Assembly (NCBI GenBank): GCA_964106915.2
Contig: OZ066914.1
DNA: 64,000 nucleotides
Source of the DNA: Podarcis gaigeae
Lineage: Eukaryota
Reading direction: 5' to 3' (one strand)
In this document: positions 1 to 64,000 of the stretch, in pieces
How the letters are laid out: each line of letters opens with the position of its first letter
Position numbering within the stretch: the stretch's first letter is position 1
Notes under the pieces: model-generated
The model's database searches: none
Seen by the model: the letters and a program-made list of their open reading frames with translations, nothing else
What the model was told of the DNA's origin: nothing
Position numbers and translations under genes: made by a program

Positions 1-250
1 CTCTCTCTAGGTGCTGCTTCAAATAAAGCGTGATTTTCAGTTTGGCACCATTGTTGTACCTACCCAGCCTTGTCCATGTTCTTGCCTTCTTTATCAATTT
101 AACCCAGTAACTGCTGGTCCAGCCTACATGTTGTCTGTGTTTTGTAATAAATGACCAATTCAATTACTCTAAGCTCTCATTGCCTCATGCCCCCCCTTAG
201 AGAGCCTTGTTGTTTCTAAGATGCACTGTGACTCTCAAAAGACCCTGATG

Positions 251-386
251 CAGGCATAGGCAAACTCGGCCCTCCAGATGTCTTGGGACTACAACTCCCA
301 TCATCCCTAGCTAACAGGACCAGTGGTCAGGGATGATGGGAGTTGTAGTCCCACTACATCTGGAGGGCTGAGTTTGCCTATGCCTG
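251..386. mobile_element. Palindromic hAT-type MITE (136 bp)
   Basis: Ends CAGGCATAGGCAAACT...AGTTTGCCTATGCCTG, and almost the whole element is an inverted repeat. The 8-bp flanks are ccctgatg/tcctaatg (6/8). Confidence 0.8.
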
Positions 387-3122
387 TCCTAATGCATGTA
401 GATGTGTAGCAGTGATACATAACATAGACAAGGACAAGTGGTAAGAAGTGTGTAGCAGGCAGATATGTTTTCCCAGAACCTAATTTGAAAATGAAGATTA
501 TGTTCAAATTATATTAACAAACCTGCTATAATATTTCTCCCTATTGCTTGGGAGTTATGACTGAGTTATGACTGCATTGTTTTAAACTGAACTTTATTCT
601 TGGTCATTGAGTCAAGCTTGCCATTCCTTCTTTGGCTTTTTACTGTAGTGACAGTTCTGGATTTTATCCAAATTATAGGATTGTTCTACCTATTTAAATT
701 ATCTAGATCTGACAAGATTTTTTTTCTACTGGAAAGTTCCCCACTTGGCTCAAAATAGTCTTTCAGAAGTGAGCAGTTGGTAGATGTGGATAGGAGATAT
801 ATACTAGCTAGGGTGAGGTTTTAGTTTTCATTCTTAGCAAGGTTCAAAGACTGGCTCTTGGATTTTAAAAAAATGTACCTCAAACCGTTGCACACCCCAG
901 AAATATTTGCTGAAATTAAAATCCAAGCTGAGGAAGAAGCACATGGCCAAGACAAAATACTCTGCACAGCTAGGACAGCAAAGTATCATCAGCCAGGAAT
1001 AATGAGGACTTTGGCAGCCAAATATCCAGCAAGTTGCCAGAGCTGCCAGTGCACAGGGTTCTTGGCTGTGGAAATTCATACCAGCTTCTTAATTTGATCC
1101 CATTTATTATAATGTCCCTACAATGAGTTGGCCTGGAATATAGAGGGCTGGGCAAGGAAAGCCCACCCCCTTGTGAAAAAACACACGAGATTGGCTTCTA
1201 TTCCCTCCTTGATTTTTGACCCCATGCTTTTTTGTTCTGACCCTGTTCAGTGTCACAGAATGGCATTACATTGAATAGGATTGGAATAAAGAGGTACATT
1301 AGTAAAATCAGACTGCCTTACCGCACTTGTGCCCACTCAACCGCTTTGATCGGCAGAATTGGCACTACAGCTGGTGCTGCATAATATCCATTCAGCATTT
1401 GTAGAAATTCAATCATTTACTGTGGCAGCACCTACATTTTGGAACTCGCTGCCTATTGATACCTCACTCCTCATATTTTGCATGTCCAGTGTCTTTTACT
1501 GTCCCACATAAGTAGATTACTGTTCCCATCTCTTTGGTCTGGCTTGGAAGTACTACCCCCAGACCTGAGTAATTTCTAGACTAATCCAATGAGAGTTTTG
1601 GAAAGCACACTTATCTCTACTTTGACAAATATGGTTCACATGTGCAAAAGGGTTCTGAGAACATCTTTTTAAAGGCGTATCAAGATAGTTTGTGCTGTCA
1701 ACTCTAACCTGTTTTCAAGAATGGTAGGACGAATACAGGCTAGGAATGAGAACTCTTACCAAAGGTGCTAGTACCTCAAGCATTTTTATATGCAGCAGCC
1801 TTTCTTGCACATGAATTTTGCCCTAAAATATTTCTAGCTGAACTTGCAGATTCCTGCTTGGACAAGATCAGAGGAATTCTGAGAGACACACAAAGAGGGT
1901 TTGATAAAAACGACTGATATTCCAAAAGACAGGTCAGTGCACATACATTCCTATGCGATGAATTTCTGCACCCTGAGTTTAAGCATACATTTACGTGGGG
2001 GGTGGGGAGTCTTAGAAATCGCAAAAAGCAGCAATGGTCCCTATTTTATTACTCTAAATCCACTATGTATTTGAAAAAACACAAAGTAAAGCATATGTGC
2101 ATTCCTGTATGGGGTGTGTGCCTATGTTTTATGCTGAGCAATTACTTAGCTTTTGGAATGAAGATTAATGTCCCACATAAAATACATTTATTCTATTTGT
2201 ACCTTGGCTACTTTTTTAAATAAAAGGAAAGTCATTCACAATGCAGGTGACATATTGTTATAAATAGCTGAGGATGCAAAAGTGGTTGTGCTCTACATAT
2301 ATTTCATTTCCTTGTGAGTTGCAGACCATCTATTATGGTACAAAGTCAGCTGTAAGAGTAATAGTACTTATCAGTCGTGGCTTATGAAACTTGTATAAGT
2401 ATTTTATCAGCAGAAAAGAGGAAAAGTATATAAAAATCCCCGTGAATAAAAGCTTTTTGTTTTCTGTTTAGGTTTAAGCAACTTTTAACACCACTAATTT
2501 AAATAATAGCAAGTATCTTTCATACATATTACTTTTTTTGCTCACCTCTCAGGTCTGTTCTATGCATGCCACAGACTGGGGTGGTGAAATGGACTGCACC
2601 ACTTTAGACTATAGGTAACAGGACTTGATTTTAAAATGTTTGTCTACACTGAAAGCTCCCTATAAATAGAAAGGGAAATATAGGGAGAAGGCTGCTCTAA
2701 AACCTTTCCTCCTGAAATTGTCTATTTGCAAGAATTTTTTATACTTTTTCTTAAATAAACACAATTTTAAAAACAATTTATGGTGGTCTTCATAAGTAGT
2801 ATCTCCAACCTGTAGCCTAAGTGATATAGTGTACTGCACCACCTCATTTTGATGCATGAACAATCCGAGCCATTATTAGGCAATGGCTGACATGAAAGGT
2901 GAGTGGCTAATTTGAGATTAAAGTTTCATGCATTTAAATGATGGTGTGATCTCTGAAAAAACTGAAATGTATGAACTCGGGTGAGGTACATAGGTAATAT
3001 GTGAAAGAAACAGAAACTAGTGGAGCTAAGTTAATTCTTTTTCAGCATCAAATTATTTTGAAAGAAAAATAAATCAGGAAAAGAAAAACAGTCAAAGCCT
3101 CCAGTTTCATGGAGCATCTTAC

Positions 3123-3249
3123 CAGATGGGTCAAAGGCCACTTGGTTGCCAGGATGTGGGCCTGCGTCAATTGACACCATTGGTACGCCTCTCCGAATGT
3201 CCCACAGTTTCAACACTCCGTAAGAGTCACAGGAAACAATGGTATCACC
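3123..3249 (-). CDS. SPAG16: SPAG16 coding exon (127 nt): GDTIVSCDSYGVLKLWDIRRGVPMVSIDAGPHPGNQVAFDPS(G)
   Basis: Minus strand reads tcatctttcccag|GGT GAT ACC ... CCA TCT G|gtaag and contains a KLWD motif. It is in frame with the 66-nt exon. I did not find the remaining 3' exon in this window. Confidence 0.93.
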
Positions 3250-5381
3250 CTGGGAAAGATGAGGAAAACGTTAATTCTGGAACCCAACGTTAATTGTAAT
3301 ACAAAGGAAGCCATAGTAGTAACTAACATTTTTTCATGACCCTCTCCTTTACCTTAAGGAACGGCTTTAGGAAAGGCATATCCCATATGTAATAGGAAAA
3401 ATATATTTCAGAGGAAAACCAAAAATCTGTATTTGGAGATGAAATGGGGGGGGAAATGTTATCTGCACAAAAATGTTAACTGGAGATGGATTTGGAGGCA
3501 TTTGACATAAACCAACAAGAATACATCTATATTATGTTACATTAATATTAAGATATGCAGGATTGCAGTGTACAATCTGCCTTTTGCACAAACATTTCGG
3601 CTTGCTTCTTAAGATTCTCTTTCATGACTACCATAGCTGGTTGCCCAAGGCCAAAGCAGAAAGTGAGAGGGTGGGTTCTCTCAACATTGTCTCTGTGCTT
3701 CCTCTGACTCTCTGAGAAGCTGAGAGTATTATATCTTCATAGCCTTGCCCTGCTGAATTTTAGAGGAGGTCCTTCAAACTACACCCATTCTCTTTTCTAT
3801 CCCATCTTAATACTCCCAAGTAGACCCTTGCTCCCAAGCAGGTTGTAGCCTTGGCTGGGAAATTATTTTGGTTTGCAACAATGGTAGCTTTGTGTTCCCT
3901 TAGTCCTACTGCTGCTTCCATGATTTGCCATTTGCCTTGTCCCCTCATAAATCTATTCTACAGCTTCTTTAAAACAAATGAACTTGGACATGAAACAAGG
4001 TGAAAACTTTTCAGTGAGCTAGAATAAAAGGCTACAAAATAAATAGTGTTAAAAAGGAAGAACCTTTAATGCTACATTTTGTTCTAAACAAGAAACTTGG
4101 TAATTTACTGGCTTGGCATCTTCGGGTACTGATAAGAAATGGCCTTCTGCCTCTGGCAACAGTATGGTTTTCTTCCTTCCACAAAATGTTGAAATCAGAA
4201 TCTAGCAACCTTGCTGAAGCCTTCTACATTTTCATCTCCATAAGTACTATTATTTAGTAAGGCTCACTGCCCTTCTCTCTGCTGTCTTCTATTGATGCTG
4301 TATGCCACATAGTAAAATTAGTTTTACACAACAGCATAATGGAGCACTGAAGCAGTGAGCTGTGTGATTTTCTTGTATGTTGTGGAAGAACAAAATTAAA
4401 TACAAGGCAAAAAGCTCCTGCTCAGACCCCAGTAACCTAAGAGTAATGTTCTCCAGAATTATCCTTCTTCTGGGTTACACGCTCTGCATAATAGAAATAT
4501 CAATTCTGCTATTTTATATGGTCAAAGAGCAAATAACAGATGAATCACTGAGTTGGTGAGGCAAATGTTGCAAATGTCCTCTTAGTAAAATTATCCTTTC
4601 ATTATCATTTTATTTTAAGGAATAATTAAAATAATGGCAAGCTCGACCTTTGGTCAGGTTTGTCCCTGGTAATGTAACTGGTCTGTCCAATCATAGACAG
4701 GAACTGGTTCATCTGGCATGAACTCATGGAAGCAACTACTTATTTCATCAAATGCACGAAGTAGACTGAGATAATTTAGGCATAAACCACTAATAAATAG
4801 TTCAGTAGCTGATCCATATGCAGCACAACCCTATATGTGTTTCTTACGTTCAATGGAATGTACTCCCTTAGTTAGTATATTTAAGATTCCAGCCAGGTGC
4901 ACCAGTGGAACTAAAGAACTGTTAGAAAGCTGAGCTAAATAGTACTGCATAAGGAAGGGTGAATGCTGTGACCTACCACTGTCACATCGGGGGGGGGGGG
5001 ATAAATAAAAGAAATATTGCTTCCTTCAGCATGTGTACCAAACCTAATCTGTACAGCACATAGACATCAGTTTATGTGTATGCTGTTTTTCCATAGTAAG
5101 CCATGCTCAAAGTGGCTCACAACATCAGAAAACATCATTCATTCACAATTTCAAGGCATATAAACAAAATTTAAATCGGCCAAAGTATGTCATATTAACA
5201 AATATATACTATAAACAATCCAGTAGAAATGCATACTAAGGTTAGCAACAAAAGTACAAGAACATAATGCAAGGCGCAGCATAACTAAAACATCTTGTCG
5301 AGAGCAAAATGTTGGCCCCAGCAGCAACACCTAAACAAGACCTCGTGCTAATCTTCTCCAGGCCCTTTGCAGATGAAACAA

Positions 5382-5588
5382 CAGACCCTCCAAGTGTCCC
5401 TATTATCCAGGGATGTCCCTGATTTAGAAATGCTCTCCCAGTTTCTGATTTGATCCCAGAATGCCCCACTTTCCCTTAGGATGTCCCTATTTTCATTGGA
5501 GAAATGCTGGAGGGGATGGAGTTATCTTCCCCCCAGCCATCTGAAGGCAATCCTGTATAGGGAAGTTTTTTTAAAAAGTTTAATATTT

Positions 5589-5627
<39 letters not shown>

Positions 5628-5815
5628 AATTTATATCCCCACTCTGGGCGGCTCCCAATCAAGTATTAAAAACATGTTTTTATGTTTTTTATATATGTTG
5701 GAAGCTGCCCAGAGTGGCTGGGGCAACCCAGTAAGATGTGTGGGATATAAATAGTAAAATTATTGTTATGAAATGGGACATCCCTATTTTCATGAGAGAA
5801 ATGTTGGAGGGTATG
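5382..5815. mobile_element. Non-autonomous TIR element with an internal L2-like tail and (AAC)n
   Basis: Ends CAGACCCTCCAA / TTGGAGGGTATG. An inverted, diverged copy lies at 49273-49644. No clear TSD. Confidence 0.6.
5589..5628. repeat. (AAC)n microsatellite
   Basis: Read directly from the sequence. Confidence 0.95.
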
Positions 5816-8800
5816 AAGGAGGTCTGGGCCTTGTGTTACCAGACCAGGCCGAAATGAGCCACATGATGAGCAGAAATCAGATTTGGCAAGACTCACAAGT
5901 AGATGGATACATATGAATATTATTTTTCCAGCAATCAGGTAAAGAGCTCATGAAGCACTTTTTTTGGCTGAGGCTTCCTTCCCTTGTTTCCTCCACTGCT
6001 TTTCAACTCTGGGTCAGGATCCACCTGCTCTGCCCATCACTCATTACACAATACCACAGGAAAAGGAAGGCTAAATAGGAGCTGGAAGCCTATGGAGGAG
6101 GCTCATGGAAGCTGCCAGCCAGAATCCAACCCTCTGGGAAAAGAGTCCAGCCAAATTAGAAATCCATCTGGTATACAAAACCTGTGAAGTGGAGTCACAG
6201 GGAGTGGGGCAGGCCTTTACACCACTATCATGATAATCTAATTTCTGTCAGATTGGGGAATCTAGACCAATGTGCGAGCTAATGGGTTTGCCTGTCCAAT
6301 GTGATTTTCAGATATTTCATTTCTAGCCCTTATCTTAGTAGCAAAGATGCTCCACACTATGGGCTGGAGTCAGTCACAAATAAGTTCTGTTTCAATTCAG
6401 ACTTGTAAAGTTGATAAAGTTATGGCCCATAGTTGAACCATATCCCCAGTAGACAGTCGATCCTCCGCAGACACTTCTATTTAACAAATGCTTTGGGTAA
6501 CTAGAAATCAAATTCAAAGTTTGTGCCTGTTACCTGCTTTCCGTTCCTCTGAGCAAATTTTAATTTGGAGAATTTCTAAAATTAATTTTTAATAGGTGGG
6601 TGTGTAGTTTGCCACAGATTGAAGTTAATATCTTTTTTCTCATTGCATGTTACTAATGTACACAAGCACATGCACACACTGATTGAAACCCTGTTCAAAG
6701 CTATGTCAGGGCAGTCACACAATCATAGCAGGAATCATTTTTTGCTTTGACATACATGTGTGCTAGTACACACTTGGGGTGGGGGGAGGTCATCAAATAA
6801 AAACTGTGAAAAGATGCCCACCTGCAGCAGGCACAATGGAGTCTGGAAATCAGAAACCGAAGAAAGGTGGACTTTAAAGCAGCACTGCTGAGCAATCAAT
6901 CAATAGCAAGTTATTCAGAAGACCAAAATTCAAGGAGAAACTTGGATGGAGAGAAATTTTACAAGCATTGCTCTCTTGTTGGCGTGTTTACTTCTGAAAG
7001 GTATCTCATAACCTGTCCTGTCCTCACAAAGAGTAGGAGCTTACAGGGCATGACTGACACTTCAGTGTGGCTTAACCACGGCCTTGGCTAGTGGAAAAAC
7101 TGATACCTCACATTTATGCTCTTGTTGTTTCCCTGGTTGCTTCAGCTGCAGATCCTGCAATCCACAAAGGAATGAAACAAAAGCTGCTGCTTCCTTTCAA
7201 AAACACAGCCTTGACAGCAGTCACAAGTTTTCCCTTTCATGTGTGCAAGGCAACAACCACCCTGATTGATAGGCATCTCTGTAATGAGGACATAATAGTG
7301 TGGCTGTTTATAAAATGCATGGCGCCCTTGCTGAGCCCCCTCCCCTCATAAATTTAGGTGCAGAGCAATTACTGCTCACTCATGCTACTAGGTGAATCTT
7401 ATTAGCTTCAGACAAGATAAATGAGGGCTTTGGGTATCTCTTGGCAGTGGCATGAAGAACTAAGGAAGCTGACCAGAAAGGACCAGCAGCTCATCATTCC
7501 AGCACCTGGACAAATGTGCAAGCCCTATTCCATTATTATTTGCATAAAGAGGCTGCAGGGTTGGGGCTTTAGCATACTGTATAGTTGGATATCTTCTTCT
7601 GCCTTCTCACATGTTCAGCACAGGGTTCCTGGCTTTAAATCAAGTGCAGAATCGACATAAGGAGAGTAGGGTTACCACTGCAGACATTTGCCCTGAACAC
7701 ATGGGAAGCTGGAAGGAGACCGGCAACAACAGCATGTGCATCCCCACAAGACCTCTGGACTCAGGCAGTGACTGAATAATCTTGCAGAACAAGCAACAAA
7801 TGAGCTAAGTTGAAGTGCTGAAATGCATGGATTTCTGTTTGTGAAATGCAATGTTTTTACCCTCTCCACCCTGTGTGCCCCTGAAGTCTGTTCTAGAGGT
7901 TTTCCCCAAGCCTCTGGAACAGTTTGGGGAGGAGAGGGCAGGGAAGTCCTGTCGTGCAAGTGGAGATTCTTGTTAATAAAATACTGTCCATAATTATTAG
8001 TGATTTTATCAAAACTTGTATGCCTGGGTTCAGAAACAGAGTCTCGTGACTTTGATATGTTCACCTCAAATATGAAACATGCACCACAAACTCCTGGTCA
8101 GGGTTTGATCTCATCCAGCAAATTATCTTATCAAGTTTGCAGGTCCAATTTTTATTCAGAGAACCCCACATTATATATATATTCTTACTGAAAACATGAA
8201 TGAAAATAAGAATCTTACCCTTCCCTTGAAATGTTTCTAGCACTTGAAATTGTCAAACAATGGTAGATTATTCTCTTCTTGTTTGTTTAAAATCACTCCA
8301 CATGACCCCTCCTTGCTGTGTGAAACAGAGGAAATATTTCTGCCTTTCACCAAATCAAGGACTAAGACGTTTCTTGTGGTGTTTGAAAAGAAGAGGACAT
8401 GCTAGGCTTGCAAAAGTTCTTTGCATAAATTTACATACAGAGCTCAAGATCACTGCACACCCTGCAGAGTTATTGCTATACAGAGTTGACACTGCACTTT
8501 ATACAGCAGTTTTCTTTGCTACACTTTTTTTCCCAAGGAGCTTAGTCTAATCAATTTATTTTTCTTTTTATCTATCAAAGCAGTGCCTCTCAATTGCAAA
8601 GAGTTGTGCAGTCAGATGAGGAGAGGAATGATAATTGCCAAAGCTTTCTTAAGATGGTTGTGAATTGGATGCTATCTTTACACCAAAGCCCTGATAGTGG
8701 CATTCATAAAGGACTCATGGGTGATGACATCTCAGATGGTACTCCATAAGATTCCCAAGCGTAAAAGCACCTTCAAGTGTGCTCCTAACCAACATCAGTA

Positions 8801-10032
8801 GGTGTGAATTCACAAATGCTTTTTGGACTTATTTCCCACTCCATGGTGCTAATGCTTCTCCTCCATAGGAAGTTTCAGATGATGCCACATGTGCTGAAGC
8901 AACACATGTGATGGGACTGAATGCCCTTCTGCCATCTGTGCATTTGGCTGGCATGTACAGGGGCTCTGTGTGTCTACTCATGTATTTTTTCCACACAAGG
9001 GTAGGAGATCTTTGTCCAGTCAGAGTCCCACTTTGCATGGAGATCTGTACAAGTACATCTACTTGAACACAGAAACCTTGAATATTCAGGCAGCCAGGGG
9101 TGCAGTTACTGGGCATGTTAGCAAAAGGCAGGACTAACTGATACAGCCCATACATGCTTTCTTTCAATGTGCTGAAGGGCAAGTTGAACCCTTCTCATGA
9201 GTGATAAGGTAATGGGTGGGATGCTTCTAGTAATCCTTTGAAACCCAACATGTAATATCTGTTTTCTGCAAATATCTGCTACTTAGCTCATTTTATAAAT
9301 TGACTAGCTGAAAACTTCACAAAGATTCTAGATTTGCTACTAAATCCTGTAATTATTTGAAGTTCACCCCAGATTTCTCTTGCGGGTGGCTGTCTTCTAA
9401 CAGCAGATTTATTTTGAATTAGATTTCAAATAATCCAGAGTCTGCGTCAGAAGGAAATTTATATAGGCTTAACAAGAGACTTCCAATGACTCCACTCCCA
9501 TCCCACTGTGCTTTACTGCATTTAACAAAAGTATGGCCTGATAGAGGCAGCCCAGTTAATACAAAACACATTCAAAGTGAATTTGAACTTCAGATTGATT
9601 CCAAATTGAGCAGGTACCTAGTACCTATTCACTGAGTATGCTTTAAGACAGGCAACCAGTCCACCATATCTCTAGACTCTTCTCAATGACCCACCAGGAT
9701 GCAAGAGATAATTGTGGGTGGTTTTATTTATGCTGTGAAGAATTCCAGCTTCATAACGTACTAGGATGAGCCAGGGTGGAACTAGGGCTCCTAGAACACA
9801 CAACCACCCCAAGAGTATCCAAAGCTTCCAAGAAACCTGTACACCCCTCTCTGCATAACATGTGTTGTCCCTGGAACCTCTTCTCTGGCTTCTGCAAAGA
9901 GGATCCAGTGCATACACCATCCAACAGCCTACTCTAGAGGGTTGTTGTGAGGATAAAATAAAGAGGGAGAGTACCATGACTGCAACCTTCAGCCCCTTAG
10001 AAGAAAAGGCAGGATATAAGCAAACCACCACG

Positions 10033-10170
10033 AAAGCCTTTGAGAAGCAGAGACGTGAGAGGGCATCAGAGGAGGAAGGAAAGAGGGACAGAGGCCAGTC
10101 TTGCCCACGGCAGCCCTCACCATCATTCAAGGCACCCCAGGGTGCCATGGCACACTGGTTGAAAACCACT
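10033..10170 (-). mobile_element. Truncated end of a hAT MITE (same family as 26737-27189)
   Basis: Its reverse complement matches CAGTGGTTTTCAACCAGTGTG...GGCACCC..GGGTGCCTTGAATG at 26737. Confidence 0.75.
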
Positions 10171-11579
10171 AATATAATCAATGTCTTGATCCTGAATAAA
10201 ATTTATTTAAGCAGTCCCTAGGAAGGGCTCTTTTTAATACACATTTTATTGCTTAACGCAACACCCATATTCATAATTTTGTTCTGTTACACTTTCATAC
10301 GTGAATATTTTAAATTTTTCATTTTCAAACACCTTCTGTACTAGTCTTAGTCTTGTGTTAAATAACAAGGCTGATATCTGTATTTCATTATAACCTTACT
10401 TTGTAATTACACTCTGCAAGTAATAGCATCAATCATCTAAGGAAGACCCTATTAGCCTTTCTGCATCTACAATTGTACATATTTAAAATTATTAAGTAAC
10501 CTTTGCAAATGACTGACTTTGAGTTTATGCAAAGCGCTGAATACTCTGAATACATAAATAAGAACCTCTGGTGCCTTTTCAGTTTTATATTCTATTCTCT
10601 TCTCTGCTTCTGTCTGTCAACTGCAGGCAGGCTGCCCCTTCTTTATTTTTGCCATCCGTAGAAACATTTAAAAGATCTGATTCTTGAATCGTTTGGCTCA
10701 GTAATGAATAAGAACTGACATCAAATATCAATACTATTGGCCTAGCTAAATGGTAACTGACATCAAGCTGGACTACTGAAGAGGTAAACAAAATTGAAAT
10801 TTTGTTTTGGTATAAGAACTGTCTGACATTATTTGTCCTTTGGTAAATCAATGGAAAACTGACCTGAAGTGTTTGCATTTCAGCTGGGGATTCCCCCTCC
10901 CCCATTTTTGGTTTGGGCGGTGGGGAAAAACAAAGAAAGGAGAATGGGTTTCCACAAACCGTGAGGTGTTAAGATAACTGCAAATACAAAATGTTTGAAT
11001 ATTAATAGGCAAAGTATTAAAAATATAAAGATAATTCAGCCTATTTAAAGCCCCTTGCACATCACCAATTTGGAGCTTAATCTGATGCGCAGACTGCAGA
11101 ATGTCTAAACCACTGAAATCAATGGGCTCAGGCATGCTAGGTCTGCAAGAGGTTCAAGTGCTTTAAGACTCGGCTCTTGAGCCTAAGGCCAGTTTAAATA
11201 TGAATGTAAACAACAGGAAATAGCAAAAACAATATTATGCATTATGATTGATTATTCTGTTATATATTTTTAAAATTCAATCTTAAAAAGAAAATGGTTA
11301 CAAATCTCTCGTATACTCATAGGCAAACACACTGCTCCTTGCATATCATTATGTTGATCTTATTTGCAAACCCTCCAAGTATCCCCATTTTCCAGGGACA
11401 GTTCCTAGATTTACAAGTATGTATTTTTGTTTTATAGATCCTCTTTGTTTCGTTTCAAAACTCTTATTTCTTTGCTGTGTTTCTCTGTTGCTGTATGAGA
11501 GATTTGCAATCATTCTTTTTAATGCTACTTTTTATAACAACAATAACATAGCTACTGGATTCAGTTGGAGTTAGTTTAC

Positions 11580-11970
11580 TTGAACGACTGCCTGACCCCA
11601 TATGTGCCTACTCATCTGCTTCAATCTGTGGACCTGGCACTTTTTACAAGTGCCACAAAGCCTTCACACCATACTTGCAATTGACCCTTCAGTGGGCTAC
11701 TGCTGTCTCAAGCTCTCAGTCCATTAATATTAGGCAGATTCCTTTGTTGCATTGTTTTCAACATCACTAAAAAGCATTTTGTTTAGACAAGCCTATCCAG
11801 ACATGTGCTTTTACTGCGCAATTTGTTTTGAAACTGCTGGTTTTAGCTGCATTTTGATAAAAAATTATGTCTACTTATTTTTAACATTTTATTTTATTGG
11901 CATTTTTTATGTATATTTTATAAGCAGCTTAGAGATTGTTATATAAATCTTGTTCAATGATAAATAAATG
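11580..11970 (+). mobile_element. Degraded L2-type LINE 3' fragment
   Basis: The motif aaaaagcattttgtttagacaagcctatccag is shared, in reverse, with the LINE fragment near 39780-39820. An AT-rich 3' tail follows. Confidence 0.5.
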
Positions 11971-12294
11971 AGTAAATATCATTTTAGCTATCCCTTATTA
12001 AATATTGCATACAATTAAAATGGCCTTGGTTATCTTGGATGTGATAAACTTAAAGGGCAGAGAACTGCAAACAAAGGACCCATAGTGTGCATGTATGCTG
12101 TAGATCACCTAACAAATATAGCTCTCCAAAGAAATTCAACAACCATTGGGTGCCGGGGTATTAAATGGGGTGCTCACTTCATTAAATGAGAACTCCCCTC
12201 TCTTTTTCTAGAAATAAAAAAGAGCACATACAAAGACAGATCTAATTATTGCTAGCTCAAGTCACATTTAGAATTTTTCTTCCTTCATCTAGCC

Positions 12295-12430
12295 CAGGCA
12301 TAGGCAAACTCGGCCCTCCGGATGTTTTGGGACTACAACTCCCATCACCCCTAGCTAACAGGACCAGTGGTCAGGGATGATGGGAACTGTAGTCTCAAAA
12401 CATCTGGAGGACTGAGTTTGCCTTTGCCTA
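12295..12430. mobile_element. Palindromic hAT-type MITE, second copy of the 251-386 family
   Basis: Same TIRs and a perfect 8-bp TSD, atctagcc (12287-12294 / 12431-12438). Confidence 0.88.
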
Positions 12431-13744
12431 ATCTAGCCAGTCGATATTCTACTAGTCACAGACTACACTTTCTCCAAATTACTGGGATAATATGTGACTG
12501 GCTAAGATGGGACAGAAGCTGGATATGGATGTGGATTCAGGAAAGGCAAATTAATGAAATTAGGTGACATCTGGATTTGGAAGGCTGCCCATTTGAACTT
12601 TAGTGACAGGTATTTAAGGAGCTTTTGTGGAATACAGTGGAAAGGATCGGTCCTGGTTTGGGTGGGTTGTGAAGCTGAGCCTATCAATGAAGGCCTCTGC
12701 CTGGGTCTTTCATGACATGTAAAGTCAACTGGCAGGGGAAAATGGCCTACTGGGGTTTTATTAGATGAATAAAAAGTTTCATCCTATTGTCTTCTCTAGT
12801 CCACAGAATCTGGAGAGATGCCATGTTGTCTTTGAGAATGTCTTTGGAAATTTGCTGAAGGCGCAGTATTGCATTTTTATCTGGATATCCCTACTTACTA
12901 AAAGTTTGAGCACCATGTTAACAAGGACCTTTGCAATCTGCTATTCTGGTCAGCTTCAGAGCTATTCATTCAGAACTTTTTGCAGAGTGTGTGCCTGCAC
13001 TGCACTGATCTCTCTAGGGAAATAAGCAAGGCTGTATTTTTCCTTATGTCTTACTGCTCCAGGTTTTTTTTCCATTTCCTCCAAACAACTAAAGGACTTA
13101 GATTTCACCAAGCAATAGCCATCTTGAATACTTTAAACTGCCCAAGCTCAGGTCTCCTAAAGTCATATGAATAAAACATAGGAATAATATAATTTAACTA
13201 CAAAAGCAAAGTTATCTTCTTACCATATTTCCATAATTAAAAACGGCTGTACAGATTCTGAAACTCTCCAAATTAATTTTCACCTTCATGAATGTTGAGT
13301 TAACGTTCTCAATGTTACAGTCCTACCATTCCAGAATTTTGACTGGAGCTAATTTTAACTTCAGAGAGAGCAAATAATACATCCAATTTGGATATCCAAT
13401 TTTAACAGATTGTGGGTTGTTAACTGACATGGTTTTGTAATTTTATACTCCTAAAAGGTTCTTGTTGCAAAAAGATTGACCCTTTCATAATTTGACATAT
13501 TTATCTCCCAATTAATTACCATTCATTCATCCATTCATTCAGATATACATACATACCCTAGCCCATCTCCTTAAAAATGCTTGCCTACTCCCTTCCAACT
13601 TCCTTCCTCATCACATCCAGAAATGATCCTTGCTGCTTGGCAGGTCTGAAGCACCCCCTTAAACTCTCATACATTTTTACTCAGTCTTCCTCTTAATTCT
13701 GCTTTTGCTGAAAGTATAAACTCATAAATCCAAAAAATCCATGT

Positions 13745-14084
13745 AAAGTTAAAGGTAAAGGTACCCCTGACCATTAGGTCCAGTTGCGGACGACTATGGG
13801 GTTGCGACGCTCATCGTTCTATAGGCTGAGGGAGCCGGCGTTTGTCCACAGACAGCTTCCGGGTCATGTGGCCAGCAGGACTAAGCCACTTCTGGCAAAG
13901 CCAGAGCAGCACACGGAAATGCCGTATACCTTCCCGCCGGAATGGTGCCTATTTATCTACTTGCACTTGACATGCTTTCAAACTGCTAGGTTGGCAGGTG
14001 CAGGGACTGAGCAATGGGAGCTCACCCCGTGGCGGGGATTTGAACCGCCGACCTTATGATTGGCAAGCCCAAGGCTCAGTGGTT
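13745..14084 (-). mobile_element. Sauria SINE (5'-truncated)
   Basis: Reverse complement of the copies at 24035, 26261 and 32194, with an (ACCTTT)n tail. Confidence 0.9.
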
Positions 14085-15320
14085 GCATCTTGTAACTTGA
14101 AATATGGTTTTGGTAAATAAGCAAACATAATAAGCAGAAGCCCTATGGCCAGCTTGTGTATTTGACAAACTAAGAAGTTAATGTTACAGACACCTATTCA
14201 TGTATGTTTTTTTATGATACGTCCACACAGCATGCTTTCCAAACATGTATCAAACTTCTCAAATTCTATACTATCCGTTCATTATTAGTAAAGGCTGTGT
14301 TGGTAACTTAGTTAAATGTTTAACTTTTGCAAGAAGATATTCAGCCTTGAAGTTTAGCTACTTCTTGCTTGAGAACAATAGATAAGCTCTAAGAAATATT
14401 TTAAGTCTATGTGACTACATCATAACCAGAACGGAACCATTCCATTTGTGTGCTGTACCCACAGAACTCTGGATGTCAAAGTGATGGGTGCAGTCATAGG
14501 TATATCAGTGTATTTAAATCAGAATTGTCAAACTGTGTTATTATTGTTATTATGGTTTTTGTTGTAGTGTCTTTTGCGGTTATTGTTTGTATCGAAAAAA
14601 TGATTAAATAATTTTTTTTAAAAAAAGTGATGGGTTCAAGTCTAGTATTCTCCCTGATATACTAGTTTTCTATGTTCTTTTAAATAGAAGAAATTTTATG
14701 TAAATGCCATTTGCAGTCTAATGTGGTATAGCCCCTACATCTTGGATTTCGTAGATCTAAATTGTGTTGTACTAAAGAATCTGGAAGTTTAGAAGTTCAT
14801 AATTCTTCATGATGTAAAAGCTTTGATGTCTGATTAGATATCAGATTCCTGATACAGCTTTTGTTTTAACTGCTCCAAAACTGATTGCATTTAACCTTTT
14901 GACAGTATGCATCCCCATAGAAACTGTCCCAGACTCGGCTTCTGGTTCCAGTCTGCCTTAATGGATGCCGCTCCCATGATAGCAGAGATCGTTAGTAAAG
15001 ATAAACAAGGATTATTTGAGGGTAATTGTCCTTGCAAGCTCCCCCCAGGGGCCAGGGGAGTGAGTGTCACTCACAGACCATCTCGGTACCTGGCTCTCGC
15101 TCTGACATGGAATCTGGGAGGCAGGGAGGCACTGAGTGCAAAAGCAGTTCACCTATCGGTAACCCCCCTATGCAGCCATTAAGAAGCAGAGGTACTTCTG
15201 TTTATTAGAGTGAAATTAGGACTAATATGCAGACGTGTGCTGGAACAGATGGGTCAAGATCATAAACTCCTAAACTGAACCTGCTACAAAGCCGTACTGT
15301 TTAGAACTGGAAAGAAGTGG

Positions 15321-16023
15321 CACCTGGCTTGAGAGCAGTACATGTGAAAAGGATCTAGGAGTCTTGGTTGACCACAAACTTGACATGAGCCAACAGTGTG
15401 ACGCAGCAGCTAAAAAAGCCAATGCAATTCTGGGCTGCATCAATAGGAGTATAGCATCTAGATCAAGGGAAGTAATAGTGCCACTGTATTCTGCTCTGGT
15501 CAGACCTCATCTGGAGTACTGTGTCCAGTTCTGGGCACCACAGTTCAAGAAGGACACTGACAAACTGGAACGTGTCCAGAGGAGGGCAACCTAAATGGTC
15601 AAAGGCCTGGAAACGATGCCTTATGAGGAACGGCTAAGGGAGCTGGGCATGTTTAGCCTGGAGAAGAGGAGGTTAAGGGGTGATATGATAGCCATGTTCA
15701 AATATATAAAAGGATGTCACATAGAGGAGGGAGAAAGGTAGTTTTCTGCTGCTCCAGAAAAGCGGACACGGAGCAATGGATCCAAACTACAAGAAAGAAG
15801 ATTCCACCTAAACATTAGGAAGAACTTCCTGACAGTAAGAGCTGTTCGACAAGGGAATTTGCTGCCAAGGAGTGTGGTGGAGTCTCCTTCTTTGGAGGTC
15901 TTTAAGCAGAGGCTTGACAACCATATGTCAGGAGTGCTCTGATGGTGTTTCCTGCTTGGCAGGGGGTTGGACTCGATGGCCCTTGTGGTCTCTTCCAACT
16001 CTATGATTCTATGATTCTATTCT
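15321..16023 (+). mobile_element. CR1 LINE 3' fragment (ORF2 C-terminus and 3' UTR)
   Basis: Translates as [18 protein letters not shown]...[15 protein letters not shown]...[11 protein letters not shown], with two in-frame stops. Ends in an (ATTCTATG)n-type tail. Confidence 0.93.
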
Positions 16024-16259
16024 AAGACTTTCTTCAATGCAAAATATGGTATGTGAGGGGGTGGGAGCATTTACCCTTTCTTTATATATAGCATGTTTGC
16101 TACATAATTTATTATGGCAACCCCCCACCCCATGCTAACAAATTGATTAAAGGCAAGAGAAGGTAAAAGAGAACAGGGTTATATTTATGGATTACAAAGA
16201 AAAATAGAACTGTGTGAGAAAATTGAGTTGGATTTAAAGCATTGAAATTTCACTGTATT

Positions 16260-16448
16260 GCTGGCGCCTTCATTATATTTTTAGGCACCAGGTGAAAATG
16301 TTCCTCTTCAACCAGGCCTTTGGCTGATTAATATTTTACAGCCTTTTAAATGTGTCTGTGGGAAGGGAGGGTTTTGATTTACTTCTTTACTTCTTTTTAT
16401 CCAGTATTTTATTCTGTGGTCTGAGTTCTTATGATGAAGGGCAGTATG

Positions 16449-16482
<34 letters not shown>

Positions 16483-16497
16483 TGTATGTATGTATAA
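16260..16497 (+). mobile_element. L2-type LINE 3' end ending in an (ATGT)n microsatellite (16445-16495)
   Basis: L2-like tail motif tttaggcaccaggtgaaaatgttcctcttcaaccaggccttt followed by the simple repeat. Confidence 0.55.
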
Positions 16498-17234
16498 ATC
16501 TCACTGTGTAAAAACTGCATTCCAAACTTATCGGACCCTAGAAGATAGTTAGTCAGAGAGTTTTGCTAGGATGTTTTAACACTGGAGTGCTAAGCTGGGA
16601 AGAAAGGTATGGGAATGGAATGTCAATAGCCCCTCACTGTAGGCCTGGTTGTATGGCAGAATCTACGCAATCCTTTTTGTTAGGGAGTAGGAATTAAGAG
16701 AAGTCGCGCTACTTCTTTCAAATTACATTTTGTTTTGCCTTATAAATCACATTTATACATCTGAACTCCATATAAGGGTATAAATAATATGCAGGAAAAG
16801 AGGGTCAAAGGATGGATAGAACCCACAGGGAACTTCTCCCACATATAAATCTGTGGAAATGAAGCAGGTTTTTAATTCTTTTACAAATAACTATTTCAGA
16901 CTAGATTATTTTATATTAGAATGAAAGGATACTATATAGAGTGTATATTGTATATTGTAAGACAGCAAGAGTAAAGAGTCATAGGAATGGGACTCAAGTG
17001 ATGCTTGCCTAGCTGATCTCTACTTGTTTCTTTATGTCCATTATGTTTAAAAGGGTAGAGAGTGGTATTTTTTAATTTTCTATTCTGCCAGACTTTAATG
17101 GAGTCCAAAGTGCTCCTCATCAGTTGTGCCTGATGCAAAGCCTATAACTCTCTCCTGCTCTTTTATTCAGATCTGGAAACCACAATTCCTGCTTTGGCAG
17201 CCCAAATCATGACTACTCTTCACACCCTCTATCG

Positions 17235-17358
17235 CAGCTGTAGAGAACCTTTGGCTTTCCAGATGTTGCTGAATTACAACTCTCATCAGCCCTGGAACAC
17301 ATGGCCAGTAGTCAGGGATGATGGGAATTGCAGTTCTAGCAATATCGGGAGGGTCAAA
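17235..17358. mobile_element. Older relative of the 136-bp palindromic MITE
   Basis: Shares ccagatgtt...actacaactc.catca / cagggatgatgggaattg.agt with the 251 and 12295 copies. Confidence 0.6.
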
Positions 17359-17435
17359 AAAATTCTGTATCTGCTTTACTGGGTCTCCCATACACTATTA
17401 TTTGGACATTACCACCACTAGACAGATGCTAACTC

Positions 17436-17597
17436 TAGGGCTGCCATACCTCCAAGTTTTCCCAGACATATATGGGATTCGTCCTCTGGAAATGGCATCT
17501 GGGGGGGAATTTTCAAAAAGAAAAAAAAAGTCCAGGAAAATTCAGATGCATGGCAACCCATATCCGGTTTTTCACTTTTTGAAATATAGCAACCCTA
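17436..17597. mobile_element. hAT (Ac-like) MITE
   Basis: TIRs TAGGGCTGCCATA / TATAGCAACCCTA and a perfect 8-bp TSD, gctaactc. Confidence 0.85.
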
Positions 17598-18627
17598 GCT
17601 AACTCCTCTGAAGCTTGCGGCAAGTGGGCTTCAGTGGAGAGGATTTTCCTGTGTCACTCTCAAAAACATAAGATCAGCTGTAAAATAAAATACATGCAAT
17701 GAGGCCATTGCATGTGCTGCTATGCTGAAACCACTAACTAAAAAATAAATATATCAAAGATGAACACATGGTAATTTATTTGGCCATTCTGCCTCCTCCT
17801 GAGTAAGCACATGCATTTGAAAAACAGTCTTGCATCTAAATTCGAAGCATATTTACTCAGAAGTAAGTCAAACATATTTCAAGGGAATGGACTTCAGTGA
17901 AAGTATATACAGCACTGCAGCTTTTAGAATGAAAAAAAAATCAACGAATAATTTGATGTCTGTGCACCTACAGTTCAGCTGCCTGCCTTCCATGTATCTG
18001 CGATTAATTTATATAACTGTAATTACAGCTTCTAAAATTGCACCCCTCACTCTGTTTAATCAACCCTCTACTGGCAGTTTCCATCTTTTCTAATTAAGTT
18101 ACTGAGGATGTCAAGCCATGATTCCAACACAGCGTTTAATGCCAGATGCAATATTCTTTATCAAAATAATATGCTAATCTGCAAAATCATCAGCATACAA
18201 AAGCTTGCTTCATTTAATCATGTTAGGTCATGAAGGATACTCTGCAGGGGGAAAGTTGGTACTGTATCTTACTTGAGAATGTCTTAATGGGCTCCTTCAA
18301 CAGGAAGGGTGGGATGTACATCATATAATAAACAATAAGCAACAATAATTGTGCAGGGGTCTGTGGAAAGAGGCACATCAAGCCTTCTAGGTTTCGTTGA
18401 CTCCACAGAGAAATGAGGAACCTTGCTGAGAAGACAACACATGTTTATTGGCTTCCTCCAGCTATGCCACTGGGGAGTTGGCAGTATTATTTGCTTCTGA
18501 ATTCAGCAATTCTGTTGCCACCTGAGTACCAGGGAGTTAATTTATATACATAAAAAAATCAGGAGACAAGAGGTAAGAAGCTTGACTGCTGCAGTAGAAT
18601 TGTAATTGCCCCTTCCTCCCTGTTAAA

Positions 18628-18879
18628 CAGGGGTAGGCAACCTAAGTCTCGGGGGCCGGATCCGGCACAATCGCCTTCTCTATCCAGCCCACAGACGGTC
18701 CAGGAATCAGCGTGTTTTTACATGAGTAGAATGTGTCCTTTTATTTAAAATGCAACTCTGGGTTATTGGTGGGGCATAGGAATTCATTCATTATTATTTT
18801 TTCAAAATATAGTCCGCTGCACCACATGGTCTGAGAGACGGTGGACCGGCCCACAACTGAAAAAGGTTGCTGACCCATG
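18628..18879. mobile_element. hAT (Charlie-like) MITE
   Basis: TIRs CAGGGGTAGGCAACCT / AGGTTGCTGACCCATG and a perfect 8-bp TSD, ctgttaaa. Confidence 0.87.
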
Positions 18880-19107
18880 CTGTTAAATATGTCACCCTCC
18901 CCTTCTGTTTTGCTCTGGATTTGGGGGTGAAATACCTTAAGAAATTTGACCCCAAGAAAAATTAACAGAGAACACAGTAAGGGGGTAGGTGCCCCCAGAC
19001 CACCTGTCATTTAAACACTGGTTTTAAAGAATGTAATATTAAAGTATCTGTTTTAGTGCTGAGCCAAAGGGGGATGCTATCTCACGAAAAGGTTCATTAG
19101 AACTGGC

Positions 19108-19110
<3 letters not shown>

Positions 19111-19163
<53 letters not shown>
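19111..19163. repeat. (CT)n microsatellite
   Basis: Read directly from the sequence. Confidence 0.95.
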
Positions 19164-19166
<3 letters not shown>

Positions 19167-19527
19167 GGGGGGATATTAATGCAGAAGCAGTAGGTCTGCA
19201 AAACTATCCATTTCTGATAGCAGTCTGTAATTGACCAGGTCTGATTCTAAGGGGCTTTCTTTATCCCTAGTGACACTGACATATAGCTAAATCTGAGTTG
19301 CTACACAGTGTAGTGAAATCATCCCTTCTGGAGTGTGACCTCTGTTTCGGATGACTTTGGGAGGAATGAAACAAATGGTCCAAGGAACAGAGTAGGAAAA
19401 CAGTAGGGATACAAATACCTGTGAATAGCTATGAAAAAGATAGGCTCAACACTCTTTCCTGGGAAGGGAATACCCACCCACTCCCTAAAATCATGAATAC
19501 TGACCTGAAAACCGGGTGACGTGGAGA

Positions 19528-19700
19528 TCAGGTGGCCAGATGCAAAACATGGCAGGGCTCATATGCCTAAAATACTTGTGTAGACAAGAAAATTTCAGCA
19601 GGTGCAGCTCTTGTAATGGAAGCCAATTCTGCTGAAATTCCGTCTCCTACACAATTATTACACATGGAGGAGCCCTGCCTTCTTCTGCATCAGGTCATGC
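19528..19700. mobile_element. Old palindromic MITE
   Basis: Imperfect inverted arms ggccagatgcaaaa..ggcagggctc / gagccctgccttcttctgcatcaggtc and aatttcagcag / ctgctgaaatt. Confidence 0.5.
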
Positions 19701-19839
19701 AATGTGGAGAACATATAGCATACCATTCCTTTATTCCCATAGAATCTTAGAGGCTGTGCCCATGACATATTCAGCTGTAGTGTCATTCATAGATATATTC
19801 TACTCTAGGCTACCATTTACTTTAGGGTTTAGAGCTTAC

Positions 19840-19905
19840 CTTCATGTTGAATGTGGCATGGTTGCAGGAATGCATGTGACCACAGAAGGTCTGAGCACAC
19901 AACCC
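19840..19905 (-). CDS. SPAG16: SPAG16 coding exon (66 nt, phase 0-0): GLCAQTFCGHMHSCNHATFNMK
   Basis: Minus strand reads gttttctttttaaag|GGG TTG TGT ... AAC ATG AAG|gtaagc. It joins the two 127-nt exons in frame and supplies the GH of the next WD40 repeat. It is not in the ORF track. Confidence 0.92.
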
Positions 19906-20232
19906 CTTTAAAAAGAAAACACGCAAAAATCAGAACAGCAAATCAGACAATCACATGTGCTGTATAACTTCTTTATAAACTTGTTGAGTTTGATTTTGTG
20001 CTGTTCCAGCTAGATGAATGGATATTTGAGCAAACTGATAATATGTTATCCTTGTGTCTAATAACAACCAACTCTTCCCCTTTCCAGTTTCCAGAGACAA
20101 CATTAGCACTAAGGACTTTGGTCAGATTCTTGGTTGGGGGGGGGATCAGGTATTAAAAGGTGGTAGTAGCTGGGTTCCTACATCATCTCCTCAGAAAAGT
20201 CACCTTCTACTGCAGAGGATATCATCTTGAAG

Positions 20233-20664
20233 CAGTGCCGGATTTATGTATAAGCTAAACAAGCTATAGCTTAGGCACCCACTCTCTTGGGGGCCCCCAA
20301 AAAAATTAAAGGAAAAAAAATTGGATGTACATTTCCAGAATATAAGATAAAAAACAAATAAAATAAAATAAAACCTAGATACAGCAAAAGTGTTTTGTGT
20401 TGTGTAGGCTCCTATGATGTAAGTAATGGGCCCCGCCTGCTCCCTAAAATATCACTGGTTTGCTCATTTCTATATATAGGGTGCCTACATTCTGCATGGA
20501 CTGGTTGCATGGCAACATGTGCAAATGGTCCATAAATAACCATATAGCATATATTCAACACAAAAAACAGTGGCAATTTGTTGTTGACAAAAGACAGCTG
20601 GACATATAAAGGGCCCCATTACCTTCAGTAGCCTAGGGCCTCATCAAACCTAAATCCGGCCCTG
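20233..20664. mobile_element. hAT (Tip100-like) MITE
   Basis: TIRs CAGTGCCGGATTTA / TAAATCCGGCCCTG; 8-bp TSD tcttgaag/tcttgaac. Confidence 0.85.
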
Positions 20665-21919
20665 TCTTGAACGGCTTGGTGTTGTTGGGCTTGCTTACAA
20701 AGCAAAACCCTGACTGACGTTTACCAGGCAGGGCTAGTCTGAGAGCTGAAGAGGAAGTATTTCTCTTTGATGAAACTATTCCTTATAACCAAACTGTCCC
20801 AAACCAAAATCACTAGAGAAGAGAAATTTTGTCTTTTTCACTACCACCTCAAACATCTTCAAACAGCCTACAGTGAGCATTCAGCACAATTTTTCTACCA
20901 CTCGTATTCTAATTACCTACCCAGTTGCTCTAACTAGAAAGAGAAGGGAGAGGGCACCTAGACATCATTGTACTGGCATTGAACAAACTTTCTGTTGGAC
21001 AGGTGGAGTGAACAACCATGTCTTTGAAGGTTTATCTATTATCCCACGGAGGTCCTATGAAGCTGCATCTGCATTCTAACAATATCTGGATATTCCTGCC
21101 ATGCCCAAGAAGAGACATTGAATGTTTTGAACACTTTTCTGCAAATATGGGTATGCATTTTTTCTGAACAGCAGATTTTTCTAAATTGCTATTTGCAGAT
21201 TAGTTTGGATCCTAAGCATACTGCACATTGTTCCTCATTACAGATAGTCAATGGCAACTGTTCAAGTAACTTGCATACTGTGTACAACCAAAGCCATATA
21301 TTTACTTTAAAAAACAGGAAAGAATTTGGTTGGAACAATGATGAATAATATACATGTAATTAAGAGAAGCTAAAGTGAAGTATATATATCTTTAAGGGGA
21401 AAATAACCATTATTTTATGAGGAGTACATTGCTATAAATCTAGCATTAGCTACTTGATAGGAATAATCATGTAATTTATGGAGTAAAGCTAATCTTGTTA
21501 ATTGAAGTGAAGGGGATAGCCAAGGTACTGGTAGAGATGAGTATACAGCTCATTTATCTTCCTGCTGTTAACTCTTAACTCCCATCATTTCTCCAACATA
21601 TACTGCTGTTTGGTTTTGCTCCTTAGGAAATAGACACAAAGAATGTGAAGGGAACTGCAAAAACTCTATATATGATCTTAGCAACTCTAACGGCTAAAGT
21701 CAAACTTATCTAGATGTTTTATATTATATAAAATCTCCCATTCCACTATAATGTACAGTACTTAATTTAGTTTGCTCGAAGTCAAGATGGCAATGGCTAC
21801 TGAAATTCTGGTTTTCTTAGTTGATCTTGTGAAAAACCTCAGCCTTGTAATAGTGTAATGCTGTTTATTTGTTTATTGGTTATTTATTTATTGTGTGAAT
21901 CACCCATAAAACATTCTGA

Positions 21920-23810
21920 ACCAATTTAACAATAAAAACTTATATAAATGGAATTTCAGTCCAATGCAGATAAAATGTGGGTTAAAACTCTCCACTTATA
22001 GGGCTTCTTGGAAGAGGAACATCTTCATCAGGCACGGAAAAGACAGTAAAGATGGCACCTTTCTGATATGTAATGAGTGGGAGTTCCAAAGGGTACATGC
22101 AATCACACCAAAGGTTCAATTCCTACATTGTAACAAATGGACTTCTTCATGAGATGGTACCTGCAATAGGCCCTCTCCTACAGAACACAGCGATGGACTG
22201 CAAATTTAATGGGTGAGATGATCTTTTAGGTATCCTGATCCCAAGCTGTATAAGGTTTGTACACTAGAACCAGCACCATAAGCTTAGCCCATAAGCTAAT
22301 TGGCAGCCAGTCTTTGAGCAGTGGCATAATGCAATAGCAATATTCTGCCCCAGCAAGTAGGTGAACCACTGCATTTTGCACCAGCTGCAGTGGTGCACAG
22401 AGCCATACTCAGAGGTAGCCCCACATAGAGCGCATTGTAGTAATCTCAGCAGATGGCTGAAAGTGGTCAGGTCATCCTGGCCCAGAAATGGCTTTAGCTG
22501 TTTCACCAGCCAAAGATGGCAGAAGATAGGCATGCCAGGTTACACCCAACATTGTGGGTGTCCGGCAAGCATGCGTGATGTCACTGTCAGGTGTGGGCTG
22601 GCAGCTGGCTTGATAACAGTACACAAGACTTAATTAACTGGTAGATTTATTGCAAGCAGCAATTAGTCTCTGACCGCTCTATTGGAGCATCTATTCATCA
22701 CAGTCAAGTTGACCCTTCTGAAGAGTGCTTCCGGTTTCTGAAGAACATCCTGAACTTCCGACCCTTACATTTTGGGGCTTGTTTTCTTTCTAGGACTTTC
22801 CCTATTCACCTAGTTTGGGGACTGATGGTGTAAGTTGCCTCCTCTTCCTGTGAGAAACTGCACACCTTTATGCCAGGTATGACTGTGCTTCTTGCGAGAG
22901 CAGGCTGCTCTCCAGCCCGCTCTGCTGAAGCAGATAAGCTGCATTCCTGCCAGCTCCTGAAAGAGGAGGGGTTGATAGCCCCCCTGTTTCAACTGTCTGA
23001 GAAATATGCATGCCTTTCTGCTCTCTCTGCGTCTGCCTGCTTTCTGTTTCAGGCAGCTTTGGGCTGGCATGTTCACGACAGTCACACACCACCACAGCAG
23101 GAGGGCCTGACGGAGTGTCCTGCTGCAGCACGTGACACATTGGGTCACCCAGCTGGGCACCCACAGTGAAAATTTGTGGGTGCCTCGGCATCCTCCCCCC
23201 CATGGCATCTATGGCAGAAGGCACACCTAGCCACTGAAGTCACATCAGCCTGTAGAAACAGAGATGCAGAGCACTGCCAAGTTAAGAACCTGCTCCTTCA
23301 GCAAAGCACAGCCTCATCCAAAGCAGGCAAATGACCAGTTATCTGGACTCAGGAACTTCTCACTCATGGTGTCTCCACCTTGCCAAGATTCAGACTCAGT
23401 TTTTGGCCCTCGTGTAGCCCATCACTGTGTCCAAGCACTGGTATAGGGCTTGCATGGCTTTTCCTGATTCAGAAATTACAGAGAAATAGATCTTGGTAAT
23501 GTCAGCATATTGATGACACCTTATCCCAGATCTCCCAATGACCACTCCTAATGTGTTCATGTAGATGTTAAATAACATTGGGAGCAGCATAGTAGGCAGT
23601 GGCCCCCTGCAGCACAAGTGCTATGTGGGTGGGTGGGAAATCACCCAATGCTATTTTCTGAAATCAATCCTGGAGAAACAGTGCCTTCAATACCCATCTC
23701 ACTGCATTGGTTAGAGACCATGGTCAATGGAATCAAAACCCACCGAGAGTTTAAATAAGAATAATAGGATCACAATAACATTCCTCTCTCAATAATGGTC
23801 ATCCATGAGG
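21920..23810 (-). mobile_element. Degraded L2-clade LINE (RT to 3' end), interrupted by a TIR element
   Basis: The minus-strand translation near 23396-23617, PMLFNIYMNTLGVVIGRSGIRCHQYADITKIY, is a decayed RT YADD region. L2-like ORF2 C-terminal sequence continues at 21960-22520. Confidence 0.75.
22526..23212. mobile_element. Probable hAT-type insertion nested in the L2
   Basis: Flanked by the direct repeat ggcagaag (22518-22525 / 23213-23220), with imperfect TIRs ATAGGCATGCCA / TGGCATCTAT. Confidence 0.55.
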
Positions 23811-24034
23811 TGGGGCAGTTGATTGGGACAGCTGCTGCCATGCACCTGGCCTCCTGTCAGCTGTGTTGCTGTGCTTACTATGATAACAGGATGCTGGAAT
23901 AGATGAGCCATTAGCCTGATCCAGCAGGCTCTTCTGTTCCTGCAGCTGTCACACCAAAAATATTTTGATCACCTACCACAGAAAGGGAGTATTTGTCATT
24001 GGGTGGCAGTTGTCCACAAGTAAGTTGGATCATA

Positions 24035-24395
24035 GGGACGCAGGTGGCACTGTGGGTTAAACCACAGAGCCTAGGGCTTGCCGATCAGAAGGTCGGCGGT
24101 TTGAATCCCCGTGACTGGGTGAGCTCCCGTTGCTCTGTCCCTGCTCCTGCCAACCTAGCAGTTCGAAAGCACATCAAAGTGCAAGTAGATAAATAGGTAC
24201 TACTCTGGCGGGAAGGTAAAAGGTGTTTCCGTGTGCTGCTCTGGTTTCACCAGAAGCGGCTTAGTCATGCTGACCACATGACCAAGAAGCTGTCTTTGGA
24301 CAAATGCCAGCTCCCTCGGCCATTAAAGTGAGATGAGAGCCGCAACCCCAGAGTCATCCACAGCTGGACCTAACGGTCAGTGGTCCCTTTACCTT
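24035..24395 (+). mobile_element. Sauria SINE, full length
   Basis: tRNA-like head GGGACGCAGGTGGCACTGTGGGTTAAACC...GGTTTGAATCC and an ACCTTT tail. 13-bp TSD taagttggatcat (24021-24033 / 24396-24408). Confidence 0.93.
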
Positions 24396-25429
24396 TAAGT
24401 TGGATCATCGCTTCTTTCAAGACTGCCAGGACCACTCTCTTACACAAAGATGCACCTGTCATGTACCCTCAACATGCTCTGTGAAGCGAAGGGTCAAAGG
24501 AGCATATGTTCAGGTACATTGTTGCAAGTGCCTTGTCCGTGTCATCAGGCCATATCAACTAAAACTGATGCCATAATATCCTGCTGCGCTGGAGACTATT
24601 CTGGAAATTGCAAAAAATGTGGCTCCAGTAAAATTGCTATGGAAGGGAGCAAATCTATTCTGAAAGGGCCTTGCAAACAGGTCGCAGTGGGCTTTGAAGG
24701 CCCAGAACTCTGCTCCTTGGGCTTCAAGGGCTTCAAAGGGGTTTATCTGCTCTATCCAATAGAAAGAGCATTTCCTGAAGGTGCACCATCTGAATTGACT
24801 TTAAAGAAGTCTAGTTCTACCTCTTACTATTGTAATTACACCTACTATTCAATTAGACAGTTGATTTAACAACTATCCTCATCAAAAAAATTATGATGAA
24901 ATAGTAGGGTTAAAAGAACCTCCTTTCCATTATATAGATTCTATCAGTTTTTTAGTGTTCCTGACTAATCAAGTTTATAAATTTAACTTGGGGCAACATT
25001 AGACCTTGCCAAGGAATATTCTCAAAGCTAATTTGCAAAAGCAACGTTTTGCATTAGATGTAGATTTACATATGAAAAGAAAGAAATTTATAATAACTCC
25101 TAGCTATTGATAGGGCTACTAAACTATGCAAACCTTACAATTCAATTCTCTTAAGGGTACCGTCCGTATCTTTTCAGCTACAAGCCTGAATTAAATCTGG
25201 AGACTTAGGTCACACTATTTCCATCATGCTTCTAAGTGCATCAACCTTTTATCATCGATAATGAACCTTTTGGAACCAAATATATATAACTAGTATGCTT
25301 TGGACTGATATTTTTGGCTTGTTGCTTTTTTATCCAAATATGCTAGAAACTATTAGATATAAAGGTAACCCAAAATTCTGGAAATAGGTCCTTATAGTCC
25401 CATGGATCTAGATAAATGCCTGGCTTCAC

Positions 25430-25650
25430 ACATTGACTTGGATGGCTTTGAAGGAAGGGGGACTAGACAGATTCATGGAAGGCAATGTATTTGTGGATAT
25501 TAGGCCATGATTGTTCGCTGGAATCTTCATGCCCAGAAGCAGAGTCCCACTGTGTGCCAGTTGGAGGGGAGCAACAGAAAAGGGCAACTAAAAGGATTAA
25601 GGGGATGGTGAAACTCCCCTATGAAGAAAGGTTACAGCATTTGGGACTAT
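25430..25650 (+). mobile_element. Short degraded CR1 fragments
   Basis: gggcaactaaaaggattaaggggatgg...ccctatgaagaaaggttacagcatttgggac resembles the RATKMVKGLE..PYEERL region of the CR1 near 15590. Confidence 0.55.
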
Positions 25651-26260
25651 AGTGGAAACTCGGATTATGGCGGGGATCTATTCCGGAGGCCCCGCCGCAA
25701 CCTGAAAATGACGCACATCAAAGCACTGCCTTTGCACATGCAAAGACAGTGAAAAAGTGAAAGACAGTTCTGGCTGCATAATTTTTAGTGTTAAATACCA
25801 CCCCACCTCCAATTGGATTGAGATTCCAGGGGCTCCAGGGTATGTGTCTTCTTCAAAAGCACAGACTGTAGTGTCTCTATGATATATGGTTTTATTTATA
25901 CATACATACAACCTGCACCTAGATGGAGGGATTGCAGGTCAGTCACATCCTATGAGGGTCTGGCTTCCCCCTTAAGAGCAGCTTTGGATTAAAAGGGCAG
26001 CAAAAGCCATCCTCTGTGTCTCTTAGTTCCAGCTGGTCATCCCCAGCTCACTTGGAGTTCTGCCCCTCCTCATCCTCCTCGCTGTCCACCAACTCCAAAG
26101 ACCTCCCCATAGACATGTGTCATTCAAAGTTGAAACCCTAAACCTGGCCTTTGCCTTTGCCCACTGGCACCCAGCAAAGAAGGGGCCCCTTGCCTGGCAG
26201 CCTTGCCCTCTGATGGGCCTTGTCCTTGATGGGCCATCACTGGCTTTTGTCCCCTGCTAA

Positions 26261-26597
26261 TGGGTTAAACCACAGAGCTGGGCTTGCCGATCAGAAGGTC
26301 GGTGGTTCGAATCCCCGCGAAGGGGTGAGCTCCCATTGCTCAGTCCCTGCTCCTGCCAACCTAGCAGTTCGAAAACACGTCCAAGTGCAAGTAGATAAAT
26401 AAGTACCGCTCTGGCAGGAAGGTAAACAGTGTTTCCGTGCGCTGCTCTGGCTCACCAGAAGCGGCTTAGTCATGCTGGCCACATGACCCAGAAGCTGTAT
26501 GCCAGCTCTCTCGGTCAATAAAGTGAGATGAGCACCTCAACCCCAGAGTTGTCCGCGACTGGACCTAATGGTCAGGGGTCCCTTTACCCTTTACCTT
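26261..26597 (+). mobile_element. Sauria SINE (slightly 5'-truncated)
   Basis: B-box GGTTCGAATCCC, the same body as the other copies and an (ACCTTT)n tail. Possible TSD taatgg. Confidence 0.92.
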
Positions 26598-26736
26598 TAA
26601 TGGCCCATCTAACTTGCTAGCATAACTAAATCCAGGGCATTTCCCTGTTTGGCAAAGATTAATCAAACCTTCATTAATTCTAACTTTTGCTAAATCCAGG
26701 AATTATGAGGAGGATCTGGCACCCAGGAATGTATGG

Positions 26737-27189
26737 CAGTGGTTTTCAACCAGTGTGTCGTGGCACCCTAGGGTGCCTTGAATGGTAGTCAGGGGTGCTG
26801 CGGGCAAGACTGGCTTCTGTCCCTTTTTCCTTGCCTCCCTCCTCTGATGCCCTCTCCTGTCTCTTCCTCCCAAAGGCTTGCACAGCTGTTTATTGCAGCA
26901 GCCCTGGCTATAAACTCAACAGGCAAATGGTGGCTCTCGAAGGCACCTCTCTTTGGAGCAAGGGAGACCAGGGGCAGCAACAGCAGCAGCAGTTCTCTGG
27001 AGGACTCCCAAGGAGAGGGGAGAGGAGAGGAGGCTGAGGGAACACTCCTCAAGGGAGAAAAGGGTGAGGGGCTGCCAGCTCTGCAGGCAAGGGGTGACAT
27101 AACTGGGCTCCTGAGCCCCACAGAGTTGCCACAGAAAGAATATAGTCGGTCAAGGGAGTTGTGGACTCAAAAAACATTGAAAACCTCTG
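26737..27189. mobile_element. hAT (Charlie-like) MITE
   Basis: TIRs CAGTGGTTTTCAA / TTGAAAACCTCTG; 8-bp TSD atgtatgg/atgtaggg. Confidence 0.82.
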
Positions 27190-30100
27190 ATGTAGGGGAA
27201 TTTGGGGGAATAACATGAGGATGTGACTTTTTTGCAGTTCAGTTGCTTATGTGTAAATGAGCAAAGGAAAGCAACCAAATAGCTTAAATTCTACAGCCTA
27301 CCTAATAGATTAGCACAGATGAGCTTCATATCCACGAAGAGGCAATTTTCTTTAAAAAATGTTTCCTTGTTTAAACTTTGTGTGAAGAGAGAGGAGAAAG
27401 GTGAGGGGTATGTCTGTCTGTCAGGGTCACCAGTAAAACCTGAGCTTGAGCAGCTGACACTCTCTCAAGAAAAAGAAGAGCAGGGAGAAAGGAATTGAAT
27501 GCTCTGCCACTCCTTCCCTGCTAGAGAGAACAATTAAGGAGGTTTTCCTGACCAGATACATGTCAGATGCTTTGTATGTGAGGCGGAGTTCCCTGTGTAA
27601 TGGAGAGCTAAGCCATCTGGATAGTAAAACAATGGCATTTGATAGAAAAAAGCTTTCTGAGCTAATATTTTCTTCACAGTTCAGTTCAAAAGGAACAAGG
27701 AAGTGGGAAGTTTAGGAGTGGGGGCTGTGTAGGTGGGGGAGAGATGGCGGGTGATTCTGAAGTTGGACTGGCTCAGAAAACCAGATGTCATTTTTTCTCT
27801 CTCTCTCTAAAAAAACAACCAGTTTGGCTTATTAGCCAGGAGAATCACTAATCTCTAGCCATAAAACAAAAATAATAATTAATTGCAAATCATCTATAGG
27901 AATTGTATGCAAGTCTTAGTTTCTGAAAGTAGAACCTTTCAGATCTAATCAAATTAAAACCAGAAGATCCCAGTAAAAATTAAATAACCATTATTTTGGA
28001 ACTAATAGCTAAGAAACAAAAGTGATTATATATGCACCTGAGGGTAGATACTGGTAGAAGTATTAAATTAGGTGAGAAAATATTATTAGAAGGTATGTAG
28101 CATGTTGCTGCATATTTATCAGAGGACAGGTCTTCTGTGGGTAACTATATTATTTGTTAACATTTGGTCAGCCTAAGTCATGGTCCACATTGCATTTTCA
28201 CAGCTGAAGCAGTAAGGTTTTCATCATTCTTTTTCATTGTAATCAAAGTATCACTGTAAATTAACATGCACCTCTAAACTATTGGGGTAGCAGTGGGGAA
28301 CAGGTTTCTAACCTTTCCTTTTCTCTGGCCCTGTCATTTCCTATTTGTAGATGAATTTTGAATATATGGAGGAACACTCAGTAATATGAGTCTCCATCTG
28401 CAATCTGAAATGCTACAGCCCAGACGGAGATTGACTGCCCCTAAGAACTAGGCCTAAATTGCATATGAGGTCTTCTATATGAAGGTCACAAAAGGGAAAC
28501 TAAATTTGCTCTGCAGCTTTAGTTGCAGCTAGCCTGTTGAAAGTGATTGTTTCTTTAATGGAAGGGAATTGCACTAGTCTTGCAAGATTTAGTCTTAATA
28601 AATGTAAATAATTTTAAAAATTGCCAGCTTGTATCCAGCCTGCTAATATTTTATTCTATGGACCACCCTGAGATCTTATGATGAAGGGTGGTATATAAAT
28701 CTTAATAATAATAATAATAATAATAACCCAGCCCATTTTCATGGACTGTTTTGCAGTTTAGTTTTGTATTTCTCAGACTAACCAGACTAACCCTTGGTCT
28801 TTCTGCTTGCCTTTTTAAACTACAGGGAATGCATTAGCTCTCCTCCAGTCTTCACAAACTATTCCAGCTCTCAATGGGTTCTCCGCTATATAATGTTTTG
28901 GCCTTTGAACTCTCACTGAACACAGCATGAACAGAGTTATTACTCTGCGTATGCCACCAAACGAGAAAGATCCCAACTGTTCTTTCCTTCATTAGGAATT
29001 GGGGTGGGGGATAAACCATGTTCGTAGGCCAACATACTGAAAGTACGTGAAAGTAATTTAAGTGAGCCTTTAAGGCTCTCGTTTAAAGCCTCAAAAACAA
29101 CAATTTATAAGAGAAATGCTGACAAGCCACATCTGTGGTATTATAATATAACCTGATAGCGAGATAAATGTTTCATGAATTAGGAAGTTGAAAAAGCTTC
29201 TCGGTTCAGCTTTGTTCTCCAGATTAAAGTGAAATATGTTGTCATCTTCTATCAACACTTGCATTTCAAATACTGCAGCTTCTAAAATTCTTTAAAAAGA
29301 TGGTACTTGACCAGACAGAAGGACTGTTTCCTCTACTTAGTACTGCAAGACTATTCAAATTCTAACCAAGACAGAAAGTTTAACAATGACAAAAACTGGG
29401 ATAAGAAACTGAGCAGTCAAGAAAAGCTTAGTACATTGAGCAACCCTATTCCCCAGACAGCATTTTAAAATGGAAAAGCAAACAAACATGCCATTTCCCC
29501 CAACTCCGCCAGATTCTCAGTCCATCCAGCCCAGCATATTGTCTGCTCCATTTGACAATGCTTCCCAAGGTCTCAAGCAGAGGTTTCTCCTAAACACAGT
29601 TCTTTCTTTTAAATGATTAAGAGTTATATAAGTTCTAACATGGTGAAGGCTAACATTCCTCCACCTGCTGTTCATCTATGTATATCTTATTTTTCCATAG
29701 CAGCAAATTATTCCTAGTCCTCCTCATCCCAATCCTAAAGAAAACATGCCATGGAAGTTGCAACATTATACACACTTATTGCACATCCCCAAAGCCTTTT
29801 GCAAAGTCCTACTGAACCTCATTTGCTTCTGAGTAAACATATAGAGGACTGCACTGGAAAGCACATAGAAGATGCCAGTAATTCTCCAGCTCTCTCCAGC
29901 ATTCTCTGCCAGCCTCTTGGGGGCAGTGAACTGAGGGGCTCCATAATTCTTAATAGTCAGACTTACATGTGGATATTTTTTGATGTGATGAAGAGAGTAA
30001 TACATAGCCAGGATTTTACTCATAGGCGTAAAGTTAAGTCCATGGTTTAACCTGCAGTTAAATGGTGAACACACTGGCAGAGCACATTAATGTATTACTT

Positions 30101-31559
30101 CCATATGCATATTATCAGTGGTTTGGAAACTGCATATCAGACTGTTAGATCAAATCCATACAACTGCGATCTAGCAAATGTATCAACATTAATAATAAAA
30201 ACCAAATTAAGAGTTATTTTTTAAAATAAAACTTTAATTATGAATGTCAAATTTGCTAGAACTCCAATGTGTGTCTGTGACATTTTGTATGCCTACCCAC
30301 TGTTTCAAGCTGAACTAATGGACCAGAGCACGGTAGAATGTTCTTATGTTAAAATATCCTTGTATATAAATAACTAGCATATCAGGGAGACACTAGGATA
30401 GGAACATGTTTGCTGGGTTTTGTTTTGTTTTGAAAGCTGTTTTCTGTTGAGGAGCATTCAGTAATGTGAACCCCCACACTCTAAAGTGTCACAGCTCAGA
30501 CAACGGGCTGACCTCTTCCACCGCAGCTAAGCCCAAACTGCTTGCCTTCATATACATCTGTTTCTTGACATTCTTATTTCCATTTGCTAATAACTTTATA
30601 ATTTCAAATATTATTTCTGTGTAAAATATTACACAACATTTTGGGTGGCTGACAATTCAGAGATTGACAGGAAAATACAAAAGGACTATTCATTGTTAGA
30701 AAAATAGTCTCATTGATACAGGTTAAGGAACAGAGGGCTCCTTAACAATAGCTAAAGCCCTTATTAGATCATATAAATAACCAAGCCAGCCTGCAAAAGA
30801 TTGATCATAGCTTTTAAACATTTGCAAAATCTGTGTTTAATTAAAATCATTTTAATATGCAAATGAATCCTAATCACTCTCATTTTTTAATGTTAGTCCG
30901 CCTGCGGGGGTCCTAAACAGCTCTAAATAGCTTCAGCTGTGAATATGTTTAATAGAATCACATTTGTTACTGCAGAGGAAACATTTCAGCTATGCGTGTA
31001 CTAAAGCTCTCAAAACTGCTTTTGTGTCTACAATTTAGCCATGAAGGTCAAAAAAGTGTGCAGTGAAGCATAAATCTAGATCTAGGCGCCCCTTCGTACA
31101 TTTTTATACAGGGTAATAATTAAAACACTTTTCAATGCAAGCAAAACCTCTGGGGGCTTCTTTTGAGGAACAATCTGCCCTATGTGCTTGTAAATACTGG
31201 TCTATAATATAGAAAACCGACAATAAGAAACTGATATCATGTCATCCTTTCTCTCAAACATTCCATCTTTGCAAATATAAGAATATTAGCTGAAAGTTTT
31301 AGAAACAGAGGCACCATATCTGAAACAAAGTGCAAGTATCCACTTTTCTTTTCTCTTAAGCAGAATAGGCCTAGTAGACTAACAGAAATGAAATAAGAAC
31401 GGACTTCCAGGTCAACCACCCACATGGCAAGCCATTTCGTTTGACAATCCAAGAACAGGTTGTGACAGCAACACACCCTCAAACCCGCTGATGGTATTGG
31501 GGGTGTGGAGAAGATCCACAAGCTCACTGGAAGCCTCTCCTTGCCACAGATGGTTTCTG

Positions 31560-32193
31560 GTTTTGAAAAGGTTTTGCTTGAAGGAAGAGAAAATTTGATT
31601 TCAAAAATGTGTAAACTGTTACTAGAGTGGGAAATGATCGATTAACTGGTTAAATCAGCAATGATACAATGATACAATCTAGGATATAATATAGAAATGG
31701 ATGCATGGGAGAAGTTGTGGAAAACTGACATGAAATTTACTGCCTGTTGTCCTTTAAAATAAAATTATATGAAAATGATGTATTGATGGTATCTAACACC
31801 TAACAAATTGGCTAAAATGTATAAGAAGGTTAGAAATAATTAATGGAATTGCAAACAGGTCGATGGAACTTTGTTTCATATGGGGTGGTCCTGTAAGAAA
31901 GTGAGAGCATTCTGGGAAATGATATATGATGAGATGAAAAATATGTATAAACTGCTTATACAAAAAACCCCACAAAAAACAGAAGCCTTCCTCTTAGGGA
32001 TTATTGGGAAAGAAGTTCCAGAAAAAGAGTGGCTTATGTTATGGAACAACAGTGGCTAGGATTCTTTATATAAGTTCCAAAGAAGAATGGATAAGGAAGG
32101 TGATAGACTGCGCTGAACTGGCAAAATGAGAGATTCTAATGATGATTGCTTTGTGGAACAATGGAAACCCTTTTCGGACTATTTAAGGAAATA
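31560..32193 (+). mobile_element. Degraded L1-clade ORF2 C-terminal fragment
   Basis: Translates (with stops) as ...LVKSAMI..WEKLWKTDMKFTAC..MKMMY*WYLTPNKLAKMY...FWEMIYDEMK..EAFLLGI, collinear with the ORF at 51137-52615. Confidence 0.85.
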
Positions 32194-32546
32194 GTGATGC
32201 AGGTGGCACTGTGGGTTAAACCACAGAGCCTAGGACAAGCTGATCAGAAGGTCAGCAGTTCAAATCCCCGCGACGGGGTGAGCTCCTGTTGCTCGGTCCC
32301 AGCTCCTGCCAACCTAGCAGTTTGAAAGTACGTTGAAGTGCAAGTAGATAAATAGGTACCACACCGGCGGGAAGGTAAATGGTGTTTCTGTGTGTTGCTC
32401 TGGTTCGCCAGAAGCGGCTTAGTCATGCTGGCCACATGACCCAGAAGCTGTACGCCGGCTCCCTCGGCCAGCAAAGCGAGATGAGTGCCGCAACCCCAGA
32501 GTCGGTCACAGCTGGACCTAATGGTCAGGGGTCCCTTTACCTTTTT
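32194..32546 (+). mobile_element. Sauria SINE, full length
   Basis: Same head, body and tail as the copy at 24035. Confidence 0.92.
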
Positions 32547-33429
32547 TAATGATGATTGCTTTGTGTGGGAAGAGCAGGGAGCACACAAGACCAGGTCACT
32601 TGTTTAGCATTATATGTGAAAGTGGCCAGTGGATGATCCTTGCACCTTCACAGACATAATATACAAGTCTTGCCTCTAAGAGCCACAGGTTAAAGAAATA
32701 GACAAGGAGTATACCAAAGCCAAACATCCCACAAGAATGCGCTTGAGTGCTCTCTTCTGCCACACTATAAATAATACTCTCATTAAAATTTTGCCTTGGA
32801 TGAAAGGCAAGTCCATTAGCCTGGCAGCTAATTTTTACTGGCTCCTGAGATGTATGCATATTAAAAATGCAGCTTTTGTAATTGCCAGACATCAACTACC
32901 TAGTCAACGCTCCTCTTGGAGTTTTTAATTATTTACTTCATTTGCATATACATTCCAATTTATGATCACTGTTTAGTTATCAAGGGATCTTTTTGGTAAT
33001 TTCTCTTTTGAATTCTATTTATCCCTTTGGCATCCTTGGCAAATGTTCTGAGACCGCTTTACCCCAGCACTAAATAACACCAGGCAATATGTGCTCCTAA
33101 CCCTTATAGCACATTTCATCATAGATACTATTCACCTCTATTAAATGTGTGCTATAACCATGGCTAGTTCAGCATTAGTTACATTCTGAAAAAACTTCCT
33201 TCAAATTCATATTTCCTTCTCCCCTCAAAACGCCATTTCCACATACATAACTGTGTTGGCACACTCCTCCCATTTTCTTCAGCTTTACTTTCTATTGGTG
33301 GGACAGAACTATAGAGCTCTGACTTAATTTCATGTAAATAAAAACTGAGGGCAGCTGGGATGGTCCCGCTCCAGCAACCAACTGCAGAAATGTTAGAGAG
33401 GGAAAGTAAAACATTTTTTTTATAAGATT

Positions 33430-33687
33430 TGTTAAGTTGTGGGTGAACATATCAGACGACACAGCGATTCTTCAAACAGCTCTTGTTTATTCACAGGCCA
33501 GAACTGAACTGAACTGAAGGGTTCAGCCAAACTGCTTATATAGAGCTCCACTAGAACGCAACAGTAACCATTTTCTGTAACTATCCAATCACTGAACGTC
33601 ACTTCCGATCCCTTATTTGCATATGTGGACCTGAACTATCTACAGTATCCCCCTGCTGGCCCAGGGTGAGAACTTCAGTACATAACG
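33430..33687 (-). mobile_element. Solo LTR (258 bp)
   Basis: Termini TGTTAAG...CATAAC(G), 5-bp TSD agatt; inverted copy of 54246-54502. Confidence 0.85.
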
Positions 33688-34064
33688 AGATTAGCAACAT
33701 TTGCAGGCGGGGGTAGGATGAGAAGGGTTTCAGCTATATTTGCAAGGAATGAGCTTTGCCAAAGGAACGACCTTATTATATCAGAGTTGCTAGATCTGAC
33801 TCAGACATCTCTTTCTGTTGAAGCATCCATTGTACACATTATAACCTGTCAGTAACAAAGCCTCAATAGCATCTTCACATAGGTAACCCTACCTCCAGAA
33901 TATACAGTAAGAATTTTCCTGTTAAATGTTTAAATTGCATTTGAACCTCTCTCAAGGAAATGCAAAAGTACTTGCAATTCTGAATGCATATTCTAAAAGC
34001 ACATTCTAGCTAATCCCAGAGAGAAAGCCAGTGTTAGACTCACATAGCCAAAACAAGAAATGGC

Positions 34065-34200
34065 CTTGCAGCATCTTAAAGACTAACATGTTTATTGTGG
34101 CATAAGCTTTTATAGACTTGAGTCTACTTCATAAGACACATGATGAAGGGGATGCCCATGAAAAATTATGCCAAAATAAATTTGTTCATCTGTAAGGACC
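34065..34200. mobile_element. Penelope-like terminal remnant, inverted-duplicated
   Basis: Arms cttaaagactaacatgtttattgtggcataagcttt / aaaaattatgccaaaataaatttgttcatctgtaagg are imperfect reverse complements and resemble reptile Penelope pseudo-LTR ends. Confidence 0.6.
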
Positions 34201-34848
34201 TAGATGACTCAAGCTCTGACAGGTTTTAAATCCAAACGTGAGAGATTATGGACCCCATGTATAACTAATGTGAAGCAGAAATGTTATATTAATATTAATG
34301 CCTATAGAGTCTCAGTGTTGGTGTCAATTACTTTTGCATTTTAAGAATTTTGCATTGGAAACATGATTACTTAAGTATACATTTTTATTTTTCAGAAATG
34401 AGGATAATGTTAGAACAAATATTTTGTGACATCTTAATATGAATGAGTAATGACTACTGATATATGGATATTTTTGTATGCTTCGTATACTTATATAAGC
34501 ATGTTTTACATTCAGACCACTAATCAATTCAGGGAGGAGGAGGAGAGACACCCCCTCACCCCACAAAGCCTCTTTTGAGTCTCATGTGACAGGATTTCAC
34601 TGGGACCATATTTTAGTCCAACCCCCACAATGCAGGAATACAAACAGACTTTTGGGACCTGAGCATGTAATTCTCATGGGAATGAAACCAAAAATGACAA
34701 ACCCATGTGAAGTTTCCTCCCTCTTCCCACAGATATTATGATGTCATTATATAGTATGCTTCTCTTTTTCTATTCAGGCTAGGGGGGAAAAGAGCATATG
34801 ATTTTATCACAAGTTTGACTAAATATTGTTGGAAAGAGTGGACAAGAT

Positions 34849-34887
<39 letters not shown>
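34849..34887. repeat. (GAT)n microsatellite
   Basis: Read directly from the sequence. Confidence 0.95.
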
Positions 34888-36689
34888 GTAACCCTGTGTC
34901 AAGTGTTAGTTCCACACCTATGAGATGGCTGCAATGTACTTGTTACAAAATGAGTTCTAATCAAGTCAGTATTACATTATCCTAAAGTTGATATTTTTAA
35001 TGAAGTATCCTTTGTATTCTGCACCTGCCCCAATGAACCTCACACTTCTATCCTACAGTCTAACTTGAGAATTAAAGTAGCATAACATGAACTGGGGCAT
35101 GTGTACAGCTTCCACAATTTATACGTTAAATGTGCTCCTAAGGTGAAGAATATTGATCTCGCTCTCCTGATTGACCTGTGCAGCAACCCCCTTCTCCCAG
35201 TTTACAGCTTGTAGCCCCACAGAAAGATTCTTCGATGACTACATGTCATCCCAACAGCAATGTTTCTTGAAAAAAATATTTTTCCCCTGCTTCTTAAGAA
35301 AGAGTTATAGTCTTTGACAAATACTTCCTTGGCCTGTCATTGACATTCAGCTCCCAGCTCTAACAACAATAGAAGAGATTGATTTGTAAACCCCATTATA
35401 TTTGTATTCCCTCCCTTTGGTACTTATGGAGACTTTCCGTAGGAAGGAGACTGAAGAGTAAATGTGGGCAGAGCAAATGTATCTTGCCTGGCAGGTAGAA
35501 AATTGATTACCAATTCCCATCTCAAACTTCCCCAGGGATTTCTCCAGATAGTCCCCAGCTGGAAGCCTGAGTGGGTGGCATGAATAGCGAAGGTACACCA
35601 GAGATCATAAATCAATCACTGTTATACAACCTGCAATTAGATAACAAAGTTTTGTCTACAGAAATATAGTGCTTTTCTTGGTTCTTTCTGAGATTCCCCC
35701 CCTCCTCAATTGCTCTACACAGCATCCCCTTTCTATGCCTATTGGTAAGGAATTACCAGTGCCACACACTGGAAATGGAATATGGAAAGAAACCTGGAAT
35801 CAGACTGGGTCTTTTAAAAAATAGAACTCAATTATTAACAATAGTAATAAGCTTCAAATCTATCTCTAAGTTGCATCTGTTGTGTGGGATAAAAATAACT
35901 CCTAAACCCCCTTCTGTTGGCACAGCAATCCTGCTTTACTGGCAGAAAAGAGACATAAGTGTAGCAAATTCCACCAGCTGGCAGGAGTCTAAGGACTGCT
36001 GTTTAAGCACAGGATTGTGAGTGCTGTAGATCACAAGTCATGTTACCACTGGTGTAGTGGCCACAAGTTGTATGGGTTCATACTATTGCCCTGATAATAT
36101 TGAAAGAAATTCATATTTGAATAAAACATCCCATGAGCAATATACTGACAAACAGTTTTTTGTTTGTTTTTAAAAGAAAACAGGTCCCCTGAAGGAGGAG
36201 GTAGAAAAACCATTCCTTAATCATTTCTCTCTGGAGCAGGAAGATCTGAATACATGGTACTGTGATTATAAACCAGCTGCAAATGTCCCCCTTCTCTGCA
36301 AATTTATTGAGCATGTAGCCAGCAGCCAGATCCAGGTGCTCTTGGATGAGGCTGATTTCCTGAATCCCTTTTAACTGGGATCTTGAGTGCATTTTCTTTA
36401 CATTTTATGGGCAATATGCGCAATCTGCACTTCCTGAACTGCTTCTGCTCTGCTTCCTGATCTAACAAAGGCCCTCAGTATACCTGCCCTGCTGATCTGC
36501 TGGAAGAAGGGGTGGAGCGTCACTAAAGATTATGGCAGTCCAAGCTGCTTTTCACCACTGAGCTGCTCCCCAGCAAACTGAGCAATGCAGAGTTTCAAAA
36601 CTTCCTTATCACTCCCATAATTCTGATGGAAATTGCCTCCCACCCCACCCTAAAACTTAGAAAGAAGCTTAAAGCAGCATGGGGTCAAT

Positions 36690-36834
36690 CAGGGTGCCAA
36701 CTTGACTAAAATATTGGCAGGTAAACCCCAGATTACAAGATGCAGCACACACACACCCTTTGAATGCCAACACCCATCAAATATTTTATTGAGGACGCCA
36801 AAGGCACCTCAGCCCCAGGAAGTAGGCTCCTATG
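36690..36834. mobile_element. hAT-type MITE
   Basis: TIRs CAGGGTGCCAACTT / AAGTAGGCTCCTATG; TSD gggtcaat/tggtcaat. Confidence 0.65.
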
Positions 36835-37421
36835 TGGTCAATCATCATAGGAATTCAGAGTAATCACACAATTAACATTCAGATAGATACACACACAAAA
36901 GCTTGTATTTAGGAATATCAACTCACTTATCCACTTGCATTATGAGGAAATTATATATACAGATACATGTAATTATTTTATTTGTTTTTGAAAATTAGTT
37001 ATAAAAAATAAATTGCAATTATTTTAATAAGTCCCACACAGTCTTAAAAAACAATTCTTATTGCTAAAGTCAGCAGCAGTTTATCTACTTTAATAAGAAC
37101 AGTAATTAGCATCACTAAACAATGCCATTAGGAAGGACAGCTTGATGCTATTTTCTGAGTTTATGCCTTTCAGATAATCTAAGGAAGCAGCACACATTTT
37201 TAAATGAATGTTCTAAATTAAATTTGGATCAGTCATACCATAGTTAGCTTCTTTACAAGGATACACTGATAATATATGTTTAGTCTTTGATGGTAAACAT
37301 GGAGTCTGTCTACTCCTCCCAAGGCCATGGAGGACACTGCCTTCCATATTCCATGGCTCTTGCAGTCCTGCTCCGACATTCCACAGGGTTTAAAAAGCCT
37401 CTGAGATGCTGTACAAAGAAA

Positions 37422-37472
37422 TTGTTGGAGTGCTAAGAGCATTTTATTGTTGGAGTGCTAAGAGCATTTTAT
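37422..37472. repeat. Short tandem duplication (ttgttggagtgctaagagcatttta)x2
   Basis: Read directly from the sequence. Confidence 0.85.
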
Positions 37473-39599
37473 TAAGCTAGCTAGTTTTCCAAAAAGTCCA
37501 GGGGGTCGTCCCTAGGTGGTCTTGGATCCAGGCAGATTACTAGGCCAAGCCTGCATAGTTTAGCAGGTACAGTGATTAGTTTCTAGTCCTAGTTCTAAAC
37601 CTAAGAAATTTAGGAAGCAAAAAGGAAAAGTAGCCTTTCTAGGCAATTTCTGTGAGATGAACTGCCCTGGCTACTCCTGGCTTTCAGCCAATGAGTGAAG
37701 TGAGATATACGATTCATAGGAATCCTGGGGTCCTCTTTTACTGTACCTTTCTGCTTTTCTCTCATTGTCTATTCTTACCCCATCTTTATGGGATTCAGTA
37801 ACATGAAGAGTTGTGCTTGGCTTCCTCTCTGATTGATTTTAAATGAGTTCTGAATATCTTGATCTGCTTTTTAATTAAGGCTTGCATCCTGAAAGTTGCA
37901 GTTTCAACTGTTGCTATTATTTTATTTATTTTTGTTTCCTACTGTTTTGGTGAATTGCATTTTCTACAGTTGTTGTTTTCTTATTTTGTTTGTTTGTGAA
38001 GCAACTTGGCAGATTTTTGGGGTGGGTGTGCCAATTTCAGTGAGTCTACGCTGAGTTTGACTAATGTCTGATAACCCAATGATGAAATACTGCACGAAAA
38101 GGAATCATGGCACAATTGTATGCATCAAGATTCCCTTTTTCCGCTTTGCTTCATCAAGGCATGATGTGTCTCTGCACATCAGCAATCTGTATTGGGGGAA
38201 AGTTATAAATAAAGAGAAGAAACTGAAAAGGGCAGCAGGCTGCACATTTTTAAATTTGTACAAAGCCAACAGATCAAAACCCAAAGAATGGTGGATTGCT
38301 AACTCATTGGAATAATTCCACAATCAAGACTAGTTAATTGGGGATTCCAAAATCCATGGAGAAATTTGGATGTGGGGAATTCTGTAAGCATCTATCTCTA
38401 CTTCAGACCATTATCTGGGCCCAAGCAGAGACCCAGGAATTTTTCAACTCCAGCAGTTAGATTATGAATCTTAAAAACAGCTGTGAATATTTTTCAGGGG
38501 TAGGGACATGCTATTTCTGATATAACAACCCCAAATAAGAAGAAGTCATCAATAAGGATGAAAACATAAGATAATACACATGTCAATGAAGTCCTTGACA
38601 TATATATTATCCTTATCTTATCTCATCTTCCAAAGACAACTTTGGAAGGGAAGAATCTACCAGAGTGTAACATCACACTAGCTACTCTCTGACTTGTGGC
38701 CCACTGTGCCAATGGACACCTCTCCAAGAGGTGCACAGTTGTGCATAATGCACTCTCTTTCTCCGAAGTGACATTAGTCTGACAGTTTACTTGAAAGCTG
38801 TGTGAGGATTGCTCCTGCTTTCCCGCGTCTCTGCCTCACAAAATGGTCCAAGGATGCCTTTAATGGCATGCAGCTGGCAACACTGGGACAGGATCACAGT
38901 CAATTTGAGAGAAGCCTTAGTGGCAATTGCTGGCACCATGCTCTTCTATGTGTGGCTAAATGGCTGTTCCTGCATTGTTGCTTTTCATCTGGTAGTCTTT
39001 AACGGGCCACTCCCACTCAGACACATGTACTGGGTATTTCTTGCCTTAACATTAAGGGAAATAATGTTTTCCCTGTTCACTGACTCAGTGAACTTGTTTT
39101 ATTTTACCAGATGAAAATTGACAATGCATATTAGCAATATGAAAATGACATGTTTTTTTCATCAACAGAATGAATTTTGTCATGGGGAAAGGGAGACTGC
39201 TTAGCTAATCTTCACTTTTGAGTTGAAAATCTATATATAAGGTAATCTCTAATAAGAAAAAACAGTAATTTGGATTACATTTTATTGCACTATTTTCAGT
39301 TCTATCTCATTATCTAAAGTCTACTAACTGTGTTTTTAACAGTTTTGGACAAAATAAAATGACAGACGATTTTAAGTCAATTACAATGCAGAGATGAAGT
39401 AAAATATATAAAGATGCACATTATCAATGAAAGGGTTTAAGAATTGTTTCACATAATGCTCATTTTTACCAGTCTTTGTGGAGCATGTTGCACTAATAAC
39501 ATCTGCAGGTTGCAGATAATTGAATGAAGAGAGGAAGGCAAGGTTGGGGGGATAAATTGCTAAAATATAAAGAATGGGGGAAATCATACTGCAGCCCCC

Positions 39600-40420
39600 A
39601 AGTAGCTTGTTTATATATTATTTCATAAAATTTATACACCACTTGACTGTAAAAACACACACTCTTAAAGCTGTTTACACAAAGATAAAACAATAAAATC
39701 AAGAAAATATTACAATACTTTAAAATATACACATTAAAATATTAAAACAGATTAAAATTCACATAAGCGTTTCTAAGCAACTGGGTAGGCTTGCCTCAAC
39801 AAGAGTGTTTTTAGCAGGCAGAGAAAGGAATAGGCAAAGACTTTCAGAGTGTAGGCACTGGCACAGTTCTTACAAATGTGGAACAGGTACTATGTGGCAC
39901 CTGTAGTAGTGCCAATTTCGCCGACTGAAGCAGTTGACTGCACATGTGGAGTAAGGCGATCTCATAGGTAAACTGGTTATTAAGTTATTAAGTTATTAAG
40001 GATTTAGTATACAGTTGTACCTTGGTTGCCGAACGCCTTGGATCTTGTATGTTTCAGCTCCTGAACGATCGAAAACCGGGTGTTTACACAAAGATAAAAC
40101 AATAAAATCAAGAAAATATTACAATACTTTAAAACATACACATTAAAATATTAAAACAGATTAAAATTCACATAAGCGTTTCTAAGCAACTGGGTAGGCT
40201 TGCCTCAACAAGAGTGTTTTCAAATGATTTTCAGAAGCCAAATGTCCAGCACGGCTTCCAACTGGCCTATCAGAAGCTGCACCTTAGTTTTCGAACAGTT
40301 TTGGGAGTCAGACTCCCGGAAACATGCTGTTCGAGAACCAAGGTACGACTGTACTAATAGCAGCAGCTTGAATTTGGCCCTGTAGCAGACTGGCACCCTG
40401 CACAGATTTTTGAGCACAGG
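39600..40420 (-). mobile_element. Degraded L2-type LINE 3' fragment hosting a Tigger-like MITE
   Basis: L2-like minus-strand sequence runs on across the MITE (gatttagtata|ctaatagcagcagcttgaatttggccc). Confidence 0.55.
40012..40351. mobile_element. Tc1/mariner (Tigger-like) MITE containing a 140-bp copy of nearby DNA
   Basis: TIRs CAGTTGTACCTTGGTT / AACCAAGGTACGACTG with a TA TSD; 40081-40220 duplicates 39672-39811. Confidence 0.85.
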
Positions 40421-42949
40421 CGTGTTACACACACACACACACAAAATCTAAAGCACTGCACAAAACCTTTGGCTACAATCTTAAAACAGCTATTAGTAGG
40501 TCCCACTGGAAACAACTGAACCTCCTGCCCAGGCCTCTACTATAAAGAATGGAAGGTTGGTGTCTGCACCAGGCATTCATGGGCAGCTGCTAGGTCTCTG
40601 CACCTTGGCGTGGCAACTGCCACTGTATGCACTGGTCCCTCCCTACAAGAAAAAAATACTGTGATGGAAGCCAGAGTGCACAGAAACACCATTAACCTTC
40701 CCACCACAACAGTACCTATTTATCTACTTGCACTAATATAATAAACTTATTACTAATGTAATCATCTTGCACACAGTAGATTTATCCCAATGTGAAATCC
40801 TGTTTCTCTTTTATCCCAGCAGTAATAGTTTTTGGTCTCTTAGGGACAATGTTCCTCACTATAAACCACTATGTTTCAGGAACCAGGTGGGAAGCCTCAA
40901 TCAACTGAGTAAGAGACTGGCATGTAAAGCACCCTCATTAGCAAAATACTCTCATGCATTTTCCTAGCAGACAGGAATGTTGGATGCAGACCAATGTATA
41001 ATATCAATGGAAGTGAAATAATATTCATATTCATTGGGGGAATTTAAAAGCCAAAACAAACTTTCCAAATGGTGTTTACCGGCACTTATTTCATGAGATT
41101 GGAAGTCACAGTTCAGATCTGAAAGAACAGCCAGTTCTCAGTGGATCAGCCAATGGGACCTTCTTGGCAGCTCATTGTTCCTTCTGCATGCTGTGCCAGT
41201 GCATGCCATATTCTGCAACAATTAATTTCAAATAGGCTACTGCAAACTCTTGCCAGAGACTTAGGGACTTAAGCCATTAAGCCCCTAAGCTTGGCACTGT
41301 TTTCAGCATGTGATGGGTTATTTAAGGCATAGAGTGATGAGGCATTGCAACAGTCATAGTGGAATCTGCATCTCAACACCTGGCAGAAAAATACCTGAAT
41401 TTTCATTAGGTTGCCAACCTTTTGCCATAAATCTTTTGACCCCTGGACAGGGACAAAGGGTAGCATGGTTTTGCACTGTATTGTACTTTTACGGCTGTAC
41501 ACAGCCACCCCAGAATCTGTTGTGGTCTAGAAGCCTGCCGTGAACAGCAAAACCTGACTCCACCACTAGTGGAGCTAGCTGCAAATATTTTTTCCATCTG
41601 TGGCTACAAATGTGATACGGTGTGTGTATGTTTGGGTTTTAGTGCAGGGTAAGGGAGCTGTGCAAGTAAATGTGAACAAGATCAGTCCTTATTGCTGCTG
41701 CTGCTGCAGAGCCATGTCATTGATCTGACACCACCCACCCTGCCTCTCTCAGCTCAATACACCCCAGACCTGGTGGCTATGCAGCAAGTCTCTCACAATG
41801 CAGCACTGGAAATGGTGCACTAGGGCTCAGGTGAACCATTTGTCTCCTTGTTGGATGTGCAGCACAGCTCCAGCATGAGCTCTCAGCAGAAAAAGAGATT
41901 GTGCTGACTTTACTCAAAAATAAACAAAAACTCTGCCAATCAGCTCCAAATTCTGCTTCTTCCACGCATGCACACAGAGATACAAAATATGTCAACTAGC
42001 CTGAAGGAAAAACCAAAGAAGCAAGCAAGCAAGTAAGCGAGGTCCCCCACCTGGTAGACTGGCAAGCCTAAATGTAACTCAAAAGAAGCATCTAGTGCGT
42101 GAGCGATGCATCTCCTGTCTATGTCTCTAGGCTACTGTAAATGTCTCTAAGCAGCATTTTCCCAGCTGTGTTCTGTCTGTCAGCTCTGGAACTTCCAGAT
42201 TCAGAGCCTTTGAACATTAGTCGCTGGGCAGAAAGGACTATAGCACTGTCAGCTTCTCGCTGCCCACTTTGGGAAGAAGGTTGTTGGACTATACCTTTGG
42301 CTTCACCTTCACATGTGATGTGCAAATCTTCTAGGGTTCTTTAGAAGAATATCACAGGGTCCATGAAAACACAGCTTGCCCACAACAAACCATCTACCTC
42401 TGGAGGGTACAGCAGCAACAGTCTATTATTTTTGCTGCCTTGCTGATTAAGCCGTTTTCTTTAATTGTCAGCCCTTCCAACCTTCCATCTCCCTGCAAGC
42501 CCACTGATTGCCAGGCTTTCCCAATTGCCACTGCTTGATGGTGAACCAAGCAGGTTCTGGCAGCAGGCACCCAAGCAAGTTGGAGCAAGGATGCCCTGCA
42601 AGTTGTTTGGGGGACTTCTTTTTCCTGTGTGACCCATCTCCCAGCCTTCCTCGCAGCTCATGGAGCTGGGAAAGGGACAGGGATTGCCTCACCTAACTGC
42701 TGGGATGATCCCTGCCCACCTGTGCAGCTTCCAAGTTGGCAGTAAGGCTGCTGACTTGTCATGCTCTCCAGCTGACAAAGCAACATGCACCATATCAGGT
42801 GTCACAAGTGTATCTGATGATGCCTGGTTAAGTAGATAGGATTTTCCAAAAAGTGACATTTCAAATTGTGAAACAAAATGGCTAGCTGAATTGCAAGTCT
42901 TCTAACTGAAATTTTACTGTCGACCCATATGCTCGTCAACCATACATGA

Positions 42950-43665
42950 AATTTATTACAGTCAGAGACCAGCTTGTGAAACACAAATGGAACTACAATC
43001 CCAAAAGCAAAACAAACATTTAAAACAATGAATTTTAAGTTTAAAAGTGTGGTAGGCATATAAACACATAAAAACTTTAAGATAGATTACCATAGACAAA
43101 TGACCCAGAGTCGCCCGTGGATCCAAGTTTGGGAATTTTCTTAACAAACTAGATTGAATTGGGGGATGGTCTACGCCTACAGATCTGTGCGCAGAATCTG
43201 GCGACCATCTGGGTCGTCTTGTGATTTTTGCCTAACAGGAGAAGATTCAATTTTTGCTTTATCGGGAGGTCAGCAAGCCTCACCAGCAGGGGGTCGATAG
43301 TTTCTCTACGTGCCTTATCGTAAAAGGGACATCTAAAAAATATGTGTTCGGGGCTTCCTATACCCCCCAATGGACAAGCGCAAATTCTCTGGTCATATGG
43401 GACTTTTTTAAAGGATCCCGCCAAGACCGACAAAGGCAGAGCCGAGCTTCTGGCAAGTGTAATAGCCCTTCTTGCATTTTTGGCTACAAGAAAAAAGAGA
43501 TATGCTGCCGGTGCATATCTCTCGATTTCTACAATTTTGTAGTCGGGGGCACCTTACGCAGTCCTGTTGTCTCTTGGTGTCTCTAATTCTTTGCCTAACT
43601 ATAGCTTTTGCTTGACCCAAGCCCAGACTTAGAAGGGCTTGAGGGACAAAACCCAGTTTCTGAAG
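42950..43665 (-). mobile_element. Non-LTR retrotransposon 3' fragment with a CCHC finger (RTE-X-like; clade uncertain)
   Basis: Minus-strand ORF contains QRICACPLGGIGSPEHIFFRCPFYDKAR; a T-rich 3' UTR ends ggtctctgactgtaataaa. Confidence 0.7.
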
Positions 43666-44796
43666 AGTGTTTACTTGTCAACCAAAATGTTCAGATTTGA
43701 ATTAAAGTGAATGTTCAGGCTATCCTAAACAACAGTGAGTTGGATCCAAAAAATGGTGCGCAGAATGAAAATAGCTGCCAATACTTGCCATGAGCATTAG
43801 AGGAAATGTTCATCCAGTGCCATAGTAGGCAGATACACTTATAGCAGTTCTCATGTTTCCCCTTCTGCAAACTGAGGAATATATTTTGCATTTCCTATGC
43901 AACTATGGCAACCCAACTTGAGAAATTACCATTTGGCACTGGTACGCTCTCAGAGACCCATAAAGTATATACTGCATACCATTTTCTTTTCAGATAATAA
44001 TGCTGAGAAACAAAACATTTTCATTCAGATTCAGGTAACTGCTGAAGCAGAACATTGGTGTTTACTGAACCTGTAAGCCATTGTTTCATATGTAATATTA
44101 TTCACTTCTCAACACTATTGCTTAAGTAAAAAAGTAATTTCATCTAGATTACTTATCCCTTTGGTATATGCCACTTTACACACTTTTATGTTCACAGACC
44201 ATTGACATAATAGAAAGGAAAACATTATGTGTTGATAGAAACAGCTTGATCAGAAAAACAAGCAGTTCTTTCATGCTGAAAAGAATATTCCAGTTATTAT
44301 CATATACATTCAAGGGATTCAGAGGGGTGGTGTGCAGTGTATTTGTTTTGGAGATGTGCAAAGCATGCTAAATATTTGTAGGTTTGTAAAAAGGCATGTT
44401 CTCTACTTTGAACACACTGCATATCACAGCTGGATAATCTGGAAGGAACCCAAAGCTTCCTTCCAATACCTAGATCTAGTGCCAATGGAGAATGGAGCAG
44501 TGTCCCAGTGCTCTTTGGTCCTTACCTTTAACAATCCTTACCTTTCTGACTCATATCTCAGTAGATACCTGTCTGTGGCCTTTAACCCTTTAGTGTCACT
44601 ACCCTCAGCTGCCCAAAGGACTTCCGCCTCCTTACTGGCTTTTGTTTCTCCCTTGATGCCCCTTTATGCCTAGAACTCTCTCACAAACATCTATTTGGCA
44701 TAATGCATCTCACTTTTTCTTCAAATCCTTTCTTAAAACCCACTAGTTCTGCCAAGCCTTTGGCTTGACCCCTGCTGAATCAAGGGGTATTCAGTA

Positions 44797-45031
44797 CAGT
44801 CGTACCTTGGTTGTCAAATGCCCTGTAGCTCAGATGTTTTGGCCCCCAAACGATAAAAACCCGGAAGTAACTGTTCTGTTTTTTTAATGTTCTTTTGGAA
44901 GCCAAAAGTCAGGTGGGGCTTCTGCAGCTTCCGATTGGCTGCAGGTGCTTCCTGCAGCCAATCAGAGGTTGTGATTTGGAAGTCGAATGGACTTCCAGAA
45001 CAGATTCCGTTTGACTTCCAAGGTACAACTG
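44797..45031. mobile_element. Tc1/mariner (Tigger-like) MITE
   Basis: TIRs CAGTCGTACCTTGG / CCAAGGTACAACTG with a TA TSD; related to 40012-40351. Confidence 0.85.
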
Positions 45032-45889
45032 TACGGGGATTCCTGAGCCCTCCTCAGCTCCAAAGTTGAGAGAAACGTGTCCAGAGCTGCTCAAACTATA
45101 GGCAGTTTTCCCATGATACTGGGATGAAGGCTTAGATTGACATAAACTGGCAAGTCCCCTAACTGACCTGTTGTCCTTGTGCGGTGGGGGGAGGGAAGCA
45201 AATTGACCATGGAAATGGATTAAATGTACACCTTTTTCATTGATTGACGTAAATGGGAACCTTCTGGTTAGCAGAGAGAGTATGCATCACTCTCAAAGCA
45301 TATATATATATATAGGCTGAAAAATAATGAAACCAGAAGACTTAATCCTGTTCAACACGGGCATGAATGGTATTCAGTAAATGCTTCAAAAACTAAAGCA
45401 ACAGGTCACAAGTTGAAAAACTAACATGGTCCCTGGGAATACCCAAAAAGGCAACACAGGAGGCATATGATATAAAGGCCATCCTCATCAGCTATCATAC
45501 TCCTGTCAATGTCTCTGGAGTTAAATACTGAGTAAACAGGCTTCAATCCACCATAGAATTTTGTAAATACTATTATTCTTATTTACCCTCTGCTTTCGCA
45601 CAGGAATCTGCACTATGAAGCTAGAACATAATGTAGTTAGTTATGCAACAGCACATGAAGCAATAAGGGCTCAGTCCAGAGGAGCACAAGTGGATCTGCC
45701 ATGTGTACAGGAGTCCTGTCCTCTCTGCCAATGGGACTGCATGGACATGCATGCTTTGAAAGGAGAGAATGAGGGTTCTAGTGTTCATATTGGTGAAGAA
45801 GAATGGAATGGGATTTATGTGCATTTGGGTAAGATCTGGGCTTAACTGGACTGAGATAGATGAGAATAGGAGTTATCCTATCCAAGGCT

Positions 45890-46017
45890 CCCCTTCATGG
45901 ATCACTGCCTTGCCGTGGCGAAGGGGCTTGAAGAACTCAGAGAAGCTATGAACTATGCCGAGCAGGGCACCCAAGATGAATAGGTCATAGTGGAGAGTTC
46001 TGACCAAACGTGATCCA
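45890..46017 (+). ncRNA. Candidate HDV-like self-cleaving ribozyme at the BovB 5' end
   Basis: Pairings found by hand: P1 CCCCTTC/GAAGGGG, P2 TGGATCAC/GTGATCCA, P3 GCC/GGC with the 7-nt loop TTGCCGT, P4 AGAACTC/GAGTTCT, and J4/2 GACCAA. The order is that of the HDV fold. Activity is untested. Confidence 0.6.
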
Positions 46018-46068
46018 CCTAGAGGAGGAACCGGCAAGCCACTCCAGTATCCCTGCCAAGAAAACTCC

Positions 46069-49000
46069 ATGGACAAAGACAACAGGCATATAAAAGGTAT
46101 GACACTGGAAGATGAGCCCCTCAGGTCGGAAGGCGTCCAACATGCTACTGGGGAAGAGCGGAGGGCAAGTACAAGTAGACCCAGAGCTGATGAAGCGGCT
46201 GGGCCAAAGCCGAAAGGACGCTCAGTTGCAGATATGCCTGGAAGCGAAAGGAAAGTCCAATGCTGTAAAGAAAAATATTGCATAGGAACCTGGAATGTAA
46301 GAACCATGAACCTGGGTAAGTTGGAGGTGGTCAAAAATGAGATGGCAAGAATAAATATTGACATCCTGGGCATCAGTGAACTAAAATGGACGGGAATGGG
46401 TGAATTCAGTTCGGATGACCATCATATCTACTACTGTGGGCAAGAAACCCGTAAAAGAAATGGAGTGGCCCTCATAGTCAACAAAAGAGTGGCGAAAACT
46501 GTACTGGGATGCAATCTCAAAAATGATACAATGATCTCGATACGAATCCAAGGCAGACCTTTTAACATCACAGTAATCCAAGTTTATGCACCAACTACTT
46601 GTGCTGAAGAAACTGAAATTGACCAATTCTATGAAGACTTACAAGACCTTATAGAAGTGACACCAAAGAAGGATGTTCTTCTCATTATAGGGGATTGGAA
46701 TGCTAAAGTAGGGAGTCAAGAGATAAAAGGAACAACTGGCAAGTTTGGCCTTGGAGATCAAAACGAAGCAGGGCAAAGGCTAATAGAGTTCTGTCAAGAG
46801 AACAAGCTGGTCATCACAAACATGCTTTTCCAACAACACAAGAGACGACTCTACACATGGACATCACCAGATGGGCAGCATCGAAATCTGATTGATTATA
46901 TTCTCTGCAGCCAAAGATGGAGAAGCTCTATACAGTCAGCAAAAACAAGACCTAGAGCTGACTGTGGCTCAGATCATCAGCTTCTTATAGCAAAATTCAA
47001 GCTTAAACTGAAGAAAGTAGGAAAAACCTCTGGGCCGGTAAGATACAATCTAAGTCAAATCCCTTATGAATACACAGTGGAAGTGAGGAACAGGTTTAAG
47101 GATTTAGATTTGGTGGACAGAATGCCTGAAGAACTATGGATGGAGGCTCGTAACATTATACAGGAGGCAGCAACTAAAACCATCCCAATGAAAAGGAAAT
47201 GCAAGAAAGCAAAGTGGCTGTCCAATGAGGCCTTACAAATAGCTGGGGAGAGAAGGCAAGCAAAATGCGAGGGAGATGGTGAAAGATACAGGAAATTGAA
47301 TGCAGATTTCCAAAGAATAGCAAGGAGAGACAAGAAGACCTTCTTAAACGAGCAATACAAAGAAATAGAGGAAAGCAATAGAATGGGAAGAACCAGAGAT
47401 CTGTTCAAGAAAATTGGAGATATGAAAGGAACATTTGTACAAAGATTTCCATAATAAAGGACAAAAGTGGAAAGGACCTAACAGAAGCAGAAGACATCAA
47501 GAAGAGGTGGCAAGAATACACAGAGGAATTATACCAGAAAGAAATGGATGTCTCGTATACCCCAGGTAGTGTGGTTGCTGACCTTGAGCCAGACATCCTG
47601 GAAAGTGAAGTCAAATGGGCCTTAGAAAGCACTGCAAATAACAAGGCCAGTGGAAGTGATGGTATTCCAGCTGAACTATTTAAAATTTTAAAAGATGATG
47701 CTGTTAAGGTGCTACACTCAATATGCCAGCAAGTTTGGAAAACTCAGCAGTGGCCAGAAGATTGGAGAAGATCAGTCTACATCCCAATCCCAAAGAAGGG
47801 CAGTGCCAAAGATTGCTCCAACTACCGCACAATTGCACTCATTTCACACGCTAGCAAGGTTATGCTTAAAATTCTACAAGGAAGGCTCAAGCAGTATGTG
47901 GACCGAGAACTCCCAGAAGTGCAAGCTGGATTTAGAAGAGGCAGAGGAACCAGAGACCAAATTGCAAACATGCGCTGGATTATGGAGAAAGCTAGAGAGT
48001 TCCAGAAAGACATTTACTTCTGCTTCATTGACTATGCAAAAGCCTTTGACTGTGTCGACCACGGCAAACTATGGCAAGTTCTTAAAGAAATGGGAGTGCC
48101 AGATCACCTCATCTGTCTCCTGAGAAATCTCTATGTGGGACAAGAAGCTACAGTTAGAACTGGATATGGAACAACTGATTGGTTCAAAATTGGGAAAGGA
48201 GTACGACAAGGCTGTATTTTGTCTCCCTGCTTATTTAACTTATATGCAGAATTCATCATGCGAAAGGCTGGGCTGGATGAATCCCATTCCGGAATTAAGA
48301 TTGCCGGAAGAAATATCAACAACCTCAGATATGCAGATGACACAACCTTGATGGCAGAAAGTGAGGAGGAATTAAAGAACCTTTTAATGAGGGTGAAAGA
48401 GGAGAGCGCAAAATATGGTCTGAAGCTCAACATCAAAAAAACAAAGATCATGGCCACTGGTCCCATCACCTCCTGGCAAATAGAAGGGGAAGAAATGGAG
48501 GTAGTGAGAGATTTTACTTTCTTGGGCTCAATGATCACTGCAGATGGTGACAGCAGCCACGAAATTAAAAGACGCCTGCTTCTTGGGAGAAGGGCAATGA
48601 CAGGCCTAGACAGCATCTTGAGAAGTAGAGACATCACCTTGCCAACAAAGGTTCGTATAGTTAAAGCTATGGTTTTCCCAGTAGTGATGTATGGAAGTGA
48701 GAGCTGGACCATAAAGAAGGCTGATCGCCGAAGAATTGATGCTTTTGAATTATGGTGCTGGAGGAGACTCTTGAGAGTCCCATGGACTGCAAGAAGATCA
48801 AACCTCTCCATACTGAAGGAAATCAACCCTGAGTGCTCACTGGAAGGACAGATTGTGAAGCTGTACTTTGGCCACCTCATGAGAAGAGAAGACTCCCTGG
48901 AGAAGACCCTGATGTTGGGAAAGATGGAGGGCACAAGGAGAAGGGGACGGCAGAGGACGAGATGGTTGGATAGTGTTTTCGAGGTTACCAGCATGAATTT

Positions 49001-49091
49001 GACCAAACTGCGGGAGGCAGTGGAGGACAGAGGTGCCTGGCGTTCTCTGGTCCATGGGGTCACGAAGAGTCGGACACAACTAAACGACTAA
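46069..49091 (+). pseudogene. BovB endonuclease-reverse transcriptase ORF with one frameshift at ~47434-47436
   Basis: ORFs 46069-47454 and 47544-49091 join into one ~1007-aa frame if one base is added at ACATTT|GTACA, reading GTF(C)TKISIIKDKSGKDLTEAEDIKKRWQEY. Confidence 0.9.
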
Positions 49092-49272
49092 ACAACAACA
49101 ACTATCCAAGGCTTCCACCAGCCTAGAAGAGAAGCCTTGTATTTGTGTTCCGGCATGGTGGGAAGTTTTAAGAGCCAATCACGGGGAAAGAACCTGTTTC
49201 CCCATTTTCCATCCCCCAAGGTCTGTCCCTGCGGTTAAAGTTGGCTAAGATCTGTTACCTCTGAAACTTATA

Positions 49273-49644
49273 AATACCCACCAACATTTCTCTGGTTAAA
49301 ACAGAGATGTCTTATTTAACAACAACAACAACTTTTACTATTTATACCTCACCCATCTGACTGGGTTGCCCCAGCCAGTTTGGTGGCTTCCAACAAATAT
49401 AAAAACATAATGAAATATTAAACATCAAAAAACTTCCCTATACAGGGCTGATTTCAGATGCCTTTTAAAGGTTGTATAGTTATTTACCTCCTTGGCTCCG
49501 AGGTCGCATAATTTCATACCTCTCAACATTTCTCTGATGAAAACGGGGACATCCTATGGAAAAGTGGGACATTCCGGGATCAAATCAGAAATACGGGTGG
49601 CTTCTGGGACTAACCCTGGAAAATAGGGACACTTATAGGGTTTG
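49273..49644. mobile_element. Inverted, diverged copy of the 5382-5815 TIR element
   Basis: Shares ctgggttgccccagcca, aacttccctatacaggg, gggacatcc and aaatagggacact in reverse orientation. Possible cttata duplication at the flanks. Confidence 0.65.
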
Positions 49645-49820
49645 CTTATATAGCTATATAGTGAGGAATGAGGGTAGATCTGGAGAGCAGAAAGGGAATG
49701 TGTGTCCTTTTCCTGCTATATGCTGCAAAGACATGGGGAGGTGGCTATTTTTTATTTTACAGAGTTATATACTGTACTTCTGCATACCTAGAGAATCCCT
49801 TGAGTATGCAGAAACCACTA

Positions 49821-50046
49821 CAGTAGTAACTTGAGTTAAGAACTTAATTCGTTCCCGAGGTCTGTTCTTAACCTGAAACTGTTCTTAACCTGAAGCACCA
49901 CTTTAGCTAATGGGGCCTCCCGCTGCTGCTGCGCTGCCAGAGCACGATTTCTGTTCTCATCCTGAAGCAAAGTTCTTAACCTGAAGCACTATTTCTAGGT
50001 TAGCGGAGTCTGTAACCTGAAGCGTCTGTAACCTGAGGTACCACTG
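49821..50046. mobile_element. Tc1/mariner (Tigger-like) MITE
   Basis: TIRs CAGTAGTAACTTGAGTTA / TAACCTGAGGTACCACTG, TA TSD and internal taacctgaa repeats. Confidence 0.8.
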
Positions 50047-50654
50047 TACCTTACTTTTGGCCCCATTTTGCTTCCAAATTGATAGGCATTCAGTCACCTG
50101 AGTTTGCTAATAGAGAGAATGATGATTCTATAGCACAATCCATGCCAGTGCTCTGCCTGAGTTGTTTCTCGCTGTTTTCTATAAAAGTTTGGGTTATGAG
50201 CTACAGTCTGGCTCTAAACAAAAGCATTATCATAATGGGAGTTTTATACTTTCGTCAGGGTTGGCTAGTTTCACTTATTCCAGTACCTGCAGTCCATGTT
50301 AAGGGTATTTCAACTGGTGATACAGCTGGGGAATGAGCAAACATACTTATTCAAGTATATGTGAATGACTGCCCCTAGGGATTAGGGTGGGGGCCCCCAA
50401 ATGAAAGAAAACAGGTCCCATATTCTCAACTCTGATCTATGACCGTGTGAGAGTGCCTCAGAATATCTGGTATAGGAGAAAAGGTAAATATATATTAAGA
50501 CTGCATCAAAACCTTTGGTAGTGCAACATTTTGATATTTTCAGAAAGGTTTATTAAATAACTTTGATTATGGATGTTAAAATGTAGTTGTTTTACTATGT
50601 ATTTTAATTGCATGTAGCTGTACTTTTGTAATGTTTTTATTCTTGTTATTTTGC

Positions 50655-50700
50655 TGTTTGTTTGTTTGTTTGTTTGTTTGTTTGTTTGTTTGTTTGTTTG
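50655..50700. repeat. (GTTT)n microsatellite
   Basis: Read directly from the sequence. Confidence 0.95.
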
Positions 50701-51125
50701 CAAACTGCATTGATATTGCTTCCTGAAATGAAAGGTGGTATATAGATTCTAATTCTAATAAATACTACTACTACTACTAATAATACTATGTAAAAGTGGA
50801 TTCAAATATAATAACAGAAACTGTTTGAAGACTCAGCTGGTTGAACATTTGGATAGAAGTGAGAAAAATAATGGGTGGGATTCAGCTAAGTTGTGTGTGT
50901 GGATCAAGGTCCGCTTGTGAAACTGGACTTCTCCCCACCCCAGTGCCCCCTAAATTTGCAATGTAGGGTTCAGGGAAAGTCCAGAATAGGTTTAGTGGAT
51001 TTGCAGGGGTTACACAGGGGGTCACTAACTGCTATGTTGAATTCCATTCAATATATTTAGATGCATAAATACATGCACAGTATTGCAAGATATAGGAGCT
51101 AATCATTCCAGATGAAAATAATGTG

Positions 51126-52902
51126 AAACTGGGTTAATGGTGGCCAAAAAGGTGAAATACTTGGGGATTAATATGACATCTAAGAATGTGAATTTATTTA
51201 AAGACAATTATGATAAATGTTGGATGGAGGTAAAGAAAGATCTAGAAATATGGTCAAATTTGAGACTTTCCTTGTTAGGCCGAATTGCTGTAATCAAGAT
51301 GAATGTATTGCCTAGAATGTTATTTTTGTTCCAGACATTACAGATTGTGGATAAAGTGAACTGTTTCAAGAAGTGGCAGAAAGATATATCTAAATTTGTC
51401 TGGCAGGGCAAAAAGCCCAGAATAAAATTCAAGATATTAACTGATGCAAAAGACAGAGGAGGGTTTGCCCTGCCGGACTTAAGACTGTATTATGAATCGG
51501 CAGCTTTCTGCTGGTTGAAGGACTGGCTACTTCTTGAGAATACAGATATTTTGGATTTGGAAGGATTTGACATTAGATTCGGTTGGCATGCATATATTTG
51601 GTATGACAAGGTAAAAATTCATAAAGGATTTAAAAACCATATTGTTAGGAAAGCATTGTATAATGTTTGGATTCGATATAAGGATTTGTTGGAAAACAAA
51701 ACTCCTAGGTGTTTGTCACCAATCGAAGCTAAGGAAGTGAAAAGATCTAATATGGAATCTAAATGGCCAAAATATTGTGAAATTCTAGAGCAAGAGAGTG
51801 GAAAAATTAAATTACAGAGTTTTGAGAAACTAAAGCCCAAAGTACGAGATTGGCTTCATTATCACCAAATAATGGAAGTGTTTAAACAAGACAGGAAAAT
51901 TGGTTTCCAGTTGGAGAGATCCAAATTAGAAACAGAGTTGTTAGAACCCAATACTAAGAACTTATCAAGAATGTATGACTTGCTGTTGAAATGGAATACA
52001 TTGGATAAGACAGTTAAATCAGCTATGATTAAATGGGCACAAGACTTTGGTCATGACATTATGTTTGCGGATTGGGAACAGTTATGGACCACCGGTATAA
52101 AATTTACGGCATGTAATGCCTTAAGAGAAAATATTATGAAAATGATTTACAGGTGGTACATGACCCCAACCAAGCTTGCAAAAATTTATCATTTGCCCAA
52201 TAATAAATGCTGGAAATGTAATGAGATGGAAGGAACTTTTTATCACCTTTGGTGGACCTGCCCGAAGATTAAAGCCTATTGGGAAATGATTTATAATGAA
52301 ATTAAGAAGGTACTTAAATGTACTTTTCATAAGAAACCGGAGGCATTTCTCTTGGGCATGGTCGGCCAATTGGTGCCAAAGAAGGATAGGACATTTTTTA
52401 TGTATGCTACCACAGCGGCAAGGATCCTTTTAGCAAAGTATTGGAAGACACAAGAACTACCCACACTGGAAGAATGGCAGACAAAGGTGATCGACTATAT
52501 GGGACTAGCGGAGATGACTGGCAGAATCCGTGACCAAGATAAAGAGACGGTGGAAGAAGACTGGATGAAATTTAAAGTATATTTGAGAAATTGTTGTAAA
52601 ATTGATGAATGCTGAAATGTCAAGGGAAAGGAAAATATAGAATTACAGCTGTAATTGATTAAGTGTTAGAAGAAACTTAAAGAGAAAATAAGTAATTAAT
52701 TAATTGATGCGAAGAGTTGCTGAAAAAATCTTAAAACAGAGATGCAGAAAAGGGGAGGTAAGGGGAAGTCCGAGAAGCAAGGTTATGAAAATATGTCTTT
52801 TTGAAATTATACATGTTTGTATGTTTTTGATTTGTTTATGTGTGTGTATTGTTTTGTCCTTTTTTGTGTTGGAAAAATGAATAAAAATTATTATTAAAAA
52901 AA
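51126..52902 (+). mobile_element. 5'-truncated L1-clade LINE (end of RT, C-terminal CCHC domain, 3' UTR); open frame 51137-52615
   Basis: Motifs KYLGI, GRIAVIKMNVLPR, GGFALPD and CWKC...HLWWTC; AATAAA at ~52880 followed by a short A tail. Confidence 0.92.
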
Positions 52903-54245
52903 GGAAATACTTTGGGGGATGTCTGCAGTTCACAGTACCTCTTTTCTTCATGGTGTCTGCCAGTGACTCTTTGTGGAGTTCATGCCTCATCTTAGAAGTG
53001 GTCCTAATGAGGATGCGTTGGGAGGGAGGAACCTGAACGCTTTATAAAAGAGGCATTCACCTCTTCTACAGAGTTTACTGCCGTGTCTGGAAGGTGTAAA
53101 GAAAAACACTGCCTCCCCCCCCCCCCAGTGGATTTCCTACAAATGAGACACACAACTCGCCCTCTCCCTCACACAAACGCACCTGCATGCAGAAGAGCCA
53201 ACATGAAGAATGATTTTAGTTGGACCATGTGCTGACCACATTGCCGCTTCTCCTCAGCAGCAGCAAAGGAAGGGTACAAGTCTTCACTGGCTGCTTATGG
53301 GCATTGTCAGGATTTCTGTTGGGGGGCAGATTTGTATTGATTTGGGGGGGCAGCTGCCCCCTGCCCTCCCCCTTGGCTACCTGCCAATCTACTGGGGACA
53401 TAGTGGGGCATGGAGTAAGAAGAAAAGAGGAATGACATAAGAATGGAAAAGACAGCTATTTCAGCTGACCAGTGTTTAGCCATCTGTTACTTTTATTTCT
53501 GAAGAACAGACAAATCCTAAGCATAACTTTTCTCCCACATAAACGTATTTCCTGTTTCTGATACAATGGAACTGACATAGTTGAGCAAGTTTATAAGGAA
53601 TAATGACCTGGAACCAGATTAAACTAGAAGAATTTAGGCCCCACTGAAATCAATGGGACATGTTGTGACTGAAGTTCTGCTGATTTTCAGCAGGCACGTG
53701 ACTATTAGGCCACTCAACAGACACCCGTTTCTCTAGGAATAATATGACTGCTGCCTGAAGTTAAAAGATGTACTGTGCCTTTGTGACTACAGCACTGGTG
53801 AGTGACATTATCTATATGAAGGAATGGAGGAGCAGAAATAGAGATGCCACCATGTGTGACCTTAGTTTGCATCAGTTTTTGAAACCTCCTGCTTCACTTA
53901 CCATGGCAATCTCAATATTCATGTATTTCTATTCATTCAGTGCACACCAACTATATATTCACAGAAGATTCAGCTCAGTCTTTCTGAAGCTGTGGTCCAT
54001 ATCCTGCTGGCCTTTTTTCTCATTTTCAAGGTTTCTACACATAATTATTTTTACATCAGCTACCTATCATCTGTTTCAAATCCTCACTGCCCAGATGACA
54101 ACATTAGACTGCTCTGTGGAAAACAACAAAGATAAAATTCTTGTTCAACTAGTCAAAAAGAAACAGAAAAAGGTGGAGGAAGAATATAATGCTGAAAGCA
54201 TAATGTACTAGAGGAGTAGGTATTCTATGTTTTCCACATTCTCTG

Positions 54246-54502
54246 TGTTATGTACTGAGGTTCTCACCCTGGGCCAGCAGGGGATACTGTAGATAGTTTT
54301 CACTCAGGTCCACATATGCAAATAAGGCATTGAAAGTGACGTTCAGTGATTGGATAGTTACAGAAAGTGTTACAGTTGCACTGTAGTGGAGCTCTATATA
54401 AGCAGGCTGGCTGAACCCTTCAGTTCTGTTCTGGCCTGTGAATAAACAGGAGCTATTTGAAGAATCACTGTGTCGTCTGATATGTTCACCCACAACTTAA
54501 CA
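54246..54502 (+). mobile_element. Solo LTR (257 bp)
   Basis: Termini TGTT...AACA, 5-bp TSD ctctg, TATATAA at 54395 and AATAAA at 54441. Confidence 0.88.
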
Positions 54503-54659
54503 CTCTGAAAAATACCTTAATGTATTCTCAAACCCATAGTTAACCTGTGTACGCCTGGAAGGATTTAAAAGAGTGAACTACATTTTTAAAAAGACTGATT
54601 GGAGACACAGAGAAGTGAGAAAGAAAGATACACATGTCCAGTTAAGACTAGCAATGATA

Positions 54660-54807
54660 TCATAGCATGGTACATCAAGTCCAAACCCCAGCAATGCAGA
54701 AATCTCAGCTAAAGCATCCTTGACAGATGGCCACCCAGTCTCTGCTTAAACCCCCCCCCCCCAAAGGAAGGGCAGTCCACAAGCTCCCCAGGAAGACCAT
54801 TCCACTC
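54660..54807 (-). mobile_element. CR1 3' end fragment
   Basis: Its reverse complement resembles the CR1 3' end at 15850-15990 (tttaagcagag.ctgg..ggccatctgtcaagg). Confidence 0.6.
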
Positions 54808-56869
54808 AAGGGTGAAATGACCCCCAGCTTATTAGACTGAACAATGATACCCACATTTAAGCTTCCTGTTGCTTTCTAAATCTTGTTCTTATTTTTCTAT
54901 TTGGCAATTTCTCTTAGTATAATTTAAATAAAATGTTAATGTGTAAGGAAAGTCATTTATAGAGCTTATAAGCCAACACAGATATATCACATAAAGGTAC
55001 AATGAAGTCATCACATTCATGGTTAAAGAAGAAAAAGTACAGCGTGGAATGATTTAGCAAACCACAGTCTGAGATATGCCAACAAACCAGAATCAGAAAC
55101 CATAATGTGAAGTGGGTTTGTAGAACATGGTTTCTTACGATGCCTAATGTATCTAACAATAGTTACAGCCACTGCTTCATCATCAGAGGCTGCTGCATAT
55201 TGCAGAAAGAAGTAAATATAAGAGGCTGTGTACTTAAGGAACAGATATTAGCCTGGTTCACACAACTAATTAAGTCAAACCTTGGCTTAGAAAACCATAC
55301 GTTTTGCAAAACCGTAGCAAGTTTTGACAGAGCTTGGCTGCTCGTGCACAAAACGATCTCCTGCCATACATGTGAGAGCTTGTGAGCAGTCTTTGATACC
55401 AATCTTTTGATAATTTTTTGACCCCGAATTTCTCATCACTGTTTTCAGTCTCTGAGCTTAAGATCGTCGCTCTGCTCATCTCACTGTCATTATTTCTGTG
55501 GTCCTCGTCTGATCCAGCCAGAGTAAACATGTATTGGAACTATGTGTGAGCTCTGTCTGTTATATCTAGGTGATGATTTCTTAATATGCTGTGCCATGCA
55601 TTAGCATTACACAACAAATTTACGGAATGCTTTTTTAATGCAGATTCTCTCCTGATGTGACTGTCAGCAATCAGCAGCATGCATTGTCAAAAGCAGAAAG
55701 ATGAGTTAGTATTTCTTATGTGAAGATGCCATTCTGTCATGCATTCATTTCGTTTGCAACATGCAGCCAGCTACCAGCCACAGTTAGAGTTTCAGACAGT
55801 AAAACAATTTTTACTGAAGTGATCTGAATTCAGGGAAATAGAACAGTTAAAAGATTAGGTGTCCATCTCTGAGCAGGGTGGGGGTGGGGTAAGTGTAGTG
55901 AGTGGGGGCAGTGACTGTGGTTGGTACTTTAAGTAATCATACAAAAGAAGAAAAGACTACCCAGACCATGACAAATATTGATTAGGGACTTCTGCACAGA
56001 CCAGTTCCCCTCTAGGCAATTCACAACCACATTGTGGTCACTGATGTCCTCACTAATATGACCCACTTCATTTCTTGCCAGAGAACCCCAAGTACCCATG
56101 AAACAGCAACTCTATTCCATTTACATGGATTCTTGGCCCATACTGTTTCAGACCAAAGGCCATAGTTCTGCCATGCCCTATGCAACCTGCTAGAAATCCA
56201 TGCCTATATTTCAGCCTATCATCCTCAAAATGATGGGCAGACAGAAGGGATCAGCCCTACATAGGAGCAACATCTCTGGTATTGCTCTTCCCATCAACAG
56301 CAGAACTGGGTAGATCTGTTGGGCATAGCAGAATTTGGCCTACAACAGCTCTCGGCTTTTCCTCAGCAATACTTCCAAACCCTCTATTTCCCCGATGTCA
56401 CTTCTTCCACCAATTTCCAGCTTCTGGTGCCTCTGATCAGGCTATCCAGGAGGACCTCAGAGTCAAGTTGAACCATGCCAAATGCAAGGCCTATGCTGAC
56501 CACAAATGGCAGGCTGAGAACCCTCTTGAGTATGCTCATCAACTCTCCAACTGACACTGAATGCCTCTCTAGTAAAATACCGTATTTTTCCTTCTATAAC
56601 ACACAGATTTTTTCTTCTAAAAAGGAAGGGGAAATGTCTGTGCGTGTTATAGAGCGAATGTGTGGTCCCTGGAGCCGAAAAATCATGCAAAAATCAAATC
56701 GCGGCGCTGCACGCTGCACGGAGAAGCGAAACCTGAAAAGAGGAAGCGGCTGCTTTCCTGCATTCTGCCTCAGGGTCTTACTGCCCACCCCCCTCTGTTT
56801 CGTTGCTGTGTTTGCTGAAACGGAACAAAGAGCAGGGAAAGCCCCTCCCCTCCAGGCAAGCTCCGGTGC

Positions 56870-57007
56870 NNNNNNNNNNNNNNNNNNNNNNNNNNNNNNN
56901 NNNNNNNNNNNNNNNNNNNNNNNNNNNNNNNNNNNNNNNNNNNNNNNNNNNNNNNNNNNNNNNNNNNNNNNNNNNNNNNNNNNNNNNNNNNNNNNNNNNN
57001 NNNNNNN
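56870..57007. other. Assembly gap (138 N)
   Basis: Run of N. Confidence 1.
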
Positions 57008-57125
57008 AAAACTTTTGCCTTTCTTTCCTCCCTCCCGTTAAATCCCTCTCCTGCATTCTTAGCCAGCTGCTTCTCTGCACACCCCTCTAATGCCCCTTCT
57101 TTGTTTTTCCTTCACTCCCCACTTA

Positions 57126-58432
57126 AAATGTGGTTACAAAGCATGGATCCTCAGGATCTTTGCATTGGGTCACCCCAAATTCACCATCAGATCACATAGC
57201 ATGTCCATGGCTACAGCCTGCACCCAAAAAATCACGAACCCACTGTTGCCTGGGGCTGCAATGGTGCAAAAATGTGGTTAAAAAGCATGGATCCACAGGG
57301 ATTCTCAGGATCCTTGCATTGGGTCACCCCAAATTCACCATCAGATCACATAGCATGTCCATGGCTACAGCCTGCACCAAAAAAATCACGCACCCACTGT
57401 TGCCTGGGGCTGCAATGGTGCAAAAATGTGGTTACAAAGCATGGATCCACAGGGATTCTCAGGATCTTTGCATTGGGTCACCCCAAATTCACCATCAGAT
57501 CACATAGCATGTCCATGGCTACAGCCTGCCCCCCCAAAAATCACGCACCCACTGTTGCCTGGGGCTGCAATGGTGCAAAAATGTGGTTAAAAAGCATGGA
57601 TCCACAGGAATTCTCAGGATTTTGGCATTGGGTCACCCCAAATTCACCATCAGATCACATAGCATGTCCATGGCTACAGCCTGCCCGCCCCAAATCACGC
57701 ACCCACTGTTGCCTGGGGTTGCAATGGTGCAAAAATGTGGTTAAAAAGCATGGATCCACAGGAATTCTCAGGATTTTGGCATTGGGTCACCCCAAATTCA
57801 CCATCAGATCACATAGCATGTCCATGGCTACAGCCTGCCCCCCCCCCCAAATCACATACCCACTGTTGCCTGGGGCTGCAATGGTGCAAAAACGTGGTTA
57901 CAAACCATGGATCCACATGGATCCTCAGGATCTTTGCATTGGGTCAGCCCAAATTCACCATCAGAGCACATAGCATGTCCATGGCTACAGCCTGCCACCC
58001 AAAAATCACGCACCCACTGTTGCCTGGGGCTGCAATGGTGCAAAAATGTGGTTAAAAAGCATGGATCCACAGGAATTCTCAGGATTTTGGCATTGGGTCA
58101 CCCCAAATTCACCATCAGATCACATAGCATGTCCATGGCTACAGCCTGCCCCCCCAAAATCACGCACCCACTGTTGCCTGGGGCTGCAATGGTGCAAAAA
58201 TGTGGTTAAAAAGCATGGATCCACAGGAATTCTCAGGATTTTGGCATTGGGTCACCCCAAATTCACCATCAGATCACATAGCATGTCCATGGCTACAGCC
58301 TGCCCCCCAAAAATCACGCACCCACTGTTGCCTGGGGCTGCAATGGTGCAAAAACGTGGTTACAAACCATGGATGCACAGGGATTCTCAGGATTTTTGCA
58401 TTGGGTCAGCCCAAATTCACCATCAGATCACA
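57126..58432. repeat. Tandem array of a ~154-bp unit, about 8.5 copies
   Basis: Unit aaatgtggtta.aaagcatggatccacagg.attctcagg...gggctgcaatggtgca starts at about 57126, 57269, 57423, 57578, 57732, 57889, 58043, 58197 and 58351. Confidence 0.95.
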
Positions 58433-58592
58433 TGTCTGTGGCCACAGCATGAAGCACAAAAATGATACATCCACTGTTTCATTCAGAATGTTTTTTCCCT
58501 TGTTTTCCTCCTCTAAAAACGATGTGCGTGTTATGGTCAGGTGCGTGTTATAGAGCGAAAAATACGGTAGATTGCAAGTAGGTCCCCCCACC

Positions 58593-58940
58593 CAGCGGGG
58601 TAGCTAGCCGCTCAGGTGCCTGGTGTGGGGGCGTGTCCTGCAGCAGGGGGCAGGGCAATCTGCCCGTGGGGGTGGGGCAAGCCTCTCCAACGCTTGGAGT
58701 CTCTCTGCCACCTCCCCCTCAGCTGTAGGGCGGCTGAGGGAGGGGAAGTAGGCCAGCACAAGTCCCATGTTGCCGTTTCAGGCAGTGTGGAACCTGCGGA
58801 CGCCTATGCCACCACGTCACTCCTAAAAAGTTTTGTGAGCCCAATTTATTATTTTTTTAAAAACTCATTTTGTCACACACACCCCAGTGATGACGCCTGG
58901 AGTGGACCACACACCCCCGCACACCCTTCCTCCGCCACTG
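58593..58940. mobile_element. GC-rich hAT-type MITE
   Basis: Ends CAGCGGGGTAG / CTCCGCCACTG; 8-bp TSD cccccacc/ccccaacc. Confidence 0.7.
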
Positions 58941-59774
58941 CCCCAACCCTGATAACAGCTTTGCCCCTTTCTGAAAACCCTGTTGCTTACAGGCTTCAGC
59001 TACCTTCAACATAGTACATCCAGTCTTTCATCAGTCGCTCCTGGTTTCAGCTATGCTAAATCCAGATCCAGAAAGACACCAACCTCCAGCCACACCACTC
59101 ACGGACAACAGGCAGGAAGAATATGAAGTGGCTCAAATTCTAGAATCATGAATGCATCAGAGACTCTTATAATGCCTCACTTACTGGAAGCGCTACCTAC
59201 CCAAGGACTGTTTGTGGGAAGCTGTTCATGCCCATGTCAGCAATTCCATTGTGTCTATCTGAACAAGCCAAGGCCATTGGATTGAGACCATGGAGGGGGA
59301 GGTGGTGTCAGGACCTCAAAGTCCAGCGGCCTTTAAAACACAGGGTTGGAGGCCTCAGAGTCACCAGCTAAGGAGCCAGACCAGAATCAGGGCTGAGTCT
59401 GCTGTAGTAGATCAGGAGATGACTGAGCCCAAGACTGATAGGCAGAAGTCCACAGAACAACCTCCCAAAGCACCTGGCAATGGAAGGAAACTTACAAAAA
59501 GTTAGTGTTCAGTGTTCAGAAATATTATATATTATATGTTTACGTAAAGTTCAGTGGTCTCTAAATGCATACGTTATTGGAGTCCAGAGGGGGAAATCAC
59601 CTTTATTAAATTGGGACATTCCTCATTTCCCTCCTACTTCCTTCCTATAACTTGACGTCATCCACTTGATTGAGGTATTATTACAAAAGATTCAAATATT
59701 TCCCATCAAGCAAGCAGTGTGTTTGTCCAGCTTTTATGAATTCACCCAGTTCCCAAAGCAATAAATTAGCTTAC

Positions 59775-59901
59775 TGTTCTGGCATCCCAAAGAGACAATG
59801 TCTTGTCTGCAGAGCTGGTGAGAATGATGTTGGAGAAAGGAAGAAATTCAATGCTGTTTACTGAATCCTTATGGCCACGAAAGGTGTATCTGCACCGCTC
59901 A
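59775..59901 (-). CDS. SPAG16: SPAG16 coding exon (127 nt, WD40 repeat): (S)ERCRYTFRGHKDSVNSIEFLPFSNIILTSSADKTLSLWDART
   Basis: Minus strand reads ttcttttgcag|T GAG CGG TGC ... GCC AGA ACA|gtaagc, with canonical splice sites. The GH...WD repeat matches the vertebrate SPAG16 C-terminal region as I recall it. The exon ends in phase 0. Confidence 0.93.
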
Positions 59902-62394
59902 CTGCAAAAGAACACAATGACATATCCTAAGCAACCATAGTGGAATAACTTGGCAATGTTTTCCAACAGCAAAAGGAAGCATAACTACAACTGACTGACA
60001 AATTTTAATTTGGCATCCACACTATTCATGTTGACAAAAAAAAAAAAAACACTATTTACTTACTTGCTTACTTACTTCCCTGCCTTTCTACATAACAAGG
60101 CCACTAACAAGCTCATTAATTGTGCCAGTTAGATTCACTTGAGCAAACTATTTCCAGTTCTTTGACTTTCGTTTTATGTGCTACATTGTTCATGCACATT
60201 CATGCATTGCAATTACAATAAATGAATGTCATAGAAAGGCATGAAATGTTGATATTTCATAGAACCATGGAGCTGCTATCCCTACCTGTGAAACTGAAGC
60301 CCTGTGACCCACCGAGCCCACCTTACCCTAGGCAGATAGGGAGAACAAAGGAGGTTAAGATTTAATCCCACAAAGATCACTGTGTTTGTGCTACTATTAA
60401 CCTCATAGGAAAGTGATCTGCCACATTTTAATAGAAGATACACATATGGAAATAACTCTTCCCTGTTTGGCAGATGGGAGATGTGGGCAGGCTGTGTGTG
60501 TGTGTTTAGATGGAAAATTGGAGGAAGAAGTTATGTTACTACTAATATTTATTTATTTATGTATGTCTTACATTTATGTTATTTTCTCCTCTTAATATCC
60601 TGAATATGACTATAATACAGTATATAATGATGATATAAAAAAAAAACAGAAAAACAAATAAAAAAGGGTTTTTTTGAGGGAAAAAAGGCAAATGGATGCA
60701 TGGCAGTGACCCTTCCCATATGTCTCTCTCTCCATGACTGTGCAAGAATGCATGTGTGTCTCCATGTTGCATGTGCACACCTGTCTTCCTTTGTGTGAGA
60801 GTGGGCGATGAGACGTATGTGTCTGTGCATGTGTGAATGTGTAGTCCACCACCAATGTTCTTTACAACTGAAGACTATCAGTGTTTCAAATTGCACAGAA
60901 ATTTCTTAAGAATTTACACATAGCCCTGTTAGATCTGACCCAGCATCCTGTTTCCAGTAGTAGCCAGTCCTATATTTCCTAGAAGCTGTCATGCAGAGCA
61001 AAGAGATAGTAACCCCACCTGCGCCTTCTTATTCTCCAGAAAATGGTTTTCAAAATGGTTTATGTCCTTTGTGGCCAATTCTCAAGTGGGAGTTAACTTC
61101 TGTTTTGCAAGTCTGGAATGCTGTTTATATTTATCACACCCAGCTGTTTAAATCCTAATGGCAGTGGCCATTTTTGTAAGTCAATAATCAATTACACAGT
61201 GAATTGAATAGCTTATTAGAGATTCAGCACATCATTACATTTCTAGCATTAGAGGAGAGTCCTGGAATGCAGGCACCGTGCAAGTACAGAACAGGCTGTG
61301 AAAGCTAATTCCAATTAGACACAAAGAAACAATCTGGGGAAATGGCAGGCTGCATGTTCACAGGATATGAAAGGTGGTTGAGTTACATTAGCACAAGATG
61401 ACCTGTGTGATTCCTTTCAGTTGTCACAGTCTGTGCTCCAAATTATAACACGAGTCTTCGATAAAGCCTGTATTTGTGGCAATAGTGCTTACATTATCTG
61501 AATAGAGAAAGATGTAGGTAAAATAGTTTGAAATAATCAATTAGCACTGAACAAATTGTGTACTCCTAACAATTACCATATCATATTTCTGACAGAAATG
61601 CAAAGAGAGAAAGAATGTGCTGCAGACTGCTGATAAATTCCTGTGGGGTAGAACAAGAAGAACAGATTGATTTATATCAGACAGTTCCCAATAGAGAAAT
61701 TGAAAGCTGCATCTTCAGGGGAAAAGACAACCCAAGAAAGGAATATATATTATGAGTAACTCAGATAGGACGAGGGGGGCTGCAGACAGACAGGCTGCAA
61801 GAAGAGGCTTGTGAGAGATTAATTAGGTGTCAGCGCAGGGAGGCCCATTCAGAATCCCTTAGCAAGGTGAAAATGGACTAAAGTGATGGACCACGACAAC
61901 TAAAGGAAGGAAGGAAATGATTTGTACGTTTCCATCAAGAATATAAACACTTGGGCCTGTTTCAGCTCTTCCTCTTTGCCGCTTCTCTATCAGTGTGTAG
62001 TGATGAGCAAGCTCCCTTCACTCTCTCCAGATTTAATTTACCATTCTGGTAGCTCAGTGACTGATATTGTTCTGAACCTCTGACTGCTACATAAAACAAA
62101 CTCATCTTCTTCCAGCTGAGACATAATTTAAATGAAAGTGTGCAGCCACACTCAAAGCAACTGCTGAAAAGAAGGCAAAAGTCTTATGATTTTCCGCAAA
62201 GAAAAATGCACATTTTGAAGCATACCTCTGTCTCCCTGACCCTCTTCCCCTTCTGTCTTCCTTACTGGACAGAAGAACAATTCTATCAAGAATGAGCAAA
62301 ATTCTTCTCCCAGAGACACTTTTTCCAGGAGAGGAAACATTTTTTACATACAAATTAATGCACTTCACACCACTTTAAAAGAGGCAAAATGCCC

Positions 62395-62779
62395 TCTTAC
62401 CCCCCATCCCCACTAATCCCCCTGGCATACCTCCCACTATTCCACCACGCAGCACAAAACCTCCAGATAAAAACCTGGCAAGCTGAAGGCTTATACTGCT
62501 TAGCAGACCTACAAAAATAACAAACCCACATTGACACAAGAAATGCAAGACAAGCTAGGGGGCACTCAAATGCCCTGGCTAGCACACCACCAATTACATG
62601 CCCTCTTCAACAATCCAGTAGTAAAATCAGCAGCAACTAGGCCCTTGACAACCTTTGAAAACCTCTTCCTAACAAAGGGACACAGCAAAGGGATGGTATC
62701 CACAATATAGAAAATACTGCTACAAAATCCCACAACCTCCCTCAACGTAATCAAAAAACAATGGGAGGATGACATAGGG
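62395..62779 (+). mobile_element. Degraded L1-clade ORF2 fragment
   Basis: Translates as TWQAEGLYCLADL...LTTFENLFLTKGHSKGMVSTI*KILL...KKQWEDDIG, typical of the post-RT region of non-mammalian L1. Confidence 0.65.
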
Positions 62780-63869
62780 CAGTGATGGTGAACCTTTTAG
62801 AGACCAAGTGCCCAAACTGCAACCCAAAACCCACTGATTTATCACAAAGTGCCAACATGGCAATTTAACCTGAATACTGAGGTCTTAGATTACAAGGGGA
62901 GGTTGGCGCATCCACGTGGAAAGAGAGTGGAGCAACACAGTGGTATCTCGGTTTTCGAATAGCTTAGTTCTCAAAATACTTGGAACCCAAACACTTCAAA
63001 CCTGGAAATGAGTGTTCGGGTTTTCAAACTTTTTCCGGAAGTGGAACGTGCTCTGTTCTGAGTATAACTTCCGTTTTGAATGCCACACTTCTGTTTTCAG
63101 AGTGAGGGAAGGCTGGCCCAGGGCGGCAAGTGAGCTGGTAAGGGATGTCACCACCCCCCCCCACCCCTCCAGCCTGCTCCTGCTTGCAGCCAAGTAGGAG
63201 GGGGATCGGGCTGCTCTGCTAGGCAACACTGCTGCTTGCACGGGAACAGGAGCTGGATCGGGGCTGCTCAGCTGGGGAGGTGCAGGCTCCATCACACTTT
63301 CCATTGCGGGGTTTGTGCCTGCACTACCCTCAAGAGAGAAAAGGAGCCCCCACTTCCGTATCAGATCCCCTGCAACCCCATGAAGGCAGCTAAGCTGAAT
63401 AGCTGCTGAAATTGGGGGCGGTGGAGGCAGCCCGGAAGCTGCATCTGAGAGCCCCTGCACCACCTGAAGACAGCCAGGCACTCCTCAGCTGAGTTGCCCA
63501 ATCCCACTCCTACGTGGAGGCAGGAGTGGAGGCAGGGATCTCTCAGAAGAGGAGGCTTTGTGCTTCCTAGCTGAGAGATCCCCGCCCTGCTCCTGCTTGC
63601 ACGCAAGTAGGAACGCGAAGCCTCCACTCCACTTCTGACTCCACTCCCATTGGCCCCGGCCAAAGGATGTGTAAGGCCTCAACCTTGCAGCAGCAGCAGC
63701 AGGAGGAGGAGGAAGGTGGCTGCGCAGAACTCTCGGGGGGCCACCAACCTGGAGATTGTAGCTCCGTTTTGCACACACACACACACACACACTGTGCTGA
63801 GCGCGCGTGCCCACAGAGAGGGCTCTGAGTGCCCCCTCTGGCATGCATGCCATAGGTTCACCACCACTG
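62780..63869. mobile_element. Composite hAT-type element with an internal Tigger-like end (~62938) and (CA)n
   Basis: TIRs CAGTGATGGTGAACCT / AGGTTCACCACCACTG; the flanking 8-mers do not match. Confidence 0.7.
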
Positions 63870-64000
63870 CTCTAGCCTATCTGACAGTTTTATCAGCTCC
63901 GAACCACATAGGTCGCAACACAGGAGAAAAAGATCCCACAGAACCAGGAGAAGGGGACGTAAGTGCAGGAGGGATTCCTCAAGTAAGTCTGATTATTCTG

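What the first reader, a model, noticed from the sequence alone, without database searches (positions are those of the whole stretch)
45890..46017. BovB 5' end folds like an HDV/CPEB3-type ribozyme whose cleavage site is the element's first base
Seen in the sequence: P1 CCCCTTC (45890-45896) pairs with GAAGGGG (45920-45926). P2 TGGATCAC (45898-45905) pairs with GTGATCCA (46010-46017). P3 GCC (45907-45909) pairs with GGC (45917-45919), closing the 7-nt loop TTGCCGT. P4 AGAACTC (45932-45938) pairs with GAGTTCT (45995-46001), with an inner stem CTATGAACTAT/ATAGGTCATAG. The J4/2 linker is GACCAA, with a candidate catalytic C at 46004. Established: this strand order (P1, P2, P3, L3, P3', P1', P1.1, P4, J4/2, P2') is the HDV nested double pseudoknot, and HDV-like ribozymes process the 5' ends of several non-LTR clades (R2, insect RTEs, L1Tc). 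The loop UUGCCGU followed after P1' by CU parallels the CPEB3 ribozyme (UUCACGU, then GU), with the single P1.1 pair flipped to G45912-C45927 plus a U.U mismatch. The predicted scissile bond (45889|45890) is exactly the 5' junction defined independently by the 12-bp TSD, and the ORF ATG is about 50 nt downstream. Inference: lizard BovB may cut itself out of read-through transcripts, which would reduce its dependence on a host-specific promoter; that matters for a family known for horizontal transfer. Caveats: +1 is C, not the canonical G of a G.U wobble, and I cannot tell whether this has already been reported for BovB.
Basis: partly seen in the sequence, partly recalled or inferred. Interest (0 to 1): 0.85.

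Follow-up and report, generated by a model that had tools for sequence, protein, structure and literature searches.

The report
HDV-like ribozyme at BovB 5' end
The first 128 bases of this lizard BovB retrotransposon form a hepatitis-delta-type self-cleaving RNA fold that is shared, with compensating base changes, by snake BovB and distant invertebrate RTE elements, so it is very probably a real 5'-end-processing ribozyme of a known kind, newly seen in vertebrate BovB.

Summary
The fold starts at base 1 (45890) of a full-length RTE/BovB element (45890-49101) bounded by a 12-bp target-site duplication.

It is not chance. A relaxed HDV descriptor hits 5 sites in 128 kb, and only this one has a P2 of 7 bp or more.

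Comparative evidence is strong. Zootoca, Varanus, a boid snake and 38 metagenomic RTE-type copies share the same architecture. P1, P2, P3 and P4 all keep pairing through two-sided changes: 93.9% of cells paired against 79% in shuffles, and 18 of 26 pairs compensatory. G46002, A46003, C46004 and A46007 in J4/2 never vary. In every group tested, homology between copies begins at the first base of P1, next to unrelated flanks.

Ruminant BovB has lost P3'/P1' through a deletion of about 18 nt and carries extra 5' sequence.

Cleavage itself is not shown. RNA-seq gave no pile-up of ends at 45890. Position +1 is a C-G pair rather than G.U, and no Rfam HDV model reaches its threshold.

HDV-like ribozymes at RTE 5' ends were reported in 2011. 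I found no paper naming BovB. Two other first-stage notes in this genome describe the same fold on other BovB copies.

Verdict: new member of a known kind.

The parts
45878..45889 (+). 5' target-site duplication CTATCCAAGGCT; the base at -1 is T45889
   Evidence: Identical 12-mer at 49102-49113
45890..45896 (+). P1 5' strand. The predicted scissile bond is 45889|45890. Position +1 is a C paired with G45926
   Evidence: There are 7 bp. Positions 2, 5 and 6 (plus 7 in the A9 group) show two-sided changes across copies. The snake has CTTCAGC/GCTGGAG
45897..45897 (+). J1/2, 1 nt in BovB; 2-9 nt in other groups
45898..45905 (+). P2 5' strand
   Evidence: Pairs with 46010-46017. All six tested pairs (45899-45904 with 46011-46016) show compensatory changes. 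At least 9 different helix sequences occur
45907..45909 (+). P3 5' strand, GCC
   Evidence: Pairs with 45917-45919. The outer pair is G-C, A-U or G-U across copies
45910..45916 (+). L3, UUGCCGU. U45910 and G45915 correspond to the HDV U20.G25 pair. G45912 is the candidate P1.1 partner of C45927
   Evidence: L3 is TTG[C/T]CGT in all BovB-type copies. CPEB3 parallel from PMC4836649
45917..45919 (+). P3 3' strand, GGC
45920..45926 (+). P1 3' strand, GAAGGGG
45927..45931 (+). J1/4, CUUGA, including the P1.1 3' side (C45927, U45928)
   Evidence: CTTG is conserved in all BovB-type copies. The single possible pair cannot be tested by covariation
45932..46001 (+). P4 domain, 70 nt and conserved in sequence and structure. 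Family-supported base pairs are 45934-45938 with 45995-45999, plus inner stems
   Evidence: The pair 45935-45998 is A-U, G-C or C-G in lacertid, Varanus and snake. G45933 and C46000 differ from most copies: 73% have T at 45933 and about 100% have T at 46000
46002..46009 (+). J4/2, GACCAAAC. C46004 is the candidate catalytic cytosine, followed by N-A-A (the CNRA pattern)
   Evidence: G46002, A46003, C46004 and A46007 are invariant in 21 aligned sequences. They were not constrained by the search pattern. Position 46005 varies C/T/A/G
46010..46017 (+). P2 3' strand
46018..46068 (+). Conserved 5'-UTR block between the ribozyme and the ATG. In most copies it reads CTGGAG...CTCCAG, a possible hairpin
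   Evidence: Conserved from lizard to rotifer and in L015/L016. 46021 is G in about 99% of copies
46069..47454 (+). ORF piece with the AP-endonuclease domain
   Evidence: Pfam PF03372 at 7.8e-16. Best relatives are Podarcis and Zootoca at 89-96% identity
47544..49091 (+). ORF piece with the reverse transcriptase. The reading frame is interrupted between 47454 and 47544
   Evidence: Pfam PF00078 at 1.8e-40
49102..49113 (+). 3' target-site duplication, directly after the (CAA)n tail

Best explanation
Window 45890-46017 encodes an HDV-like (nested double-pseudoknot) self-cleaving ribozyme. It is the first 128 nt of a squamate BovB (RTE-clade) LINE.

Proposed mechanism, by analogy with R2, insect RTE and L1Tc ribozymes:
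1. When the element is transcribed as part of a longer host or read-through RNA, the RNA folds into P1-P2-P3/L3-P1.1-P4.
2. C46004 in J4/2 acts as the general acid, with a Mg2+ ion held at the L3 U.G pair.
3. The backbone is cut between 45889 and 45890.
4. This releases an element RNA whose 5' end is exactly base 1. Reverse transcription then copies that end into new insertions.

Shown here: the fold, its conservation and covariation, the invariant core nucleotides, and the coincidence of P1 base 1 with the 5' boundary of many copies.

Inferred: catalysis, the role of C46004, and the biological use (5' processing, possibly help with translation of the ORF 52 nt downstream).
For: 1. All helices are present, and the motif is rare by chance.

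2. Lacertid, varanid and boid-snake BovB keep the fold.
- Snake P1 is CTTCAGC/GCTGGAG against lizard CCCCTTC/GAAGGGG. That is three two-sided changes plus one wobble.
- Snake P3 is ACC/GGT against lizard GCC/GGC.
- P4 pair 45935-45998 is A-U, G-C or C-G.

3. A pattern scan found 38 further copies, chosen by P4 homology only. Three of them sit about 300 nt upstream of APE+RT ORFs that are 32-35% identical to BovB.

4. RNAalifold, run unconstrained on a plain MAFFT alignment, predicts P2, P3 and P4. In 18 of 26 pairs the pairing is kept through two-sided changes.

5. The count of structure pairs gave:
- P2/P3/P4: 93.9% paired against 79.0+-1.1 in shuffles (0 of 500 reach it); slid partners give 24-51%.
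- P1+P3: 96.7% against 86.9 (0/500), slides 42-71%.
- P1+P3 in the second group: 89.6% against 86.1 (0/500), slides 47-68%.

6. Own-partner against foreign-partner test. P2 has 6.25 Watson-Crick pairs with its own partner and 3.73 with a foreign one. P1 has 5.79 against 4.90.

7. G46002, A46003, C46004 and A46007 are invariant, and 46005 is free. This is the CNRA pattern.

8. The 5' boundary equals P1 base 1:
- the TSD in this copy;
- 92 contigs of DNA run X1 break at 45888-45890 into unrelated flanks;
- the conservation boundary in the 26-copy and BovB groups falls there.

9. The best Rfam match on the short slice is an HDV ribozyme model (RF02682).

10. The kind is known for RTE elements, with cleavage at the 5' junction (PMC3774820; PMC6765202; PMC5786205).
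Against: - No cleavage assay exists.
- Position +1 is C paired with G, not the G.U wobble that binds Mg2+ in HDV and CPEB3 (PMC4836649).
- P1.1 can form only one Watson-Crick pair and cannot be tested by covariation.
- The Rfam HDV-family models stay far below threshold. The best is 14.9 bits against a gathering score of 44, E = 1.1. There is nothing in the wider searches.
- In two RNA-seq runs of a related species there is no pile-up of read starts at 45890. In addition, 54 and 74 reads cross the junction into one dominant flank. By mate orientation these are probably antisense transcripts of one locus, so the result is uninformative rather than negative.
- J1/2 is 1 nt. In drz-Agam-2-1 a 1-nt spacer gave little activity (PMC4908430).
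- My metagenome pattern fixed L3, J1/4 and P1' positions 4, 5 and 7. Those features cannot be counted as independently conserved outside the five BovB-type copies.
Confidence: 0.82

Rival explanations
1. The conserved double-pseudoknot is a non-catalytic structured 5' UTR. It might serve as a binding site for the element's own protein, a translation enhancer or part of an internal promoter. The 5' boundary would then be a transcription start rather than a cleavage site.
For: Covariation proves structure, not catalysis. No pile-up of RNA ends was seen. Position +1 is not G.U. Non-autonomous derivatives keep the first ~200 nt, which fits any cis-acting role. In L1Tc the same 77 nt act as both promoter and ribozyme (PMC3383444, abstract), so a promoter role is not excluded.
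Against: The strand order, helix lengths, L3 U...G, the 3-bp P3 abutting P1', and an invariant C followed by N-A-A in J4/2 are the specific catalytic-core signature of HDV-like ribozymes. That a non-catalytic element would copy all of them and begin at the scissile position in dozens of divergent copies is unlikely.
Confidence: 0.12
2. The pairings are a chance arrangement that the reader picked out at the start of the element.
For: The fold z-score is only -1.26. No Rfam match reaches threshold.
Against: The descriptor rate is about 3e-5 per position, and no other site has a P2 of 7 bp or more. The same architecture with compensatory changes occurs in 40+ homologues.
Confidence: 0.01
3. The family once had an active ribozyme, but this particular copy, or the lacertid subfamily, is an inactive relic.
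For: The copy's ORF is interrupted. It carries a few private changes in P4: 45981, 46000 and a 1-nt deletion near 45968. Junction-spanning RNA reads exist.
Against: No variant at 5% or more is listed in run X1 inside 45890-45932 or 46001-46020, so the copy's core matches most copies there. The private change at 46000 improves P4 pairing. P4 is peripheral in HDV-like ribozymes (established knowledge).
Confidence: 0.05

Closest known systems
HDV-like ribozymes at the 5' ends of RTE and other non-LTR retrotransposons (Ruminski, Webb, Riccitelli & Luptak 2011, J Biol Chem; drz-Agam-2 family)
   Same: The element clade (RTE), the position at the extreme 5' end, and a cleavage site equal to the 5' junction (PMC3774820). 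Also the nested double-pseudoknot topology and the proposed role in freeing promoter-less elements from co-transcripts (PMC6765202).
   Different: The 2011 paper is not held in the library, so I could not check which RTE families it lists. The Rfam drz-Agam models do not match these sequences. The host is a vertebrate BovB. Position +1 is C-G. The P4 domain is large and conserved. J1/2 is short rather than a structured domain.
CPEB3 ribozyme (mammalian intronic HDV-like ribozyme)
   Same: A 7-nt L3 beginning UU and ending CGU, with the U...G pair. A P1.1 of one G-C pair plus a U.U mismatch (PMC4836649). A very short J1/2, and a short J4/2 with C followed by purine-rich residues.
   Different: The G-C pair of P1.1 is flipped. 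Position +1 is C-G rather than G.U. P4 is 70 nt rather than a small hairpin. It lies in a mobile element, not a host intron. No sequence homology is detectable by the Rfam CPEB3 model.
R2 element ribozymes (Eickbush & Eickbush 2010, 2013)
   Same: An HDV-like fold that processes the 5' end of a non-LTR element out of a co-transcript (PMC3774820).
   Different: R2 is rDNA-specific, and in most species it cuts 9-36 nt upstream within the 28S sequence. Here the cut site would be the element's own first base, and insertion sites are dispersed.
L1Tc ribozyme / Pr77 of Trypanosoma cruzi
   Same: An HDV-like ribozyme within the first ~77 nt of a LINE, at the mRNA 5' end (PMC3383444).
   Different: In L1Tc the same sequence is also an internal promoter. 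No promoter evidence was sought or found here. The clade (ingi/L1Tc) is different.
Rfam RF02682, HDV ribozyme of F. prausnitzii
   Same: The best, sub-threshold Rfam alignment. P1, P3 and L3 align in register from 45890.
   Different: 14.9 bits against a gathering score of 44. It is a bacterial minimal ribozyme, and the P4/J4/2/P2' half does not align.

Membership tests
HDV-like self-cleaving ribozymes | Strand order P1-J1/2-P2-P3-L3-P3'-P1'-J1/4-P4-J4/2-P2' (nested double pseudoknot) | tested here: met
   Present in the window. The same order is found in lizard, snake and 20+ complete metagenomic copies.
HDV-like self-cleaving ribozymes | Helices P1 (7 bp), P2, P3 (3 bp, abutting P1') and P4 are real, i.e. 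maintained by compensatory change | tested here: met
   The percentage of cells paired and the covariation score exceeded every one of 500 shuffles, and percent paired also exceeded every slid control. P2 changes on both sides at 6 of 6 pairs, P4 base at 4 of 5, P1 at 3 of 7 in each group, and P3 at 1 of 3.
HDV-like self-cleaving ribozymes | Catalytic cytosine in J4/2 followed by N-R-A | tested here: met
   C46004 is invariant, 46005 varies, A46006 is nearly invariant and A46007 is invariant in 21 sequences. The catalytic role itself was not tested.
HDV-like self-cleaving ribozymes | L3 of 7-8 nt with the U...G reverse-wobble pair at the base of P3 | tested here: met
   U45910 and G45915 lie in UUGCCGU. 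L3 is conserved in the five BovB-type copies found by protein search. In the metagenome copies L3 was fixed by the search pattern.
HDV-like self-cleaving ribozymes | P1.1 mini-helix between L3 and J1/4 | tested here: inconclusive
   Only G45912-C45927 plus U.U is possible, as in CPEB3. Both sides are invariant, so there is no covariation test.
HDV-like self-cleaving ribozymes | G.U wobble closing P1 at the cleavage site | tested here: not met
   Position +1 is C45890 paired with G45926. All five BovB-type copies have C-G. Whether this pair is strictly required for the wider family rests on my memory, not on a test here.
HDV-like self-cleaving ribozymes | Site-specific self-cleavage 5' of the first P1 nucleotide, giving 5'-OH and 2',3'-cyclic phosphate | not testable with these tools
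   Indirect evidence only: the 5' boundary of copies equals P1 base 1. RNA-seq was uninformative.
HDV-like self-cleaving ribozymes | Match to a curated Rfam HDV-family model at the gathering score | tested here: not met
   The best match is RF02682 at 14.9 bits against 44. Searches gave none. These models cannot score pseudoknots or the long P4.
RTE/BovB non-LTR retrotransposon | Single APE+RT coding region, short 5' UTR, short-repeat 3' tail, TSD, about 3.2 kb | tested here: met
   Pfam APE and RT domains, a (CAA)n tail and 12-bp TSD, and a length of 3212 bp. Nearest proteins are lacertid BovB-type, and ruminant BovB-derived proteins (named craniofacial development protein 2 by their sources) are also hit.

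The most novel reading that the evidence does not exclude
This may be a distinct subclass of HDV-like ribozyme that Rfam does not catalogue. Its marks are a C-G pair rather than G.U at the cut site, a CPEB3-like one-pair P1.1, and a large conserved P4 domain. It would be inherited across the RTE clade from invertebrate elements to squamate BovB. Promoter-free, ribozyme-defined 5' ends would then be the ancestral state that lets BovB express after landing in a new genome. The lineage that colonised ruminants would later have deleted the core (about 18 nt) and acquired a new 5' extension, presumably an internal promoter.
Probability: 0.3. Interest if true: 0.75.

Novelty: new member of a known kind. 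Interest (0 to 1): 0.6.

Why it matters
BovB is the textbook case of a LINE that moved horizontally between reptiles, ruminants and other animals, yet how it is expressed after arriving in a new genome is unclear. A self-cleaving 5' ribozyme would let any read-through transcript yield a precise full-length template without a host-adapted promoter.

The comparative set assembled here has 40+ sequences, with covariation in all four helices and an invariant GAC-N-AA. It gives a ready seed for a covariance model of an RTE-clade HDV-like ribozyme that current Rfam models miss.

The apparent loss of the core in ruminant BovB, and the retention of the first ~200 nt in an internally deleted derivative that also appears in RNA runs, both give testable predictions about which part of the 5' UTR is needed in cis.

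Tried and rejected
- Rfam cmscan on 6.5 kb around the site and on ten homologous loci found no HDV-family match. Only the 171-nt slice gave a sub-threshold RF02682 alignment.
- Scans of viral contigs gave 0 hits for the core pattern, and 7 hits with no similarity to the query (taken as chance) for the J4/2-P2' pattern.
- A stringent 32-nt pattern found nothing in metagenome contigs or genome contigs.
- The looser pattern in genome contigs returned only bacterial matches that failed the homology filter, taken as chance.
- My very relaxed descriptor (one mismatch allowed in both P1 and P2) is useless. It gives hundreds of hits per locus.
- Covariance model R1 lost two P1 pairs to insertion columns, and its alignment A6 puts P1 out of register for copies with a shorter J1/2. 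I did not use A6 for any count. Instead I made ungapped equal-length alignments per J1/2+P2 length class (A8, A9).
- MAFFT on all P1-P1' slices together puts the length difference at the 5' terminus, so it cannot be used for P1.
- Anolis L006 appears 5'-truncated. Adineta L004/5, L015 and L016 gave no descriptor hit; L004, L006, L015 and L016 gave no R1 hit (L005 was not searched with R1). I cannot say whether those lineages lack the ribozyme or the copies are incomplete.
- RNA-seq (X23, X24) could not decide on cleavage. Reads in the first 130 nt are dominated by one locus, and library strandedness is not on record.
- Ruminski 2011 and Webb & Luptak 2011 are not held in the library. Whether any vertebrate RTE was listed there remains unchecked.

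Full report
**What is in the window**

Positions 45890-49101 (+) are a full-length RTE/BovB LINE.
- An ORF piece with an AP-endonuclease domain runs 46069-47454, and one with a reverse transcriptase runs 47544-49091. The frame is interrupted between them.
- The 3' end carries a (CAA)n tail.
- The 12-mer CTATCCAAGGCT flanks both ends, at 45878-45889 and 49102-49113.
- The nearest proteins are from Podarcis muralis/raffonei and Zootoca vivipara at 89-96% identity, so the host is a lacertid lizard. Varanus, Anolis, snake and ruminant BovB-derived proteins follow.

**Check of the observation**

- P1 45890-45896 with 45920-45926 (7 bp)
- P2 45898-45905 with 46010-46017 (8 bp)
- P3 45907-45909 with 45917-45919, closing UUGCCGU
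- P4 45932-45938 with 45995-46001, with an inner stem forming 10 of 11 pairs
- J4/2 GACCAAAC

The strand order is that of the HDV nested double pseudoknot. P1 starts at the TSD-defined first base.

I scanned with a relaxed descriptor: P1 7 bp, P3 3 bp, L3 5-9 nt, P2 at least 6 perfect pairs, and CNRA near P2'. It finds five sites on the 128 kb of both strands, and only this one has a P2 longer than 6 bp. A hit on one pre-specified base is therefore expected at roughly 3e-5.

A nested minimum-free-energy fold recovers only P2 and P4, with z = -1.26. It cannot see pseudoknots.

**Close relatives**

I fetched the 5' ends of BovB copies found through their proteins.
- Zootoca (L001) and Varanus komodoensis (L002) align from the very first base, with unrelated upstream DNA.
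- In Varanus the second P1 base is U and keeps a G.U pair.
- L3 position 4 varies (C or U).
- J4/2 reads GAC-N-AAAC, with N being C, U or A.
- The P4 pair 45935-45998 is G-C rather than A-U.

A boid snake copy (Candoia aspera, L014) is more informative:
- P1 is CTTCAGC/GCTGGAG. All seven pairs are kept, three through changes on both sides.
- P3 is ACC/GGU rather than GCC/GGC.
- The same P4 pair is C-G.
- L3, J1/4 and the GAC-N-AA motif are unchanged.

A metagenomic contig of unknown origin (L018, 83% identical) has U.G at the P2 pair that is U-A in lizards and C-G in ruminants.

**Distant relatives**

Most hits failed the homology filter and are bacterial or other chance matches.

BLAST of the downstream P4 domain alone is a criterion independent of P1 and P2. 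It picked out 43 distinct homologous copies, 38 of them metagenomic. Where the contigs are long enough (L050, L071, L088), an APE+RT coding region 32-35% identical to BovB follows about 300 nt downstream. These are therefore RTE-clade elements far from BovB.

They fall into several groups with entirely different P2 sequences. I counted at least nine helix sequences, for example GGUACCUC/GAGGUACC, GGUAUCU/AGAUACC, GUCUGCG/CGCAGAC and GACUGCC/GGCAGUC. Each is complementary to a segment placed right after a GAC-N-AA motif, 120-150 nt from the P1 start.

**Formal tests**

| Test | Result | Controls |
|---|---|---|
| RNAalifold on plain MAFFT alignment of 21 sequences (A5), no constraint | Predicts P2, P3, P4 base and inner P4 stems; 18 of 26 pairs kept through two-sided changes | none |
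| count of structure pairs, same structure on A5 | 93.9% of cells paired; 18 compensatory pairs | Shuffles 79.0+-1.1% and 11.1+-1.6 pairs (0 of 500 reach the observed values); slid partners 24-51% |
| P1+P3, ungapped alignment of the group containing the window (A8) | 96.7% paired; positions 2, 5 and 6 of P1 and the outer P3 pair change on both sides | Shuffles 86.9% (0/500); slides 42-71% |
| P1+P3, 25-copy group (A9) | 89.6% paired | Shuffles 86.1% (0/500); slides 47-68% |
| Own partner against foreign partner | P2 6.25 against 3.73 Watson-Crick pairs; P1 5.79 against 4.90 | foreign partners serve as the control |

P1 needed a register-true alignment, because the segment between P1 and P3 (J1/2, P2 and J2/3) varies in length. 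I therefore made ungapped alignments of equal-length slices.

In A5, G46002, A46003, C46004 and A46007 are invariant and A46006 is nearly so. None of these was constrained by the search pattern.

One caveat applies. The pattern fixed L3, CUUG and P1' positions 4, 5 and 7. For those features only the five BovB-type copies count as independent.

**The 5' boundary**

The first base of P1 is the 5' boundary in three independent data sets:
- In this copy it follows from the TSD.
- In DNA run X1 (organism coded A), 22, 26 and 44 contigs break at 45888, 45889 and 45890 into flanks that share no consensus (agreement about 0.4). No variant of 5% or more is listed inside 45890-45932 or 46001-46020.
- In the 26-copy invertebrate group and the BovB group, right-justified upstream sequences become conserved exactly at the first P1 base.

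**RNA evidence**

Two raw RNA-seq runs of a related species (X23, X24) cover the element but show no pile-up of starts at 45890. In addition, 54 and 74 reads run across the junction into one dominant flank.

Coverage of the first 130 nt is mostly of the mate orientation that, in the usual stranded libraries, means antisense RNA. It also comes largely from one locus. I treat this as uninformative, not as evidence against cleavage.

**Comparison with known families**

The features match HDV-like ribozymes: topology, helix lengths, P3 abutting P1', the L3 U...G pair, and an invariant C followed by N-A-A.

The one-pair P1.1 with U.U mirrors CPEB3, as confirmed in PMC4836649.

On the 171-nt slice, the top Rfam alignment among 4227 families is an HDV ribozyme model (RF02682). 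It begins at 45890 in the same register, but at 14.9 bits against a threshold of 44.

Two features depart from the canon. Position +1 is C-G rather than G.U, and there is no threshold-level Rfam match.

HDV-like ribozymes at RTE 5' ends, cutting at the 5' junction, were reported by Ruminski et al. 2011. I know this through PMC5786205, PMC3774820 and PMC6765202, because that paper itself is not held. Full-text searches for BovB with ribozyme, RTE-BovB with self-cleaving, and HDV-like with lizard found no report for BovB. I therefore class this as a new member of a known kind.

Two other first-stage notes in this genome describe the same fold on other BovB copies. That agrees with the family-level result but is not independent evidence.

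**Ruminant BovB**

Two ruminant-type copies (Muntiacus L003 and metagenomic L017) share the P2, P4 and J4/2 homology. They lack about 18 nt between two CUUG repeats, which removes the 3' part of L3 together with P3' and P1'. They stay similar to each other for more than 100 nt upstream of where the lizard element begins.

The ribozyme core is thus absent there, and the 5' UTR is longer. This rests on two copies.

**Verdict**

- The fold is real and conserved, and it is of the HDV-like type. Self-cleavage at 45889|45890 is the best-supported mechanism (confidence about 0.8) but remains inferred.
- The suggested link to horizontal transfer is plausible and untested.

Noticed in passing
L003:4086-4260 and L017:1440-1640 (ruminant-type BovB 5' regions): Ruminant BovB keeps P2, P4 and J4/2 but lacks about 18 nt between two CTTG repeats (3' part of L3, P3', P1'). 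It also has more than 100 nt of extra shared sequence upstream of the lizard element's base 1. The ribozyme core seems lost and the 5' UTR replaced or extended.
   Followed up: partly
window 45890-46089 joined to about 49026-49101: Reads and contigs end at 46089 and continue into sequence matching the BovB 3' end (49026-49052). Together with the roughly 3-fold higher contig depth of the first ~200 nt, this points to an abundant internally deleted non-autonomous derivative that keeps the ribozyme and the 3' tail. It is also seen in the RNA runs.
   Followed up: partly
window 46018-46068: A block after the ribozyme, CTGGAG...GGCAA.CCAC.CCAGTAT in most copies, is conserved from lizard BovB to rotifer (Adineta) and other invertebrate RTE copies, and can form a CTGGAG/CTCCAG hairpin. 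From memory it resembles the part of BovB shared with ruminant Bov-A2/Bov-tA SINEs. Its function is unknown.
   Followed up: no
window 46022-46335, RNA runs X23/X24: A BovB-derived fragment with its own set of variant letters dominates sense-orientation RNA coverage. It has sharp loose ends at 46022, 46243, 46266 and 46335 with consistent flanks. It looks like a BovB piece embedded, perhaps spliced, in a host transcript of the related species.
   Followed up: no
L020:699-1004 (metagenome contig Ga0209423_10011048): Two ribozyme units lie 158 nt apart in tandem on one short contig. This suggests a tandemly arranged or satellite-like short derivative of an RTE 5' end.
   Followed up: no
L071:278-323: A weak, sub-threshold Rfam match to the twister-P3 ribozyme (24.6 bits against 39.9, E = 0.63) lies 3.4 kb upstream of the HDV-like unit on the same contig. 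It is probably chance. A review does mention truncated twister ribozymes at RTE 5' ends (PMC7761336).
   Followed up: no
window, whole: The window contains 138 N; they were left untouched.
   Followed up: no
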